Below, in pieces: positions 1-64,000 of a DNA stretch of 64,000 nucleotides; within the stretch, counting starts at the first letter, position 1; each line of letters starts with the position of its first letter. The DNA comes from the human T2T-CHM13v2.0 reference genome, Homo sapiens. The stretch lies in NCBI RefSeq assembly GCF_009914755.1, contig NC_060930.1, one strand, 5' to 3'. A program made the translations under genes and the position numbers. The notes under the pieces were generated by a model, which was not told the origin of the DNA, ran no database searches, and saw only the letters and a list, made by a program, of their open reading frames with translations.

Positions 1-5090
<5,090 letters not shown>

Positions 5091-6491
5091 CTCATCTGGG
5101 CTACCTTATTTTAGATTAAAAATACATCAAAGAAACATTATGTTTCAGACTACATAAAGCCTTCTGATTTATAAGTTACTAGGAAACAAGTTTTGAATTT
5201 TAATCTTGGCAATTAGCAATACTTTAAATTATAAAGACTATTCAAGTTAAGAGAAGGTAGGCACCTCTGCTTTCTCTCCACATTCCATAGAGGATTTGCT
5301 GAGGATAAAGGACTTGCATTTACATGCAAGTACATAAAAACAAGACAAGAACCAATGCATATCTGCATTGTTTTTTAAGATTTCCACAACTGTAATTGGG
5401 GCTTCTGAAAATGTAGAACATTCTATCCTCTGTACCCTGTGACGTATAATTAATTTCAGGGTCCAGCAGACCCCAGAACACAAGGCTTCAAGGTTTTCTG
5501 AAACTTCAGTACTCTAGGGTGTAGTACGTAGCTTGGAAGTTAGAGTCAACTAACTGTTGACTTTCAATGTTTCCATACTTCCTTTACTCCCCACCGCCCC
5601 CTGCTAGTGAGAATATTTAAAATTATCTTTAATTATACTAATTTGCAAATTATGACAAGCTGAGTCAGCTTTTTAGTATTTTCTTCAGCTATTTGAATTA
5701 TGATAGATTTGTGGGAATTTTCTCATACTAAAATTCTTCAGCATCCTTAATCAAATGTCAAAGGACAATATTTGAAAGATCTGATGTGGAATGAACAAAC
5801 TGGCAGGATGACTTGAAAGGTTTTTCTTGGTTCAGACATGCTGCCTAAGATATAAATGTGACAATACTTAAAATGCCAACAGAACACTTTTATGAAGTTT
5901 GATAACATACACTTTCTCTCCCCATAGACAGGATCTGCAAATGATGTGGACTACACAGTGTCAGATCAATGTTAAGTTCACTTGGAAAGCACTCAATGAA
6001 TATTTTCTATCTACTTTCCACCCTTAGAATCTGTTCTTGCCTCTCGGGAGATTTTAATCTTCTGGGGAAAAACCATTACCCACAGAGAATGTTTAGTGAA
6101 CATCATATTAAACTGATTTAGTGGTGAACTTCAGGGTTGATTATCAGAGTGAAAAGTAAAAAACTCTAGGAGATGACTGATCTAGACAAGGCCATCAGCA
6201 TATATCCTGACAGGGCAGGTATTGAGAAAGTTAATTTTGAGATTTAAATTTTTAATTTACTACAAGGCAATTTTAAATAAGGTCTGAAATTGGATGAGTA
6301 GGCTTCCAAGGTCATGCGTATGCATTTCTACACTTTGTTAAAACCACAGTAAATAGTCCATTCATTTGGGTATATATGCAGTTAGATCCTGAAGATACTT
6401 AATCAATGGATTTATGTGGCTTACCCTCACCCCCAAGAGTATTACTGGAGAAAGATGGAGGAGAATGTTGCCTAACCTTTACTCCAATTCA

Positions 6492-6648
6492 TTATTCTCA
6501 AACTGTGTGACCACAGTTACCTAGGGTGCTTGTAATGCATATGATGTCAGACATACTGAATCAAAAATTCTAGGGAAGGTACCTGGAATCTGTATTGCTA
6601 ACAGACTTCCCAGCTGAGTCTTATGAACAGAAGTTGGGGAAACACTGT
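6492..6648. mobile_element. MER5-type hAT DNA transposon remnant
   Basis: Motifs ttctcaaactg, actgaatcaaaa and ctggaatctgtatt...aaca, ending in aacactg. Confidence 0.6.
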
Positions 6649-8019
6649 CCTGGTTTAAATGGCATAAGATTAATTTTCAGTAAATAGGTGTTTTATTCAA
6701 ACTTGCTTTATCTCTCTTGTATTTCTCCCCATCTCCCACGTTAAGATTTGTAAAAAAATCTTAGGAAGAGCTAATTTGCTTTAAATTCACTTTTTCAGTC
6801 TCCAAGCTGGCACAGGTGAGATAAAGTTTTCTCAATTTTTTTTTCTTCTCCTTTCCACAATTTAATCAAGTGTTAAAGTGAAAAATCTGGTTCTTTGTGG
6901 AGTGGTGCATAAGAAAAAAGGGGAATTAATTTACACTGCCTGGTGTCAGGATGTAATATGATTATGTTGGCAAAGCTATAAAAAGAAAATATCCAAAGCT
7001 CATAAAAAAATTCGAAGGAGGTCACTGTTAGAGCAGATGGATGGAGCAGAGTGCCTGATCATTGAACGGCTACTGAGCTAAAAGGATATTCAGGTCGAGG
7101 TGTACATAGCTGGGAGAAGGTCACAAATCTTAATTAAAGCTTTCAAGGGGAAAGTCCTGGATTTGACAGTAGACGCATATTGATTTGTCTTACTGTATAG
7201 AAATGACTAAAAGGACTGGTAAATAGAGTGTAGTCAGCTGTCAATTTCAATTACCCTGAGGGAATCTAATACAGTAGAGGGTTCCTACGCTGCATTCTTC
7301 GGAGCCTTCTCTCCTTTGTAACCAGAAAATACCCTCTCATGAAATGCAAACTTATTTTCAAATTTTAACAAAAAAGCTACAAAGATCAAGTACATTAAAA
7401 AATCTAAAATTAAGCCAAAAAACAGGATTATTAAACAAAAATTTATATTGACCTCAATATTTTTAATGAATTCTGCCAATTGTTGAGACATGAAAGATAA
7501 GCTAGGAGGCAAAACTAACACACCTTAAAAACAACCAAATATTTAAATTATATTAGATAGGATTATACCACCAATGAGCGAAGTATTTGTTTCTGTTTTA
7601 TTCTGTGAAAGAATTTTATGACACCTAAATGTGTGTATGTTCATGGATTACACATATTATATACATTATTGTATTGTATGTGTATTACGTAATAATAGGT
7701 ATAGAGAACAAAAAAATTTTTTCAAAATTATGCACATTATTCAATTGTATGATCTTTAAGATTCAAAAATGAATTAAAGTTTTCATATCAGATGAATTAC
7801 TGAAACAATATTTTGGGTTTGCTGAAACACTATGGTGAATATGCGGTTCAAAGAAGAAAAATATTCTTGTTGAAATGATTCAGGCATATTGTAGATGGCT
7901 GTACTAGGTGACTTTTAGGTGACTTCTTTATAACTTTATAAAGTTATTTTAGTCTAATCTCTTCTAAATTTATAAGGGCCTATGACTCTAGAAAAGGCAA
8001 TATAATGAAATTTTTTAAA

Positions 8020-8270
8020 ATCCATGTTTTGGAATCCTATGTGACAGGGCTTAAATCCTAGCTTAGGGCAAGTTTCTTAATATCTAAAAGACTCTATTTC
8101 AGTTGTTTCTTTTGAATTGTAGGGAATCTATCTCTCCTCTCTCTTCTCTCCCTCCCTCTCTGACATCTGTGGTAAAGATTAAATAAAATATTGCATATAA
8201 AGCCATGTACAATATATATTAATAAAAGCCACTGCCTAGCTAAGGGCCCAATTAAGAGTAGCTGTTCTAC
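8020..8270. mobile_element. MIR fragment
   Basis: Core-like ggcttaaatcctagct...ggcaagtttcttaa...tcagtt...; boundaries approximate. Confidence 0.55.
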
Positions 8271-9197
8271 CTGTGTATGGCTGATAACATTTTTAGTTAT
8301 CAACTGAGATTTCTTTACTCCTTTATACTTGCTTTAATACTCTATAAAGGTGGTTCACTGAGGGATGATGCACTTAATCTAGAACAAACGATCACTTAAG
8401 TTTCTGTTTTTTAAAATCTAAACAAAGAGCCATAGTCTTGAAAGTCAGCATTATTTATGACAATAGCCTGACTTTTTGAAAGAAAAGATTTATTGAGCTA
8501 TCTGAAACTGAAGAACTGAGAACAAACCGTAGAGTGGGAATTACTATATGATGATGTAAAAGTTTTGATGTTTCTGGGAAGGGAAATGAGTCATTGACTA
8601 GCTAGTGGGAGAAGAATTCAGGATGTAATGAGACCCCAGTCATTATTCAAGTCTCTGTGAAGGTGGCCAGGACTCCAGCTCACTGGGTTGAACAGAAGGG
8701 AGATTGAATAATAAAAATTCTAAGGAACATCCAAATGTAAAGAGGACTATCCCTCACTTCCCAGGGAAAATTTGGGTATCAAAAAGAAGCTCTCTTTGTA
8801 TGTTCTTCGCCCCTAGAAAGGTAGACAAGCAATGGTCAAGAGAAGTGCCCAGGCAGATGGGCCTGACTGCCACCTCACAGAGTTCTCAGCCCCTCAGAGG
8901 AGTGAAACTCTGAAGTGATTTCATGGACCTCATGGAGGGCATAGAATGATTTAAATAGACTGTCAACCTTAAAGTCCAGAGATGGAACAAAGAGGATGCA
9001 GATGCACATATCTCTACCTGAGGTAATAGTTATACCTGAGACAATAGCAGTGGATCCCTGTGCACACTGATGTAACTGGACACATTGCAGCTCAGTGAGG
9101 GTCAGCGTGGACACAGGATATGTGTGAACCTGATGCCTTTTCTCCACACTTCAGTCTCCCTTTCATGAGAGAAAGGAACATGCTATTAGTGGTAGGG

Positions 9198-9640
9198 TGT
9201 CTTAGTCACCTCCTATTTACCCTGTGGGTGAGGGAGAGCTAAACACCACCTGACCCTGAAGAGATGAGACCAACAGCAGGTTATTAGTCATGTCTACTGA
9301 TGGCCTGGGGGAGGAGGACATGGCACACCTTGCAGGGCCACACAGGAGTTGCACTCAAGAGCAGAGTGAACAACCAGGTCTGTAGGAGGTAGCCTTTGGA
9401 GAATTAAGAGGGTAGGGTGCTCCCAGTTCTTGTGGAATGATGTGATTCACTTGTTTGATTTGGCAGGCAAACAGAGAACAAAACCTGCTACTCAAGGATA
9501 AATAGAAACTGTGCCTGGTCCCCTTCATAAGGATGGTGGTCTGTCTAGGATACCTGATCTATGGGAGGAGAACTTGTAGTTAGGCCATTAGAGACCTGTT
9601 TTATCAGATATCAAGCCTAAATTTTTGGCTTTATGCTACA
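9198..9640 (-). mobile_element. 3' LTR of an ERV-L-class provirus (MER54/MER74-like group; subfamily uncertain)
   Basis: TG...CA termini (tgtcttagtc...tatgctaca). Similar to a second partial copy at 14019-14246 (gagatgagaccaacagcaggttattagtcat vs cagatgagatccacagcagtttactggtcat). Confidence 0.7.
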
Positions 9641-11450
9641 ATTGATCACTTGATGCTTTGACATCAGTTTAAATCTTGATGATAACTGAGACTTTTAGGG
9701 ATTAGGAGACGTGCCTTCCTAGGAAGCAAAGTAGGCACCTGACCAAGCAGAGAGGGCCACATTTTGAGGTGGTTGCCAAAAACATGAACTTCGGGCATGT
9801 CTCCATATATAACCAGTAAAAGCAATTGAGAGACCTGTGTGACATTGATGTAGAGAGTGGATGCTCCCAGGGGGTGTGAATTGAGACTAACCAATGCTTG
9901 TGGCAGTGGTGACATCAAGGGGGTAGAGGGACATTTGTCTCATTGTGACTTAAATAGTTCTTTGAAAACCCATTAGGCTTATCAATTAAAGTAGCTGCCT
10001 GGGGCTAACTACCTGAAGCCTATGGGAAGGCTGCATTTCAATGGAAAGCTTTCTTCAAGATTCCATTGTGTATTCTGAGACATAAAATGAGTGCCTTGGT
10101 AACAATCTAGTGTCTAAAACTGCAAATGAGATAAGGAATATCCTGTTGAGGCCTTGTATTGTGGCCTTAGGATATGTAGAGAAACCTGTTGATTTGGTTT
10201 ATATATTTATATTTGGGTACCTGTGAAACAAGAGATTCACAGAGTTCTTTAAAGTGAGACCCTTAGGCAATGGTCTAAGAGTTGTAAAAATATACATATG
10301 AGGTGAAATGGCCAGGGCATCCATTGCCAAGATAAATGTCTAGAGTGTGCCAATTGTGCTGACCCTTGGGTTCTATTCTTTATCAGGGACATCTTGGTTA
10401 AGGAATTAAGAGCAACAACTCTCTACTGAGCTCTATCATGTATAATTGTGGCAACATCATTGGTAAAATGTATGGCCTTCTATTGCCATTCATTCAGTTG
10501 ATCCCAGGGGGCTCTCCAGGTAGCCAAGGACTCTAGGAAAGGGATGACTTCCCCTAGCACCATGGTTTTGGCAAAGGACTGATGGTAGAGGAGGCCACCA
10601 CCTTCTACAGATAGAATATGCCAGAAGGCCCAAGCTTGACTCCATCCTGTCGCAAAGAGGTCTCATAGCTAGGCCAAATTCATGGGGGTGCTGCTCCAAT
10701 GCATTACAAGGCATTGCAGTAGCTGGGTACAGAGGGTCACAGGCTCAAAGTCTGTGAGACCCTCTATTTCCAGAAAAGCCCAGTGTGTGGCCAGTAATTG
10801 CCACTGTAACGGTGTATAGTACAAGGCCAGGAAAGGCAGTTTCTTGCATCAGAAGCCCATGAGCAACTTATGACCATCACAGGTGGCCTAGAGACTCCAG
10901 GAGGCATGAAATGAGGTCGCTGAAGCCTCTGAGGGCACTAACTGGAGTGCCTGTTGATTTCATTTTGGACAGCTTCTACAGCCTTTTGTTGAGGAGGTTC
11001 CCCTTTAAGATGGGCAATCTGTAAGTAACAGCACTAGTGAAATTAAAGAAAATTTGCAAAAGAATATGTTGTCTCCAGAACCCAAAAAAGACTAAAAGAT
11101 GTTGGACTTGTATTAACCTTGTAGGTACTGAGAGGGTTAATACCTGTTTTTTGACAGTATCAGGGATGGAGCAGCTTTTGGTTTACCAAATAACTTTCAG
11201 GAATTTAACAGAAGTCACAGGACTTTGTACTATGTGTGAAATATCCACCCTTTTTGTGTGAGTTCCTTTGTATTTGTATATTCTTAATGAATATGTCAAA
11301 CAAATCTTCCTGGAGAAGGATGTCATCAATGTAATATACCTGTGCTCCTGGAGAAAGGTGGATGTCATTAAGATCCTGCCTGCAAAGACTGTGTGCAGTA
11401 GCAAGGCTGCTGAGGTAGCCCTTGAGTAGCCTGGTAAAAATATATTGTGT

Positions 11451-11573
11451 AGCAGCGCACCAGCATGGCACATGTATACATATGTAACTAACCTGCACAA
11501 TGTGCACATGTACCCTAAAACTTAAAGTATAATAATAAAAAAAAAGAATTGCATTTGTGAACTAAAAAAAAAA
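11451..11573 (+). mobile_element. Severely 5'-truncated young L1PA 3' end with A-tail, inserted in the ERV-L RT
   Basis: gcagcgcaccagcatggcacatgtatacatatgtaactaacctgcacaatgtgcacatgtaccctaaaacttaaagtataataataaaa. TSD AAAAATATATTGTGT at 11436-11450. Confidence 0.9.
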
Positions 11574-12451
11574 TATATATATATATAGTGTCTCATGGGA
11601 GGTAAAAGCAAACTGTGACTGCTAAACTGCTGACATTGGCACCAAATGGATCATATTAGCCTAATTCATAGTAGCAAAATATTTATCAGTTGCTGATTGG
11701 ATGGAGTCAGAAGTTTCAATACTCAGTTTGTTGGAAATAGGGGCCTGAACTGAATGGGACCATGGCATTAAGGTTGCAGTCTACTGTGCTGCACCATTTA
11801 TTTGTTCCAGGTTTAAGAACAGGCCAAACAGGCCAGATTGGGTTGTTAAATGGAGAAGCAGTGGGGATAATAACCCCTGCACTCTATAGCTGTCATATAA
11901 CAAATTTTAATCCTCAAAAGCCCTGTTTTAAATTACTTTGAGCCATGTTAATAATTATTTTAATTTGGGGTGGAGGCAGAAGAGTCAGGAGTTTCCATCC
12001 TGTCAAGCCAATTTATAAGTGTCAAGATTTAATCTAATTTCCATTTATTTTTCATTGGGTCAGAGCGTCCATGTCCATTATGGGATATTTTAGGGCAATG
12101 ATTGCTATGACCATGATGAGAAATTTAGGCAAGACAGTAATTATGATGGTTAAGAAGAGGCATATCTCTTTGTTCTCTATTTTATATGCCAGAACTCCCC
12201 TAATGTTATGGGGGATACCATGTTTAAATTTAGGAAGATCCTAGTCATAACTGTAATCTGAGCCCTAATGCCAGTTAAAACCATGAAGGTTTGCCAATTG
12301 GTGCATTTCAGCAGGTATTAAAGTTAATTAAGAACCTATACTGTAGAGGCACAAAAGCCAATCAGTGCCCCTTTATCTTGGCTATATAAATGCCTTTAAT
12401 ATATTTTGAATTTCCAATTGGGTCAAATTGTAGATCTTTGTTTTAGGGTTC

Positions 12452-12482
<31 letters not shown>
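12452..12482. repeat. (TGT)n trinucleotide microsatellite
   Basis: About 10 consecutive tgt units. Confidence 0.9.
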
Positions 12483-13729
12483 GGTTCCTCCCCGTATCCA
12501 GGATATTTTTTTCTTTGCTTTTTAAAATTTCTTTTCTTTCTTTCTTTTTTTTTTTTTTTTTAGTGGTGGTCACTGGACATATTGTTTGGTGGTGGTGGGG
12601 TGGTGGTGAGGGATCCTCTTTACCCTGATGATACTTATAAGTCTTTTCTCTCAGAGAGCTTCAAATTAGTATCATCAGGGTTAGGGGTTTCCCCCACAGC
12701 AATGGTTGCTTTATATGGTTTAAAGACCCTGGGCTTAAGTTGAGTTTGAATTAATGGTGCCATGGGGTACCACAGTGCCACAAAGGTAACATAGGTATTT
12801 CTCTATAACCTCAAGGATTAGGATCTTTATTGCAACAGAGACATAGTAAGCAGAGTGGTACAGGGAAAGAAAGCTAGGTTTATAACCCAGACTCAATAGA
12901 CCAAAATTATCTCCTGCTGCCACTGCCCTACCGTTTCTGTCGTGTGGACTTTTTCCCTCTTTGTTTGTTTCTTTCTCTGCACAAATTCCCTGAGAATATT
13001 TTGAGTTTTTAGCTAGGTGAAATTGGAGCTTTCTGTAAAATCACCTGTGGTGCAAACTTTCTGGGTACTTATGGGAAAACATTAGGGAGCTTAGTGGCCT
13101 TTCTCAGAAGTGGCTGCCTCTTCCTCTAGGAAGTGCGAGTCCATCTCTCTAGAGTTGAGGTCCATATCCAGTAAAGTCATTAGTCTATGGCTTGGATAGG
13201 GCCAGCAAGCCCATGATTGCAAGATTGGCCATTTGGTGTGCTAGTAGGCAGCAGTGCTGAGCCCAGGCATACTGGCTATGGGTTTTGCATTGGCAAATCA
13301 TTTGAGTACCAAATGCTCCTTCCTCTCCCCACCCTTTTCTTTTTTCATTAGCACCTGTGCCACAGGCCACCATGGATCTGCACCTCGATGCCCTTCGGAG
13401 TCATGAGAGTGCAAGCAATAGCAGCTCAGGAAGCAGCAGCAGAGGAGACCAGAAAGGTCACCACCTTTGCATGAACAACAATGGCAACCAGGATACCATG
13501 CTTGGTTCTCCATGGTGTGGCCACTTTCCTTCCCACAAACCTCACACAGGGCTGCCTCTGCGCCTGTTCCATAGGTGTACCATTACAAGCAATGTCTGTA
13601 TTGCTGCTCCAAGCAGCCAGTGACAGTCACCAGGCTAGACATGGTGATCAGAGAGCTCTAGCCTGAGCTCTGGTAAGCAGGAATGAAGTACTGACTGGTT
13701 AAGGCACTGTTTTCTCATTGCATTTACAG

Positions 13730-13790
13730 GCTGAAGCTTCAGAGATCACCTGCCAAACACAGGCTGAACCTGACAGCATGTCACACCAGG
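13730..13790 (+). CDS. PKIB: Candidate alternative PKIB exon; ATG at 13778 encodes MSHQ, spliced in frame to give MSHQDVAMRTDSS... (85 aa)
   Basis: Acceptor ttttctcattgcatttacag|G (13729/13730) and donor CAGG|gtatag (13790/13791). The phase-1 end fits the phase of exon 30090. Agrees with my unverified recollection of a longer PKIB isoform. Confidence 0.5.
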
Positions 13791-13998
13791 GTATAGTTAA
13801 CAACCATTTTCTTCTTGGGGACAAGAGCATTGCAGAGTTAAAAGAGATGGCATAACAGTGCCACATAGGCCATAGCTCAAGCCCATCAGCAGTTAGCAGT
13901 TCTGTCTCAGGTACCCTTGCCAAATAACTCAGAACCAAATAACCAAGGAACAGTTAATTTTAACTGACTAGGTGTCTTCTGAAATGGTTGGGCATGTC

Positions 13999-14016
13999 AT
14001 ATGGTTCATAACACCA
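13999..14016 (-). promoter_or_regulatory. Degenerate primer-binding site of the ERV-L (tRNA-Ser-like)
   Basis: Minus strand TGGTGTTATGAACCATAT directly inside the 5' LTR. Resembles TGGCGTCACGAACAGGAT (complement of a tRNA-Ser 3' end, recalled) with partly CpG-type changes. Confidence 0.45.
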
Positions 14017-14018
14017 GT

Positions 14019-14246
14019 GGATTTTATTGCTTTCTATTCACCCCATTGGTGAACGAAAGATTCCTGCCCTGGAGATTCAGAGATGCCTAGACAACCAACA
14101 CCCAACACTGGACAGATGAGATCCACAGCAGTTTACTGGTCATACATACCACCAAAGGAGAAGAACATTGCAGGGCATGCAGGAGCATGTGAGGGTTGTA
14201 ACCAGGAATAGTATGAACAACCAGGGGCTGTGGGAGTAATAGTAAC
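14019..14246 (-). mobile_element. Partial 5' LTR of the same ERV-L provirus (U3 end lost)
   Basis: Matches about 9198-9410 and lies next to the PBS-like sequence. Confidence 0.65.
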
Positions 14247-14576
14247 AAGAGTTACTATTAGTTACATTAGGTAACCAGAATAAGACTTGGATTTCTAAGA
14301 GTGACATGCTCAATAAAAGGGTAATATGACAAAACCCTAACCTCCAAGGAAGACAGTAAGGAGACTTGCCAGTCTTGACTTTGCCTTGGATGGAAACGGG
14401 GGAAAGACTCTCTTAATAACTTATGAACGAAAATGAAACCTCACATTGAGTGTGCAAATTTCCAACTGTGTAGTCTATGTAATCCGAACAAAAGTCATGC
14501 TGAGAATATAAGGCTACCAATCTGGTATTGCCCCAGCAGAGGCAAATTCAGAGCTAGGTAGAGGAAAACACCTTAA

Positions 14577-14907
<331 letters not shown>

Positions 14908-16194
14908 TTAAGGGAAATGTTTTTAAAAATATGATCTCAGAACCCCAAATCACGAAGCAACCAAAGAAATAAGTCTCCATGAGAAAGATTCGACAAAAAC
15001 GGTAAACAATGGGATCAGAGTATAAAGAATTTAAATATTGGAATTTTTCGTAGAGAATTTTTTTCACTATTTGAGAAGAATATATTTTAGTACTGTGGCA
15101 TAATGTATAACTTTTTATAATAATAACTATATATGATATAGTATAGGTCTTAACTGTATCATTCATCATACAGTTATATGTTAAAATAGTTAATATTTAT
15201 ATGCCATAACATGAAGCATGATGTCGTGTACTTTCTCCTCCATTTTTCATTTGGAATACATTCTACAACATGACCCAAAATGTAAGAACTTGTGACTTGT
15301 AACTTTTGTTTAAAGCCATAATTGTGCAATAATGTGCTACAGAAAGATTCAGTTGACTTCTCTTACGAAACAAGCTTCAATGTATCAACTCTATTCTGTG
15401 AAATGCCCTTTAAGTAAAAGATAATATAACATTTTAATGCATCGTGTATAATGTACACATGCATATTGTCTATGTACTGAACACACATTGTATATGATAT
15501 TGTTATTACTATTTGTAAAAAATTTTTATAGCCTTAATATATTTGAAAAGAATAATTGAGGGTTTTTTAATTTTTTATTTCTTTTAAACTTACAGAATTT
15601 TAATGGGAAAATGCTTATGTCGTATGTTAAGCAAACACAGCAGGAAACAGTACAGTATTTTGAAAACTATTTAAAACCCCACAGAAAAAAGACTGAAAGC
15701 AAACAGTTGCTCTTGTGTGATAAGACTACTGTTTTTATTTCAATTATTAAAACATTCCTTTATTATTTTTACTATGAGAAAACATATGTAAGTATAAATG
15801 ACTAAGTAATAAGATACTGTAATACAATGAACTAAACTTGAAAAAGAGCAAAGTAGATTGCCTAGAAATAAAAATATGATAATTGGAAATAAAAACAGTG
15901 TGTGGATTATGCAGCTGATTAGACACAGCTGAAGAGAGAATAGTGAACTATATACACTTATGATGCAATTCTCTGAAGAATCTAATACACTTATGATGCA
16001 GGTGCCGTTCTTATGTAGAGCGTTTTTGCCATTCTTATGTAGAGCTTTTACATATATACATACACACACATATATATACATATATGTATATATGTATATA
16101 TGTAAAAGCTATATATACACACATATATATGTATATATATGTAAAAGCTCTACGTAAGAACGGCAAAAATGCTCGCTCTCTATATAAAAAACGC

Positions 16195-16200
16195 TATATA

Positions 16201-16262
<62 letters not shown>
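16195..16262. repeat. (TA)n(GA)n compound microsatellite
   Basis: Seen directly. Confidence 0.9.
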
Positions 16263-16265
<3 letters not shown>

Positions 16266-16678
16266 TGGTTCATGCAATTATGAAGGCTGAGAAGTCCTAA
16301 GGCTTTGGCAAGCTAGAGACTCAGGAGAGCTAATGATATGGTTCCAGTTTGTGTTCAAGTCTGATAACCGGGAGACCCACTATTGTCGGTTCCAGGCCAA
16401 GTCTGAGTTTAAGGCAAAAGATTGAAGACTGAAGACAGCTTGAAGACAGGCAGAGAAAGAAATTCTCCTTCTCTCTATCTTTTTATTCCATTCAGGACTT
16501 CAATGCATGGGATGTGGCCCGCCCATATTGAGAAGGGCAATGTGTTTTATGCAGTCCACTGATTCAGATGTTAATCTTTTCTGGAAACACCCTCACAGAC
16601 ACACCCCGAGAAATGGTTAACCAAGTATCTGAGCACTTTGTAGCCCAGTCAAGTTGGCATATAAAATTAGCCATCACA
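16262..16678 (-). mobile_element. MLT2-type (ERV-L) solo LTR
   Basis: gaaattggttcatgcaattatgaaggctgagaagtcc ... gaaacaccctcacagacacaccc ... ccagtcaagttggcatataaaattagccatcaca. Confidence 0.8.
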
Positions 16679-17089
16679 ATTAGCAAACTTCTTAACAGCA
16701 AAAATAGAATAATGTGGAATAATATTGTTAGGTGCTTTCATCCTAAAATAGTGTATTTGTAAGAATGAAGATAAAAATAGATCTTTTCAGTCATCAAAAA
16801 ACTATAGTTCCCAAAAGAATTTCAAAGGCTAAACTCCAGGAGAAAAGGTGAATTATCTCAGGAATTGGAACATGAAAAAAATAACATTGTGGAAATATAA
16901 CGGTATGATGGATATACACAGAAGACCAATTCTTAAATACTTAGATATATGCTAAGGTATTTAGATATGCAGTGTCATGTTAATGGCAGCTTGCTTTCAG
17001 TTGGTGAAATAATAACTGTGTGTGTGTGTGTGTGTGTGTGTGTTTATGTTTAGAGAGATTAAATATAGCAAAGTGTTGATCATTGAATC

Positions 17090-17356
17090 AGGTGGAGGCT
17101 CCTTCTTGAAACCCCAGTACTTTTGGAGGCCAAGGAGGGAGGATCACTTGAGGCCAGAAGTTTAAGACCATCCTTCAACTCTACAAAAAGTTTTAAAATT
17201 AGGCAAGTGTGGTGCTGCCCACCTGTAGCTCTAACTATTCGGGAGGCAGACAGGACATTGCTTTTAGCTCAAACAATTGAGGCTGCAGTGAGTTGTGATC
17301 ATGTCACTGCACTCCAGTCTGGGAAACAGAGGGAGACCTTGTCTAAAAATAAAATA
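17090..17356 (+). mobile_element. Old AluJ, diverged
   Basis: ggaggatcacttgaggccagaagtt ... gaggctgcagtgagttgtgatcatgtcactgcactccag, with A-rich tail. Confidence 0.85.
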
Positions 17357-17825
17357 TACCAGAAAAACACTATAGCTGAAAGCCATCTATTTAATAATCC
17401 TTAGAATTTTTGTCACAAATTATTATAAACAAGATCTATTGTTTCCATGATCAAAAATTTCTCCACCAATATCTAATTTTGTGGTGCCTTTGTGAGTCCT
17501 CCAAGATCATCATGGTTCAATGACCACATTGATAATCAAAGCCTTTTTCAGAAATCAATGGACAATAAGAGTGTATTTGTCTATTTCTAGAGTGTCTATT
17601 TTATTTTGTATTCTATTTGTCTACCCTTGAGGAATACCACACAGAATTAATAGCCATCAAGTCTGATAGTGTAAGTCCTTTACTTTTTCCTTTCTTTTTG
17701 GAATAAGAAGTTATTCTCAGTCTGTAGCATTTTCATATAAATTTTTGGAATCAGCTTATTACTCTATTGTGGTAGATTTGATTTAAAAACTTCACCTTTT
17801 AATATGCTTTAATGGTTCTCCTTGA

Positions 17826-18155
<330 letters not shown>

Positions 18156-18639
18156 AGAAAATGCATCTCATACACACCTTTACTATGTGATTTAGAAGTT
18201 TCATGATTCCCTGGTGCTTACAGAATACGTTCACATATTGTTCATGGCATTCATTTTCTTTCCCACTATGTTATGACTATGCTCCAACTCATTTTTCCAA
18301 CTCCACGTGGGCATAACACTCCATGGCAGCGAAATGTTTCCTTTTCTCTTATTTAGAACTTGCTTTTTACACTCCCCTCTTTTAGCTTACAGATATTTCT
18401 CTGGCTTAGTAAGCCTTTCATTCCCTTTCTACCTGTGTGGATTCCTCCCAAATTTTGAGGCTCTGTGTGTGTTCTACAGCCTTTGTGAAATATTCCTTAA
18501 TCACCCCAAAATTCAGTAACCATTTATCTTTTACATTTCTATAGTAGTTTTATTTATAACACTTATTTGAATATATCATATATTTACTTCTATTTTTACA
18601 TTTCCTTTAATATGCAACATATTCCATCTGTACGATGAG

Positions 18640-19040
18640 TTCACAACTCTTTCAGGGTGGGGACCATATATTAAGCATCTTCATGTGTCCCCACTGTTTC
18701 TATCACAATGCTTAGTCTTATTTGCCACTGTTTCCCCAGAGTCTTGCACTGAACGGAAGATATAGTAGATGCTTAACAATAATTGATTGAATGAGGACTG
18801 AGTCTGTGCTCAATAAATGTTTGCTGAGGTGTAATTTAAGGAGAAAATAATGAGTTGTGAGATGAAATGGGTTCCAGTCTTGTCTCTGTTACTTGCTAGC
18901 TAGGTTTAGCCAAACCCTTTTATTTCTATGATCGTCAGTTTCCTCACCCTTAAAATGAAGACAGTAGTGACTAATCCACAGTGTAGAATCACATGAACAA
19001 ATTCTCAATAAAGTGCTTTAAAACAATGCATGCTTAACAC
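18640..19040. mobile_element. L2 and MIR fragments
   Basis: tagatgcttaacaataattgattgaatga and gctcaataaatgtttgctga (L2 3' end); cagtttcctcacc..taaaatgaag (MIR). Confidence 0.55.
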
Positions 19041-20940
19041 ATGCATATGCCATTTTTCATATCATAAAAATCTTCATTATAGAAAATTTGGAAAAAAGTA
19101 AAATTCAACGAAGAAAATAGAAATCATTAATAATAACATACACAAAGGGAATAACTATTATAATTTCAGTATATTTCCCTTAAAATGTTTTTCCGTGAAT
19201 GTATTTTAAAACTAATATATGCATAGTGGTTTTAAAATTTTGAAAATTTATGTTTTTAAATATTTTAGATATTTTCATGGCCTCATTTTTCTATTTAACT
19301 TATATAGTACTAAAGGACTGTAGTAACATAATTTTGTACAAAATGTTTTTATAAAAGTTAAATGTATCAATTTAAATAATGCTACTTCTATTAACTTAAT
19401 TGCAGGTTAATATAAACATGCATAATTTGATGAAAAAATATTTCAATTAGATGATTTTTCTTTCTAAAGTTGTTTGCCCTTTGGTTGGGATTTTTTTTCC
19501 TCTATGACCCAGAAAAATTCTCAAAACTACTCTTAATTTTTGTTCCCATAATTTTGATTGAATTTTTTGCTTGCTGCAACGTTATAATGATTTCTTCTGT
19601 AAAGTACCGAAGATAACTTAGAAAACAAATCAGAGCTCAAAAAGGCTTAATCATTTCTCTCCTTTTCTTTGTTGGAAGAAAAAAATGAATATTATATTCA
19701 TTTAAATATGGGCTAAGAGACATCCTAAGAGTTTTTCTTTAAATTGATGAAATAGAAGAAAAAGACACTACCGAAACTGTGGGTGCATTTAAAAAAGCAT
19801 TATACCTATCTATTTTATACCCATTTTATTTATCCGATTAAAGAAACATTTATAAGTAATTTCAGTACTCAGCCATGTTCCTTGCTTTTTGGCTATGCAT
19901 ATTTTACATAGTTGGTATATGCTCTCTAATGTTAACATTCAAGAAAATTTTATTTTTTCAAAACTGTCATTAGAAATTTTGAATTATGTTGATTTGAGAA
20001 AGATTGCATTTTTAAGATATAATAAAATGATATCAAATAAATATCATCTAGCTTCAAACTAAATGGTGTGTAAAATATGTTGTGATATTCTTGTATATGT
20101 GCCGCTGAAAAAATTCTGGCAGGTTATGCACCAGAATTACAACAGCACTGTTACTGGATAGCGGGATGGCAATCTCTTTTTCCTTCTTTATGTCTTTTGG
20201 AATTGTCCTTTTCCCAACAACAAGCATATATTAATGTCATATGCAAAAAGAAAAAAAATTCATGTTAAAAAGAAAAGTGGAAAGACAATTATTTTATTTA
20301 TTGAGTGCTTGCTGAATAAGAATCAGGCATGGCTTTTGGTCCTATGAATACATCAATGAAACAACCTACAAAAACAAAAGCTCTGCTTTGTGGAGCTTAC
20401 CTTCTAGTGAAGGGAGACAGACAATAAGCAACAACTGCAATCATAAGTAAATGCGAATACATTTTCAAAGCTAGTAAGTGCTAAGAGAAAGTAAGAGGAA
20501 TTAGAAGCTGGAGGGATGAGATGCAATTTTAAACAAGGTGGTTAAAGCAAGCCCCACTGAGAAAGCAGGACTCTGTCAATATTATCTTTTGTGACCCTTT
20601 TTCCTATGCCATATTATCTCATTTTAATATTACTCAGATTAAGAATGCTTTTTTAGGCATCATGAAGAAATCAAGAATTTCAATCCCATTTTAACCATTG
20701 GAGAGAACACTGAAACATGGTTTGTTTCTGAAAGTATGTGAAAATTTCACCTTTAGGGAGAAATCTTCCTATGGGCAGTGTAGGGGAGATATGGTTTTCT
20801 GTGACTGGTGACTTGTATGGTTCAGATGTTGCAGAAACGTAGACAGGTTTGAGGGTGTGCTGGGAAGCAGATTGTAAATGATTTTTTGAACGCCTTTTTA
20901 AACAATATCAACTTTCTGGAAATGTCTCAGAGTTAATCTC

Positions 20941-21229
20941 TTTTTCTTGACATGGAGTCTTGCTCTGTTGCCCAGGCTGGAGTGTAGTAGCGTGATCTCA
21001 GGTCACTGCAACCTCCTCCTCCCGAGTTCAAGTGATTCTACTGCCTCAGCCTCCTGAGTAACTGGGATTACAGGCATGCGTCACCACGCCTGGCTAATTT
21101 TTGTATTTTTAGTAGATACTGGCCAGTAGATATTGGCCAGGCTGGTCTCAAACTCCTGACCTCAGGTGATCTGCCTGCCTCAGCCTCCCAAAACCCTGAG
21201 ATTACAGGCATGAGCCATCACGCCCAGCT
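20941..21229 (-). mobile_element. AluSx-like with an internal rearrangement
   Basis: TSD GAGTTAATCTC (20930-20940) / GCGTTAATCTC (21230-21240). Confidence 0.9.
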
Positions 21230-24200
21230 GCGTTAATCTCTTTCTGCCTACAGTCCAACATCAGAGGCTGTCTCTAGAGCCACGTCAACACTGTTGCTTA
21301 AAAGAATAATTGATATTCATAATGATACTCTGTCATAGTGCCTATAAATTTATATGACTGATATCTAAATAAATTCCATTTGTGTAGTTGTTAACCAAGC
21401 ACATTTATAGCATTAGTTCATTTGAGTCCAGGGTAGTAAAATAGATAATATAAATCCTACTTTTTAAAAATGTAGAATGCTAATCAACAAAGAAGTTAGA
21501 TGTCTTTCTAGAAGTTGAAAGTCCAGGATTCAACTTCAGAAGTGTTCACTTTTAGGCGACCAAACTTCCCATTGCTCCATATAGACCGTGTAACAAACAA
21601 GAGGACTAAGGGCAGTCACTTTGAGAGTGTGTTAATGCAGTTAAGTAGTGCCCAAAGCTCTGCTTTCAAATCATCATTTAAAATAGTTTTATTTTGAATA
21701 TGTGCAAATCTAAATTACCTAAGGAGGTTTTGAAAAGTAGCTGAAGTCATTCTTAGTACAAAGAGATGGGATCAAGTGGGAGTTTTTTTTTTTAATTAAA
21801 AACAGTTTACTATAAAATACGTTATATTTTAAATAGAACATGTTACCACTATTTGATGTATGAGTATAAAATGGGTTGCAATGATGGAGTCACAAAAACA
21901 GTTTCAGAAGTGGAATAAATATGTGGCTACTTAAAGTAATTGCTTTGATAGATGATACTCATTTCCATCTATAAATTTTGGTGTGTTAGTAAAAATAGTT
22001 CTATTATTTGGTATCACACTGCATTTTCCCTTTGAAAGATAAATAAGTATATATTAATTATAAATGCTTTCTGAAATGAAAGTTTAAAATTTAAAGTGTC
22101 CATGTGTATAACCATCAGATGTCCTAGATGAGGGTCGTACTGTATGAGTTTTTGCAGCAACTACTGCTCTGGCTCTACCAATCCAGGTTTACTACCCACA
22201 TCTAAAAACCATTGTATTTGCCATTAGTCTACAGCCTGACTCCTATCTATTTTGATGTTAACAAAACAAAATCTATTTTAATACTGAATAACTGAACTTT
22301 CAGTCTTATTATTTATTTACTTTTGATCTTTATTATGAATATTAATAATGTAAAGGACCTTCATTTTCAGCTCATAATCGATAGGTATCAGCTATTAATT
22401 CAACATTGATTTATTGATTGTATTAAGCAGATATGTTCCAGTCTCTCTACTAGGCAGAGGGATATGAAGCCATTTCTATTGTGACCACATTGGTAAGAAT
22501 TAACTTCCCCTTCTCTTCTTCCTACTGATGTCATAAACCGCCATTTGACATTTTAAAACCATATATCTCATTGAAAAGGGAACTGACTTTTTAGGCCTTG
22601 CATGTAAACCCCCAACACAGACGGCCGTGTTCCCTCTTTGTAGGGAAGAGTACGAGCAGACCACAAGAACTTCAAAATCACATTGTACACAAGAACTTCA
22701 AAATCACATTATTTTCCCACTAGGGCAAATTCAGTGCTGGGGATTTTGTGTACTTGGAGTGTATTTGTGCCCCCTTTGAAATCTAAGAATACTTTGTGTA
22801 CAATAGTAGTTGGAAAAGCAACTAAATGAGAAATGGGTGGTCTGAGGGCAGCCCTTCTCTGAAATTTGCTTACTTATTTTCTGGGGTTCCATTAAATGCT
22901 GTGTTCCCTGTGAAGCCTGGCCTCATTTTCTATCCTGGAATTAAGCGCTGCCTCCACTGCTCACGTGGTAAAGGTGCTAGCACGCAGCCTTCACAGACTG
23001 CCAGTTAAGGCATGGGAAGACCTTACTTACTGTGCCAAATTCCACAGTATCTAGCGTGGGGCTTTGCAGAGTTGGTGTTACATAAATGCTTTTTGAATTG
23101 AACCCTAACTTCTTTAAGCAGGCTCCAGTACCTCAATAAAATAAGAACCAACAATATTTGAGTCACTGGTTAGAAAGAATAATGTGAAACAAATGAAAGT
23201 GAAGGAGTATAAATAGGGTTTGAGGTAAGGTGGGAAAAAAAGAATGAGAAGGGTTTCTTCAAATCCGTGCTAAATCCTCTCAATTCTGAATACTCTGAAG
23301 CTAGAAATAAAAGCTAAACTATATAAAATGTAGACAGTAGGGATGCTTTGCTATGGTTATAACCACTTATATTCATCTAAAGGAGAAGTGAAAATATCAC
23401 TGTATTCTGGATAACACCCAATATACATAGCACACACACACAAACACACACACCACACAGGGACACACACACCCCACTCAAGCTAATGTATTAAAAAGGA
23501 AACCTGTTTAATTTTTAGAAAGACTTTTTCATATACAGTGAATTTTCTTTTTTATTTTTATCCCTGTAGATAGCTGGGTTTGTTTTTGTTTTTTGTTACG
23601 GAAAGCAGCAGGAGGAATCATGGTAATGGAAGAAAGAGTACCGCCTAAACTTAGGAAAGACTTTGACACAAATTAAGCTATGTTATATTGATGCATCACT
23701 TAAGTGTCTGGATCTGGAAGTCTGGACTATATCATCTTTTCAAATGTAATATCCTGCAATCATGTGAGAAATTTATTAGTCCTTTTGGGAATCTGCAAGT
23801 GGTTGGGAGAAGCCCAACTAACTCCCTGCAAACCTTTATGGAGGATACATGTTGAATAAGTCTTTCTAGTATGAAACTAAAAAGAATAAGATGACCAGTT
23901 AAATCTGACTCCCCCAAACACAGACACATACTCAAGGGGGCTACATAGTTTATTGCAGTCCATCTTTTTTATCATTAACAACATTCATGTATATTAGTAT
24001 TGTAAGTGGCCTTATGTTAGTATAAGAAGTAACATTGTGCTGGAAGGGTATTCAGCTTTGTGCATTAATTTATCTGGAAAATTATGAAAAAATTAATTTG
24101 ACTTTGCATTTTGAATTTTATATGTTTAAGCTGTCAAAAATTCTCTGTGGTAAAAATAACTTCCATGTGCCTACCAATGTATATTGAAGGATCTGTCTAT

Positions 24201-26949
24201 GCAATTAGCAAGCAAGAACATAAACATTAAAAAATGTGCGTGTCAACAAACCAAAGGTAGGGTTCCCTTTGACTTACACTAGAGACAGAGAAATACCATC
24301 TTTTGAAAAATTTCAAAGACAGGAAAGTTTCTAAGTTGAAAAAAATTACGCAGGTCTACATTTCATGTAAGTTCTGTTTAGCTTAAAATGATCTTGATAC
24401 TTAAGTGAATAGGAGATATGTAAAGCATTTACATTTTAGGAGTGGGTAATTTTACTTTATTTCCAAATAATAGGATTTGAGGTCAAGAAAGGTAACTAGA
24501 AAGATCAAACTGTGTCTCATCTCACCAGACTCTGGGTTCCTCTTTGTAACTTGTGGGCCAGCAACAAGGCTTTGCACTTAATAATTTAGTAGGAGCTCAA
24601 GAGATGACTGAATGAATAAATAATGATCTGTTTTTGTTGGCACATAAAGAAGTAATTCTAGTTCTTTCACCTTTTTTGGAAGAGGTTCGTGTGTTTCAAA
24701 ACAGAAAATTATATGAAATAAATAATTCGTAGGCAGAGAACTGAAAACATGTAGCATAAGGGATTAGGATACTGAGAGCTGGAGAGAGGTAGATAAGGCA
24801 TTTGGTTATCAGGGGAGACCAGTGTCAGTCTGTCCATTTGTCAGTCTCTCCTTCTCTCTTAGTCTTTGGTCAGGAAAAGCACTGACATTTTTTCCAAAAT
24901 GCATGTTTTTACTTCTTTGTTATTTTGTGTTTTTTCAGAAAGTCTGACTCATACCTCCAGGGAACTAATTTAGCGGGCAAGAAGTTTATTTGAAGTCTTA
25001 GGTATAAAATGAGCAATGGTTTCACTGTGGAAGATAGGGTGAGTGATATGTATCTGGAGATGAGAAAAGAATGGATCTACCATTTTGCAATCTTGGCTTC
25101 AAGTAAGGAAGCTTGAGAAAATAATGTGTTTGAATTAAGAAAATGGACCTGTTGTGGGGAGGAAACAGTTTGCAAAACTTCTGTTTGTTTATAATTATGC
25201 TTCTAACATACTAACATCCTCTTTTTCTTAGCAGGCTCTTCGGGGCCCACTGGGTTCTGACTGGTGATTTTTTAATAGCCTTTAGTTTTCCATTTATCTT
25301 GAACATCTCGTCCTCTTGAGTAGTGCTGATGTTGCATTCTCAATATTTCAGAGACTGTAAAGATGCTGGCATGTGTGTATATACATATATAAATATATAT
25401 ATGACTGTGTAATAGTCTTTTCTCAAGCAGCCTGAAAATTGTATATTTTCAATAGAGATAGAAGTGTGTCTCAGGCAACGTAAATTGCGTTACCTTGCTG
25501 TGGGATTGCAAGGACTTTTGTGAAATCTCCAAATGTCTAAATGGTTCCAGCTCCTGTAAGCAGCCACAGTTGACAAAGCAGCACTCATCTAGAGTCCTTT
25601 GTTAATTCTCTAGAAGAGAAAGAGGAAGAGTTGCTAGTGAGTCAGCTGCCTTGGTTAGCAAACATAACATAATTAGCTATTTAAGCCCAGAAAATGAAAA
25701 GACCCTCAAGTTAATCTGTCATTTTTCTCTGCAGTATTTCCTCATCTTTCTGTGGGCTATATATTATAATTATCACAAGCCATTTGAAGAGAGCAATTGT
25801 CTGTTTTCTATATGTATATCGCCCCTTTTAAAAAAACCAAGCATGTGCAATCGGTGTTGTATAGAAAACTAACAACAGACAAATGAGAGATGGCTACTGG
25901 GGGAAGGAGAAGCTTTCACTTAACGATATGCTATCATTTGGTTAAATTTTCAAAATGTTACTTTTAGAGCCTTTCTGTGCTAGAATATCTGTTTATTTAT
26001 AATTTTTCCAGGTGGATTTTTCAATTCTTTTAAATTACAAAGGTAATATATATGCTCATTAGTAAAAGTGAAAATATGTAAAGAGGTAGAGAAAAAGGTT
26101 AATATTTTCCTTGTTCTACCTTCCGTTCCCAACTAGAATTTTTATTATTTGTATAAAGTTGAGGTTACATTGCATTCATAATGCTCTCCCCTTTTCCCCC
26201 TATAAATATTAATTTTTAAACTTGCTTTATTTCACAGTGTGTCAGTGGATCTAATACATTCTTTAACACTGTGGTATAACATTCCATAACATAATTACAT
26301 AGCTTATTCAGATACTTTTTTTCTTGTTGGGCTTTCAGGTTGTCTCCAGTGGTACAATAAATCTCTTTGCTTTGGAGTTTAAAGAGCCCAGCTAAGAGTC
26401 ACCTTGTGGATTCAAATATTCCTGCCACCAATTTCTAGGCCATTGACACATTTGGTCAGGAAAATAGCTTTTCTCTGTAGAAAGTGCCATCTTCCTACAT
26501 CGCTGTGAGGCTGGGCGGGGTTAGCTATTCGGTCTGCCTCTGGTGAAGCATGACATCTTGGTCAGTCAATATCAGTGGCAGACTGAAAGGAAGATTGTGC
26601 CAAATGTGAGTTTGCCACAGCCAAGTACAGCCCCGAAGTAAAACAGTTTTGTTACTTAGCCTCCCTCTATGGCCACTTCTGTTTTCGATCTTAAAATAGT
26701 AGTTAATGAATATAACTTTAACAAACTTTTAGATAGTTTTGTGATTCTTTTATTTTCCAGCATCGATCTACAAAAAGGACTAATTAGAAAGCCTCTATGT
26801 GAAATAATAATATAAAGGCAAAAGGAAAAACTTCCAAAATAGCAGTCAGCTAGCAGCAAAATAATCTTGAAATAAACGTGAAACCCAGAATTTCTTTTTC
26901 CATGCTGACGGCCCACTCCAAGGGCCACTTTTTAGAAGTTCTTTTTTAA

Positions 26950-27105
26950 CAACAGACATTGGGGTTCACTTGAGGGTGGAGGGTGGGAGGTGGGAGAGCT
27001 GCAGAAAAGATAACTATTGGGTATTGGGCTTAATATCTGGGTGATGAAATAATCTGTACAACAAATCCCCATGACACAAGTTTACCTACGTAACAAACTT
27101 TCACG
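26950..27105 (+). mobile_element. L1 3'-end fragment (L1PB/L1MA-like)
   Basis: ggtgatgaaataatctgtacaacaaatccccatgacacaagtttacctacgtaacaaac. Confidence 0.85.
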
Positions 27106-27382
27106 TCTTGCTCTATCACCCAGGCTGGAGTGCAGTGGCGCAGTCTCGGCTCACTGCAGCCTCTGCCTCTGGGTTCAAACGATTGATTCTCCTGCCTTAG
27201 CCTCCTGAGTAGCTGGGATCACAGGTGTGAGCCACCATACCTGACTATTTTTTTTTTATTTTTTAGTAGAGACAGGGTTTCACCATCTTGGCCAGGCTGG
27301 TCTCAAACTTCTGGCCTCATGATCTGCTCACCTTGGCCTCCCAAAGTGCTGGGATTACAGGCATGAGCCACCACGCTGAGCC
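27105..27382 (-). mobile_element. AluS lacking its poly(A) tail
   Basis: Alu body starts at gtcttgctctatcacccagg with no T-run and ends cgctgagcc. Confidence 0.88.
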
Positions 27383-28159
27383 AAAAAAAAAAATATTTAA
27401 AAAAAAAGGAATTTCTCTTTCAATATACAAATTTCAACTCAATATTCATTTAAAATGTCCCATCTTGCTGAAGAAGTTTACCTATTTTATTTTATATAAA
27501 ATATATAGCATTTATTTAAATATTTAAGATCGCATATCTTAACATTTTAAAAACTATTATTACATTTAATTGTAAGGTTTTAGACTATCAGGCAAGTAAG
27601 AATTCATTTATTCATGGAGCTGTTCCTTTAAGACCAGCAGAGTTAACTTCTTTGCAGTTACACAGGAAGAGATACTTGCAGCCATAGTGGTTTCTGATGT
27701 GAAGTGAATTGGTGGAGGACAGAGTGGAGGCCAGAAAATGGGGTCTACTTCCAAACTAGCCACTTCTTACAAGCTGTTGAGAAGAGATCTAACTGAAATT
27801 AATGTACCATGGGAGGGCTCACAAGATAACCAAACATTCAAACTAGAGAAGAACACTGTGAAAAGACAGGGAACCAATTATGTGCATCAGTTGTATATAT
27901 ATATATGAAGAGAGAGAGAGATTATTTCATCACTCAGGTATTTTATGTATATATATATATATATACATACACATATATATGAACTTTAACAAACTTTTAG
28001 ATATATATATGTATATACACATATTTTTCCCCCTGTTTTCTCTATATAAAAATAATAAAGGCAGAATCTAAAGTAGCTTTAGATGGCTAACTATGTGCAT
28101 TATGGGGATTTGAAGAGATAATTTTGTGATAATCCATTTCGTGTTGCTTTCAGAGTGAA

Positions 28160-28690
28160 CGGAAATTGATTTGCATGCCTGAGTGCTGACTTAGCAGCTG
28201 TGCAACTTTAAATGAGTCGCTTAACCTCTCTGACCCCCCAGTTTCCACATCCACAAAGCAAGGGTCATACTTCAGTACCTCATGGGATTATTGGGAGGTT
28301 TAACTAATGTAATATAAAAATGTTCATGTAGTATTGAATAAAAATGCTGGTTTTCCTCTTGGAAAATGCAAGAGGTCTTCCCAATAGGAAAATACTTTTT
28401 GTTAGGATTAAATGGGATACACAAGAAGGTGGTAGAATAAAGAACATTTAGTGAGATATGAACAATGATGCCAACAATCAGACATACACCTTATAGTTAC
28501 AAAGAGTTCATTTATTCTTTATCTCATTATTGCTTCACCAGTATCCTGTGAATCCATAGGCTAATTGCTATGCCCGTTATATAGGGGAGGAACTGTGACT
28601 CAGAGAAATTAAATGGATTGAACAATATCACCTTCCAAGTCTATAATGGAGCACATTCTTTTTGACCAATAGTCTAGTGCTCTTTACAGT
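28160..28690. mobile_element. Two MIR fragments
   Basis: gtcgcttaacctctctga...cagtttccacatc and ggaactgtgactcagagaaattaaatg. Confidence 0.6.
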
Positions 28691-30089
28691 ACTCTAAGAT
28701 ATCTATACATTCTCCACAGTTGCCAAATACCAAGCAGTTAAAAGTCTAATGGATTCCAAAATTGTATCTCAAAACATAGCTCTGTTCTCAAATTTCCCAT
28801 GATTCCTGGAAAGACAATAATATCTATGGAATTAATAGAATGACTCTTTTTTGGGCAATTCCAAACTATTCCTGGACTCCTAAGGACCATGCTAAGCTCA
28901 ATTTGCATTTCTTGCATTCTATGAACCAAAAATATTGTGTTTCTAATGTCAAATGCACCATGTTTTGTGACTATGCCATTTAGTGTTTAGCATTTCCTGA
29001 ATTGAAGTTACTCCCTCCAACTACCATGAAAAGTTGGATTTGTTCTGTGTAGCCCAAGGTTTACATATTTCTGCCCTTTTTAGGTATCACAAATGAGCAT
29101 CTCCATCCTTCGGTCGATACTTAGTGCATTCTGTGTTAGGGTGTCTATCTCTGCAGGCATATATTTTCTCTCCCTTTTGAGAGTGCAAGTTCCCTAAAGA
29201 TGGAAAGTATACCATACGTCTGTACTCTCAGGCCTAGCTGAGAGGCTAGCATTACATAGCTTTTCAATACAATGCTTCTGCTTTCGAGATGCTATTCAGA
29301 GTTGACTTCTCAGGAGAGATTCATTCCAAAACATAATAAAAAGGTCAGTTTTAGAGTAAGCAATAACTGTTACCTTCCTCCCTTTATAGTGAATGATCTC
29401 TTGAGAATTCTTTCTTAGAGAGAGACAATTGCTAGGGAGATAAAGGGTGCTTAGGAAAGAACTAGTAATTACCATGTCAACCTGAAGGTAAAAAAACCTA
29501 AAATAGGTCCTACTCTTCCAACCATTACCATGAGTCTATCGAAAATTAGGTCTCAGACCAGAACAGATCAAAATATTTAGTGCTCTCTAGGGAAAAAGCT
29601 TTTGAGATAAAGTGGAATTTCTTATTTCTAAGAAGTAGGAAAAGAGTGTTTTGTTTGGTCTCTACAAATTATAGTTATTTGGTTTCAGCCTGAACAATCA
29701 CCACAAGCAAATACTGGCAGGCAGAGTCTCTACAGGAGTGGTCAAAAAAGTCAGTTTTCATTTCCTTCCAAGCCCTAGTTTGGCTGATCCATCCACAGAA
29801 AAGCAGAACAAAAGGCAAGGGATTACTGCACCCTTAAGCATCCAAGTGGCTCATTCGGCTCAGGGGTTATTTTTAGCAATCTGGCTCACACTGAGGGCTT
29901 CCTGCTCTATTCAGCAAATGTGCAAATGGATGCTGCAGGACCGTAACAGTAGACATTGATGAAGGTTGTGATCAATGATTAGACTCTCAAGCCTGTTGTG
30001 TTTTTGATCTAGCCATGCCTTTCAACCACTGTGGTGAACATTTAGCTCTGAATAGGCTCATCTTCTTCATATGCACATTCTATTTGTAG

Positions 30090-30266
30090 ATGTTGCTATG
30101 AGGACAGATTCATCAAAAATGACTGACGTGGAGTCTGGGGTCGCCAATTTTGCATCTTCAGCAAGGGCAGGCCGCCGGAATGCCTTACCAGACATCCAGA
30201 GTTCAGCTGCCACAGACGGAACCTCAGATTTGCCCCTCAAACTGGAGGCTCTCTCCGTGAAGGAAG
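30090..30266 (+). CDS. PKIB: PKIB main coding exon; CDS from ATG 30098 (MRTDSSKMTDVESGVANFASSARAGRRNALPDIQ...LPLKLEALSVKE)
   Basis: PKI pseudosubstrate motif RAGRRNAL and leucine-rich NES LPLKLEALSV. Acceptor tatttgtag|A, donor GAAG|gtaata. N-terminus MRTDSSKMTDVES fits PKI-beta. Confidence 0.97.
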
Positions 30267-31759
30267 GTAATACTCAAAATCCTCTTACAATTAACAGCAC
30301 TTGTCCCTTCTTAACCAAGCCTTTTCTCTGGACAGTCTTTCTTTTATCTAGTTAAAAGTGCTCAGTTTCCTTATTTGTTTACTTAAACCTCTCAGCTTTT
30401 GTTTAAGGCTTAGTAGATGTTCAGCCTTTTCCAAAGTAGAATATTTCATCTTTTTTCTTATGCTGTGTATGTGGAAACTGAAGTTTTATTTATTCATTGC
30501 ATGTGTATAGTCATGCACAAAGCTAGTAATTGGGAATACAAAGGTGAACAAATATGATCTTTCTCTCAATGAGCTTTCAATTTTATTAAGAAGTATTCAT
30601 AAATAAAATAATTTTTCTTCTGCCATCCATTGACAAATCACTTTGGAAGCTTCTGCTTCACTGTAGTGTGCTACAAGCCCTTTAATTTTCAAATCTAGGA
30701 AGAAGTTTACTATCAAGTAGAGATGAGATTCTTTCAACAGAATTTTTGTATAAAAGGTGATACTTTATATGAAAGTATAAGGATACTTTAAATAAAGTGT
30801 TAAAAGGTGCCTTTCATTTAAAAACCCTCATGGAGATTTAAAAAAACAAAACAAAACCCTGAATCAAAGTTAAAAAATACACTCAGAGAGATTAAAGATC
30901 ATTTTAGTTCCAAGCCATTAGCAAAATACTCACGTTTTGTGCCCCATTTTAGACTCTCAGGTGGACTCTAGTGTATGTTTGGGAATTTATTCTTGGTGAC
31001 AATGAAGCAAGTGAGAACCAGAAGCCGCTTGCATCTAACCCATTCCCGGGAGCCCAAGAAGAAGGCTCTTGGTTCTTTGCTTCAGGAGGTTATTTACTAC
31101 CTGGTAAAGTTGCAAATGTTCCTGGTTCATTCTCTATGAAATAGTTATATCCTTGTAGGCCAGGAGCTGTGACCAGATCCTGCAGTTCCATGATTACCTC
31201 ATCTTTTTCCAAAGGCCACTATTTCTCATATGCAACACTATAGGTGAGAGTAAAAAAGCATACACATCAACGTAAAATATTATAAGAAGAATGAAAAGAA
31301 GGAAAAGATAAGGGAAGAAAGAAATAAACATATATGTAATGTTTTTGGCCTTTTAAGTTTGAAAATGTAATATGACCATAGGAAGATGTCGTTGCTGTTC
31401 AAGAGTCCATTCTAAACTAGTGAGGTAGAGAAGGCAATTACTTGTTCGTGTAAAAACCGTAATTAAATTTTATACACCTTCAACACACACAAAACCTTAA
31501 TGTTTACTGACATTACTTAATCAAGCAAAAGAGAGCAAATACACTGTGGGAGAGTCAGCAGTGTTCTCCATTTTATTTTGGTCACTAGAGAGACTAGGAT
31601 CTGAAAGAATATGTTCCTGTTTTTATATTTTTCTTCATATCATTTTGAAATAAAGTCAAAGGCATCAATTAAGAAACTGAAAATGTTAAAAATGAATTTA
31701 CAAATAACACCAGATGCTAAAGATTACACAAAAGGGTGAAGGCAAGTTGTAAAGTGAAA

Positions 31760-32012
31760 TATGCCAGGCACAGAAAGGTAAATACCACATGATCTTATTC
31801 ATGGAATCTGAAAGAGACAAACTGCTAGAATCAGAGAGTAGAATGGTAGCTACCAGGAAAATTAGGAAAATGATGGTCAAAAGAGATAAAATTACAATTA
31901 GACAGGAGAAGTAAGTTCAGGGGATCTATTGTAGCAACATGATGACTATAGTTAATAACAATGTATTGTATACTTGAAGATTGCCAAGTGAGTAGATTGT
32001 GAGTGTTCCTAC

Positions 32013-32050
<38 letters not shown>

Positions 32051-32190
32051 GTATGTGAGGTAATGGATATGTTAATTAGCTTGATTTAGCCACTCCACAA
32101 TGTATGCATGTATCAAAACATCATGTTGCACAACAACATAAATATATATAATTTTTATTTGTCAATGAAAAATTAAAGAGTAGAAAAAAT
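31760..32190 (+). mobile_element. Old L1M (L1MA/L1MB-type) 3' end with internal (CA)n at about 32019-32047
   Basis: gccaggcacagaaaggtaaatacc...gtgactatagttaataacaatgtattgtatacttgaa...aaaacatcatgttg. Confidence 0.8.
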
Positions 32191-32639
32191 ACACAAAAGG
32201 ATATAGGCTTACATAGGTAGATGACATAGATAATATTTTATTAACAAGGTCACAAGTAAGCAGTTTGAAGGCTTATTTTTTTCTCATTAGCTAAGCATAG
32301 ATGTTATTATGAATTTTAAAATGAATGGTTTCCAGTTGCTAATGAAAACTGAAAGCGGGAGTCTGTCTCAGATGTTATGGTTTCAATAATTTATTCACTT
32401 AAACATACAAATTTTGAGGTGAGGAAGATCTGCAGATTTCCCTCAGATCTATCCTTTGTTTTTATTTTTAATTTTTTTAATAAATATGCCTAAGTGGCAG
32501 GAAATCTAGGATTTCAAGTGTTTTGCATGCTGCATGAAATTAACCTGAGATTTGCCCAGTTCATAATCTGTCTTAATCTATCCCTTATAAATTGATAACC
32601 ATGATAAAAAGGTCAATGATATTTGATGACATATGAACA

Positions 32640-32960
32640 GGAGGTGACAGAGGGTGGCATCCTGGGATGGAGAAAGATCAGTGGATTTGGGATATGTTTT
32701 ATAGGCAGAATCAATAGGACTTGCTGATGAATTGGATGTGGCAGAGATGAGGAAGAGAATTGGAGGATAACTCCTAGAGCAGTCAGGCAGGTGCTGATGC
32801 CATACACTGAGAAGGGTTAGCCTAGAGGATGGGCAATTTTAAGAGTTGGAGGAGTGAAAATTTTTGTCTTCAGGATGCCTACGAGACATCTAAATGGACA
32901 AGTCAATGAAGCGATTTGATATATAGGTCTGGTGGATCAGACGGAAAAAGATTCTGAGAT
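32640..32960. mobile_element. L2 fragment
   Basis: ggatttgggatatgtttt...aggacttgctgatgaattggatgtgg...gagacatctaaatgga. Confidence 0.65.
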
Positions 32961-32980
32961 ATACATTTTTGAATATTTGA

Positions 32981-33281
<301 letters not shown>

Positions 33282-35019
33282 TGAGTGTATATTTTCAAAA
33301 CATATTTTATATGATTGAGGAGAAAACAGTGCAAATGAAATTATCCCATACCTGACAAGCCACATGAGTAGATTACCTTTTCAGTACAAATGGAACCACA
33401 GAATATGAGAAGGAAAGACGGAGCCTTAGAAGTCCTCCACTCTTTTGATATATAGATGTTACCATAACTAACCCCAAACAGGTTAAGTGACTTGCCCAAG
33501 CTCACAAAAATTAAGTGATAATAGAATGTCTGGTTCCAAAGCCTTCATCTTTCCCATTATACCAATTTTTCTCTATAAATGTTTCATAGAAATTATTTTG
33601 GGTGTTAATGTGTCACCCAGAAAAAAAGGGTGCTGTAGTCAAATGAGTTTGGAATTGCTGGTTTCAACATAATTGGCTTTTTACACTTCTCGGAATGTTT
33701 CCTTTTTAGACAAGGACTTCTCAGAGCCTTTGTTACAGAGACTTTAAAGTAATAGTGTGTCTACACCCTTCTAAAAATAGAACATACAACATTTTTTTAT
33801 CTCATTTATTTGGCCATCTCTGAAGAAGCATCTTGCAGAATTATTGTTCTGGGAGGCACTCTAAAAATGTGACAAGGAGTAGAAAAGGCAGTTGATACAA
33901 AGAAGAGCAGAACACAAGGATGGAAATAGGAAATGTAAAAAAATAGACTATTATATCTGATTTATATTAAACGTATATTAATGAAAAGCCTAATTTAGTA
34001 AACAGTTAAAGTGGTATGTTACCTAAAAGATATATAATAAGGATCTCAACATAATATTTATATAAAGTAACATGTTACTACATATATATATATATATATA
34101 TGAGAAATGTTTTTCCAAGCTAGGCTTCTAGAGAACAGAAGAACCAAGCCAGATAATCTAGAACTCAACATTTTCTTGCTTTCCCAAGAGTTCTTATTAT
34201 GATCAAAAAAGTGAGATAAGTAACAGTTCAAAATAGCTTATTCACATTTGAAATGACAGTAACAGGCTTGAAAGGGAAGTTTGATGTTGCACTCTCAGAG
34301 AAATTATGTTGGAAGAATATATTGAAAATATATTCGATTACATTGAAAGCACTTGACATATGCAGAAGGTTGAAGAATAACAGCAATGTTAACTAGGAAG
34401 CACATAATATATGAAAAATCATTTTCCTTTCATTAACATCACAATACAAAATGTTTTCCTTTCATTAACATCACAATACAAAGTTGACAGCAATCATAAA
34501 CTCTTGAGCAGATTATTGTTTCTTTTTATCTGCAATCATCTTTGAATGTATTTCTAAACACTTTCACATTACAAAGCAAAAAATGAGTCTATAAGAGGTA
34601 TTTGGAATCATGTTTTATATTTTAGTTAATAATCCTGAGCAAGATTCTAGATTGACAATAAATGATATCCTGTTAGTTTTCATCTAATTATTATCTTGAG
34701 TTCCTAGTTCATTTCACAGAAAGATAACAACTTAAGGGGACTTCATATCATCTTCTGCTCATTAGACCAACTTAGAGATAGCAGATATAACAACTCTTCT
34801 CTGAAAGCTATAAAGCTTTGTGTGTAGCTTGCTTAGAATCAGTGGTGGCAAGTGCAGCTTCAATTACTGTGCAAATAATTTAGTGTTTTGTATTTCATAT
34901 GGTTATAGAGTACCATTTTCTACCAAGCTTATTTTTCTAAGGGATTTCTTTCAATAAACACTTATTAAGCACCTGCCATGTTAATTAGAAGGCAACCAAT
35001 TATGATTGTTAGGGTGCAA

Positions 35020-36290
35020 ATTCTCCCTTGATCCCAATTCTCCTCCAGCTACTGTCCTAGTTCTCCATTTCTGTTTTGTAACAAAACTCCTTGACAGAGT
35101 TATCTGCTTCTGTGGCTCCAAATCTTCTGCGTACCATTCTTTCTCTCACCCTAATAAGATTTTCACCTCACCACATCACCCCACTGCTATTTCAAGATCA
35201 CAAATGACATCATTTCTGCTAACACCAGTGGTTCATTCTTAGCCATCCTCTTGCACGATCTCTTAGTCACAGATGATTGTCACTCTTTCCTGTAACGTTT
35301 CTCTTCCCTTGGCTTTCCGGACACTCCACTCATCTGGTTTTCTTCCTGCTTCCCTGGCTGCTCCTCCTTCAGCTTTTCTTTCCTCATCTCCCCTAACTCT
35401 AAATAAATTGGAGGTTATCAGAATTCAGTCTTTGGACATCATCTCTATCAACACTCCCTCACTTGTGATGTAATCTGATTTCGTTGGGATAATGATTGTG
35501 CTTTTGATGACTTACAAATTTTTGTCTCCAACCTGGAGCTCTCCTGAACTGCACACTCATATACTAATTGCCTAATTGGCGTCTCCGCTTGGATATCTAA
35601 TGGGAATCTCAAACTTAATGGGTATAAAAGCGAACTCCAGATAGTCTCCTGACAACAGCTCTTTCTGCATTTTCCCATCTCTGAGTGGCAATTCATACTT
35701 CCAGTTAACAAAATTATTGCCAAAAATATTGGAATCATCCTTTTCTCCCCTCTTTTTCTCGTATTCTCCATCCCATCTATCAGTGAATACTGTCAGCTCT
35801 ACTTTCAAAATTGGTCCATAAATCTGCCATTTTTCACTCACAGGATCTAGTTTTTTTGGTACCTCTATGACTCCATTTTCTATTCCAATTTTCTCTACCA
35901 CTGTCCCGCTTGCAAATCCTTCCTGCATATTATTGTCTTTGGCTTTGTTTTTCTCTGTGCTTGGAATGCTCTTCTCCCCACTATCTATATAGAATTCTTC
36001 TTCACCTTTTCAGGCCTTTACTCAAATGTCCCCTTCTCAGTGAGGCATTCCCAGCTAACTCTGTCTAGAATTGCATCCTTCAGGCCACAAGACTTCTTGA
36101 AAATTTCTATTTTCCACTCCTGTTTTAATGTCTTCATTAGCCCTTTTTACTTCTTATTGACCACACATTTCATTTATTTTGTTTATTGTCCATATTTCTC
36201 ATCAGATTTTCCTTGAGAGCCGGGATTCATGTTTTGTTCATTGCCTTGTACGTAGTACATGCTTAATAAATATTTGATGAATGAGAGTTG
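35020..36290 (+). mobile_element. L2a 3' portion
   Basis: Pyrimidine-rich L2 motifs (ctccgcttggatatctaatgggaatctcaaacttaa; cttggaatgctcttc), ending gcttaataaatatttgatgaatga. Confidence 0.8.
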
Positions 36291-36639
36291 AAGAACTGAA
36301 TAGAGTCCATCAGATTTCAAAGATACCATTGATGACTTGGTAGGAGCAGTTTTGCAGGAGTAGTAGACCTAAATAGTTTCACTTAAAAATGGAGACAACA
36401 AAAGAGGGATACCTTTTAAAGGATGAAAGAGAAGATAGTATGTGGAAGACTTACAGTTGAAAGAGGGTCTTTGTTAGTTTAAAGACAGTAGTGACTTGTG
36501 GGAACGAAGGAGCCAGGAGAAAGGGAAAGTCAGGTAAAATGAAGAGCGCAGATGATTATTAGAGTCAGCCTCTTGATGAAGCAAAAATGGATAGGATGGG
36601 GGATCATGAAGGTATTAGACTGCATAGCAGGAGTAACAC

Positions 36640-36819
36640 CAGGAGCCAGCTCCAAAATTGTGCAACCAGGGTGGTTGCATAGGGCTCCTTGATTAGAAGA
36701 GACTTGCATTTGGTTTAATGTTCTATTCTTGCTGTCTTGAAATTTTTCATTATTTTTGAACAAGCGTACTGCATTTTCATTTTGCACTGGGCACCAACAA
36801 ATTACATAGCCAGTGCTCA
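36640..36819. mobile_element. MER91A-like hAT-Tip100 DNA transposon
   Basis: ttggtttaatgttct...gtcttgaaatttttcattatttttgaacaag...cattttcattttgcactggg...caaattacatagccagt. Confidence 0.75.
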
Positions 36820-37408
36820 CAAGTGCATCTTCCATTGTAAAAAGAGGGAAGGCAGAAAGAATAAGCACAGATCACGGGGAGTTTTAGATATTTAATGGCA
36901 GGAAGTTGAGGGAACTCCTGTCTGATAACTTTGATTATTTTTTTTTCCTATGAAGTAGAAAGTGAGGTTGTCTCCTAAGAAAGAGCAAAGGGAGTAGAAA
37001 GTGTGAAGAAGCTGGGGAGAGTGCAATCCTGCATAGGGAATTGGCTAAGGACATACACCACGGAGTCAGTTGGCCCAAGCTCAAGTTGTGACTGTCACTC
37101 ACTAGTCTCTGACTTTGGACAAGTCACTTTACCTGCTTGTGTTTCATTTTAGTAATCTGTAAATGGAGGCTCTGAGAATACCCTAGAAGACTGTCTGGCA
37201 CTTCATAACTCTGTAGAATAGGAGAAAGTTGATCAGGAGAAGGTAGATTCCCAAACCTACTCATATCGCTCTTCTTTGTATAGTTTCCATATCTGAATTG
37301 AGGGCAAAATATGGACGGTGGACAAAGGAAAAACCAATGGTTTTATTCTAACATAATACAAAATAAATTTCAATATATTCCACATATGAATGGAAATTTT
37401 TTTTTCAG

Positions 37409-37476
37409 ATGCAAAAGAGAAAGATGAAAAAACAACACAAGACCAATTGGAAAAGCCTCAAAATGAAGAAAAATGA
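37409..37476 (+). CDS. PKIB: PKIB last coding exon: (D)AKEKDEKTTQDQLEKPQNEEK*, completing 78 aa
   Basis: Acceptor ttttttttcag|AT completes the phase-1 codon G|AT (Asp). TGA at 37474-37476. 56+22 codons = 78 aa. Confidence 0.95.
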
Positions 37477-38655
37477 AGGCTCATAATCTATCAAGAGTGC
37501 TGAATTTCTGCATGTTGAAAGACTTAGTGGTTCTGTTTTCTTGAGACATTTAATCTGGTGGTAACTGTGGTAACATTGCAGCCCTAAGCAGCATGTGTAT
37601 ATTAGATAATTGTGTTGTGATGCTACTCACTTTGATTGCAATGATGATGTCCAAGGTAAGCTATTAAAAGGCAGGTTACTTCCAAATCGCACTGAAGGAA
37701 AAGGTTAAGAATAATACATGATCACAGAAATGCATACCACTGTCTGTAAACCCAACAAAATTCACTGTTCTCTTTTGGATTTATTTAGCCTGATGTATTT
37801 TTAATTCAATTTTTATGGTGATGGGCAAATCATTCTTGGTAAATGTAAATCAAACATGATTGATTTAAAACTTCATGGAATTTGTAGAAAATTATGGACA
37901 TTTTTGGTGAGAAAGAACAATAGTCAAAACTCACATGGATAGAGTGTGTTTGTTTTTTGCCAAAAATGCCCCAGACTTTTTCCCAAACCTCAAAAACGTC
38001 TTGGAAAAATTGTAAAAGTTTGATAACAGAAACATCTTTAGGATATTTTTGTCTGACGTATTTTGCTTCTAGTATGTGCCTACTGTGATTTTTTTCATGT
38101 GGAAAATGCAAAATTTGTAACAAAATGGTTATATGGAACATGCCTATTAAATGAATTTTACTATCTTCCCTAACTTTGGTCTGTGTATGTGTGTGTGTTT
38201 TACTTTAATATGAATTATACAAAATACTAGTTGTTTTACACTCTCTTTTCTTATTCTTAGGGCTTTTGTGTATGTCTGACTTGTTTTTAAATAACTTCCT
38301 CAGCAATGCAGACCTTAATTTTTATATTTTTTTAAAGTAGCTAACATAGCAGTAGGCACTTAAGCATTTAGTCAATGATATTGGTAGAAATAGTAAAATA
38401 CATCCTTTAAATATATATCTAAGCATATATTTTAAAAGGAGCAAAAATAAAACCAAAGTGTTAGTAAATTTTGATTTATTAGATATTTTAGAAAAATAAT
38501 AGAATTCTGAAGTTTTAAAAATGTCAGTAATTAATTTATTTTCATTTTCAGAAATATATGCATGCAGTTATGTTTTATTTGATTGTTGACTTAGGCTATG
38601 TCTGTATACAGTAACCAAATAAACTCTTTCACTATTAAAGAGATTTCTTACTGAC
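37477..38655 (+). other. PKIB: PKIB 3' UTR (AU-rich, repeat-free); end approximate
   Basis: About 1.2 kb of unique AT-rich sequence between the stop codon and clustered poly(A) signals. Confidence 0.75.
38618..38639 (+). terminator. Polyadenylation signals AATAAA (38618-38623) and ATTAAA (38634-38639); another AATAAA at 38446-38451
   Basis: Hexamers seen directly, with upstream TGTA and downstream T-rich sequence. Confidence 0.7.
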
Positions 38656-39004
38656 ACAAGTCTCCTTCATTTTATCTTCAGAAGTAGGCTGAGTAAAAAA
38701 TGGTGACACATTTTATAGAATGAAGTTAACAGTCTTTGCAATATAAATCACCTCTGGCTTATTATTTAATTGACAGAGCTTACCTTTATATCTTATATAC
38801 ACCAAAGGGGTAGATCTCAAAGAACCTGATTGCTTTAAGTTTTCAAATATAATTTTTTCTTTATTAAATAATCAAAAGTAATATTTTAAGTGTAGCACTA
38901 ATTTAATATTCAATAACATTTATCACAGCCATTAAAATTATATTTCTAAAAGTTATTTAATGACATGAGGTTTTATAATCAGATAAAGAGGGGTTAGAGT
39001 GGAA

Positions 39005-39250
39005 CAGTGGTTTTCAGCATGGATGGGGAAGAAATTTTGCCCCCTAGAGGGCATTTGACAATGTCTGGAGACTTTTTGGCTGCCACAACTGGAGGTGGAA
39101 AGCAAGGGAGAAAAGGTGCTACTGTAATGTAGTGGGCAGAGGCTGGGGATACCGCTAAGCTGCTAAGCATCTTACCATTCCACAGGGCAGCCCTGACAGC
39201 AAGGATTACCCGGTCATGTGTGTCAACAATGCTGAGGTTGAGACACTCTG
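39005..39250. mobile_element. MER20 DNA transposon
   Basis: cagtggttttca...ttttgcccc..gggcatttgacaatgtctggagac...gctgaggttgagacactctg. Confidence 0.85.
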
Positions 39251-39254
39251 GAGT

Positions 39255-39505
39255 AGAGTTAAACTGTTAAGCATATGGATTTTAAATTCAGATTATCTGG
39301 GTTTGAATTCTAGCTCTGCTACTCAGTAGTTGCGTGATCCTGGGCAACTTACATCATGTCTCTAAGTCTCAGTTTTATCCTCTGTGGAATGGTTTTAATA
39401 ATAGCGCATACTTTATAGGGTGGGTGGAGGCAGTAAATGAGATAGTATATGCAAAACAATTGAATAATGCCTGGCAAAGAATAATTATTCAATAAATATT
39501 AGCTA
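39255..39505 (+). mobile_element. MIR
   Basis: ctgggtttgaattctagctctgctact...ctgggcaacttac...ctcagtttt...caataaatattagcta. Confidence 0.8.
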
Positions 39506-40599
39506 TCATCATCATCGTTGTCATATTTATTCAAGATGCTCTTGCCAATACTGTGGTAGTGGAGGTGGTAGGAAGCTCAATTTGTTTATTTGTCTGTCTT
39601 CTGCCTTTCTCTGTGACTTCACAAAATCTCTGTGATATCCCCAATGCTTGGTGCTGGGAGAAAACAGGATGGTAGAAATAGACAATTCATGGTAATTACC
39701 ACATGAATGCTAATTCAATCATGCTAATGGGTGACTGACAGGCCATGAGTATTACCATTTAACAATGAGTCTGCTCACTAGTGTTTTATGACAGTTACTG
39801 CAAAAAAATAGAATCTTGAGTCAGTATTTAAATGAGTAATTTGTTCCATGAAAATGTAGAAGAAATAAAGTAACATCGTTCTTGGATCATAGTTTTCTAC
39901 AATATTTTTCTCATTTAGAAGACCAAAAGTAAAGCCATGTCCCTCCTCATTATTGCTAACAGTTACATATATTCTGAATGATATATATTCTAAATCAATT
40001 ATTCACTACAATGCACACACAAACGTTCCATTATTTTGTATTACCCAAGGTATCAGGCTTGTTCACTGAGAATATGTGCTAACGAAAATGGTTTATTTTC
40101 CCTGAGGAGTCCAGACAAAGGAGAATGAGAGGTCAGTAGCAGTTTAGAGACAACGCTGAATTTGCCTACCAACTTTTTAAAAAATCAAGCTATTTTGAGG
40201 AACCTATGGTATTTTGTCATAGCAAGTAGACACTTTTACCAAAGCTATTTATTTGGGACTTATTAAAGAAAGTCTCCTTGCCCATTTTGCCATTGTCTTT
40301 GTACAAGGCACTTGCTTTAGTCAATAGCTATGAAGTCTAAATTAACACTGTCAGATAATCAGGCTAAAAGGTGACAATAAAGCTATAAAGCAGCTGTCTG
40401 AAAACTTAACTCTGTATAAAGGAGAAAGAACAAAAAGAATCTATTCTGTGTCATGTACCCAGAGATATTTTGTGTTCTGGGTAGAAAAGATTTGAACTTT
40501 CTTAAAACGTTAGTGAGTATAAGGGGAGGTGCCCTACTTAGAAAATAAACCACTAGTTTTCCTCAGGTGGCTTGACAACTTGGGCAGATGTTTGGCAAG

Positions 40600-41200
<601 letters not shown>

Positions 41201-41776
41201 AAAAAAAGGATATAACCAAAGCTCACTAATCTGTTACCCTGTCTGTGGAGCCTGGCCCCTCAAGTTCAAAGTACAGCTCTGCCATTTGCTCTTATGATTT
41301 TGTTCATTTTATTCCTTGTGCTTCCATTTATTCAACATGTAAAATGATAAATTATTATGAGGATTAAGTGAGTGAATATTAGTCATTGATAAGGGCAGTG
41401 CCTGGCATACTAGCAAAAACTCATATTATTATTATTTGCCAGAACATAAAGGATGATAAAGACTTTAAGTTGAATGTTCTAGATCTGTTGATTTTTTCCT
41501 ATGTTATTTGCCAGAATAGATTTCCTTCTATTCTTCTGCTCTTTTCTTTCCGCTAGCAACACCTCCGTGGCTAAAAACAGGACTGATTAATCAGACTGAG
41601 TCCCTTTTTTTTTTTTAGTGTTACTGATGACAACTCTCAGAACATTAAAAATCTGCAGCCAGTTAAAAACTGGAAGCGTTGGCTCAAACAAAGGGCTGGG
41701 GCAATGTTGTTGTTACTTGTTAAAATCCTAGAATGGATTTCTCAGTGGGCACACATCAACAGAAGTCATCATCATA

Positions 41777-42108
<332 letters not shown>

Positions 42109-43539
42109 TTAGCACATAGTAGATCCTTTTGAATCTTCATAAAAAATCATATAAAATAGTTGTTAATGTTTCTCATTTTTACAGATGAAGAAAATGGATT
42201 CAGAGAGTATCTTTGAGAGTTCACACAAGGAAGTGCAACAGTGACTTAGGACAGGGCTCTCAGAGTTTGGATGTGCACAGCCTCTCTTGTACCAAAAGTC
42301 CCCTCTTCCCCAAACCAGCTCATTCATGAGCATATTAGATTTGTCTGAATTTACTCAAAATTCTTAGGGAAATTTAAAAGTTGTATAAGAAGAATAACAT
42401 ATGAGCCAAAATGAGCACTGATATCTCAAAACAGCAATTTTATTTATTTATTTGGCTTTATTCTTTCATTAACTCATATTTTACCTCATTCCAGAAATGA
42501 TTTTATATGGCAAGCTGTTGGTATTGTTGTCATTTAATTTTCCATTAACTTGTAGAGCCCTGAAGGAGTGCAGAGTTGGTGAGAAGACTGGAATTCTTTG
42601 GGGTGGGAAGTAGTAGCTGGAAGAGAGGCAGAGAAGAAAGGCTCCCCATCCTTGGCTCGGCTCACATTCAGCTTGGGGCTAACCATGGTTGTGAAGAGGG
42701 CACATGGACATTCTGAGACACAAACTGCATCTGGCATGAACTAACTATGAACATTTTTAGAGAAGGGCCACATAGGTAAGTGAAATCATCTCATTTGTTC
42801 CTCAGTGATAAATTTCAGAGGCTGAATTATTTTTGGCAATGTTGATGGCAGAGAAGCATCCGAAGTGCCAGATGGGTCGCTACAGAGACCTCAGGGAACC
42901 ATAAGAAAGCCAGAAATCTGAAGAAAAAAAAAAAAAGTCTCACCTTAGAGTCTGTGGAATTGAGCTCTCATAGTGCTTTAGGCATACCAGATATTCAAAT
43001 AGTCCTGTTTTATAACGTATTTGTCACCTAAATTGAATTTCCATTAGTGGAAGGGATTTGTTTTTTACATATTGCCTTTCTTTGATGTAAAATTGTGGAG
43101 AATAATAGGAGAAAAAGCATGGGGCTGTCGTCAATAAATGCGGATTTGGTTCCAGGATTTTGACCTAAATTTAACCTATATTGACTACGTGCCTTTGGGT
43201 ACATTATTTTCACCCTGGGCAGTTTTTCTTATTTGAGAGAATTATTCAAAACTGACACTAGGTGGTGCTCTGCTCCCACTGGCTCTACAAAAAATTTAAT
43301 CGAGGCATGCCTGAGGTTTCCAGTTTGTTTCACCAATTCTGCTACATATGTTGGTCAGGATTACTGCAAAAACAAAACAGCAACCAAAACTACAGTATTT
43401 CAAACACAATTTTTTCAAGAGACACAAGAAAAATATTATAACAGTGTGCTATTCTGTGGCTACCAATTTTTTAGGATACCCTATGTTCTTAGGTACCAAA
43501 AGAAGGTGTTCTAATATAGCTTAAAAATATACTTCTCCC

Positions 43540-44015
43540 AAAGGAAAAATAAATCATTATGTTAAAAAGATACCTACACCAGTATATTTATCATAACACT
43601 ATTCATATTAGCAAAAATGCAGAATCAACCTGTGTCTATCAACAGATGACTGAATAAAGCAAATGTGGTACAATACAACGGAATACTACTTAGCCCTAAA
43701 AAGAATAAAATCATATCTTTTGCAGCAACATGAATGGAACTGGAGGCCATCAGAAAGTTTCTGAGTTATTTTACTTAATTACAACATGTTCTCACTCATA
43801 AGTGGGTACTAAATAATGCATACATACAGACATAGAAAGTGGAATTGTAGACATTGGAGACTTGGAAGCGGGTGGGAGTGAGATGAGAAATTACCTATTG
43901 GGTACAATGTACACTATTCAGGCGATGGCTACACTGAAAGCCCAGACTTCACCACTAGGCAATATATTCATGTAACAAGATGATACATAAGCCCTAAATC
44001 TATAAAAATAAAAAA
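43540..44015 (+). mobile_element. L1PB/L1MA 3' end
   Basis: tttgcagcaacatgaatggaactggaggccat...ttacctattgggtacaatgtacactatt...cccagacttcaccact. Confidence 0.85.
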
Positions 44016-44035
44016 ATACACTTCTTAAGAATATA

Positions 44036-44232
44036 TGGGGAGCAAGGGGAGGAATAGCTTTAGGACAAATACCTAATGCATGCGGGACTTAAAGCCTAGA
44101 TGATGGGTTGATGGGTGCAGCAAACCATCATGGCACATGTATACCTATGTAACAAACCTTCACGTTCTGCACATGTATCCCAGAACTGAAAGTATAATGA
44201 AATAAAAGCTAAAAATAAATAAATAAAAAGAA
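44036..44232 (+). mobile_element. L1PA 3' end (mid-age)
   Basis: ggacaaatacctaatgcatgcggg..ttaaagcctagatgatgggttgatgggtgcagcaaaccatcatggcacatg, with A-rich tail. Confidence 0.88.
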
Positions 44233-47036
44233 TATAAAGTCTATCACTTTTTCTGATGTGTAACAAAGAGTTCCTTTTTCTGTGTAACAGGGTCATCTGG
44301 ATCTTTTTAAAAAAAATTTAAAATAGCAATACACAAATGTTTTATTCGTTAAAATCAAATTACAAATAATCCTGAGTTCTCTACAAGCTTCAATTCAAAA
44401 TAGACCTCTGATGTCTTTCAAGTTTAAAGCACTGTTTTCAATTGTGACTTTTAGACTTGGAAGAGCCCCTGGCAGTTTGAACTCAAGTAAATGTGTAAAT
44501 GCTATGTGAATATGTGGTTTTGTTCTTGATTTAATTCAAAATATCATCTTATTGCTTAATAGTTCCCCTTCCAATTAGAAGAAAGATTGGCGTCTCCTAA
44601 GTGGAGGAATTGGGGTTAACAAGATGATTATTCCTGTTTTTCCAAGAGCAGGAAGGAAAATAGGGAGAACGTTTTCCACAAATCCCACTGTGTGTTATGT
44701 GGGAAAGTTGAATGCACAAAGGGGACGCTGGCCAGGTAGTCTTGGTGAGGTTCTATTGGGGTGAGAGATTCTGAGCACAGCTTCTGAAATCTCTGGAGTG
44801 CTTTCGCTCTACAAGAAGATGTACATTCAGTGACAGGCCCAGATGTGGGTAGTTAACAAGGGGAAGGAACAGATAGTATATAACTAACCCTTAGTATGTA
44901 TTAAAACTGTTCTCAGTGCTTTATGAGATTATTTAATTCTCACAATAGGCCAACATATGAGAAAATAGGCCCAGAGACGTACTGTCCAAGCTCACATGAG
45001 TAAATGTTAAAGCCAAGCTTCAAACCAAAGCAAGTTTGTTCCAGAATCCATGCTTTTAATCACTAATCTACATCATCTCCCCAAATGAGAGCAAACACAC
45101 AGTGATACTGTTGTAAGTGCTTTATTCACATTAACTTTTAATTTTCACAACAACCTCACGACACAGGATTTATTCTTGGTCTCCTTTCACAGCTGAGGAA
45201 ACTGAAGCACAGATTAGTTAAAAGGTTAAGATGATAATTAACGTTGAGGGTGTGCTTAAAGACAAGACTGCCTCTTAAAGTCTGTTTGAAGGGCACTCAG
45301 CAGGTGCAGAATTGAGCTCTGATCCCCACCACCTTCTTTTTTCCCTGGGGTTCTTCTTACTTGGGTAGATCCATGCTGCACAGCCTCCGAAGGCTTTGGT
45401 CTAAGCCTACGGATAATTTTGGTTCCTGGTGCCTCTTGTCATAGTTGGGATTAAAAAAAAAGACACTAAGTATAGAGGAAGAACAGGATACACTTCCTCT
45501 GCACTGAGCTCTACACTTTGAAAGAGCGCTGCTTTAGCAACAAAGTTCTGAGGCAACTTCACAGACACCTCCTGCTCCCTAGCACCAGCCGGCTCTCCAG
45601 GGGCACCATCTTCCTAAGTTTTCCCTTTTAACACCACAGTCAAGAAGGGCTTGGGTCTCCTCCCCAGGTGCTTGTCACCTACTGGTAATTAACGAAATGA
45701 ATCATTTCACTCTTCTGATGAAACATCTGCTTCCCTATAGCAACGGATGTTTAGGCGGTTGGCTAGGAGGGGGAATGTGTAGACCCAAGGAGATACCTTA
45801 TTAGTTACTTTACCTATTAGCAGAAAATGAGGTCTGGTGGCTGGATAATTGTGTCACTAAGAATGACAGAAAATCCAAAAGAAAAAGAAAGAGTGGTTCT
45901 CTTCCATTCACAGGTTCTTTTCAATACAAGTGTTCCTTTATTTCTTGGAACTTCAGTTTTCTTATATGCAAAATGAATTTATTGAAAAGCCCTCTAAATT
46001 CTAGCTAATTCTGATAGTCCCTGAATTTTGGACTCATTTTAAGAGAAATTTTGAGACAATAAAATGGATTATCAGTAATAATATATGTATTTTAACTTGC
46101 AACTAAATTAATATTTCCTTTTTTAATTTGTTTTCTATGTTTTCTGTGTTTAGTTTTCAAGCTGAAAGAAAACAGGCTGTATTATGCATACAGTATCTAC
46201 AATTGCACATTCAAAAACTGAGTTATATCATTTCTCAATATTAATTGAAGAAATGATTAGAATCCCTATAGAAAGTAATGCTGTGTTCATTTACTCAATT
46301 ACTTTGATGAATGCCTTCCTGAAGCTGTCCTCACTCCCCCTCATTGCTTCTCCAAGGTATGGAAATAGGCAGCCCCATACTGCCACATGTCTATGTTACA
46401 TATGTGTTATACCATGTTATCCTGGGTAATGAGTCATCCTATCTGACTGGCTGGGAACCATAAGGTGTTCTCCTTCTCTCAAGATTTTTGCCCCTTGAAA
46501 TAATCTTCCTGTTTCGTCTCACACCAAAGAGTCCCTATTCTTATATGCTTCTGGAGTTTCCATATTTGAGTTCTTCTGGCAATGACGGCCAGAGAGAAAG
46601 GAGAGGAAAGGAACCCACCAGTAGCTGTCTTTCTGCTGCCTGTCTGAGTACAGGTATATACAACGATGACGGGGGACATGGTGCGTGCAAACACATGATG
46701 AGCGTGAGCCATGCCAAGCGGGGACCTGAGTGAGGACCACTTACAGGTGTGGTGACAGAGGGAAGATGGACTTGGGTCCAGAAAGACGGGACAGAGAGAT
46801 GGGCAGGAAAAGGGAGAGTACTTCACATGAGGAGAAGCTGAGAGACGGCAGAAGTGCACATGGGTATTTTGAGAGAAGCAGGCTGGGGTGGTTGGCACTG
46901 AGGCGCAGAGAGAAAGTGGTGGGAGACAAGAAAAACAGGGTTGGAAATGAGGCTCACAGTAGATTCTAGAGATCCAGGAACGTCAGGCTAAAGCACCTGG
47001 CCTTTATCTTGCAGGCAACAGGGAATCTTAAAAGGC

Positions 47037-47041
<5 letters not shown>

Positions 47042-47074
<33 letters not shown>
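47042..47074. repeat. (GT)n microsatellite
   Basis: About 16 GT units. Confidence 0.9.
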
Positions 47075-47075
<1 letters not shown>

Positions 47076-49884
47076 TAAACGAACGGGATGAGTGCTATCA
47101 AACCTTGGTATTTTTCTTAAGTTATATAAAATAAATTATTTTCTATTTTATTCTTAGCCAATAAACGGGATCGAGTGGCAACTAACAAAAACTAGCCAAC
47201 TCTGTCAAAAAGATCTCCACATCAGAAACCAAGACCTGGAAGCTGTAAGAAGCCTGGATCCACACAAACGACTGCTTAGCATTCAAATACTCCCCTCCCA
47301 GAACACTTGATGTGTTTCTTGCATATCTGACTTACTCTGCTGGCCATCTACTGACAAAAGCAATCTCTTCCCAGATGAAAATTTCTCTGGCCCTTTCTCT
47401 TTGTTTGTTTTTGGTATTGTTTAAAAAACAGCATTTCAAATTCCTTCAGCCTTCCGGGAAAGCAGACAGATGTGTAAACTAGATTCCAAAGCACTAAGAC
47501 TTCTGCTTCTTAATAAGCTGGGACACAATCATGCCCTGGAAGCAAAAGTGAATAGAATTTCCTCATTCACGAAGGGTCTACTGTTGATTTTCTAAAAAGA
47601 AACAAAACAGTAACCAGATGGTAGTTGACAGGGCAACTTTAAAGACAAGTATTTGTTTTGATCTCATTCCTAAGGGAAAGAAAGTTAGATAATTAATAGC
47701 AGGAAAGAACAGGAGAGAAAGGCTAGAGGAGAAGAAATATCAAAGATAATGTATAAAGAGAAATGTGAGGAGAAATGGATATTGGAAAATAAGGGGAAAA
47801 AATAGCCAGTTCTAGAAAAATAGAAAATGGGATGAAATGAAATATAACTGCACATTTTTCACTAAATCGTTGCCTAGGAGACAACTAGGAGTGTTTCTCC
47901 CTGTACTGAATAATCGTTGAGAAACACACTGGACTTAGGGTCTCTTGGCTTTATTGTATCAACTGGGAAACTTACGTGTCAGTCATAGTAGTTATGAGCA
48001 CCATGCTTTCTATATCATGCTTCTAACAACAGAAGTAGTCAGTTTCAACAATTTTGGAGGGTAATAGCAGAGGAATTGTAAGTTTGAAACCTACAAACAC
48101 AGGCAGGTTGAGACTTGAAAATCTGATTAGTCTAGGATGACACATTAGTATGTGTAACACTAAGCAACAAACCGTGGAAAAGTCAATTAGAAAAGCAGCT
48201 GAAGGCCCATTTGGCAATGTGAGATCATCTTTACAGTTTGCCTGGTATCTGTTGAAAACCAGTTTTCCATATAAAGAGCCTGGTGCACTTAAAGTCATAT
48301 AGTGTGGAGGCAAAGTTTCACGTTACAAAGCAGTTCTTTATCCTCCATTAGCGTACAGCCCCTATGGATCTTATTATCACTGTTTTCCTTTTAATCTAAT
48401 AATTATAAAGAACAAAAAGCATTAAAAAATGCTTTACTGCTCCCATTTGAATTTGTCTTTCCTATAGTTTAGTGAATTTTGCAGAAAATATTTATATACA
48501 TTGTCTTAAATAAGCCCATCTCTATAAAGCTGTCCCTCCTCTATTTATTGGGCTGAATTCTCAGCGTGTGCGTGCAGGCAGGCATGCATATGTGTGTGTG
48601 TGTGTCTGTGTACACATGCGCATACATGTGCACTTAGAGAATTGTGACAGGGGTAGGGAAAACAGGTGTGGGAGGGATTGTTTTTCATAATGACTCATAC
48701 TATCCTTTTCCTAAACAAAAGCAGGAGTTAAGAGTTTGAGAACGTTTGCTGTTGGTTGGAAATAGACCATGGTTATTTCATCTTATTTTTTTCTTCACAT
48801 TAACATAGAGAAGTTTTCTATAAATTTGTAAGGTCATACATATCCTATCCTGTGAGATAGAGTGAATCCTAAATTGTAAATATTTTTATTTAGAGACAAA
48901 TTGGAAAGGCATAACAAAACAAATAAGAAATTATCTCGGGCTCCTGACAAATGTTTGAATTGTATCCTTGGAATTCATTTTGTCAAACATTTACTCATCC
49001 TTGTATTGGTATTGACTTGTCACTTTCATTTATTATAGAAAAAAATAAAATCTCAGTTCATAACAGGACCAGCAGCAAAGCAAACATGACATTCAACCCT
49101 CGGCCATCTGTCTGGATCTAGGTCAAGATTGTTTCCAAAACTGGAATGAGGCAGAGAAAGCCAATAAAATCTTGATGGGTTTTTATTTTGGTTGTATTTA
49201 TGTGTTTTCCTGGTTTTAAAAAAAATACTGGGGAAAAAACGGTCAGTTATAATATGTACCATATCTCTGCATATTTCACAACATTTAGACATAATTTATG
49301 TATGTATATATTCTTTCTTCTAGATCTTATGTTTTAGTGAGGAAGACAGCTACATATCTTAATTCTAAGTAAATCTCACAAATAAGCAAAAAAATTTAAT
49401 TCAAGAATACTGATTATCATAAAACAAATAATTGCAGAAGTTCCAATAAAAATTTGATATTACAATGTTAGTATAGTATATATCTTACCTACTGCCTCTC
49501 AGGCTATACTCAGAGATTAGCAATTAGCTGAGTGTATGTCCCTAACTCTCCTCAAATATATGAAAAAATTGGCCCAGAGATTTTTAAAAATTCTGTTCTG
49601 AAAAAAGTCTATAGATTTTTCTATTTAAAAATTCCTTATATAAAAATTAAGAAAAGATAAAACTTGGGAACATATTTATAATTACATAGATAATATAAGT
49701 GAATACAAATAAAACAATAAGAAAAGTATTAGTATTCTAATTTTAAAATAAAATTCCAGAAAGAAGTTCACAAAGGAGAAAAAACATGTGTTTAAAAAAA
49801 TAATAAAAAAAACATGTGTTTAAAAAAATATACAAGTTGTTTCTGTTTTGTTTTTTAAACTATTGCATTAGCCAAAATGAACCA

Positions 49885-50100
49885 ACAGTGCAGTGGTTAA
49901 GAAGATGAACTCTGGAGACAGACAAAACTGACTGGCATTGCTGTTCAACTTTTATAGGTTGTGGGGCCTAGGGCAAGTCTCCATTTTCCTACTAAAAATT
50001 GGAAATAGCAATAGCACCTATCTCATAGTGTGATGAATGAAGATTTAAATGAGATGACTGTTATGTGCTTAACACAGTGCCTACCATATATTAAGAGACT
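49885..50100 (+). mobile_element. MIR
   Basis: gtgcagtggttaagaagatgaactctggagacagac...gggcaagt...gtgcttaacacagtgcct. Confidence 0.75.
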
Positions 50101-50316
50101 GATTTTAATGAATTATCGTCATTCAAGCAAGTGGAAATGTAAAATGGTACAGATATTTTAATAAGGATCTGGAAAATGTATTGATGAAATATTAAGCTGT
50201 CTTTAACATGCTTCAAATAGTTTTTAAAAACAGAAAAATGGACCTAGCAATCACAGTTTGGGAAGCACAATGAATTAAATGTTCTTATATTTTCCCTTAG
50301 CCAAGGCTGTCAACTG

Positions 50317-50604
<288 letters not shown>

Positions 50605-51471
50605 GGCTGTCAATGTTTAAGCTGTTTTGACTCAATACCTTATTCTATAAGAATTTGTGTATGTATAAGCAAAACAGCAACAACAAAAAAACACTAAACA
50701 ATTAAAACTCATCAATGTCTGGCAAAGGAGATGTTTTATTACTATTGTAGAGTAAATTCTGTATCTAACTTTAAAAGTTTGAAAATGAGATTCTGTATAT
50801 GGAAGTTAAGAAATTTATTTCACATATATTCTCTGGAGGTATATTAATTTTTAAACAACTTTTGGTAATGCCCACAGGTCTCCAAAATTTCAAGTTTATA
50901 TTTTTAAAAACTCAGTATCTGCAAGTTTATACTTAAATTCAGTAAACTTCTTGATTTGTAAATATACTGACATTTTCTACTAGTCAGATAACTGAATGAT
51001 TCAACCATATTGTTCACTTTTTATGTGTTATGATATTATAGAACTATGAAGTTATCACCAGTTTAGATTACAAGATTCTTGAAAGATTCTTATAGTTTGT
51101 TTAATATATTTACAATACATCTATAGCTACTGATAGTTAGGCTACTTAATCTCTAAGAAATACAGAGATATTAGGCATAAAACATATTTTAAACTAAGAA
51201 AACATCTTTTCCATTTGATGAATTATGCACAGCAAAACAAACCTGTTAGGTAACAATAAATATTCATATAAGTAATATTTATATAGATATCATCTATCAT
51301 TTTTCTATATATATTATATAGCACCTTGTAGAATATTTTGACATATATTCTGAATAAAAGACTTCCAGTATATAAGATTTACAAAGGCTAAGTTAGATAG
51401 TAAGTTTTTAATTTTCTGCGAGGATAACAGAGTTTTTTTTTGTTTTTTTTGTTTTTAAACTGGCTATCATA

Positions 51472-51795
51472 GGTCAGGCATAGTGGCTCATGCCTGTAAT
51501 CCCAGAACTTTGAAAGGCAGAGGTGGATGGATCACCTGAGGTAAGGAGTTTGAGACCAGCCTGGCCAAGGTGATGAAATCCCATCACTACTAAAAATACA
51601 AAAAATTAGCTAGGTGTGGTGGCAGGCACCTGTAATCCCAGCTACTTGGGAGGCTGAAGCAGGAGAATTGCTTGAACCAAGGAGGCAGAGGTTGCAGTCA
51701 GCCGACGTTGCGCCATTTCACTCCAACCTGGGCACAAGAGTGAAACTCTTTCTCAAAAAAAGATAAATAAATAAAAAATAAAAAATAAAAATAAA
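51472..51795 (+). mobile_element. AluS (Sq/Sp-like)
   Basis: TSD AAACTGGCTATC(A/G)TA (51457-51471 / 51796-51810); (TAAAAA)n tail. Confidence 0.92.
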
Positions 51796-52086
51796 AAACT
51801 GGCTATCGTAATATGAAACTTGTCATATGTGAAACCTTTTCCTTATGATAGTTCTTAATTTCTATTAAAACAGTGAAAGGATTTAAATCTTGATTTCCAA
51901 TGTATTGTAAGAAAACACTTTAATTTATTAAATTGGTATTTTTCTGTGGCTGTTTGGCAATGGAATAATTCAACTTTATTGTTGGTATGGTCTCTTAGGC
52001 AAATGATTATCAGGATTTTTAAATTTAATGATTTGTTATTCAAAATTTGCTGTTTGTAGCCAAGTAAATTTCAAAACAAAACATAA

Positions 52087-52461
<375 letters not shown>

Positions 52462-52479
52462 TAAATTGGGTATTTTTTC

Positions 52480-52715
52480 TTAAAAATTTGCTAAAAGGGC
52501 AGATTTTGTGTTAAGTGCTCTTATCACACAAAACAGTAACAATAAATAAAAGAGTGGGAGGAAGCTTTTGGAGGGAACGGGTATATGTATGGTATAGATT
52601 GCGGTGCTGGTTTCACAGTGTATACTTATCTTCTAATTCCTCCAGTAGCATACATTAAATATGGACAGCTTTTTATATATAGATCATACCTCAATAAAGT
52701 GGTTCAAAAAAATAA
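52480..52715 (+). mobile_element. L1MB/L1MC 3' end
   Basis: ggaggaagcttttggagg...gtatatgtatggtatagattgcggtg...atacctcaataaagtgg. Confidence 0.75.
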
Positions 52716-53249
52716 AATAGATTTTCCCAAGTACTCCATATTTCTATTATTTTTCATAAACATTGTTAATTGCCTTAATATTCTTGATGCAATTTTTAAA
52801 AATACCCATCTCTCAAAACAAAATAATTGAAATAGTGCAGTTTGTCCTGCAAATCCAAGATTTCAGATTTGCTCCACAGAACCCATGTGGTGTGAACCAG
52901 TAAGGAAGTGCAGGCAGCAGAGATGGAAGTACTGATGATGACTTTATTCTTAGTGTCATGCAATGTCATTCACATCCTATGTACTTTTACTTTCAACACT
53001 CCAATGACAACTTAAAACTCTATTATGTAGGGACACTAGACCAACACACCTTTGTTTCACTCTGTACTATACTATAGTATACCATACTATAGTATCACTC
53101 ATATCAGCACTAGAAATATAAGCAAAGCTCCTTTTCCATCTTCCTCCATCCCACTTGCCATATCTAGATAGTGCCTGTTTTATATATATATATATATATA
53201 TATCTCCATACTTAATCATCTATTATAAATGACCTTAAAGTATTCATCA

Positions 53250-53796
53250 GAGCTTTTTTTTTACTGCAAGAAGAAGATAGTCAATTGAATTTAAGCAAAA
53301 AGAGAGGACTTATTGACTCATGTAACTAAGTACAGAGGTGTAGCCAACCTCAGAAAAAGGGAATTTAGGGGCTTCAATAATGCTGTTGTGCTCTGCCTAT
53401 ATTTCTTATCTCTCAGTGTCTGTGTGGCCTTATCTGTGGCTATTTCCGGGAGCTCAGGCTTTGGCTTTGTCGACAGGGTTCATACTCTTTTCTTTTGTTC
53501 AGCTTGTCTTTGCTTGGCTTGATTTGTCACATTAGAACCAGGTATGTGGTAGGCAAGATGGCCACCTGTAACCCCAGACTTCTTACTCCTAGCTTCAACA
53601 TTCCATCCCACAGGGGAAGGAGACTGTTGCCCCCCAACAGTCCCAGCAAATAATTTTTGGGATAATTTGGTCTTTCTGACTTGAGACGTGCTCCTGCCAC
53701 TGAAACATCTAGCTGTGGAAAGAAGACACATTGATTTGCCATGACTGAGAGTTGTTCTCCCCACTGTGGCAAGGAATGGAGAATTGGCCCCATCTG
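53250..53796. mobile_element. Old MaLR LTR (MLT1J/K-like), the target of the HERV-E insertion; appears to continue after 61552
   Basis: ttaagcaaaaagagaggacttattgactcatgtaact and ggcaagatggccacctgtaaccccagact. Confidence 0.6.
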
Positions 53797-53800
53797 AACC

Positions 53801-54257
53801 TGCAGCAGGATAAGCCCCAGACAAAAACCCCTCAGACACCGAGTTAAAGAAGGAAGCGGTATATTCAGCCGGGAGCATCAGCAAGACTCCTGTCTCAAGG
53901 GCCGAGCTCCCTGAGTGAGCAATTCCTGTCCCTTTTAAGGGCTCACAACTCTAAGCAGGTCCTCTTGAGATTGTCGTGATTGATTGAGCAAGCAGGGGGT
54001 ACGTGACTGGGGGGTGCTGCATGCACCAGTAATTAGAATGGAACAGAATAGGATAGGGATTTTCACAGTGCTTTTCTATATGATGTCTGTAATTACAGAT
54101 AACCGATTAGGTCAGGGGTCCATCTTTAACTACCAGGCCCAGGGTGTGGTGCTGGGTTGTCTGCTTGTGGATTTCATTTCTGCCTTTTAGTTTTTACTTC
54201 TTTCTTTGGAGGCAGAAATTGGGCATAGGACAATATGAGGGGTGGTCTCCTTCCTTA
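53801..54257 (-). repeat. HERV-E 3' LTR (457 bp)
   Basis: Aligns end to end with 61091-61548. Confidence 0.95.
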
Positions 54258-54273
54258 TTCCCCCTGCTTTGAG
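54258..54273 (-). promoter_or_regulatory. Polypurine tract
   Basis: Minus strand CTCAAAGCAGGGGGAA directly before the 3' LTR. Confidence 0.85.
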
Positions 54274-54289
54274 AATCTCACTCAATAGT

Positions 54290-56335
54290 GGGAGTTCTCA
54301 CTTTCATTCTCACTACGCATGTCTTCTCGCAAGACAGATCAATAGTGATTCATATAGTACCCCTATGCTGAAGCATTTTGGTTAACTAAGGTAGCGATGA
54401 AGCTTTTTATCATTTGAAGAAGTACAGGTAGCAAGCAAGGGAGCAGTAAGCAGGTTCCTGTTACTATTATAACTCCTATTATAAGAGTTTTAAATCCTCA
54501 TAGCCCTGGGAACCATTTTCCAAACATGGCCCCAGGATCAAATCCATGCCACACTTGCACAGGCACATGTGCCAGTTTTGTCATATCTCTAACTATGTCT
54601 TCAATTACTTGCCCTTGATCATCTATGTGTAGACAGCAATTAGTAAGGTTAAATTTTCTACAGACCCCTCCTTCAGCTGCTAGCAAGTAGTCAAGAGCCA
54701 ATCTATTTTGATAGGTAGCATTTCTCATCTGAGTTTCTTGCTGGGCTAGAATAGTCAAGGCTCTGCCGGTTTTATTAGTGATTATTTCTAAGACAGCTTG
54801 TAACCGTATGATTCGGTTGATCATGTAAATGGGGGTCTGGTATCTCCATGAGCCGTCTTGTGCCCAAGTAGCATGCCATAATATTGTATGATTCTCTCAG
54901 GGGGCCATTCATCATCTTTCCAATTTCCTATAGCTATGCTTCTCTTTTTGCGGGAAGCATAGACAGGGAAGCCCAGGAGTTTGCCTGTTTTTATGGGCAG
55001 TAGGAAGAAAGATGGTTTAATAGTGCCAATAACACAACTACCTGCCCACTGGTCAGGTAATTTGGCATAAGCTGTATGCCCACATATCCAGTATAATCCA
55101 GTGGGGCTGTCCAGTCCTGGTGGGACTCTGGGTGGGTCCACATTGTTTGCAACTTTGGGAATATGCTAAATGGATTCCTCTCTGTGTGATTTGAACTCCA
55201 CCAAGTGACTATTTTTGTGGTACCATTATACAGTTTCTGTCCCAGACAACTAAGTCGTCCTACGGGGTGAGTGAATTCTTTTCCTTCTCTAGCTATGCAA
55301 TATTGTCCAATAATTGAGGCTTTTAGGACCCAGAAATTATCAGGGTGATTCTTTTGAGCTGGGAATTCATCAGGAATTGTGTCTGTAGGTATTAATTCTG
55401 GGGCTTCCCATGGCCATTGATTTCCCATTACAGTTCCTCCACATGCAAAACATGAAGTGACATTGAGAGACTGGGCCACATGCTCGGCTAATTGCAAAAA
55501 CAAATTTCTTGTTTTTCCTGGAGTTTCTGGTACTGGCACATTTAGTTCATCATAGAAAGTTTGAAACACTGGCTCAGGAAAGCGTTTGTAAACTTCTCCT
55601 CAAACCAAGATATTTACTGGAGGATCCAGTCCAGCCCCGTCGATTCCTAAGGTCACACACTCCCCTTTTTTCCAACGAGGATGAAGGGGATTGGTTATTA
55701 CTAGCTCTAAGGGGTTACATTGTCCCTTAGTATAGGAAGGGCCATTTTTTCCTTTCTGAAGGTGGACTGGATCCTTTTCATTTTTTATCCAAGTAGCCCA
55801 AATGACACAAGACCAGTATCCACATACATTTCCACACAGTCCTAATTCATGACAAATGTACTTATTTTCGGTCATATAGCCTTTTTCCTAACTAAAGAGC
55901 CACATCCCCTTCCTAACTTATTGCTATTAATGACAGTACAGGCATCAAATTTCAAGATTATGCATTTGGGAATCCCTTTTTCTTCTGTTCTGGCTAATAC
56001 TTGTATCATTTATGAGTCCTCACCAGTCTTCAGTCATTAATCTTATTTCAAAAACTGTGGACATGGGAGGCTCAGAGGGGTCATAACACACATCTGGTTG
56101 GTCGTTTCCTGGCTACATACCTTGTACTGAGTGTCATTATATAAATATGTTCCTTTTAAACTTCCTAGGCATTCATAGTAACTATAGAACAGAAAGATTG
56201 TTTTAACTTGCTGCCCTACCTCGGTAACCTGATGTATACACTGAGAGCAGTCTCCATGCAGGGAAAATCAGTGGAAGTTTTTACTATACAAGTCCAAATT
56301 ATAAGGAAAATGAGTCTCATGATGATTCCCCTCAT
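54290..56335 (-). pseudogene. env: HERV-E env, frameshifted
   Basis: Signal peptide MRGIIMRLIFLIIWTC from 56335; CGYWSCVIWATW; furin site RKKR; immunosuppressive domain [18 protein letters not shown]; CX6CC ([10 protein letters not shown]). Split over several ORFs; 3' end approximate. Confidence 0.9.
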
Positions 56336-56448
56336 GCTTCGGCTGTGCGTGGACCAGTCAGCTTCCGGGTGTGACTGGAGCAGGGCTTGTCGTCCTCCTC
56401 AGAGTCACTTTGCAGGGGTTGTCCAGGCTCTGTTTTGCCTCCCAGGTT

Positions 56449-57625
56449 TCAGTGGCTGAAAGGTTTCACATGGCTGTGGTGGATCCAGGCTGGGATTCCT
56501 TCTACCTTTACAGCCGTGGGGGTGGTCAGGATGACGGTCTGAGGTCCTTTCCACCGTGGCCGCAAAGGGGCTACGTTCCAGTCCTTGATCCACACGCCAT
56601 CACCTGGAGAGTAAGGGTGAACTGGGGAGAATAAGCTGATGGGACACCTCTCATTTACCCAAGTTGAGATTGTTTGTGTAATTTTTCCTAAAGCCTGTAG
56701 CTGTCGCTGTAATTCAATTTCACCTAACTCTTGGGGAGTGCCTGGAAGCTCCTGTAGTATTGGAGGAGGCCTATGATACAGCATTTCATAAGGGGAGTAT
56801 TCTATTTTCTTAGAAGGAGTGCATCTAATTTTAAACAATACCATAGGAAGGGCCTGTATCCGCTTTAATCCTGTTTCATGACATACTTTCCTTAAACTAT
56901 TTTTGATAGTCTGATTCATTCGCTCCACCTTTCTGGAACTCTGAGGTCGGTAGGCGGCATGTAGCTTCCAAGTGATTCCTAATGCCTTTGCTGTCTTCTG
57001 TACCAAGTCAGCCACAAATGCTGGCCTGTTATCTGAGCCGATTCATAAGGGCAGTCCAAACCTAGGAATAAGATCTCGGAGAAGCACACAGGTTACCTCG
57101 TAAGCCTTTTCAGTTCGTGTTGGATAAGCCTCTACCCACCCAGAGTAAGTACACACAAGAACCAGCAAATACTTGTTACCTCCACATTTCAGCATTTCTG
57201 TGAAATCCACCTGAAGATCCTCAAAAGGAGCCGCTCCATAAGCTTGTATGCCAGGTGGAACAGTGGGGCCTTGCCTCTTATTGTGCTGTCGGCAAGTAAT
57301 GCACTGTTGTGCTACTGCTTTGGCAAGGGCTGGCAAGAGTGAGATGTAGAAGTACCGGCCTAACAATTTTTCAAGTGACTCTTGTCCTAGATGAGTGGTT
57401 TTGTGCATGGCCAATACGATTATGGCTCCTAGCAACTGCAGCACAGCTACTCTTCCACCTGGCAGTCTGATCCATCCTCCTTTTATTACTTGCCCCTCTT
57501 CTGTGTGGAAGAAGTCTTTTTCTTCCTTAGAATAGGTAGGTACCAGGTCAGGTGTTTGAGGGAGTAAGGGGGCTGCTACTGATGCCCGGTAAGGGGTAGA
57601 TGCTGCTTTTCGAGCTTCTGAATCA
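56449..57625 (-). pseudogene. pol: HERV-E pol 3' part: end of RNase H plus integrase, disrupted
   Basis: ADSEARKAA; HHCC zinc finger (HKTTH...CITC); QVDFTE; YRPQSSRKVERMN; RWKGPQTV...WIHHSHVK. Confidence 0.92.
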
Positions 57626-57794
57626 GCTGTAGTGCGCTATGCCAATTGGGTGTCCGCACTAAGTTCAGCATCAATATGGTGACCTCCCGGAAGCGGGGGA
57701 ACAGCAGGTTGCCTAAGGAGGGGTGAACCGGCCCAGGTCGGAAATTGAGCAGGTCAAAACTCCCGTGCTGATCAGTAGTGGGATCGTGCCTGTG
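57626..57794 (+). pseudogene. 7SL/SRP RNA S-domain fragment (about nt 83-251 of 7SL), embedded in pol
   Basis: gctgtagtgcgctatgcc...gtgtccgcactaagttc..gcatcaatatggtgacctcccgg...ggttgcctaaggaggggtgaaccggcccaggtcggaaa..gagcaggtcaaaactcccgtgctgatcagtagtgggatcg.gcctgtg. Ungapped against recalled human 7SL, about 9 mismatches in 169 nt. The S domain is absent from Alu elements. Confidence 0.95.
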
Positions 57795-58946
57795 CTGTCT
57801 GCAGATCTGAGCTTTCTTCTTGGACACCTTATACCCACAGTCCTCCAGGTGCCAAAGCAGGGCATCTGTCCCTTTAGCACACCTGACTGCTGTGGAGTGT
57901 CCCAGCAGAAGGTTGTCCACGTACAGGAGCAAGATGCAGCCTAGGTCTTTAGCAGGAAGCTTTTGCAGGTCTTGAGCCAGGGCCTCCCCAAAGATAGTAG
58001 GGGAGTTCTTGAACCTTTGGGGAAGCCGGGTCCAAGTGTACTGAGTAGTGACACCTGACTCCGGATCTTCCCACTGAAAGGCAAACAGCTTCTGGCTCTC
58101 AGGAGCTAGTCTGATGCAAAAGAAGGCATATTTTAAGTCCAGACAGGTAAACCAGCTGTCCTCAGCTAGCAGCAGCCCTAATAATGTGTAAGGGTTAGGA
58201 ACTGTTGGGTGCAGAGTCACTGTAGCTTGGTTGACCAAGCATAAGTCCTGTACTGGCTGGTAGTCCTTGGTCCCTGGCTTAGGCACAGGCAGGAGGGGGG
58301 TGTGCCATGGAGACTAGCAAAGAACTATAATTCCATAGGCTTTGAAGTGCCTGAGATGAACCTGGATTCCTTTAAGAGCTTCTCTGGGAACTGGATACTG
58401 CTTTTGTCTAATTGGTTGTGCCCCAGGCTTAACTTCTATGAGTATGGGGGCTTGGTTGACCACCAGTCCTGGAGGATTATCCTCTGCCCATACTCGGGGC
58501 CATTGCTTAGCTAGAGCTGATTTTATCTCTTGGCCTGGCTTGGTTAGAAAAAGTCTCCATTCTTCTTCCCGGGGGACCGTAAGGGCCTTGATAACTCCTG
58601 TTCCCGGTAACTTTAGCTGTAAAGAGCCCTGTTTTGTAAAGCAGATGGTGGCTCTCAGCTTGCTAAGCAGGACTCTTCCCAGCAATAGCAAAGGACAGTC
58701 AGGCATGTACAAGAACTGGTGAACTATCTTATGTCCCCACACCAAGCAGGTCCGTGGTAGACAGAAAGCCTGTTTAGTGGAAACTCCTGTTGCTCTGATT
58801 ATATCAATGGTTTTCTTGGATAAGGGGGCGACCAGGGTTGTCACTACTGAATGTTCAGCACCAGTATCGACCAAAAATTTAATGTCCTTGCCCCTAATTG
58901 TAATCCTGACCATGGGCTCCTTGGGGGTGCTTGAGCCCGGTCCCCT
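57795..58946 (-). pseudogene. pol: HERV-E protease plus N-terminal RT, truncated
   Basis: FLVDTGAEHSV and LLGRVLL (protease); DLKYAFF, QYTWTRLPQRFKNSP and YVDN (catalytic YVDD mutated); stops at KKAQICRQ. Confidence 0.93.
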
Positions 58947-60542
58947 TCAGTCCAGTAGCCCTTCAGCCAGATTGAACAAAGCTCCCTCATCTTTATCTGA
59001 GGTCTTTTGTTCTGAATCACCTTGCTTTTCCTTCAGCTGGGGACACTTATCTTTCCAATGTCTTATTTCCTTATAGTAGGTGCATTGGTTATGTTGCAAG
59101 CGTGGGGGATTAGACTGGGTATTCTTCCCGGAACCCCCCCTTTCCCTCTCCTTTCAGAGGAATTCCCCTAATGGCCGTGGCCAGTAAGTTGGCGTTTCGC
59201 CTAGCCTGGCGTTCACCTTCCTTACGGCTTTCTCTGCGGCTTGTTGCATCTCTATTCACAAACACTTGATTGGCTGTTTCCAGTAACTGTGAGGTATTCA
59301 CACCTGCAAACTCAGCCTTGTTTCTGCAATTTTCTCCTGATATCTTTCACGCTTTGACTAACTAAGGCCATGTTAATCATGCGCTGATCTTCAGGGCTAT
59401 CTGGATCAAAAGGAGTGTACATACGGTAAGCCTCACACAGTCTTTCATAGAATTGTGCCGGACTCTCCTCTTTTCCTTGGATGACCTCAGAGACCTTATT
59501 TACATTTGTAGCCTTTTGAGACCCTTTCTTTAGACCTTCTATTAATGTCTCACGGTACCATCTTAGCCTCTTCACGTCTGGTCCCTCATTCGGGTCCCGT
59601 TGGGGGTCTGTTCCTGGCAGCTGAATTCTTATATATTCTTGGGGGTTTTGGTAATCGGCCGGGACGTGCTCTTCTAGCCACTTAGTTGCTGCCTGGAGCA
59701 CCCTTCGCCTTTCATCTGTATTAAAGAGGTACATGAGCAGCTGAGGCTATCAGCCCAAGTAGGATTATGAGTCTGTATAATAGTTTGGAGCAAGTCAATT
59801 AAAGCTTGAGGCTTTTCAGTGTAAGATGGAGTATTATTTTTCCAATTGAGGAGGTCAGCAGAGGTGAAAGGTTGATACACAAAGGCACACCTTTCCACCA
59901 TGTGTCCGTCCTCATCTACCCCAGTATATCGCTGCTGTCTCAGGGGCATTTGGATTCCAGTCTTGGGCAGTAAGCGAGCTGCCAAGGGAGGAGTTTCTCC
60001 TGCGGCTTCACTTCCTCTTTTGTCTACTCTGGGCGGTCTAGGGGTGTGGTTATCTGGTGGAGGTGGAGGTGCTGTGGGCTCAGGGCTTGGGGAGCCCTTC
60101 CTCTCCATAAGGAGGGGGTACTGCTGGTACCAATTCCTGCCATGATTCTTCTGGTGTTGGGTCGGACAGACTTTTGGTGCCGACTTCCCTCTGCGGGTGG
60201 AGCGAGAACCTTCCTTAACGAACTGTTCCTTTGCTGCTAGTACTGCTGCTGCCTGTCCTCTTAACCACTGTGGGGGGTCCAAAACTAGCTGTAACCAAGA
60301 ATCTATATATGGGAAGTGATCTGGGTGTCCTGGCTTACAGGTTACCCTGTGCCGTACTTTCGAGACAAGGGACCTGTCCAGGCTTTCTTCTGATGGCCAA
60401 CCCACCTCTATGGCCAGTCTATCTCACACAAAGTTCTAAGTTTTCCTGGTATCATGATGCCTCTATAGTCTCCCTTAAATCCCTTTTTGAAATTTTTCAA
60501 TATAGTTCCTAGTGGGGTGGGCTTACTTTGTGCCTGACCCAT
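58947..60542 (-). pseudogene. gag: HERV-E gag, frameshifted
   Basis: MGQAQSKPTPLG (Gly2 myristoylation type); PTAPPP; YQPFTSADLLNWK; MHR VIQGKEESPAQFYERL; broken zinc knuckle CTYYKEIRHWKDKC; TGA stop at 58949-58947. Confidence 0.92.
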
Positions 60543-60647
60543 ATTTCCTCGAGACAAAACACCACACTCACACCACATGCACACCACAAAATGAAGAACG
60601 GGTAAAAAGGGCACACACACACTTTTACAGTTTACACCAAACCAGAA

Positions 60648-60747
60648 TCAAAACCAAAATCAGAGTATCAAGAAATCCAAGCCAGGTCAAAACCAAAACC
60701 AAAGTATCAAGCAATTCAAGTCAAGTCAAAAACAAAAACCAAAGTGC
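60648..60747. repeat. About 2.5 copies of a 39-bp tandem repeat in the HERV-E leader
   Basis: tcaaaaccaaaa(t/c)ca(g/a)agtatcaag... units start at 60648, 60687 and 60726. Confidence 0.8.
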
Positions 60748-61067
60748 CAGTACAGGCATGCTGTGGGTGATCAGGCCATGCTTCCACTCAAATGGAGTGG
60801 GCAAGTTCCAAAGACTAGTCTTACCAAGTTTCAGATGTCCGGACTCCAAGTGCCAGTTCCTTCCCGGTGTTCAGCCACTGTGTTGATCCTCCACGGGAGC
60901 CTGCCATGTGCTGCTCTGGCGAGGCATTCCACTGGGGCAATTGCCTACCCGGGAGCGCTCTCAGGATCCACGTCGCTCAAGCTGGCCAGAGTCCCCTGCG
61001 GGGATGCTCCACAGGGCAGGCCTAAGCCGCCTAAGGGGCTGCCTCCACTGTCCGTTAATCACCACGT

Positions 61068-61085
61068 TTCCTGGTCAGGGAACCA
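61068..61085 (-). promoter_or_regulatory. Primer-binding site complementary to tRNA-Glu
   Basis: TGGTTCCCTGACCAGGAA versus TGGTTCCCTGACCGGGAA (17/18), 5 nt from the LTR end. Confidence 0.92.
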
Positions 61086-61090
61086 AGAAA

Positions 61091-61548
61091 TGTAGCAGGA
61101 CAAGCCGCAGACAAAACCCCTCAGACACTGAGTTAAAGAAGGAAGTGGTTTATTCCACCGGGAGCATCAGCAAGACTCCTGTCTCAAGAGCTGAGCTCCC
61201 TGAGTGAGCAATTCCTGTCCCTTTTAAGGGCTCACAACTCTAAGGGGGTCGCTTGAGAGGGTCGTGATTGATTGAGCAAGCAGGGGGTACATGACTGGGG
61301 GCTGCATGCACTGGTATTTAGAATGGAACAGAATAGGACAGGGATTTTCACAGTGCTTTTCTATACAATGTCTGTAATCTATAGATAACATAACCAATTA
61401 GGTCAGGGGTTGATCTTTAACTACCAGGCCCAGGGTGTGGCACTGGGTTGTCTGCTTGTGGATTTCATTTCTGCCTTTTAGTTTTTACTTCTTTCTTTGG
61501 AGGCAAAAATTGGGTATAAGACAATATGAGGGGTGGTCTCCTCCCTTA
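61091..61548 (-). repeat. HERV-E 5' LTR (458 bp)
   Basis: Adjacent to the PBS and followed by TSD AACC. Confidence 0.95.
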
Positions 61549-63399
61549 AACCTGGTGGAATGCAACTGAAGGAGAAGGATTGGAGATCTGCACTTATCAA
61601 AACAGCAAATCAACAAAAAGGTAAACAGCTTATTTTTCTGAATTTTGAAAACATTTTATGATGCTGCCTACATTTATTAAAGAACACATGACCATAATGA
61701 TAATAGTGAAAATTAAGTGATGATTAATAGTCTCTCTCTCTGTTTTTATGTGTGAATATTTCCATATTAGGAAAAAGAAGTGTCTTTGTTTCTTAAGGTC
61801 CGATGCTCCAAAATGGAATAACGTGACTTATAACCCTAAATATCTACTCTCATGACTGACACCACCCAAGATCCAGGGAATCACTTCATATATATCCTTT
61901 CCAGTATCCTATATCCTTGAAAGAGAAGGCAGCTGTATTTAAATGCCACAAATGTTTGTGGGCAGTTTCCTTGCCAGTCTGCAAAACAAATAATGCTTTG
62001 AGTGGAGGGAAGATTTGAGCAGGGGAATCATTTAGCTAAGATAAAAGACAAATTAACTTGTCAAATGATTTCTCACAGACAAGAAGAAGGCAGTAGATTC
62101 TTGTATTATAAAAGATCATTTCCCGTAATACCAAGCATACTGTTTCTTGCTTCATTTCATGTTGCAGTTTATGGTTCCAGTATTAACCACAAATCATGAT
62201 GACATTCACAACAGTTGCACCTGGTGGCTGAGGGACATTTTATAGAATTAAGGTATTTATGTTACTTCTAGACATAACATGAATTGTGATACCAGCTCAA
62301 CTAGCTGAAAATTGAACACGGGAATTATGAGTAGTTTGAATTGTATTAACATACACAATAAGATTTATGTAAATTTTTAAAAATTAAATAAAAACCTTAA
62401 ATATTCAATTTTAAATTTTTATGTTTTATAATTTTAATAACTAATGTTGAATATTTCATGAGATAATTTTTTGAAAATGTAAAAAATAATTTTAATTTTT
62501 GAATTAGTTTACATTAATTTTAATTTGCTTTTTTGATGAAATAGTATTCAAGCTTTGCATGCACTGAATATGATTACATATTGTCTTTTCATCTTTTAGA
62601 ATAATTGCTACCAGTAGATCTTAAAATAGGTGAAAATATTAATAATTATTATGAAATAATCATTTTGCTAAAATGAAAGCAAGAAAAACACATTTTATGT
62701 AATAAATAATAGATCAAAAATTAAACTTGTCTTTATTACTGATTTATACATTAATCATGCATCAACAGTACAACCAGACATGTGCAATAATAACTAAATT
62801 CATTTGTCTTTGATATCTTGCTAGTTTTCAGCCTTATGAAACCATAGTGTTTGTTACCCATGTCTTTGGATTTTTTCATTAGGAAAGTGTATTTGGCAAG
62901 GTAGGGAGATAAGACATATGTTTAATGGTATGTGAGCCTTATTTTTACCCTCCCCTGGGCCCCACTGCTGTTAAAGGAAGAACTAAACAAAGAAGACAAG
63001 AAACTTGGTCTAAACCGGAATGTTGTGTGATAATTTAAGGTGTTGATAAAAGCAGACTTTAGTCTCAGGCAAAGCCAGTGAAGAGAGAAAACTGAAGTCA
63101 GGAGTTAGCTGATGAGTGGAAGAATAAGGGAAAGTTGAGAGACTACGCTGAAAAGTTCGGATTTTGAAGCTTTGCCTGTTCTTTTGGACTGCTTGAGTTA
63201 CTCTGACTTTTTCTGTGTTTTCATGCCAATTATGCTGTTATTTTCAGTCTTTATTAGCTGGTTTATATATCACCTCATAATTCCCAATAGATATCTTTAG
63301 TGGGTTCACATGTCTGTGTGAAAATTTAGGTATGCAATAAAATCATATGTATTATGAATAAATAAATATGTGTGCTTAAATTTTTTTCTTTGAGTTCTC

Positions 63400-63630
63400 T
63401 AGTCTAGAAGGTATCATAAAATTGTTGTCAATTAGTTCCACTTACTCTAAATTAATTCAGAATTTTTATTCTTAACCTCTGCATGCCTGTTTTCTCATCC
63501 ATAAAGTGAGTACTATAGTGGTATTTACATCATAGGGTGGTTGTGAGAATTAAGTGTGTTAATATACGTAAACTACACAGAATATGTAAACTACATGCCT
63601 GGTCCCTACATAAATGTGTGCTTCTATTCT
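63400..63630 (+). mobile_element. MIR
   Basis: ttcttaacctctg...gttttctcatccataaagtgag...catcatagggtggttgtgagaattaag. Confidence 0.7.
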
Positions 63631-64000
63631 TACTGCCTCATCCTTCCTGTTGTCCCTATATTGCAGGTGATGGTGATGGGCTGTGAGGAAGCCAGGTACT
63701 GTGGGTGCATCTTGTCCTCAATTTTCACCATCTATGCATGCAGGCATCTATGCCGAGAAGTCTTCCTTTAAAGCTTCCACATAGTTACTACCACATCCTG
63801 TCTAAAAGACCCTTCTGGTTTCACTTTACACTTAGTTATTTTCACTTTTTTTGAGCACATAAGAAACATTCAGCTCGGAAATTCTGTGTCAGAGACATCT
63901 ATTTAAATAATGCAAATGGCACATTCTATTATTATGCTCTGCTATGCTGCAGAACTCAACAAAGCTTTCCACCTTCCACTCCACCTGGGAACTGAGGTAC

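What the first reader, a model, noticed from the sequence alone, without database searches (positions are those of the whole stretch)
57615..57805. Antisense orientation and junction microhomologies constrain the capture mechanism
Seen: the provirus is on the minus strand and 7SL on the plus strand, so the insert is antisense to viral RNA. At the left junction GCT (57626-57628) fits both 7SL and the viral Ala codon of ADSE. At the right junction TG (57793-57794) could be either 7SL or viral Gln. Inference: copy-choice during minus-strand synthesis would give a sense insert. An antisense insert instead implies RT jumping onto 7SL RNA during plus-strand synthesis, or microhomology-mediated break repair using 7SL RNA/cDNA as filler.
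Basis: partly seen in the sequence, partly recalled or inferred. Interest (0 to 1): 0.75.

Follow-up and report, generated by a model that had tools for sequence, protein, structure and literature searches.

The report
Backwards 7SL RNA patch in HERV-E pol
One ancient retrovirus copy in the human genome lost about 1.2 kb of its polymerase gene and carries in its place a backwards 169-base piece of the cell's 7SL RNA, most likely a fossil of a copying error by the virus's own reverse transcriptase.

Summary
A gammaretrovirus-like (HERV-E-type) provirus lies on the minus strand at 53801-61548. It has two LTRs and a 4-base target-site duplication. Window 57626-57794 on the plus strand is 7SL RNA nt 83-251, the S domain only, so it is antisense to the virus.

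Close intact relatives match the virus up to 57628 and again from 57793. GCT is therefore shared at the left junction and TG at the right. Random joins give this much overlap in 1.4-2.9% of trials. Relatives carry about 1167 nt between the breakpoints, encoding the RT connection and RNase H domains. No other scored genomic copy has either junction. Non-CpG divergence makes the patch about as old as the provirus.

Best reading (0.55): RT in the infecting particle switched template onto packaged 7SL. Main rival (0.33): break repair after integration, using a reverse-transcribed patch. Orthologous primate loci would decide, and they are not available here. This is a new natural example of a known kind of event. 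The orientation survey found no second ERV-nested case in the 100 loci sampled.

The parts
53801..61548 (-). HERV-E-type gammaretrovirus-like provirus, 7,748 nt, flanked by the 4-nt target-site duplication AACC (+ strand) at 53797-53800 and 61549-61552
   Evidence: LTR repeats, LTR alignment, TSD letters. Pfam on - strand frames finds Gag_MA, Gag_p30, RVP, RVT_1, integrase zinc finger and core, MLVIN_C and TLV_coat.
61091..61548 (-). 5' LTR
   Evidence: It differs from the 3' LTR at 35 of 452 aligned positions, 30 of them non-CpG.
53801..54257 (-). 3' LTR
61068..61085 (-). Primer-binding-site-like 18-mer, 5 nt inside the 5' LTR. Assignment to tRNA-Glu is recalled and was not tested.
   Evidence: Sequence read. 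No tRNA comparison was run.
57795..58313 (-). RT fingers and palm, up to the breakpoint. The catalytic-motif region reads YVDN in this copy.
   Evidence: RVT_1 matches profile positions 1-193 of 205. Translation.
57793..57794 (.). Right-junction microhomology TG, shared by 7SL nt 250-251 and the virus
57629..57792 (+). 164 nt that can only be 7SL (nt 86-249), antisense to the virus. With the two overlaps, 57626-57794 equals 7SL nt 83-251.
57626..57628 (.). Left-junction microhomology GCT, shared by 7SL nt 83-85 and the virus
57043..57625 (-). Last residues of RNase H followed by the integrase N-terminal half, in a different frame from RT
   Evidence: ORFs. zf-H2C2 and rve hits. The frame offset follows from the coordinates.

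Best explanation
While the RNA of an infecting HERV-E-type particle was being reverse-transcribed, the polymerase left the viral template near the end of the RT palm region. It copied 7SL nt 83-251 from a co-packaged 7SL molecule. It then rejoined the viral template about 1.17 kb away, at the last residues of RNase H. Each switch was guided by 2-3 complementary bases. This is a host-RNA 'patch' made by nonhomologous recombination with a third template.

Because the patch is antisense, the copied template was one of two things. Either 7SL RNA was read during plus-strand DNA synthesis, or single-stranded 7SL cDNA was read during minus-strand synthesis. The enzymes already in the particle finished the job, and the defective DNA integrated normally. 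It left no descendants.

Shown: the anatomy, the overlaps, the deleted domains, that no other scored copy has the junctions, normal integration, and the age. Inferred: that the event came before integration, and which strand was being made.
For: Anatomy. The junctions are clean, with 3-nt and 2-nt overlaps and no untemplated bases. That much overlap arises in 1.4-2.9% of random joins. The roughly 1167 nt present in relatives (range 1139-1181 in 18 copies) encode RT_RNaseH and RNase_H domains. Those domains are absent here.

Normal integration. There are two LTRs and a 4-nt duplication.

Age. The patch shows 4 non-CpG changes in 169 nt (2.4%). The LTR pair shows 30 in 452 (6.6%), or about 3.3% per lineage. 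5 changes fall at the 13 CpGs.

Source. The chr14 genes are the best match. None of 29 other loci shares the four private non-CpG changes.

A private event. Only this locus spans the junctions among the scored candidates: 40 of 1021, 40 of 110 and 40 of 194.

Background from papers. The gammaretrovirus MLV packages about 6-8 copies of 7SL per virion, without SRP19 (PMC4378196, passages). 7SL is reverse-transcribed in virions and in infected cells (PMC2175372, passages). A 7SL sequence was 'patched into an experimental recombinant', and host sequences with chance microhomology can splint nonhomologous junctions (PMC4997597, passages).

Structure. In the Rfam consensus structure, nt 250-252 border an internal loop of helix 5, and nt 83-85 lie in an 8-bp stem. 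That fits entry at an open site and exit at a duplex if the RNA was the template. This is weak support.
Against: Nothing in this one genome shows that the event came before integration. The patch length falls inside the 73-414 bp range reported for patches that repair chromosomal breaks, and those patches also show microhomology (PMC5110952, passages). No extended homology supports either direction of synthesis (P = 0.18-0.86). The fragment (169 nt) does not match the 111-nt S-domain remnant reported in NC-less particles (PMC8185352 and PMC6004055, passages). The thermodynamic fold used for accessibility did not reproduce the native 7SL structure. I recall that most retroviral recombination occurs during minus-strand synthesis, so the plus-strand route is the rarer kind. 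An internal 7SL fragment (nt 75-201) also exists outside any ERV context, so such fragments do not need a virus.
Confidence: 0.55

Rival explanations
1. Chromosomal break repair after integration. A double-strand break, or two breaks, in the resident provirus lost about 1.17 kb. End joining sealed it using a reverse-transcribed piece of abundant 7SL RNA, or the RNA itself, as filler. This would be a class 2 templated sequence insertion.
For: There is no target-site duplication and no A-tail around the patch, and both junctions have microhomology. 169 nt lies within the 73-414 bp range (median 191) of experimental patches, which derive from RNA (PMC5110952, passages). Orientation is free in this model, so an antisense insert needs no special explanation. 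Another internal 7SL fragment (nt 75-201) lies in non-ERV DNA.
Against: It requires a random event to hit a retroviral pol gene with exactly the host RNA that retroviruses enrich and reverse-transcribe. Only 1 of 100 sampled S-core loci is ERV-nested, and it is this one. The cited class shows microdeletions, whereas this is a 1.17-kb loss. The patch is as old as the provirus, which leaves little time after integration, though not none.
Confidence: 0.33
2. A DNA-templated replication error. A stalled fork in the provirus switched by microhomology to a genomic 7SL gene or pseudogene, then switched back (FoSTeS or MMBIR type).
For: Both ends have microhomology, and a deletion accompanies a templated insert.
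Against: The best matches are the chr14 genes on another chromosome. None of the 29 loci examined shares the patch's private changes. Only 29 of the many 7SL loci were compared, so a lost or unsampled donor is not excluded.
Confidence: 0.05
3. An ordinary L1-made 7SL pseudogene inserted into the provirus, followed by unrelated deletions that trimmed both the pseudogene and the virus.
For: The locus is annotated as pseudogene RN7SL564P (hub annotation). Most 7SL loci are retro-copies: 69 of 99 sampled are near full length.
Against: There is no A-tail, no 3' end and no duplication. Both 7SL ends abut viral sequence with exact overlaps, and the viral flanks are 1.17 kb apart in relatives. That would require two independent deletions each ending in microhomology.
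Confidence: 0.03
4. The patch is a family feature of a recombinant ERV lineage, such as Harlequin.
For: My own recollection was the only lead.
Against: Only this locus carries either junction among the scored candidates. None of 20 relatives' pol segments has any Rfam hit. The Repbase review describes Harlequin without any 7SL part (PMC5753468, passages).
Confidence: 0.01

Closest known systems
Experimental retroviral recombinant containing 7SL sequences (Hajjar and Linial 1993), and 'patch repair' or third-template insertions in nonhomologous retroviral recombination
   Same: A packaged host 7SL sequence is inserted between two non-adjacent viral points, with short chance homologies at the joins. 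This is as summarised in PMC4997597 (passages).
   Different: This is a germline fossil in a human endogenous provirus, not a cell-culture product. It is antisense. I could not read the original paper (not held), so its orientation and junctions are unknown to me.
Class 2 templated sequence insertions at repaired double-strand breaks (PMC5110952)
   Same: Patch size, likely RNA origin, microhomology, and no duplication or A-tail.
   Different: Here the target is a retroviral pol gene, the donor is the RNA most enriched in virions, and 1.17 kb was lost rather than a microdeletion.
L1-mediated 7SL processed pseudogenes (the RN7SL...P loci)
   Same: Both derive from 7SL RNA. This locus is annotated in that class as RN7SL564P.
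   Different: This is an internal fragment only (nt 83-251), with no 3' end, A-tail or duplication. 69 of 99 sampled loci are near full length. The rest are mostly truncated at one end.
7SLrem and S-domain RNAs in retroviral particles
   Same: Both are S-domain-only pieces of 7SL associated with retroviral particles (PMC4997597, PMC8185352; passages).
   Different: 7SLrem is 111 nt and this patch is 169 nt. Its end points were not available to me (paper not held). No identity is claimed.

Membership tests
Metazoan SRP (7SL) RNA, Rfam RF00017 | Covariance-model score above the gathering threshold | tested here: met
   126.2 bits against 70.
Metazoan SRP (7SL) RNA, Rfam RF00017 | Complete molecule with Alu domain and S domain (model 1-299) | tested here: not met
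   Only model positions 97-251 match. BLAST limits are 7SL nt 83-251. This is a fragment, not a gene.
L1-mediated processed 7SL pseudogene | Intact 3' end with A-rich tail, plus a flanking target-site duplication | tested here: not met
   The match ends at nt 251 and abuts viral sequence directly on both sides.
Gammaretrovirus-like endogenous provirus (HERV-E type) | Paired LTRs with a 4-nt target-site duplication | tested here: met
Gammaretrovirus-like endogenous provirus (HERV-E type) | gag-pro-pol-env domain order on one strand | tested here: met
   Pfam hits, on the frames listed.
Gammaretrovirus-like endogenous provirus (HERV-E type) | Primer-binding site complementary to tRNA-Glu | not tested
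   The candidate 18-mer was read. Its match to tRNA-Glu is recalled and was not compared with a tRNA gene.
Gammaretrovirus-like endogenous provirus (HERV-E type) | Member of a multi-copy family with close relatives | tested here: met
   19 loci match at 88-95% over the left-flank query. 39 loci match at 86-94% over the right flank.
Retroviral nonhomologous recombination patch (third-template insertion) | Foreign insert replaces viral sequence between two distant points, with short homology at each join | tested here: met
Retroviral nonhomologous recombination patch (third-template insertion) | Donor is an RNA known to be packaged and reverse-transcribed in particles | tested here: met
   From the literature only: PMC4378196, PMC2175372, PMC4997597.
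Retroviral nonhomologous recombination patch (third-template insertion) | Made before integration | not testable with these tools
   This needs orthologous loci from other primates. Only this genome is held.
Class 2 templated sequence insertion | No duplication or A-tail, microhomology at the joins, patch of about 70-400 nt | tested here: met
   with the size range from PMC5110952.
Class 2 templated sequence insertion | Arose at a chromosomal break, here meaning after integration | not testable with these tools
   The same missing comparison with orthologous primate loci.

The most novel reading that the evidence does not exclude
The patch records reverse transcriptase using something other than genomic RNA as an internal template in a natural germline infection. 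That template was either 7SL RNA during plus-strand synthesis, 7SL cDNA during minus-strand synthesis, or a 7SL fragment that mis-primed minus-strand DNA and was then copied like the tRNA primer. If so, small host-RNA patches inside endogenous proviruses form a readable fossil record of what ancient virions packaged. Their orientations and end points, taken across many genomes, would show how often each route is used in nature.
Probability: 0.25. Interest if true: 0.65.

Novelty: new member of a known kind. Interest (0 to 1): 0.42.

Why it matters
Retroviruses are known to package 7SL RNA in molar excess over their genome, and in culture they occasionally patch host sequences into their DNA. 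Natural, dated examples are scarce. My searches listed no paper describing a 7SL piece inside a HERV; I read only the listings, plus passages of the papers cited. This locus offers base-exact junctions, a defined deletion and an unexpected orientation.

On its own it is an anecdote. It does define a concrete search: Rfam small-RNA hits nested in ERV internal regions, scored for orientation, end points and accompanying deletions. That search could turn the long-standing question of plus-strand against minus-strand recombination into a counting exercise.

There is also a practical point. RN7SL564P is annotated 81 nt longer than the real 7SL match, and it is not a processed pseudogene in the usual sense.

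Tried and rejected
**Harlequin lead.** I recalled that the recombinant family Harlequin might carry 7SL. The Repbase review passages do not say so, and no other scored copy has the junctions. Rejected.

**Extended homology.** I looked for homology beyond the 2-3 nt overlaps to infer the direction of synthesis. All four comparisons were unremarkable (P = 0.46, 0.18, 0.46, 0.86).

**Pseudogene donor.** None of 29 loci shares the private changes.

**Match to 7SLrem.** The lengths differ (169 against 111 nt), and the end points were unavailable.

**Accessibility by RNAfold.** nt 250-252 have an unpaired probability of 0.69, which is in the top 11% of 3-nt windows; nt 83-85 have 0.22. The predicted fold is not the native one, so I lean on the Rfam structure instead.

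**Survey.** A 25-nt S-core pattern with up to 3 mismatches hits 430 places (reversed-pattern control 0), of which 100 are listed. I fetched the other 99.
- 69 are near full length, 21 are 3'-truncated, 5 are 5'-truncated and 4 are truncated at both ends.
- Of those four, L148 is interrupted by an Alu, and L138 and L139 are low-identity copies (nt 58-258).
- L067 (nt 75-201) lies in AT-rich DNA with Alus nearby, with no retroviral domain among the six ORFs tested, and tblastx to this provirus matched only the 7SL part.
- So there is no second ERV-nested case, and no orientation statistic is possible. The other 330 matches, and more diverged copies, were not seen.

**Other host-RNA patches.** None of 20 relatives' 3.2-kb pol segments has an Rfam hit. 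9 further fetched relatives were not scanned.

**Papers and tools I could not use.** Papers not held: PMC238240, PMC254795, PMC2937644, PMC2168973. No supplements were consulted.

Full report
**What is there.** The window holds one Rfam hit. Metazoan SRP RNA matches 57641-57795 on the + strand at 126.2 bits, against a gathering score of 70. It covers model positions 97-251 of 299, which is the S domain without the Alu domain.

I ran BLAST of 57540-57880 against 29 other 7SL loci from the same genome. No match extends beyond window 57625-57794, and the three chr14 gene copies match 57626-57794. L003:1419-1718 is a complete 7SL gene. Aligned to it, the window stretch is 7SL nt 83-251 with 160 of 169 bases identical.

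**The surrounding element.** This is a provirus on the - strand.
- The LTRs lie at 61091-61548 (5') and 53801-54257 (3').
- The same four bases flank the element at 53797-53800 and 61549-61552. This is the short duplication expected of gammaretrovirus-type integration.
- The - strand frames give Pfam hits in the order Gag_MA, Gag_p30, protease, RVT_1, integrase zinc finger and core, MLV integrase C-terminal domain, and a weak TLV_coat hit.
- An 18-mer just inside the 5' LTR (61068-61085) looks like a tRNA-Glu primer-binding site. That identification is recalled and was not tested.
- The family has many copies. 19 loci match the left-flank query at 88-95%, and 39 loci match the right flank at 86-94%.

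**The junctions.** On the left, none of the 39 other scored relatives extends past window 57628. On the right, 33 of 39 begin exactly at 57793. lines up 18 close relatives that contain both breakpoints.
- 16 of 18 have GCT at the left site.
- 17 of 18 have TG at the right site. L038 is counted after allowing for a 2-nt register shift in my printout.
- The next base differs between virus and 7SL on each side. The overlaps are exactly 3 nt (57626-57628) and 2 nt (57793-57794), with no untemplated bases.
- In 200,000 simulated random joins between a relative and 7SL, one overlap of 3 or more together with another of 2 or more occurred in 1.4%. A total of 5 or more occurred in 2.9%.

One detail needs correcting. 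The viral Ala codon is 57625-57627, and base 57628 is the last base of the codon before it. TG is the start of a Gln codon seen in the relatives.

**What was lost.** The relatives carry 1139-1181 nt between the two breakpoints, with a median of 1167. In relative L036 this segment encodes the RT connection (RT_RNaseH, 1.8e-09) and RNase H (7.7e-21). In the window, RVT_1 stops at profile position 193 of 205 and no RNase H domain is found. The RT frame runs on through the antisense 7SL, while integrase lies in another frame. This copy could not have replicated unaided. The catalytic-motif region of RT also reads YVDN here.

**Is it a private event?** Only this locus spans either junction among the scored candidates: 40 of 1021, 40 of 110 and 40 of 194. 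The tool scores only the best candidates, so this is strong evidence but not exhaustive. None of 20 relatives' 3.2-kb pol segments has any Rfam hit. 9 further fetched relatives were not scanned.

**Age and source.** The two LTRs differ at 35 of 452 aligned positions, 30 of them outside CpG transitions. That is 6.6%, or about 3.3% per lineage. The patch differs from the 7SL gene at 9 of 169 positions. Five are CpG transitions, among 13 CpGs, and four are other changes (2.4%). The patch is therefore about as old as the provirus and is not a recent addition. The four non-CpG changes are not shared as a set by any of 29 other 7SL loci. Together with the best match being the chr14 genes, this points to genuine 7SL RNA, or its gene, as the source rather than an old pseudogene.

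**Mechanism.** The window + strand has the sequence of the proviral minus strand, and it carries 7SL in sense. From this the possible templates follow.
- A DNA strand with 7SL-sense sequence must be made on antisense 7SL, meaning 7SL cDNA.
- The proviral plus strand carries antisense 7SL, so it can be made directly on 7SL RNA.

At least three in-particle routes remain.
1. Plus-strand synthesis switches onto 7SL RNA and back.
2. Minus-strand synthesis switches onto single-stranded 7SL cDNA and back.
3. A 7SL fragment mis-primes minus-strand DNA and is later copied, as the tRNA primer normally is. This needs only one true switch.

The background makes these routes plausible.
- The gammaretrovirus MLV carries about 6-8 copies of 7SL per virion, without SRP19 (PMC4378196, passages).
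- 7SL DNA appears in HIV-1 virions after endogenous reactions and in infected cells (PMC2175372, passages).
- A review reports a 7SL sequence patched into an experimental recombinant. It also reports host sequences splinting nonhomologous junctions through chance microhomology (PMC4997597, passages).

In the Rfam consensus structure, nt 250-252 border an internal loop of helix 5, while nt 83-85 sit in an 8-bp stem. If RNA was the template, copied from nt 251 towards nt 83, entry was at an open site. Exit came about 16 nt into a duplex that the enzyme would have had to unwind. This is suggestive only. The thermodynamic fold agreed on accessibility but did not reproduce the native structure. A search for longer imperfect homology upstream of each switch, in both directions, found nothing.

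**The main rival.** The alternative is repair of a chromosomal break in the already integrated provirus with a reverse-transcribed patch. Such class 2 templated insertions are 73-414 bp in experiments. They derive from RNA, lack duplications and A-tails, and show microhomology (PMC5110952, passages). All of this fits, and orientation is free in that model.

Two things count against it. A random event would have had to strike a retroviral pol gene with the very RNA that virions enrich. The loss is also 1.17 kb, not a microdeletion.

My rough weighing rests on recalled per-cycle rates and on the sample below, not on any call. It favours the in-particle route, but not strongly. I put it at 0.55 against 0.33, with the rest on a DNA-templated replication error, an L1 pseudogene followed by deletions, and a family feature.

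This could only be done in part.
- A 25-nt S-core pattern with up to 3 mismatches hits 430 places in the genome (reversed-pattern control 0), and 100 of them are listed.
- Of the other 99, which I fetched with 500-nt flanks, 69 are near full length, 21 lack the 3' part, 5 lack the 5' part and 4 lack both.
- Of those four, one is interrupted by an Alu and two are low-identity copies.
- The fourth (nt 75-201, C3:9.366 Mb) lies in AT-rich DNA with Alus nearby and no retroviral signal.

So 1 of 100 sampled loci is ERV-nested, and it is this one. No orientation bias can be computed from a single case. An internal 7SL fragment does exist outside any ERV.

**Comparison with what is known, and novelty.** The event works like the third-template patch insertions of retroviral nonhomologous recombination, or alternatively like a class 2 templated insertion. 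It is not an ordinary processed 7SL pseudogene, although it is annotated as one. My literature searches listed no paper describing a 7SL piece in a HERV. I read only the listings, plus passages of PMC5753468, PMC4997597, PMC2175372, PMC8185352, PMC6004055, PMC5110952 and PMC4378196. The original 1985, 1993, 2007 and 2010 papers were not held.

I rate this a new member of a known kind. It is a clean, datable natural example and is useful as a seed for a systematic search. By itself it cannot settle which strand's synthesis made it.

Noticed in passing
window 57566-57815: The RefSeq pseudogene RN7SL564P is annotated over 250 nt, but the 7SL match is only 57626-57794 (169 nt). The remaining 81 nt are HERV-E pol sequence.
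   Followed up: yes
window 61487-61620: An alternative FABP7 first exon (hub annotation) starts inside the provirus's 5' LTR (61091-61548) and runs antisense to the LTR into the flank. The LTR may supply an antisense promoter.
   Followed up: no
G000:C1:103501196-103783804: Seven HERV-E pol matches of equal score (86% identity) lie about 47 kb apart on alternating strands, so a tandem or inverted segmental array carries the same provirus. I recall the amylase gene cluster being in this region, but did not test that.
   Followed up: no
loci L061-L159: 21 of 99 sampled 7SL loci lack the 3' part, with ends between nt 199 and 260. That is four times more than lack the 5' part (5 of 99), and the opposite of what L1-type 5' truncation gives.
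   Followed up: partly
L067 / L160:2371-2497 (G000:C3:9366270-9366396): There is a second internal 7SL fragment (nt 75-201, 92% identical) in AT-rich DNA with Alus nearby. No retroviral domain was found among the six ORFs tested. It is a candidate break-repair patch.
   Followed up: partly
L153-L158 (G000:C13 11.5 and 12.9 Mb; C14 6.5, 7.8 and 9.4 Mb): Five near-identical diverged 7SL copies (nt 10-260, 77% identical to 7SL) lie on acrocentric short arms, so they were spread by segmental duplication.
   Followed up: no
window 57795-58313, - strand: The RT catalytic-motif region reads YVDN in this copy. That is a further inactivating difference besides the deletion.
   Followed up: no
window 50317-50543 and 52119-52344: A pair of 85-86% identical direct repeats lies 1.8 kb apart. 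They look like two Alu elements.
   Followed up: no

What the first reader, a model, noticed from the sequence alone, without database searches (positions are those of the whole stretch)
57626..57794. Host 7SL RNA S domain captured inside a HERV-E pol gene, replacing the RT C-terminus and RNase H
Seen: 169 bp matching the central SRP19/SRP54-binding S domain of 7SL sits between RT motif KKAQICRQ and the RNase H tail ADSEARKAA. There is no poly(A), no TSD and neither Alu-domain end, so it does not look like an L1-mediated 7SL retrocopy. Established: in MLV-type pol these motifs are about 390 aa apart, full-length HERV-E is about 8.8 kb (this copy is 7.75 kb, fitting a 1.1-1.2 kb loss plus the insert), and 7SL is among the most abundant host RNAs in retroviral particles. 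Inference: a fossil of RT switching template onto co-packaged 7SL and back, i.e. a deletion-with-insertion recombinant that reached the germ line. The fragment may already be annotated as an RN7SL pseudogene; the viral context and mechanism are the novel part.
Basis: partly seen in the sequence, partly recalled or inferred. Interest (0 to 1): 0.92.

Follow-up and report, generated by a model that had tools for sequence, protein, structure and literature searches.

The report
7SL RNA patch inside HERV-E pol
A 169-base piece of the cell's 7SL RNA sits backwards inside a dead HERV-E provirus, exactly where about 1.16 kb of its polymerase gene is missing, and it is either a fossil of a reverse-transcription accident or a later DNA-break repair patch.

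Summary
Window 57626-57794 (+) is 7SL nt 83-251, the S domain (Rfam 126 bits; 160/169 identical to the chr14 7SL genes). It replaces 1157-1167 bp of pol (RT end, connection, RNase H) in an otherwise colinear 7,748-bp HERV-E provirus (53801-61548, minus strand, 4-bp TSD). The joints are clean, with 3-bp and 2-bp microhomologies, no poly(A), no TSD and no filler.

Plain RNA-to-RNA copy choice during minus-strand synthesis would give a sense insert.

Both junctions are unique in this genome. None of 29 related pol loci or 2 LTR-to-LTR copies carries any Rfam RNA. Of 89 other 7SL loci fetched, one lacks both Alu-domain ends, and it looks L1-made.

Dating is uninformative: the insert is about 0.6 times the provirus age, range roughly 0.15-1.7.

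Two readings remain:
- A reverse-transcription-stage patch, using 7SL cDNA or plus-strand synthesis (about 0.5).
- Post-integration break repair with an RNA-templated patch, i.e. class 2 templated insertion or endonuclease-independent type (about 0.37).

Primate orthologues, not available here, would decide. Moderately interesting; a new member of known kinds.

The parts
53797..53800 (.). Left copy of the 4-bp target-site duplication (AACC) of the provirus
   Evidence: Read directly next to the LTR end. The same 4 bases follow the other LTR at 61549-61552.
53801..54257 (-). 3' LTR of the provirus (the provirus is on the minus strand)
   Evidence: Aligns to 61091-61548 with 32 mismatches in 452 aligned columns and 11 gap columns.
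54501..54896 (-). env remnant
   Evidence: Weak Pfam TLV_coat match, E 7.6e-4, below the curated cut-off.
56452..57625 (-). Last residues of RNase H (ADSEARKAA) followed by integrase, in a different frame from RT
   Evidence: Translation. Pfam zf-H2C2, rve and MLVIN_C.
57626..57628 (.). Left-junction microhomology (GCT), shared by HERV-E and 7SL
   Evidence: HERV-E copies align up to 57628 and 7SL aligns from 57626.
57626..57794 (+). 7SL RNA nt 83-251 (S domain plus 14 nt of the helix 5 5' strand), antisense to the provirus. Annotated as RN7SL564P.
   Evidence: Rfam RF00017 126.2 bits, model 97-251. 160/169 identical to the chr14 7SL genes.
57793..57794 (.). Right-junction microhomology (TG), with further imperfect similarity just inside the 7SL part
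   Evidence: 7SL aligns to 57794 and HERV-E copies align from 57793. A few HERV-like loci align from query base 21-25 of the 66-base junction query.
57795..58313 (-). RT polymerase domain, cut off after KKAQICRQ. The stop-to-stop frame 57579-58313 reads on through the whole antisense 7SL piece.
   Evidence: Pfam RVT_1 positions 1-193/205, E 3.7e-20. Translation; ORF list.
58317..58946 (-). Protease
   Evidence: Pfam RVP, E 8.5e-14.
59315..60423 (-). gag (matrix and p30 capsid), in two frames
   Evidence: Pfam Gag_MA and Gag_p30.
61068..61085 (-). Primer-binding-site-like 18-mer, five bases inside the 5' LTR
   Evidence: Read. That it is complementary to the 3' end of tRNA-Glu is recalled, not tested.
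61091..61548 (-). 5' LTR of the provirus
61549..61552 (.). Right copy of the 4-bp target-site duplication (AACC)

Best explanation
**Reading.** The patch was made during reverse transcription of the HERV-E genome that became this provirus, before integration. It is a retroviral 'deletion with insertion' in which a host nucleic acid from the virion bridged two distant points of pol.

**Shown:**
- The insert is a copy of canonical 7SL, nt 83-251.
- It is antisense to the provirus.
- It exactly replaces 1157-1167 bp of pol.
- Each joint has 2-3 bp of microhomology and no extra bases.
- The rest of the provirus is colinear with its relatives.

**Inferred.** The insert is antisense, so the usual RNA-to-RNA switch in minus-strand synthesis cannot have made it. 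One of two routes is needed:
- (a) The growing minus-strand DNA left the viral RNA at the RNase H tail and copied a single-stranded 7SL cDNA already made in the particle. It then landed back on viral RNA about 1.16 kb upstream.
- (b) The growing plus strand left the minus-strand DNA after the KKAQICRQ codons and copied co-packaged 7SL RNA from nt 251 down to nt 83. It then landed about 1.16 kb downstream.

**Consequence.** The product lacked RNase H and put integrase out of frame. The provirus was therefore defective from the start, was integrated by proteins of the incoming particle, and left no progeny.
For: **Anatomy.**
- Clean replacement with GCT and TG microhomologies and no filler.
- Colinear with L150 and L151 everywhere else.
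- Intact LTR pair with a 4-bp TSD.

**Source.** It is canonical 7SL, not a sampled pseudogene.
- Five of the 9 differences are CpG transitions that recur in 36-57 of 118 pseudogene loci.
- The four remaining derived bases (three at non-CpG sites, plus a G-to-T change inside the CpG at nt 202-203) are shared by only 1-8 loci.
- None of the 12 loci listed with the most shared bases has more than one of these four.

**Not a usual L1 product.**
- 22 of 22 other 7SL loci scanned with Rfam are full length.
- Of 89 further S-core loci fetched, only L067 lacks both ends, and it ends at nt 201 like the TSD-bearing tailless copies.
- So the only clean, internal-only, TSD-less 7SL piece seen in the sample lies inside a retroviral pol.

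**Literature.**
- 7SL is packaged by retroviruses. Its reverse-transcription products occur in endogenous reactions and were 'patched into an experimental recombinant'. Host sequences with fortuitous microhomology can splint non-homologous junctions (PMC4997597, section 5.1 read).
- 7SL DNA is made in HIV-1 virions and infected cells (PMC2175372, passages).
- Intramolecular template switching gives 'deletions with insertions' (PMC5086612, passage).

**Timing.** An insert as old as the provirus is allowed, and an age of 10% or less of the provirus age is disfavoured (P=0.012).
Against: - **Orientation.** The insert is antisense, so the commonest recombination route (minus-strand RNA-to-RNA copy choice) is excluded and a less usual variant is needed. 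A break-repair patch has no orientation preference.
- **Timing.** The point estimate of insert age is about 0.6 of provirus age. The likelihood ratio of same age against later ranges from 0.14 to 1.75 depending on the CpG-decay parameter, and is 1.1 with non-CpG sites only. This gives no support.
- **The rival fits equally.** Size, clean joints, microhomology and the lack of TSD and poly(A) fit class 2 templated insertions equally well (PMC5110952).
- **No lineage.** No second copy with either junction exists, so nothing shows passage through a virus.
- **No other case.** None of 29 related pol loci or 2 LTR-to-LTR copies carries any Rfam RNA.
- **Untested premise.** That HERV-E particles packaged 7SL is extrapolated from other retroviruses.
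- **Odds.** My 0.5 rests partly on rough base-rate reasoning, not on a computed census.
Confidence: 0.5

Rival explanations
1. Post-integration break repair. A double-strand break, or two, inside the resident provirus lost about 1.16 kb. It was sealed with a short cDNA copy of cellular 7SL RNA made by a cellular reverse transcriptase (L1 ORF2p acting without its endonuclease, or another RT). The cDNA was primed and joined through 2-3 bp microhomologies. This would be a class 2 templated sequence insertion, or an endonuclease-independent-type insertion, that happens to lie in an ERV.
For: - Class 2 templated insertions are RNA-derived and 73-414 bp long (median 191). They lack TSD and poly(A) and show microhomology (PMC5110952, passages). 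The 169-bp patch fits on every count.
- Endonuclease-independent L1 insertions in the human genome (21 loci) come with deletions of target DNA (PMC1920257, abstract).
- L1 machinery does act on 7SL: there are many retrocopies (430 S-core matches) and 7SL/L1 chimeras (PMC13174262, passages).
- Either orientation is equally expected.
- The age estimate peaks below the provirus age (maximum-likelihood f 0.47-0.81).
Against: - It needs a double coincidence: a rare kind of patch templated by 7SL in particular, landing inside a retroviral pol, which is a small share of the genome.
- Among the 89 other 7SL loci fetched, no clean TSD-less internal-only piece was seen outside an ERV.
- The deletion of about 1.16 kb is larger than the 'microdeletion' described for class 2 events.
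Confidence: 0.37
2. DNA-level event. Replication-based template switching, or capture of a DNA fragment, copied 169 bp from a 7SL gene or pseudogene into the provirus while deleting 1.16 kb.
For: Microhomology at both joints is also the signature of replication-based template switching (established knowledge, not tested).
Against: - None of the 12 most-sharing loci listed, out of 118 sampled 7SL loci, shares more than one of the four rarely shared derived bases.
- The closest sequences are the chr14 genes, on another chromosome.
- Only 118 of at least 430 loci were sampled.
Confidence: 0.08
3. An ordinary L1-mediated 7SL retrocopy inserted into pol, later trimmed on both sides by deletions that also removed 1.16 kb of pol.
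For: L1-made 7SL copies are common. Truncated ones exist, with 3' ends at nt 199-232.
Against: - It needs two independent deletions that each remove an Alu-domain end, the poly(A) and the TSD, and leave joints with no scar.
- HERV-E homology abuts the 7SL piece on both sides with overlap.
- There is no A-run and no repeat of flanking sequence.
Confidence: 0.03

Closest known systems
[quoted passage not shown]
   Same: Host 7SL-derived sequence joined into a retroviral genome during reverse transcription, with microhomology-guided junctions and deletion with insertion. Known to me only through the review PMC4997597.
   Different: Those are cell-culture recombinants. This would be a germ-line fossil in a HERV-E. 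The original paper was not held, so the orientation and extent of its 7SL part could not be compared. Here the insert is antisense and S-domain only.
Class 2 templated sequence insertions (Onozawa & Aplan) and endonuclease-independent L1-type insertions (Morrish 2002; Sen 2007)
   Same: A short RNA-derived patch (73-414 bp), with no TSD, no poly(A), microhomology at the joints, and loss of target DNA.
   Different: Those are post-integration chromosomal repair events at arbitrary sites. The template here is 7SL and the site is a retroviral pol. The deletion is about 1.16 kb rather than a microdeletion.
L1-mediated 7SL retropseudogenes, including tailless 3'-truncated copies
   Same: Same source RNA, and similar divergence from the gene.
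   Different: Those are full length (22 of 22 scanned), or 3'-truncated at nt 199-232 with TSDs in the four copies where I read a repeat. This piece lacks both ends, the TSD and any A-rich end.
Alu/B1 SINE origin from 7SL
   Same: A breakpoint near the Alu-domain/S-domain boundary of 7SL.
   Different: It is the complement of Alu: Alu keeps the two ends and drops the S domain, while this piece keeps only the S domain. It has no sign of mobility (junctions unique).

Membership tests
Metazoan SRP RNA (Rfam RF00017) | Sequence and structure match above the gathering score | tested here: met
   126.2 bits against 70, E 1.7e-32.
Metazoan SRP RNA (Rfam RF00017) | Complete RNA with both Alu-domain ends (model 1-299) | tested here: not met
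   Only model positions 97-251, i.e. gene nt 83-251. It is a fragment, not a gene.
HERV-E-type gammaretrovirus-like provirus | Paired LTRs flanked by a 4-bp target-site duplication | tested here: met
   LTRs at 53801-54257 and 61091-61548, with AACC on both sides.
HERV-E-type gammaretrovirus-like provirus | gag-pro-pol-env order with MLV-type domains, and colinearity with other copies | tested here: met
   Gag_MA, Gag_p30, RVP, RVT_1, rve and MLVIN_C on the minus strand in that order, plus a weak sub-threshold TLV_coat match for env (E 7.6e-4). 91-92% identical and colinear with L150 and L151.
HERV-E-type gammaretrovirus-like provirus | Primer-binding site for tRNA-Glu | not tested
   An 18-mer at 61068-61085(-) looks like one from memory. 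No tRNA comparison was run.
L1-mediated 7SL retropseudogene | Target-site duplication flanking the 7SL copy | tested here: not met
   The flanks are two pol points about 1.16 kb apart in relatives, with no repeat.
L1-mediated 7SL retropseudogene | Native 3' end with poly(A), or an A-rich internal priming site | tested here: not met
   It ends at nt 251 and is followed directly by pol sequence.
Class 2 templated sequence insertion / endonuclease-independent insertion | No TSD, no poly(A), microhomology, insert of about 70-400 bp | tested here: met
   169 bp, with GCT and TG overlaps. Criteria taken from PMC5110952.
Class 2 templated sequence insertion / endonuclease-independent insertion | The event happened in chromosomal DNA after the surrounding sequence was in place (pre-insertion allele in other species or individuals) | not testable with these tools
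   No primate genomes or population data were available. Dating is uninformative.
Retroviral deletion-with-insertion (host-RNA patch made during reverse transcription) | The insert replaces a colinear stretch of the viral genome, with microhomology at both switches | tested here: met
Retroviral deletion-with-insertion (host-RNA patch made during reverse transcription) | Sense orientation, as expected from minus-strand switching between RNA templates | tested here: not met
   7SL is on the + strand and pol on the - strand. A cDNA template or a plus-strand switch is needed.
Retroviral deletion-with-insertion (host-RNA patch made during reverse transcription) | The event is as old as the integration | tested here: inconclusive
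   Insert: 3/143 non-CpG differences and 5/13 CpGs lost. LTR per-branch rate 3.2%. Likelihood ratio 0.14-1.75.

The most novel reading that the evidence does not exclude
This is a germ-line fossil, roughly 15-32 million years old, of a retroviral reverse-transcription accident. A HERV-E replication complex used 7SL, packaged from the host and probably already copied into cDNA inside the particle, as a bridging template. If so, it is physical evidence that an ancient primate gammaretrovirus packaged and reverse-transcribed 7SL. It would also be a natural example of an antisense host-RNA patch in a provirus.
Probability: 0.5. Interest if true: 0.6.

Novelty: new member of a known kind. Interest (0 to 1): 0.45.

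Why it matters
**If made during reverse transcription.** The patch would be a rare natural record of which host RNA travelled in ancient HERV-E particles. It would also show that host-RNA 'patch repair', known from cell culture, reached the primate germ line. The antisense orientation would point to 7SL cDNA or plus-strand synthesis as the route.

**If it is a repair patch.** It would be one more RNA-templated break repair, notable only for its template.

**In both cases:**
- RN7SL564P is not an ordinary L1 retrocopy.
- Its annotated span is too wide.
- It explains why this provirus lacks RNase H.

**Literature.** I found no description of it:
- 'Harlequin' + '7SL': the two papers hold both words but do not link them.
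- '7SL' + 'endogenous retrovirus' + 'template switching' + 'insertion' + 'host RNA': 4 papers, of which I read passages from two.
- 'RN7SL' + 'pseudogene' + 'HERV-E': 0 papers.
- '7SL' + 'HERV' + 'provirus' + 'captured': 7 papers, judged from titles and abstract starts only.

Subscription journals and repeat-database notes were not searchable.

Tried and rejected
1. **Harlequin idea.** From memory I suspected that Harlequin/HERV-E recombinants carry this 7SL piece as a family feature. This is not supported.
   - The Repbase review describes Harlequin without 7SL.
   - The 39 other matches to the 301-base query cover only the 7SL part and share no flank with the window.
   - Junction queries found only the window itself spanning a joint. 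Left: 19 of 19 candidates scored. Right: 40 of 74 scored.

2. **Genome-wide census of internal-only 7SL pieces.** This was only partly possible. A 25-base S-core pattern has 430 matches, but only 100 are listed. I fetched 89 of them. The other 330 were not examined.
   - By a strict BLAST threshold, 46 of 90 sequences (self included) are full length.
   - Most of the rest are near-full or 3'-truncated.
   - L130 and L131 extend to nt 5 with a permissive alignment. L105 has a poly(A). L139 has Alu-domain sequence upstream.

3. **Dating** the insert against the LTRs was uninformative.

4. **APOBEC-type strand bias** in the 9 differences: 3 C-to-T, 3 G-to-A and 3 others, so none (my count).

5. 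**Link to 7SLrem.** The known virion S-domain fragment is 111 nt or about 100 bases, shorter than this 169-base insert. Its coordinates could not be read.

6. **Other host RNAs in related proviruses.** 0 Rfam hits in 31 loci.

7. **Closed or missing sources.** Papers not held: PMC238240, PMC2937644, PMC254795, PMC2168973, PMC2738136 and PMC2213631. So the orientation of host patches in experimental recombinants could not be checked.

Full report
**What is there**

Rfam's metazoan SRP RNA model matches window 57641-57795 on the + strand at 126.2 bits (gathering score 70), covering model positions 97-251 of 299. BLAST against the three chr14 7SL loci extends the match to 57626-57794. Identity is 160/169 to L002 and L003, and 159/169 to L004. 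The gene in L003 occupies 1419-1718, so the piece is 7SL nt 83-251. That is the S domain plus 14 nt of the 5' strand of helix 5. Both Alu-domain ends are absent.

**The host element**

The piece lies in a provirus spanning 53801-61548 (7,748 bp).
- Its LTRs are 53801-54257 and 61091-61548, flanked by the 4-bp duplication AACC.
- Pfam domains run gag, protease, RT and integrase with falling coordinates, then a weak env remnant below the curated cut-off. The provirus is therefore on the minus strand.
- Translation of the minus strand shows ...YVDN...KKAQICRQ running straight into the reverse complement of the 7SL piece.
- ADSEARKAA, then integrase, resume in another frame just past it.

So the 7SL piece is antisense to the provirus.

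**What was lost**

- Two LTR-to-LTR relatives in the same genome are colinear with the window copy from LTR to LTR at 91-92% identity. The exception is 1167 bp (L150) or 1157 bp (L151) that the window lacks.
- In 11 close copies the two flanks lie 1145-1186 bp apart, by my subtraction of the coordinates.
- In L151 the missing stretch encodes the end of RVT_1, RT_RNaseH_2 and RNase_H positions 5-125/141.
- The window keeps RVT_1 positions 1-193/205.

**The joints**

- HERV-E copies align up to 57628 and again from 57793. 7SL aligns from 57626 to 57794.
- The overlaps are GCT on the left and TG on the right.
- The right joint has some further imperfect similarity. A few HERV-like loci align from base 21-25 of the 66-base junction query.
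- There are no untemplated bases, no A-run and no duplication of flanking sequence.

**Uniqueness**

- A 301-base query across the piece found only the window itself matching end to end. The 39 other scored matches cover only the 7SL part and have no HERV-E flanks.
- 66-base queries centred on each joint found only the window spanning them. Left: 19 of 19 candidates scored. Right: 40 of 74 scored.
- Rfam finds no RNA family in 29 other HERV-E-like pol loci or in the two LTR-to-LTR copies.
- There is thus no 7SL-carrying lineage in this genome.

**Is it an ordinary 7SL retrocopy?**

No.
- All 22 other 7SL loci scanned with Rfam match model 1-299.
- A 25-base S-core pattern has 430 matches genome-wide, of which 100 are listed. 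I fetched 89 of these.
- By a strict BLAST threshold, 46 of 90 sequences (self included) are full length. Most of the rest are near-full or 3'-truncated at nt 199-232.
- Of the nine flanks I displayed, I read target-site duplications without poly(A) in L065, L071, L076 and L103.
- L105 is 5'-truncated with a poly(A). L130 and L131 reach nt 5 under a permissive alignment. L139 has Alu-domain sequence upstream.
- Only L067 (nt 75-201) lacks both ends. It ends where the tailless copies end and sits in an A/T-rich site, with a possible degenerate duplication.
- The remaining 330 matches were not examined.

**Source**

- Of the nine differences from the gene, five are CpG transitions. Those recur in 36-57 of 118 other 7SL loci.
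- The four remaining derived bases (nt 148, 158 and 161 at non-CpG sites, plus a G-to-T change inside the CpG at nt 202-203) are shared by 8, 1, 4 and 5 loci.
- None of the 12 loci listed with the most shared bases has more than one of these four.
- The piece therefore descends from canonical 7SL and decayed on its own. A copy from a sampled pseudogene is unlikely.

**Timing**

- The LTRs differ at 32 of 452 aligned sites. At non-CpG sites they differ at 27 of 438, which is 3.2% per branch after correction.
- The insert differs from the gene at 3 of 143 non-CpG sites and has lost 5 of 13 CpGs.
- The insert's age is about 0.6 of the provirus age. An age of 10% or less is disfavoured (P=0.012), and twice the age is also disfavoured (P=0.018).
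- The likelihood ratio of 'same age' against 'any later time' is 0.14-1.75 depending on the CpG-decay parameter, which rests on only 7 LTR sites. It is 1.1 using non-CpG sites alone.
- Timing does not discriminate.
- The LTR divergence corresponds to about 15-32 million years for rates of 2.2e-9 to 1.0e-9 per site per year. The rates are recalled.

**Mechanism**

The window + strand is the proviral minus strand, and it carries 7SL in sense. A polymerase copying 7SL RNA makes antisense DNA. So the strand that copied 7SL RNA was the viral-sense strand, running from the KKAQICRQ codons into 7SL nt 251 and down to nt 83, then on to the RNase H tail.

That fits three settings:
- (i) Plus-strand synthesis in the reverse-transcription complex switching onto co-packaged 7SL RNA.
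- (ii) Minus-strand synthesis switching onto single-stranded 7SL cDNA.
- (iii) A cellular reverse transcriptase extending a broken chromosomal end on 7SL RNA after integration.

Literature support for (i) and (ii):
- Retroviruses package 7SL.
- 7SL reverse-transcription products occur in endogenous reactions and were patched into an experimental recombinant.
- Host sequences with fortuitous microhomology can splint non-homologous junctions (PMC4997597, passages and section 5.1).
- 7SL DNA appears in HIV-1 virions and infected cells (PMC2175372, passages).
- Template switching yields deletions with insertions (PMC5086612, passage).

Literature support for (iii):
- Class 2 templated insertions are RNA-derived and 73-414 bp long. 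They lack TSD and poly(A) and show microhomology (PMC5110952, passages).
- Endonuclease-independent L1 insertions come with target deletions (PMC1920257, abstract).
- L1 forms chimeras with 7SL (PMC13174262, passages).

**Weighing**

- For a reverse-transcription origin: the template is the host RNA most typical of retroviral particles, and the site is a retroviral genome. Under break repair these are two independent coincidences. No clean TSD-less internal-only 7SL piece turned up outside an ERV among the 89 other loci fetched.
- Against it: the antisense orientation needs a less usual route, there is no second copy, and timing gives no support.
- My rough base-rate reasoning is inference, not a computed census. 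It gives about 0.5 for the reverse-transcription patch, 0.37 for post-integration repair, 0.08 for a DNA-level copy and 0.03 for a trimmed L1 retrocopy.

**Novelty**

Both candidate mechanisms are known, so this is a new member of a known kind. The fragment is already annotated as RN7SL564P. Four searches found no description of its proviral context. For the hits, and for two of the four hits, I saw only listings. Several key older papers were not held.

Noticed in passing
window 61487-61620: The annotated alternative first exon of FABP7 (+ strand) starts inside the provirus's 5' LTR (61091-61548), antisense to the provirus. An LTR-initiated FABP7 transcript is therefore possible.
   Followed up: no
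window 57579-58313 (-): The RT reading frame stays open through all 56 codons of the antisense 7SL piece and stops 16 codons later. Integrase is in another frame. This is probably chance in G+C-rich sequence.
   Followed up: partly
window 57566-57815: The RefSeq span of RN7SL564P (250 bp) is wider than the real 7SL homology (57626-57794, 169 bp). The extra bases are HERV-E pol.
   Followed up: yes
L065, L071, L076, L103 (chromosomes 2, 6, 8, 3 of G000): These 7SL retrocopies are 3'-truncated at nt 199-216. They have clear target-site duplications but no poly(A), as if primed at the internal A-rich stretches of 7SL ('tailless' retropseudogene type).
   Followed up: partly
L143, L144, L146-L148 (C13 and C14 short-arm coordinates) and L130/L131 (C9): Groups of near-identical, old (69-78% identity) 7SL copies share the same extents. 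They are evidently carried along in segmental duplications.
   Followed up: no
window 50317-50480 and 52119-52282: A direct repeat pair at 85% identity lies upstream of the provirus, in stretches masked as repeats. It is probably two copies of an interspersed repeat.
   Followed up: no
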